Positions 1-24,040 are shown, numbered from the stretch's first letter. The stretch: DNA of 24,040 nt from Candidatus Caldarchaeales archaeon (GCA_032249095.1 JAVVGN010000023.1:1-24040); one strand, 5' to 3'. A program made the numbers and translations. Notes: generated from the sequence alone by a model not told the origin.

Positions 1-1
1 C

Positions 2-220
2 TTGCCGGAGTGGGCTTCGTGGCGTAGAACCAAGAACTATTTCGGAATGTGGAGGGGAGATGAGAAGACACGCTTCCACAGGTCGAAGACTGCTAGACAG
101 GCCCTTGAAAGACTTACGATGAGCATCAAAGGCTATGCAAGAGGAAAAGAACTCAAAGAAGTCCTAAAGACCATCTGGATAACATTGAAGGCCCAGAAGG
201 CCGGGCCGGTTCCAGCCTGA
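2..220 (+). CDS. 3' end (truncated by the window edge) of a mobile-element ORF; the tail resembles the C-terminus of IS110-family transposases
   Basis: The open frame runs to the window edge. The C-terminal '...LKEVLKTIWITLKAQKAG' resembles the ARKLL-x-IIW-x-MLK tail typical of IS110-family proteins. It is followed by a non-coding tail that recurs at 16059-16270. Confidence 0.4.
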   Translation: MPEWASWRRTKNYFGMWRGDEKTRFHRSKTARQALERLTMSIKGYARGKELKEVLKTIWITLKAQKAGPVPA

Positions 221-392
221 CGGAGAAAAGACCCAGGAGGCTGGAGCGGCCGGCTAATATCACCTAACCACCCCCTAGAGAGCGTCTCATAGGGGTGGTA
301 CGGCCTCAAACATACACCTTCCGGTCTTCTGGGTTTCTCTAGTGTCAGGCTGGAGAAAGCTCGACCCCTCCCCCCTCTTTCCTTCCCCTCGT
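163..392 (+). repeat. Type-A non-coding tail of the IS110-like element, copy 1; homologous to 16059-16270
   Basis: Direct sequence match begins at cctaaag..accatctggataacattgaag and runs through ggccgggccggttccagcctgacggagaaaagacccaggaggct. Both copies have a local hairpin (ccaccccct..aggggtgg here, ccaccc..gggtg in copy 2) and end in a C/T tract (365-390). Confidence 0.75.
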
Positions 393-413
393 TACCCTCT
401 TCTGAACTCATCT

Positions 414-869
414 CTAAATTCCGTATCTTAGGTGTATGATTATTGATGGTATTGTTGCTAGGGCTTTGTATGTTTATGCTAGCCTCTCATACCTTATGGT
501 TATTCTTCTGAATGATTTTAGCCATCCGAAGAACCTCTCTACAGCAGACCCCATCCTCCTGTATAGCTCAGTATTGTATGGTCTAGGCTTCCTACCATTC
601 CTGGGATTCACGGGTATGTTAGGCTCTATATCCATGGATTCTAAGCCCCTCCTTATGGATTCAGTGTCGTATGCCGCGTCTGCGTAGAGCTGCCCAGGCT
701 TTCCATCTAATCCCTCCACAAGCTCTAGAAGCTTCTTGGAGTCATGTTCGTTCCCAGGACCTATAGCTATACTTAGAGGCATAGAATCCCTGTCTACGCA
801 TACATGTATCTTAGTCCCCTTCCTATGCTTGAAGCCATCGTATCCTACCAGCTCAGGGTATTTAAAGTC
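414..869 (-). pseudogene. IS5/IS4-superfamily DDE transposase, C-terminal two-thirds only, with an in-frame TAA
   Basis: Translation gives ELVGYDGFKHRKGTKIHVCVDRDSMPLSIAIGPGNEHDSKK...LYADAAYDTESIRRGL...RSAVERFFGWLKSFRRITIRYERLA. After a TAA at 474-476 the same frame continues as TYKALATIPSIIIHLRYGI. The N-terminal about 100 aa are missing; the frame is cut at 870 by an inverted-repeat-bearing insertion. Confidence 0.7.
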
Positions 870-1420
870 TTATCCGGACACTACCTGTTTAGTAGTTGTT
901 GGTGTCCCTTCAATAGGACCTATAGGCCACTATCATCCTCCGCATGACTAGGAAGTCTTCCAGTAACTCTTCTGAACCATCTCTCCTAAATCCTCATTAG
1001 GGCCTTTATGTCGCCCCTCGCGTCGTCTTGGGAGCTTTAGCTCCATGCGCATCTTCTCAATCAACGTAAGCCTCCTAAGATAGTATACCTCTACTCCTCT
1101 CCTCACAAGCTCTAGCGCGCCGTCCATATAATGGACAGGCAATGTATCTACAAATAGCTTGTCTCGGGGCCCGACCGATCTCGCTGAAGCCATCTACGTG
1201 CCTGAAAGAGACTCCATCAGCTGTATACGTTATCTTGAAGCCCCCGCCATTCCTAGACCTCCTTGAACATCGGCGTCGTACCTCACCACTCAGCCCACCC
1301 CCTCATGAGTAACTCTAGCAAACTCGCTAATACCTACTCAAGGCTCCCGCTCAGTGAGATCTAACATATTCTGTGGGGACAAGATAGGCTGATAAGATTT
1401 CAGCTAATAAACCTAGGCCC
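870..1420 (-). mobile_element. Internally deleted, frameshifted fragment of the orfA + IS110-like element
   Basis: The motif ttatccggacactac at 870-884 is preceded by gtatttaaagtc, the same arrangement as at 19525-19551. The region 1300-1400 aligns at nucleotide level with the orfA 3' end and the orfA/tnp junction of 23150-23260 (gagcgggagc..tagcgag..gtgag). Confidence 0.5.
948..1193 (-). pseudogene. IS110-like (DEDD) transposase N-terminal fragment
   Basis: 'KLFVDTLPVHY...VEVYYLRRLTLIEKMRMELKLPRRREGRHKGPNEDLGEMV' parallels 'TIVVSDSYPRKL...FLRLRDLKKLSEERKNNGLRKTDENDVKAL' of the ORF at 23239. The upstream part (to about 1295) is readable only with a frameshift. Confidence 0.5.
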
Positions 1421-1421
1421 A

Positions 1422-1886
1422 TTACCTCGTGGGTGTTTGCAACCTATATCTAAAGGACGCGTCTCCTGTGCTTACTGTGATTTCGTAGGTCGCGCCCTTC
1501 TCCCACGCCAAGCCAACGTATATCGCTCCGACAGAATTTCCCTCTATCCTACATGGATCCGATGTGCAATAGTACGTGCCGGCTGGTGGAAATAAGGCGT
1601 TAACTGAGCTGTTACCCGCGAGGCCTGTGCCGTAAGATGACATCTTAAGAGGTATTCCCTTATAATGTGACCCGTTGATGATGACGGCCTTCACCTCGAT
1701 GCTTTTTGTACTGGGGTTATAGAGGCTGAGGGTGAGGGTTGATTTATCGTTGCTGAAGTTGTATCCCACGAGATGTAACTCATCTGGCTCGGTGTGAGGA
1801 TATATGAGCGAGATTGTTATTGCAGATATAACTGCGATTATCGGTATTATGACCAGCAGCCTAGGTAGCTCTCTCACGGTCTTCAC
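1422..1886 (-). CDS. Hypothetical membrane-anchored (N-terminal TM) extracytoplasmic protein; last gene of the NrfCD/cupredoxin operon
   Basis: 154-aa ORF with an N-terminal hydrophobic anchor (LLVIIPIIAVISAITISLIY). It overlaps the upstream gene by 26 nt, which suggests translational coupling. Confidence 0.7.
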   Translation of the reverse strand: MKTVRELPRLLVIIPIIAVISAITISLIYPHTEPDELHLVGYNFSNDKSTLTLSLYNPSTKSIEVKAVIINGSHYKGIPLKMSSYGTGLAGNSSVNALFPPAGTYYCTSDPCRIEGNSVGAIYVGLAWEKGATYEITVSTGDASFRYRLQTPTR

Positions 1887-2796
1887 CCATCCTCCTAATC
1901 TGGAGAAGAGATCTTACGGTAAATAGAATAACACCCCAAGCAGTCATCACAACCGATGAAACCAACACTATTAGAACGGTGTTGGCCTCGATAGGGACGC
2001 CCACAAGCCTTGGGTCGGGCCAGTAGTTCTGGGAGACAATGTTTGTATGTGGAAGCTCGAGCGGTGGGAAAGCCATGGTACTCGTCAACACCGTCGTCGC
2101 GTTAGCCGCGGACAGTCCTCCGCCGCCGTCAAACACCGTGTGAACGACATATTTCCCAGCGCTTGGCGGCTTATAGAGAAGGGATGCATTTCCAGCATGG
2201 TCTGTTACGGCGGAGCCTATAACTAGGGGGGCGAAGGATGTTTCCACAAGGAATCGTATTATTATTCCTTCAACGGGTTCGTCGTTCTCGGTTAAAACCA
2301 CGGCTCCGACCAGATAGCCCGACGGGGTAGAGCTTATCCATGGACTTATCTTTACATTCGTAAGCTTCTTGGATGTGGGACGCACATCAAGCACCCCGTC
2401 CTGAAGGTTCTCATGCCCCCTGCATCTTAGGGTGCATCTTATCTTGAAGGATCCAGGCTGGTTGACCACCAGCGTGGCGTCTTGGCTCGGCTCTTCACGG
2501 CTCAGCCTCACTGAAATTCCGTATTCAGGTATCTCGATCCTATGGGGATTGTCTGTCTGTAAATCAGTGTCGCCGTAAACGAATCTTAGCTTCACTGTAT
2601 CTCCCTGCTCAACAGTGAGTCGGAGGTCTCTAGAACCATTAAATCCGTCTCTTGACACAATTATGAGAAATTCCTTCATGGATGGCCTGTCATCATTTTG
2701 CCCGACCCTTATTTCAGCAGCGGCCACGTCCCCAAAGACTAGCGGTAAGTTTAGGGACATCAGCCCTATGATGAGCAGGATTGGTATAATCCTCAC
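1861..2796 (-). CDS. Secreted, C-terminally anchored protein with a cupredoxin-like domain and an Ig-like beta-sandwich domain
   Basis: It has a signal peptide (MRIIPILLIIGLMSLNLPLVFG) and cupredoxin-like motifs: 'LTVEQGDTVKLRF', 'NPHRIEIPEYGI' and 'GSFKIRCTLRCRGHENLQDGVLDV'. A C-terminal TM helix is present. The gene overlaps its neighbours by 4 nt upstream and 26 nt downstream. Confidence 0.75.
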   Translation of the reverse strand: MRIIPILLIIGLMSLNLPLVFGDVAAAEIRVGQNDDRPSMKEFLIIVSRDGFNGSRDLRLTVEQGDTVKLRFVYGDTDLQTDNPHRIEIPEYGISVRLSREEPSQDATLVVNQPGSFKIRCTLRCRGHENLQDGVLDVRPTSKKLTNVKISPWISSTPSGYLVGAVVLTENDEPVEGIIIRFLVETSFAPLVIGSAVTDHAGNASLLYKPPSAGKYVVHTVFDGGGGLSAANATTVLTSTMAFPPLELPHTNIVSQNYWPDPRLVGVPIEANTVLIVLVSSVVMTAWGVILFTVRSLLQIRRMGEDRERAT

Positions 2797-3437
2797 GGTA
2801 CCATCAACCTCGCCCTCTCTAGAACTCTCCTGAGATACTCAATTCCAGCATTAGCGAAAACTGTAATTTTATAGCTGTTGTACCAGAGCTCCATCTTTGA
2901 CTGTCGCGGGACGTGGATCAATAATCCCCCATCCCCTACATGTATCGCCTCCGAGCCTGGCGGGGGATTCCCTGGCGGACCTAGAGGATACTCTAGCTTC
3001 TGAAAAATTACCATAACCTTGACAGTCTCCGTATACAGTCCTAGGTCCTCTAGACTTGCGTCGTCTATGAGGATCGTTAACATCCTTGCTTGAGGGTTGT
3101 AGAACAGCCCTACCACATCCAGTCCAAAACCTTTTAACCCATCAGGTTTCAGCCCCAGACCCCTCACATCTCTTAAGCTCGCGGGCGCCCCGAGTACTGC
3201 TAGGCTCCGGCGATAACCTCTTGAGTTTTCATAGATGAGCTGGCTGAGGTACCTGCCTCCAAGCCATCCTATGGTTAAGCCGGCGAGGGAGCTGGCGATT
3301 ACACGTAGGTAGGCTCTCCTCTCCGTCGGCCGCTCCTCCCCCAGCGGTTGCTTTGGAACTATAAGCCTCAGTATTTTAGGGGCAGTTTCAAGCTCCTCAG
3401 CCCTCAACTCATGCCCTACCGTCTCCCAGATTGACAC
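2793..3437 (-). CDS. Hypothetical protein with one TM segment (operon member)
   Basis: The ORF is open to 3509, but that stretch overlaps nrfD. A GTG at 3435-3437 overlaps the nrfD stop by 1 nt (TAGTG), which is typical coupling. The TM segment is 'AYLRVIASSLAGLTIGWLGG'. Confidence 0.6.
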   Translation of the reverse strand: MSIWETVGHELRAEELETAPKILRLIVPKQPLGEERPTERRAYLRVIASSLAGLTIGWLGGRYLSQLIYENSRGYRRSLAVLGAPASLRDVRGLGLKPDGLKGFGLDVVGLFYNPQARMLTILIDDASLEDLGLYTETVKVMVIFQKLEYPLGPPGNPPPGSEAIHVGDGGLLIHVPRQSKMELWYNSYKITVFANAGIEYLRRVLERARLMVP

Positions 3438-4687
3438 TATTGGGAAAATTTTGCAAACACCACGTATATGAGCATGAACAGGGCGAAGGCACCTGACATG
3501 ATGGACCACTCGACCCAGGTCGGCCTATATAACCCCCATGGATAAGGTAACTGTGGGACAGCAAGGCTTGGGACGACTATATTCCATCTCTCAAGCCACA
3601 TCCCAATGTTTACCAGAGCCGCCGCCGCGACATATCCACGTGTGTTACGCGTTGCTGGGATGGCTAAGATGAGGGCCGGTATTATAAGACCGCCCAAGAT
3701 CTGGGTCCAGAACGTTGATGAGTAGGGCCCCCAGAAGAGAGCGGTTAACCACCTACCCTCCATCTCCGTCGTCCCTAAGTATTTATAGCCTGTAACGAGG
3801 AACTCGTTTATCGTAAAGTATATGACCACTAGATCAAGTGCGAGAAGTAGTTTAGCCATAGCGTTGATGTGTTTGTCAGTGGTAGCCCAGCCGATCCCTA
3901 GAATATGTTTTGCCAAAACCATTATCAACAAGACCGTCGCCACCCCTGATAGTACTGCCCCAGCTACGAAATAGGGGCCGAAGATCGTGCTGTTCCAGCC
4001 CACCCTTAACGTCATCGCAAAATCCCATGAAACCACCGTATGCACAGTTATTACCATGAAGACTATGAGGTAGGTAAGAAGACGTATCAATCTTTCGAGC
4101 ATTTCCCACTGTTTGGGTGTGCCTGACCATCCTAGCGACAGAGCATTGTACAGCCGATACTGTATGGATCCTTTGTTCTGCATCGAGTCTCGGAGCAATG
4201 CTATATCGGGTATCATGGGGATGTAGAGGTAGAGGGTTGAGGTTACGAAGTATGTGCCTATGCATATCAGGTCCCATAGGAGTGGTGACTGGATGCGGCC
4301 GAACAAGAATAGGTTAAGAACCCTCTCAGGCCTACCTAAGTCTATCAACGGCATCATCATGGCTACAAGCAGGCTTGCGAATGTCACGGCCTCGGCCATC
4401 CTAGTAACGGGTCGCCGCCACTCGTTTCCGGTCAATCTTAGTATGGCCGTGATCAGCGCTCCGATATGGCTTATCCCTATGAAGAATACGAAGTTTATGA
4501 TATATATGCCCCATATGACGGCCCTCATACCGGTGACCCCTAAACCTGTGTTAAGCTGGTGGAGCCATGCATACGCGCCCCATATCACTATGGAGGCGAG
4601 CGAGGTCACCGTTAGGTAGAACCAGAACCCGCGTCTCCTAATGGGTGCGACTAACGTCTCGGCTTTTACGTACGGCTCCACACTCAC
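3437..4687 (-). CDS. nrfD: NrfD/PsrC-family polytopic membrane quinone-interacting subunit
   Basis: 416 aa with about 10 predicted TM helices. The N-terminal region 'GMRAVIWGIYIINFVFFIGISHIGALITAILRL..W' matches the NrfD/PsrC/ActC family pattern. It overlaps the FeS-subunit gene by 4 nt. Confidence 0.9.
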   Translation of the reverse strand: MSVEPYVKAETLVAPIRRRGFWFYLTVTSLASIVIWGAYAWLHQLNTGLGVTGMRAVIWGIYIINFVFFIGISHIGALITAILRLTGNEWRRPVTRMAEAVTFASLLVAMMMPLIDLGRPERVLNLFLFGRIQSPLLWDLICIGTYFVTSTLYLYIPMIPDIALLRDSMQNKGSIQYRLYNALSLGWSGTPKQWEMLERLIRLLTYLIVFMVITVHTVVSWDFAMTLRVGWNSTIFGPYFVAGAVLSGVATVLLIMVLAKHILGIGWATTDKHINAMAKLLLALDLVVIYFTINEFLVTGYKYLGTTEMEGRWLTALFWGPYSSTFWTQILGGLIIPALILAIPATRNTRGYVAAAALVNIGMWLERWNIVVPSLAVPQLPYPWGLYRPTWVEWSIMSGAFALFMLIYVVFAKFSQ

Positions 4688-5490
4688 ACTGACCCCCCTC
4701 TTGGTGGGAGATAGTATACACGTGGCTCTGTCCCAAGCTCCTCTTTCAGCCTATATACACCTCTACCTCTTAGAAGCTCAGAAAGCTTCACCGTCTCATC
4801 ACCGTTTGAGACCACATCCTCAGCCGCATCACCAAAGAAAAGCGCCCTATGTCCGGCGGCTGTGCATGCCTCAACGCATGCAGGAAGCCTGCCTTCCTTA
4901 ATCCTGTGCCTACACCATATGCATTTTTCAACAACTCCCCGTCTCTTCGGAATATTGTGGTCTGGGGAGTATGGTATATTCCTCTCCTCTTCTAATACGG
5001 GCGGATCAAACCAGTTGAAGAACCTCCTCTCATATGGGCATGCTGTAATGCATATCCTGCAGCCTATGCATCTCTCCTGGTCTACAAGGACGATCTCGTC
5101 CTCGGAATAGAAAGTAGCACCAACAGGACATACCTTCGCACATGGGGCGTTCTGGCAGTTCTGACAAAGAACTGGGAGGAAGTGATCACCTATCTTGAAG
5201 ACCTCTATCCATGGCTGCCTACCTCCATATCCATGCTCACCCCATGAGGGAGGGACCCTCATCTCCTCCTGACATGCCTCAACGCATTTCATACAGCCGT
5301 TGCATCTATCGGTATCTATAACGAAGACCCAATGCCTCTGCCTTCCACTCAGCGACCACTCGGTTTGGAGGGCTGTCTTAGCGGGAGGCTGGGGGCCTTC
5401 TATTGAGGCTGAGGCAACCGCCCCTACTACTGCCGATAGACCTAGAGTTAGGGCGTCACGTCTTGTGAGACGCCGCCTGTCCTGACTCGT
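4684..5490 (-). CDS. nrfC: Tat-exported 4Fe-4S cluster subunit (NrfC/PsrB/DmsB-like); probable non-canonical ACG start
   Basis: Cys clusters are CNGCMKCVEAC, CQNCQNAPCAKVCP, CIGCRICITACP and CIWCRHRI..CVEAC. The frame is open to 5502 and encodes (T)SQDRRRLTRRDALTLGLSAVVGAVA, a twin-arginine signal. There is no in-frame ATG/GTG/TTG upstream of the first Cys cluster. An ACG at 5488-5490 lies 8 nt after a GAGGTG motif. Confidence 0.85.
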   Translation of the reverse strand, partial: TSQDRRRLTRRDALTLGLSAVVGAVASASIEGPQPPAKTALQTEWSLSGRQRHWVFVIDTDRCNGCMKCVEACQEEMRVPPSWGEHGYGGRQPWIEVFKIGDHFLPVLCQNCQNAPCAKVCPVGATFYSEDEIVLVDQERCIGCRICITACPYERRFFNWFDPPVLEEERNIPYSPDHNIPKRRGVVEKCIWCRHRIKEGRLPACVEACTAAGHRALFFGDAAEDVVSNGDETVKLSELLRGRGVYRLKEELGTEPRVYYLPPRGGSV

Positions 5491-5551
5491 TGTATAAGCA
5501 CCTCAGTTATTAAAAAGAAAAAGAGGATGTTGTCCTCAAGGCCCCTCAATT

Positions 5552-6091
5552 TTACTCGATGACGATGAGATACCCCACCATGTACTCATGGTCTGGATCG
5601 CAATCACCCTTCTCGTGATCGTGGGGAGTACCGCACTCAAACTTGAAGACACCGGCCTTGTCAGCTACGAAGGTTACTGTTCTTGTCCTCGCAGCTGGGT
5701 CGGGGGCCTCATCCCTACCGGGAATCCTGCCCGTATCAATGTTATAACCTTCGATTACTAAAGAGTGGGCGTGGCGTCGGGGATTCTGAACAGTTAGCTC
5801 CACAGTATCTCCCTTCTTTACAATGATTACCGGTGGCTCCCATCTATGCATTTCAGGCCCAAGTTTTTCCTCTTCATCAACCTCTACAATGGCTTTAGCC
5901 TCACCCATCTGTAGTACTATCTTCACCGTAGCAGGTTCCAGCCCCTTACCAGGAGGACCAGGGGGACCTTGAGGACCAGCTGGACCGGGAGGACCCTGTG
6001 GGCCTGGGATGACAAAGTTGACAGCAACGGCTATTACGGCCAGTACTATGGCGGCGACAGCTAACGTCAACATAGTTCTACTATTCACCAC
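5552..6091 (-). CDS. Membrane-anchored cupredoxin-like protein with a collagen-like Gly-X-Y linker
   Basis: An N-terminal TM segment is followed by seven GXY triplets (GPQGPPGPAGPQGPPGPPGKG). Cupredoxin-like motifs follow: 'KKGDTVELTVQN', 'HAHSLVIEGYNI' and 'GVFKFECGTPHDH...HEYMVGYLIV'. The start is GTG, with GAGGTGA upstream. Confidence 0.8.
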   Translation of the reverse strand: MVNSRTMLTLAVAAIVLAVIAVAVNFVIPGPQGPPGPAGPQGPPGPPGKGLEPATVKIVLQMGEAKAIVEVDEEEKLGPEMHRWEPPVIIVKKGDTVELTVQNPRRHAHSLVIEGYNIDTGRIPGRDEAPDPAARTRTVTFVADKAGVFKFECGTPHDHEKGDCDPDHEYMVGYLIVIE

Positions 6092-6250
6092 ATTTCATCA
6101 CCTCATACCTCACGCATAAAATGAGTTTAGCCCTCAACATAGCTGTTCTAGGGGAAGTGGATTTAGAGTTGAAAGCAGAACAGTATTTCCTGAGCAAAGG
6201 AATATTTCTGACTAAACCCTAATAAGTCTAGGGGGTTTAGCTTAATTAGG
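6092..6250. promoter_or_regulatory. Divergent intergenic control region between the cupredoxin/NrfCD operon and the ArsR-RDD gene
   Basis: A TATA-like cataaaatg (6115-6123, read on the minus strand) lies about 28 nt from the GTG at 6091. A near-palindrome aaaccct-N8-tagggggttt (6214-6238) sits just upstream of the TTG at 6251. Confidence 0.35.
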
Positions 6251-6991
6251 TTGCAGTCCGAGAGAGACGCGGTTGGAGATTTCTTCAAAACATTGAGCCA
6301 TCCTGTTAGGAGGGATATGATAAGGCTCCTCTATGAGCGGATTGACCTCTCCTACACAGAGCTTCTAAACGAGCTGAAGATAGATGAGGGGCAACTTAAC
6401 TTCCACCTCAGAGCCATGAAAGTCCTGCTCGACCACAGCGGTGATGGCAGATATAAGCTAAACAACATTGGCAAGGCAGCCCACCACATGATAAAAGACA
6501 TCACTAGGATCCTTGGCGCTGCAGATTATCTTGTAAAGCCAAAGATAAGTGGGGGATTGTTCCTAAGACTTGTTGTAGCCTTTCTACTGGATGTTGCTGT
6601 CTTCTTCGTGGCCACAGGCGCCTTCTTAGACGAGAATGTTTGGCATCTAGCTATGCTCCACTGGGCTGACGTGAGCAAGCATATGACCGGGATAATTGAG
6701 GCCTATGCACACATCTTTTTCGCTACCTTCATCGTCTTCACCCTTCTGGAGGCGTACAAGGGCCAGACACTCGGCAAATACCTGATGGGCATAAGGGTGG
6801 TGGCTGTTACGGGGCGTAGGCTTACCATCGTGGAGTCAGGGATAAGGAATGCTGGAAAGGTCTTCCTACTGCCGATAGACCTGATCGTCGGCATAATCTT
6901 CCTACGCAGTCAGGGATATGTTAGATTTTTCGACTACTACACTAGATGTATGGTGGAATCGATAAAAAATAGTGTTCCAAGCCAAATATAG
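6251..6991 (+). CDS. ArsR-family winged-helix regulator fused to a C-terminal RDD-family membrane domain
   Basis: The N-terminus 'FFKTLSHPVRRDMIRLLYE..LSYTELLNELKIDEGQLNFHLRAM' is an ArsR/SmtB-type wHTH. The C-terminus has TM helices and 'GQTLGKYLMGIRVV', the RDD-domain hallmark. Confidence 0.85.
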   Translation: MQSERDAVGDFFKTLSHPVRRDMIRLLYERIDLSYTELLNELKIDEGQLNFHLRAMKVLLDHSGDGRYKLNNIGKAAHHMIKDITRILGAADYLVKPKISGGLFLRLVVAFLLDVAVFFVATGAFLDENVWHLAMLHWADVSKHMTGIIEAYAHIFFATFIVFTLLEAYKGQTLGKYLMGIRVVAVTGRRLTIVESGIRNAGKVFLLPIDLIVGIIFLRSQGYVRFFDYYTRCMVESIKNSVPSQI

Positions 6992-7728
6992 TAGCAGACA
7001 AACATGCGCAACGCATAAAGCTCTTAATAACTCATCAAGCCCCCCATAACTACAACCTGTTAAGGATGTAGTCTAACATACGCATAAGGCATCAAAACAG
7101 AAACTAGGCCATAGACATAAAAAGAAGATAGGCGGTCTAAATTGTTAGAATCGGTTGAATTTGGAAGGTTTCATTTCCCAATTATTGGATTGAGGAGAAT
7201 TAGGAATATATACGGCGACTTTAGGCGGACGCACGTTGAGCTGAAGGGTAAGCGTTACTTGCACATTGTGCCATACAAGGGAGACTATGCCACCCTGATC
7301 ACGAAGCCATATGGATCATATCTACGAGCTGCTGGAGCTAGGTGGAGAAGTTTGATCATGTTGAATTTTCCCGCAGAAGCTCCCCTAACATCAGGGAGGA
7401 CTTAGGCTATATAGAATCACTCTCCAGGCTGCAGTCTTGTCAAACGTGCCCCGGACGAGCTAGTTTTCAACTTGGGTGTTTAATACAATTGTCCCAGCTC
7501 ATATTTTTCGGGTCTCTAATTAGTAGCAGGTTTATTCCTTGGATTTCTATGCGGTTTTCTCCGCTTGCCTTTTGGAGTTGACTGCGTTTTGCGGTGGGTT
7601 AAAAGATTCCGATGCTCAACAAGCGACCCAGAGGGCTCAAACGTGGTATTCATTCATCCTTCCAGCAAAACGTTTTACTAAGGATGGGTCGAGGTTTAAA
7701 GGCTTAAATAAATTCTATAGGTATGTGA

Positions 7729-8151
7729 GTGTGGGATTTGGATCGTTTCGAAGAGGCGAGGAGGTGGGCGGCTCAGTCTCGGAGAGATTTAAAAGCGGCC
7801 GAAGACAGCTTCATGTCTAAAAATTATGAATGGAGTTGCTTTCAGGCACAGCAAGCTGCTGAGAAAGCTGTTAAAGCCCTACTATATCTTCATGGTATGA
7901 GCAGCTGGGGTCACAGCGTAACTGAATTACTTGGCTATGTGAGGGATGTCGAGAGAGTGGGTGAGGATCTATACGTTGCGGGACGTGAGTTAGATAGACA
8001 CTACATCCCATCCAGATATCCCAATGCCTTTGAGTCGGGGTATCCTGGCATGTATTACGATGAGTCAACAGCGATGCGAGCGTTAGAGTCAGGTAAAAAA
8101 ATAATCGACTGGGTGAGAGAATGCTTGAAGAAAGCAGGACTAGAATTATAG
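7729..8151 (+). CDS. HEPN-domain protein (toxin component of a HEPN/MNT pair)
   Basis: The helical 'AEDSFMSKNYEWSCFQAQQAAEKAVKALLYLHG' and the Rx4H motif 'RELDRHY' are present. It overlaps the nucleotidyltransferase gene by 31 nt. Confidence 0.85.
   Translation: MWDLDRFEEARRWAAQSRRDLKAAEDSFMSKNYEWSCFQAQQAAEKAVKALLYLHGMSSWGHSVTELLGYVRDVERVGEDLYVAGRELDRHYIPSRYPNAFESGYPGMYYDESTAMRALESGKKIIDWVRECLKKAGLEL

Positions 8152-24040: not shown

Follow-up and report, generated by a model that had tools for sequence, protein, structure and literature searches.

Known partners of NrfD-family membrane subunits are molybdenum, nickel-iron or haem proteins (PMC8076601). An operon of a Candidatus Caldarchaeales archaeon (GCA_032249095.1 JAVVGN010000023.1:1-24040) raises the question of what such a subunit does when it is encoded with an iron-sulfur protein and two cupredoxin-like proteins and with no catalytic subunit. 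The first-pass annotation had proposed a quinol:cupredoxin, or cupredoxin:quinone, electron-transfer complex on the outer face of the membrane. We examined the operon in the window, the whole 24,040-nucleotide stretch of DNA analysed, and in related genomes.

Operon layout and the iron-sulfur and membrane subunits

Six open reading frames were verified on the minus strand exactly at positions 1422-6091, and their coordinates match those of the six co-directional, overlapping genes annotated originally. The overlaps are 4 nt for both P2/P3 and P4/P5, 1 nt for P3/P4 and 26 nt for P5/P6. The features are as follows.

5552..6091, minus strand: P1, membrane-tethered cupredoxin
4684..5490 (start approximate), minus strand: P2, Tat-signal iron-sulfur protein with four Cys motifs
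3437..4687, minus strand: P3, NrfD-family membrane subunit, nearest to ActC of Alternative Complex III
3435..3452, minus strand: frameshift site, an A4T4 tract minus one T
2793..3437, minus strand: P4, detached C-terminal part of the NrfD fusion
1861..2796, minus strand: P5, signal peptide, cupredoxin, Big_1-type Ig domain and C-terminal TM helix
1422..1886, minus strand: P6, N-terminal TM helix and beta-rich ectodomain
6251..6991, plus strand: divergent gene, ArsR-like HTH (DUF7347/HTH_20) and RDD membrane domain

P3 matches the Pfam NrfD model (PF03916; E 4e-31; 109 bits, gathering score 25.8) and, among solved proteins, is most similar to ActC (6f0k_C; E 3e-64, full-length alignment). Its residues S134, D139 and D222 correspond to the ActC quinol-site residues Ser164, Asp169 and Asp253, with S134 and D139 invariant across 22 relatives, while D116 occupies the position of ActC His139, at which DsrP and QrcD also have Asp. 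Both the Pfam score and the P-side quinol-site residues thus place P3 in the NrfD/PsrC family, as the annotation of an NrfD-like quinone-site membrane protein had it.

The six reading frames are five ancestral genes, ORF3 (NrfD) and ORF4 having originally been one. In nearly all close relatives P3 and P4 form a single gene of 630-650 aa; in the window they are divided by a 1-nt deletion in a T run (3445-3448), which leaves the A4T4 tract one T short relative to sister strains and relatives. The P3 stop codon TAG (3439-3437) overlaps the GTG at which P4 restarts (3437-3435). The earlier count is correct for reading frames and not for separate genes, and P4, first described as an unknown protein with a single TM helix, is the detached C-terminal end of the NrfD fusion. 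In P4 a Tat-like RR anchor helix leads into a DUF4367-type domain that faces outward and lacks conserved Cys or His; a DUF4367 Pfam match was obtained for 7 of the 12 P4 family members, and the P4 part is absent altogether in some relatives. P4 was also considered as an ActD homologue, a candidate rejected when its family profile gave nothing significant in the PDB.

P2, of about 266 aa and made up of ferredoxin-type domains only, has a twin-arginine motif (TRRDAL) and 16 Cys in four ferredoxin-type motifs for four [4Fe-4S] clusters, in agreement with its annotation as a Tat-exported four-cluster protein. Its N-terminus reads ...RLTRRDALTLGLSAVVGAVASAS, the twin-arginine motif preceding a hydrophobic region, and the Tat motif is kept in HR01, L005, L007, L008, L009 and L097. 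Among NCBIfam models P2 fits DsrO best (E 1e-54; 185 bits, cut-off 200), and it also matches residues 795-964 of ActB (6f0k_B; E 7e-27). Upstream of the Tat motif there is no in-frame ATG, GTG or TTG before an in-frame TGA stop at 5505-5503, and the mechanical reading frame begins at an ATG at 5292, within the first Cys motif. The likely start is the ACG at 5490-5488, 8 nt past GAGGTG (5504-5499). An alternative, that P2 is a pseudogene by loss of its start codon (the HR01 ATG aligns with AGG in the window), was rejected: the intact operon of a relative is likewise without a canonical P2 start, and synonymous changes occur upstream of the RR motif in the comparison with it, which makes a non-canonical start likelier than a lesion.

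P6 is restricted to the closer archaeal relatives, and its ectodomain has no conserved Cys or His. The divergent gene is a candidate regulator of the operon; its HTH and RDD combination also occurs in HR01 and L097, and in the L094 counterpart the RDD domain alone scores. IS fragments and a split TnpB lie near the operon.

Cupredoxins P1 and P5

P1 has an N-terminal TM helix (residues 10-28) and a collagen-like GPxGPxG linker (about residues 30-48). The P1 family profile matches nitrite reductase of Hyphomicrobium (N-terminal cupredoxin domain, E 2e-20), nitrosocyanin (E 4e-13) and the CuA domain of NosZ (E 1e-8), and the best Foldseek match of its AF2 model (pLDDT 93) is nitrosocyanin (TM 0.75 on target). 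Profile, model and Foldseek search agree on a cupredoxin, in line with the first-pass call of a TM-anchored cupredoxin-like protein, and overall the profile searches and structure prediction (AF2 for P1) uphold the domain calls of the first pass. For P5, which had been called a secreted cupredoxin-like plus Ig-like protein, the signal peptide, the cupredoxin N-domain and the Ig-like domain were all found, with family members matching Pfam Cupredoxin_1 and Big_1; a C-terminal TM helix is to be added.

The cupredoxin domains of P1 and P5 are homologous (hhalign 98.8%, E 5e-17), and both have the Greek-key fold and the predicted canonical-position ligands of cupredoxins. The invariant residues are H109, C153, C164, H168 and M171 in the P1 family (M or Q at the last position in relatives) and H85, C121, C125, H128 and Q132 in the P5 N-domain; they line up as His/Cys/Cys/His/(Met or Gln) and are invariant across 47 P1 and 40 P5 sequences. 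Predicted metal ligands are conserved in both domains, but in this arrangement rather than as the blue-copper set His/Cys/His/Met. P1 and P5 are paralogous cupredoxins whose predicted metal site looks CuA-like rather than classic blue copper.

P1 is nearest in fold to nitrosocyanin, which, unlike P1 and P5, has one Cys and a Glu ligand. P1 and P5 share two Cys, two His and an axial Met or Gln with the CuA sites of NosZ and cytochrome oxidase subunit II, and the Cys-to-Gln span of P5 equals the CuA Cys-to-Met span (11 residues); however, the loop spacing departs from the CuA motif (H...C-x3-C-x3-H-x2-M) in both P5 (C-x3-C-x2-H-x3-Q) and P1 (C-x10-C-x3-H-x2-M). The invariant Cys pair could instead form a disulfide, which counts against the copper-site reading. 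If that reading is correct, the two proteins would represent a further class of cupredoxins, one in which CuA-like ligands occur beyond oxidases and N2O reductase.

Of all partners of the FeS-NrfD pair, P5 is the most widely conserved. In other lineages its cupredoxin domain is swapped for, or joined by, a cytochrome c or DOMON-like domain (putative haem b), and the Ig and TM parts are retained. A swappable head on constant Ig and TM parts marks the P5 position as an electron-transfer module, and this interchangeability shows the evolutionary rewiring of such modules.

Distribution of the module and its relation to known systems

Profile scans of the operon and its annotated neighbours yielded no molybdopterin-type subunit, and the CxxCH haem motif is missing from the six proteins and from every window ORF of at least 100 aa. 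In seven related archaeal loci, too, neither a MopB nor a CxxCH gene was called up to 10 kb away. That the operon has no molybdopterin or multihaem partner, as noted in the first pass, holds for the window and for these loci, and a catalytic subunit encoded with the iron-sulfur and anchor subunits, as in a molybdoenzyme, was found in neither.

P1-P2-P3/4-P5-P6 synteny is kept in HR01, L005/6, L007, L094 and L097/8, while L008 and L009 have the FeS-NrfD-P5 core alone. The cluster recurs in Caldarchaeales-type archaea, Bathyarchaeia and Thaumarchaeota, and the core extends to Chloroflexota. The cluster is found with no molybdopterin or multihaem partner in seven or more independent lineages of archaea, so that the first-pass question of its conservation in related genomes is answered positively, with no catalytic subunit just outside it (10 kb). 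No description of an NrfD-cupredoxin module was found in the literature on NrfD and copper proteins in archaea; the module is widespread but undescribed.

In none of the loci examined does a terminal oxidase gene adjoin the cluster. The large ORFs considered as candidates, which lie close to the clusters of Chloroflexota, are sensor kinases, TPR and other unrelated proteins, along with one EB_dh/DOMON haem-b-type protein. Recurrent large neighbours, of ~470 aa and of 520-620 aa with TIG-like repeats, are present in Thaumarchaeota, L005, L009 and Chloroflexota and were not found near the window, HR01, L094 or L007 clusters. Having neither cofactor motifs nor informative Pfam matches, they were rejected as a hidden catalytic subunit.

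Among known systems, Alternative Complex III (ActABCDEF) is similar in that P3 resembles ActC, including its quinol-site Ser/Asp/Asp, and P2 resembles the iron-sulfur half of ActB, both systems being outward-facing and Tat-dependent. However, the module has a single NrfD gene, with a DUF4367 extension, and lacks the pentahaem ActA, the monohaem ActE, the MopB-like ActB1 (fused, about 1000 aa) and the second NrfD-like protein ActF; the copper domains of P5 and P1 occupy the place of the haem subunits. The missing haem subunits, ActB1 and ActF rule out membership in Alternative Complex III itself. In the DsrMKJOP and QrcABCD systems, P2 is nearest to DsrO and P3 to DsrP and QrcD among NCBIfam models, all below cut-offs (P3 against DsrP, 100 bits versus 350), and no DsrM/K/J-like genes, QrcA/B or cytochromes accompany the module. 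NosGH of clade II nos clusters, a putative quinol dehydrogenase of NrfCD type, is an FeS and NrfD pair without a molybdenum subunit that would feed electrons to a CuA-containing copper enzyme. The module has a comparable pair, but no NosZ, NosC1/C2, NosB or other nos gene lies nearby, and its copper domains are small and carrier-type.

Candidate electron routes and the state of the window copy

With its anatomy confirmed, its conservation free of catalytic partners and its metal ligands kept, an electron-transfer role between quinol and cupredoxin, in one direction or the other, is the best available reading of the module, as first proposed, although the copy in the window may not work. The best explanation, about which our confidence is evenly divided, is a haem-free quinol:cupredoxin oxidoreductase that would work like Alternative Complex III. 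In Chloroflexus, Alternative Complex III reduces a cupredoxin, auracyanin. The proposed complex, of NrfC/NrfD type and without haem or molybdopterin, would lie on the outer membrane face, where the outward-facing site of the ActC-like P3 would oxidise quinol. Electrons would pass via the four [4Fe-4S] clusters of the exported P2 to the copper centre of the complex-bound P5, and then to P1, swinging on its collagen-like tether, and P1 would hand them to a terminal acceptor, for which a haem-copper oxidase is the most plausible choice. Copper proteins would thereby take over the role of ActA and ActE, with P4 and P6 as non-redox accessory subunits. We infer copper occupancy, nuclearity, subunit contacts, flow direction and acceptor alike, and the usually low potential of [4Fe-4S] clusters counts against this explanation.

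A related aigarchaeote is reported to be without a typical complex III, and blue copper proteins of the membrane have been proposed as its carriers to a haem-copper oxidase (PMC4681859). The cluster is a concrete, testable candidate for this missing link in aerobic Aigarchaeota, in which the oxidase and such copper proteins are reported but no recognisable complex III (PMC4681859), and the NrfD family would gain copper-protein partners. More tentatively, and with the balance somewhat against it, the module may be a widespread equivalent of Alternative Complex III that uses copper only, oxidising quinol through the FeS-NrfD core and a new CuA-like cupredoxin class. One two-Cys two-His cupredoxin would be built into the complex and one carried on a collagen-like tether, in bc1-lacking Chloroflexota and archaea (Caldarchaeales, Bathyarchaeia, non-ammonia-oxidising Thaumarchaeota and Thermoplasmatota), supplying the 'missing complex III' of aerobic Aigarchaeota.

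Electrons might instead flow the other way, P1 and P5 accepting them from an external donor such as Fe(II), Cu(I) or a reduced sulfur compound and reducing quinone in a Qrc-like cupredoxin:quinone oxidoreductase whose NrfD-type subunit might couple to the proton gradient. NrfD-family modules do run both ways, Qrc reducing menaquinone with periplasmic electrons (PMC8076601), and the Asp of P3 at the ActC His139 position is of the DsrP and QrcD kind. The long P1 tether could extend outward, and control by an external cue is suggested by the dedicated sensor kinases of Chloroflexota and by archaeal neighbours that are ArsR-like or linked to metals. We nevertheless consider this direction unlikely: such copper centres are usually high-potential, making quinone reduction uphill, the cluster encodes no donor-oxidising enzyme, and ActC, the nearest solved P3 homologue, belongs to a quinol oxidase. 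Still less probable is a conventional Psr/Ttr/Dms-type molybdoenzyme with P2 and P3 as electron-transfer and anchor subunits and the catalytic subunit elsewhere in the genome. P2 does score against TtrB, ArrB, DmsB and NrfC models, though far under NCBIfam cut-offs except for DsrO, which is just under, and homologues are labelled 'molybdoenzyme membrane anchor subunit' in sources. Bacterial relatives (NrfD 45-50% identical) adjoin a ~820-aa ORF, MopB-like by size alone, and multihaem cytochromes, but the FeS proteins beside these ORFs are a separate class of about 227 aa. The absence of MopB within 10 kb in all archaeal loci examined and a conserved partner, P5, with an interchangeable redox domain led us to reject this assignment as improbable. 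Equally improbable is copper or metal handling in place of respiration, such as quinol-driven reduction or oxidation of copper ions at the cell surface. A distance of 3-8 kb separates the operon from a cop-type locus (HMA P-type ATPase, YHS protein, Cupredoxin_1 protein and TRASH regulator) on a Caldarchaeales contig of 1.55 Mb, ArsR-type HTH genes adjoin it in several archaea, and cation-efflux, ZIP and Nramp genes are close to two other loci. This linkage is loose and inconsistent across loci, however; the exchange of the P5 head for cytochrome c or DOMON-like domains favours generic electron transfer over copper chemistry, and the ActC-like quinol-site conservation suits energy metabolism.

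A substantial probability, a little short of even, attaches to the window operon being a non-functional remnant that forms no working complex. Every strain variant of the species that was seen (n=4) carries at least one frame-disrupting change, the frameshifts and nonsense mutations having arisen independently. The window type is the least damaged, its only lesion being the deletion that splits P3 from P4; in variant X5 a nonsense codon interrupts P2, variant X11 has lost 2 nt in P2 and 1 nt in P5 and carries W368* in P3, and the X17/L090 type has lost 20 nt in P2 and 1 nt in P5, with Q193* in P3. Changes between two strains number 18 nonsynonymous and 7 synonymous, and the mobile-element fragments nearby point the same way. 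These disruptions make it probable that the locus is decaying in this species and mean that the window copy may lack a working complex; the missing canonical P2 start also counts against the main reading. On the other side, the TAGTG stop-start overlap leaves both P3/P4 halves translatable and some relatives do without the P4 part, the derived substitutions of the window copy are conservative, and the non-canonical P2 start is common to the intact-operon relative, with synonymous changes upstream of its RR motif. The operon is also transcribed. Against a related species, dN/dS is 0.10-0.40 in all six ORFs, which indicates long-term purifying selection. In the window's species, the operon is under relaxed selection and probably being lost, though transcribed, and this strain-level decay shows that at least one hot-spring population can do without the module.

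A metatranscriptome contig spans the entire operon and leaves the divergent intergenic region uncovered. The contig stops in adapter sequence at 6113, whereas the TATA-like TTTTAT at 6121-6116 would place a start with almost no leader near 6091.

Operon anatomy and two paralogous cupredoxins

The operon consists of six same-direction ORFs on the minus strand at 1422-6091, with coordinates identical to those in the first-pass annotation, whose anatomy is confirmed.

ORFs of the operon
6091..5552, minus: P1, tethered cupredoxin, 179 aa; N-terminal TM helix, GPQGPPGPAGPQGPPGPPG linker, C-terminal domain
about 5490..4684, minus: P2, FeS protein
4687..3437, minus: P3, NrfD subunit, 416 aa
3437..2793, minus: P4, detached NrfD extension
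2796..1861, minus: P5, cupredoxin-Ig-TM protein
1886..1422, minus: P6, small anchored protein

The reported lack of a molybdopterin or multihaem partner is borne out: nothing in the window resembles a molybdopterin subunit, and CxxCH motifs are absent from all window ORFs of at least 100 aa. P4 and P6 have no Pfam match, and P6 contains no conserved Cys or His.

The C-terminal domain of P1 gives weak matches to Cupredoxin_1, nitrosocyanin and the NosZ C-terminal domain. When 1.8 billion representative proteins were searched, 64 clusters scored E <1e-10; across 47 of these, once aligned, H109, C153, C164 and H168 are invariant, and position 171 holds Met, Gln or Ile. Among solved proteins, the family profile matches an additional N-terminal cupredoxin domain in Hyphomicrobium nitrite reductase (E 2e-20), nitrosocyanin (E 4e-13) and the NosZ CuA domain (E 1e-8), with nitrosocyanin the closest fold to the P1 AF2 model (pLDDT 93; TM 0.75 on target). 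For P5, a Pfam scan of the window protein yielded weak Big_1 matches, and a profile search identified 43 relatives, many carrying Pfam Cupredoxin_1 together with Big_1 or Big_3_5. Across 40 sequences, residues H85, C121, C125 and H128 do not vary, and Q132 hardly does. In the P5 AF2 model (pLDDT 81), beta-sandwiches span 40-139 and 148-239, and residues 269-310 form a TM helix; by fold, copper nitrite reductases match it best.

Profile-profile comparison of the two cupredoxin domains gives a homology probability of 98.8% (E 5e-17), and we interpret P1 and P5 as paralogues. Each contains exactly two Cys, all invariant, and their His, Cys, Cys, His and Met/Gln residues align between the two profiles, which argues that the predicted ligand set, with two Cys, two His and an axial Met/Gln, corresponds to CuA and not to a classic type 1 site. 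Both proteins thus have conserved putative copper ligands, which the first-pass annotation had proposed to check, although not of the His..Cys..His..Met/Gln type it had named. The spacing also differs, being C-x3-C-x3-H-x2-M in CuA, C-x3-C-x2-H-x3-Q in P5 and C-x10-C-x3-H-x2-M in P1.

The NrfD subunit, its split extension and the FeS protein

P3 matches Pfam NrfD (E 4e-31). Among solved structures, ActC of Alternative Complex III (ACIII; 6f0k_C) aligns with it end to end (E 3e-64), and three more ACIII structures match at E 1e-54 to 1e-57. Mapping the ActC quinol-site residues described by Calisto and Pereira (PMC8076601) onto this alignment, we find Ser164, Asp169 and Asp253 retained as S134, D139 and D222, with S134 and D139 invariant in 22 relatives. 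Asp116 of P3 stands at the position of ActC His139, where DsrP and QrcD also have Asp (PMC8076601).

Close P3 homologues are nearly all 630-650 aa. The homologue in the related archaeon HR01, 81% identical, runs through the split point as ...VFAKLFPIVSIWETVGHE...; in the window, one frame gives ...VFAKFSQ* and another runs on as ...FPIVSIWETVGHE... there. A sister strain at 98% identity carries one extra T in the A4T4 tract, and its P3 and P4 are fused. Judged from these comparisons, P4 is not a separate gene by origin; the annotated count of six holds for ORFs but falls to five for ancestral genes, with P4 part of the NrfD gene. Because the stop TAG of P3 overlaps a GTG (TAGTG), the cell could still produce both parts. 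In the P4 extension, a Tat-like RR motif and a hydrophobic helix accompany a domain that 7 of 12 relatives match to DUF4367; the extension has no conserved Cys or His across relatives.

P2 is of ferredoxin type: its 16 Cys fall into four motifs, and it contains the sequence RLTRRDALTLGLSAVVGAVASAS. Its best curated match is DsrO, at 185 bits against a cut-off of 200. Its frame contains no ATG, GTG or TTG between the stop TGA (5505-5503) and ATG 5292, which falls within the first Cys motif. The HR01 ATG aligns with AGG in the window; start-codon loss as a lesion was considered and rejected, since the fully intact operon of L097/L098 (contigs of a related species, P5 84% identical) also lacks a canonical start. 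Codons 5' of the RR motif show synonymous differences between the window and L097/L098 (GAC/GAT, AGG/AGA), and dN/dS is 0.12 for the stop-to-stop P2 frame, which includes the stretch upstream of the RR motif. The window (5488-5504) and L097 (5294-5310) both have GAGGTG, a Shine-Dalgarno-like sequence overlapping the upstream stop, followed 8 nt on by ACG. Translation of P2 more likely begins at a non-canonical codon, with ACG 5490-5488 the probable one. Gene callers shorten P2 to 192-202 aa, which removes the Tat signal together with half of its first cluster motif.

Distribution and proposed electron transfer

The cluster recurs across several archaeal contigs and its core is found also in bacteria, bearing out the conservation that the first-pass annotation proposed to examine. 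The order cupredoxin(s)-FeS-NrfD(fused)-P5-P6 occurs in HR01, in metagenome contigs L005 and L006, in a 2.4-Mb Bathyarchaeota contig (where two small upstream genes have no cupredoxin match), in a 1.55-Mb Caldarchaeales-type contig (L094) and in L097 and L098. A groundwater thaumarchaeote and another archaeon have the FeS-NrfD-P5 core but neither P4 nor P6; the core also occurs in many Chloroflexota and one Symbiobacterium MAG. Two large secreted or anchored protein families, of about 430-477 aa and about 515-620 aa, accompany this core in Thaumarchaeota, other archaea and Chloroflexota (L005 14350-17575; L008 12371-18428; L009 5959-8792; L095 11046-13496; L096 10979-13449) and do not occur near the clusters of the window, HR01, L094 or L007; in the larger, TIG-like repeats are duplicated internally and a YDNA.xGxACGF motif is conserved.

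Among P5 relatives the cupredoxin head varies: a cytochrome c domain precedes it in L022 and replaces it in L035 and L018, and a DOMON-like domain replaces it in Thermoplasmata-type archaea. Since it is the redox head that changes and the Ig and TM parts that are kept, P5 behaves like an electron-transfer position. Other bacterial P3 relatives, 45-50% identical, lie in a different, conserved cluster type in Ignavibacteria, Bacteroidota, Calditrichota and other groups, ordered pentahaem, approximately 820-aa protein, 227-aa FeS protein, NrfD, tetrahaem (L023, L031, L037, L066-L068, L078-L082, L088, L089). This looks like an ACIII relative with the two ActB halves as separate genes.

An HTH-RDD gene is divergent from the operon in archaea, the L094 gene scoring RDD only. 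In Chloroflexota and the Symbiobacterium MAG, a HisKA_3 sensor kinase (HAMP, with or without Cache/GAF/PAS) precedes the cluster (L095 5338-7515; L096 5503-7680; L035, L018, L038, L075, L070), alongside a GerE-type response regulator where called; their adjacency implies dedicated signal-dependent control. No terminal oxidase lies beside any cluster examined; large ORFs near the Chloroflexota clusters, considered as candidates, proved to be HisKA_3 sensor kinases, TPR proteins, unrelated proteins and one EB_dh/DOMON protein.

The best-supported scheme, to which we assign about an even chance, is ACIII-like. Quinol would be oxidised at the P-side site of P3, and electrons would run through the four clusters of P2 to the P5 copper site, then to the tethered paralogue P1 and onward to a terminal acceptor. 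Quinol oxidation at a P-side ActC-like site would be common to ACIII, whereas here copper sites (P5, P1) would receive the electrons. The quinol:cupredoxin idea of the first-pass annotation stands as the best available reading; direction, copper content, subunit contacts and acceptor are what we infer. Flow in the reverse direction, as in Qrc, seems unlikely. Neither MopB (the molybdopterin catalytic subunit) nor a haem gene occurs within 10 kb of the HR01, L005/L006, Bathyarchaeota, L094 or L097/L098 clusters, so a catalytic subunit always encoded just outside the operon, an option left by the first-pass annotation, is not what these archaeal loci contain; we regard an unlinked molybdoenzyme partner as very doubtful. 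A role in metal handling, equally improbable, draws on a cop-type locus 3-8 kb from the operon in one genome, L094. This copper-homeostasis locus (1-3761, upstream of the operon) encodes an HMA P-type ATPase, YHS, Cupredoxin_1 and a TRASH-domain regulator.

Under the ACIII-like scheme, the module is a widely distributed and so far undescribed variant of the NrfCD/ACIII kind of complex. We found no published description in the literature searched, and a review of NrfD-type complexes lists no copper-protein partner (PMC8076601). Beam et al. (PMC4681859) reported for the aigarchaeote Calditenuis aerorheumensis a haem-copper oxidase with high transcript levels and no typical complex III, and membrane blue copper proteins were proposed as its carriers (PMC4681859). 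The cluster would fit this complex III gap.

Strain variation and neighbouring features

Public contigs were aligned to the window and variants rebuilt, with indels, including the T run at 3445-3448, read from assembled contigs. Four strain types at about 99% identity were distinguished.

Lesions by strain type
X1 (window type): 1-nt deletion splitting P3/P4
X5: nonsense codon in P2 (4938, GGA to TGA)
X11: P2 2-nt deletion; P3 W368*; P5 1-nt deletion
X17 (same as L090-L093): P2 20-nt deletion; P3 Q193*; P5 1-nt deletion

The window copy is the least damaged of the four. It differs from L090 by 18 nonsynonymous and 7 synonymous changes; the disruptive ones, including G237S and W368C at family-invariant positions, are derived on the L090 side. 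Because dN/dS against a related species is 0.10-0.40 for all six ORFs, these patterns point to long-term purifying selection followed by recent relaxation in this species, and in this population the locus is probably decaying. Transcription of the operon persists: an X17-type metatranscriptome contig covers 1200-6113, though not the divergent intergenic region 6114-6262.

Directly downstream of the operon, a 102-aa fragment of a truncated DDE_Tnp_1 transposase and an uncharacterised small ORF, at 474-782 (minus) and 948-1193 (minus), form an arrangement also seen in sister-strain contigs. An IS200/IS605-type TnpB (OrfB_IS605 plus Cas12f1-like TNB domain) at 11472-12689 (plus) is apparently split into ORFs 11472-11939 and 11964-12689, which suggests another broken mobile-element gene. 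A large inverted duplication (18673-19800 and 22583-23223) flanks RtcA-like and PadR-like genes; its arms, 252, 246 and 64 nt long and respectively 90%, 81% and 86% complementary, each encode a related 115-127-aa protein of no known family. An overlapping HEPN/nucleotidyltransferase gene pair of toxin-antitoxin type lies at 7729-8531 (plus), and a similar pair is found near the operon in HR01 and L097.
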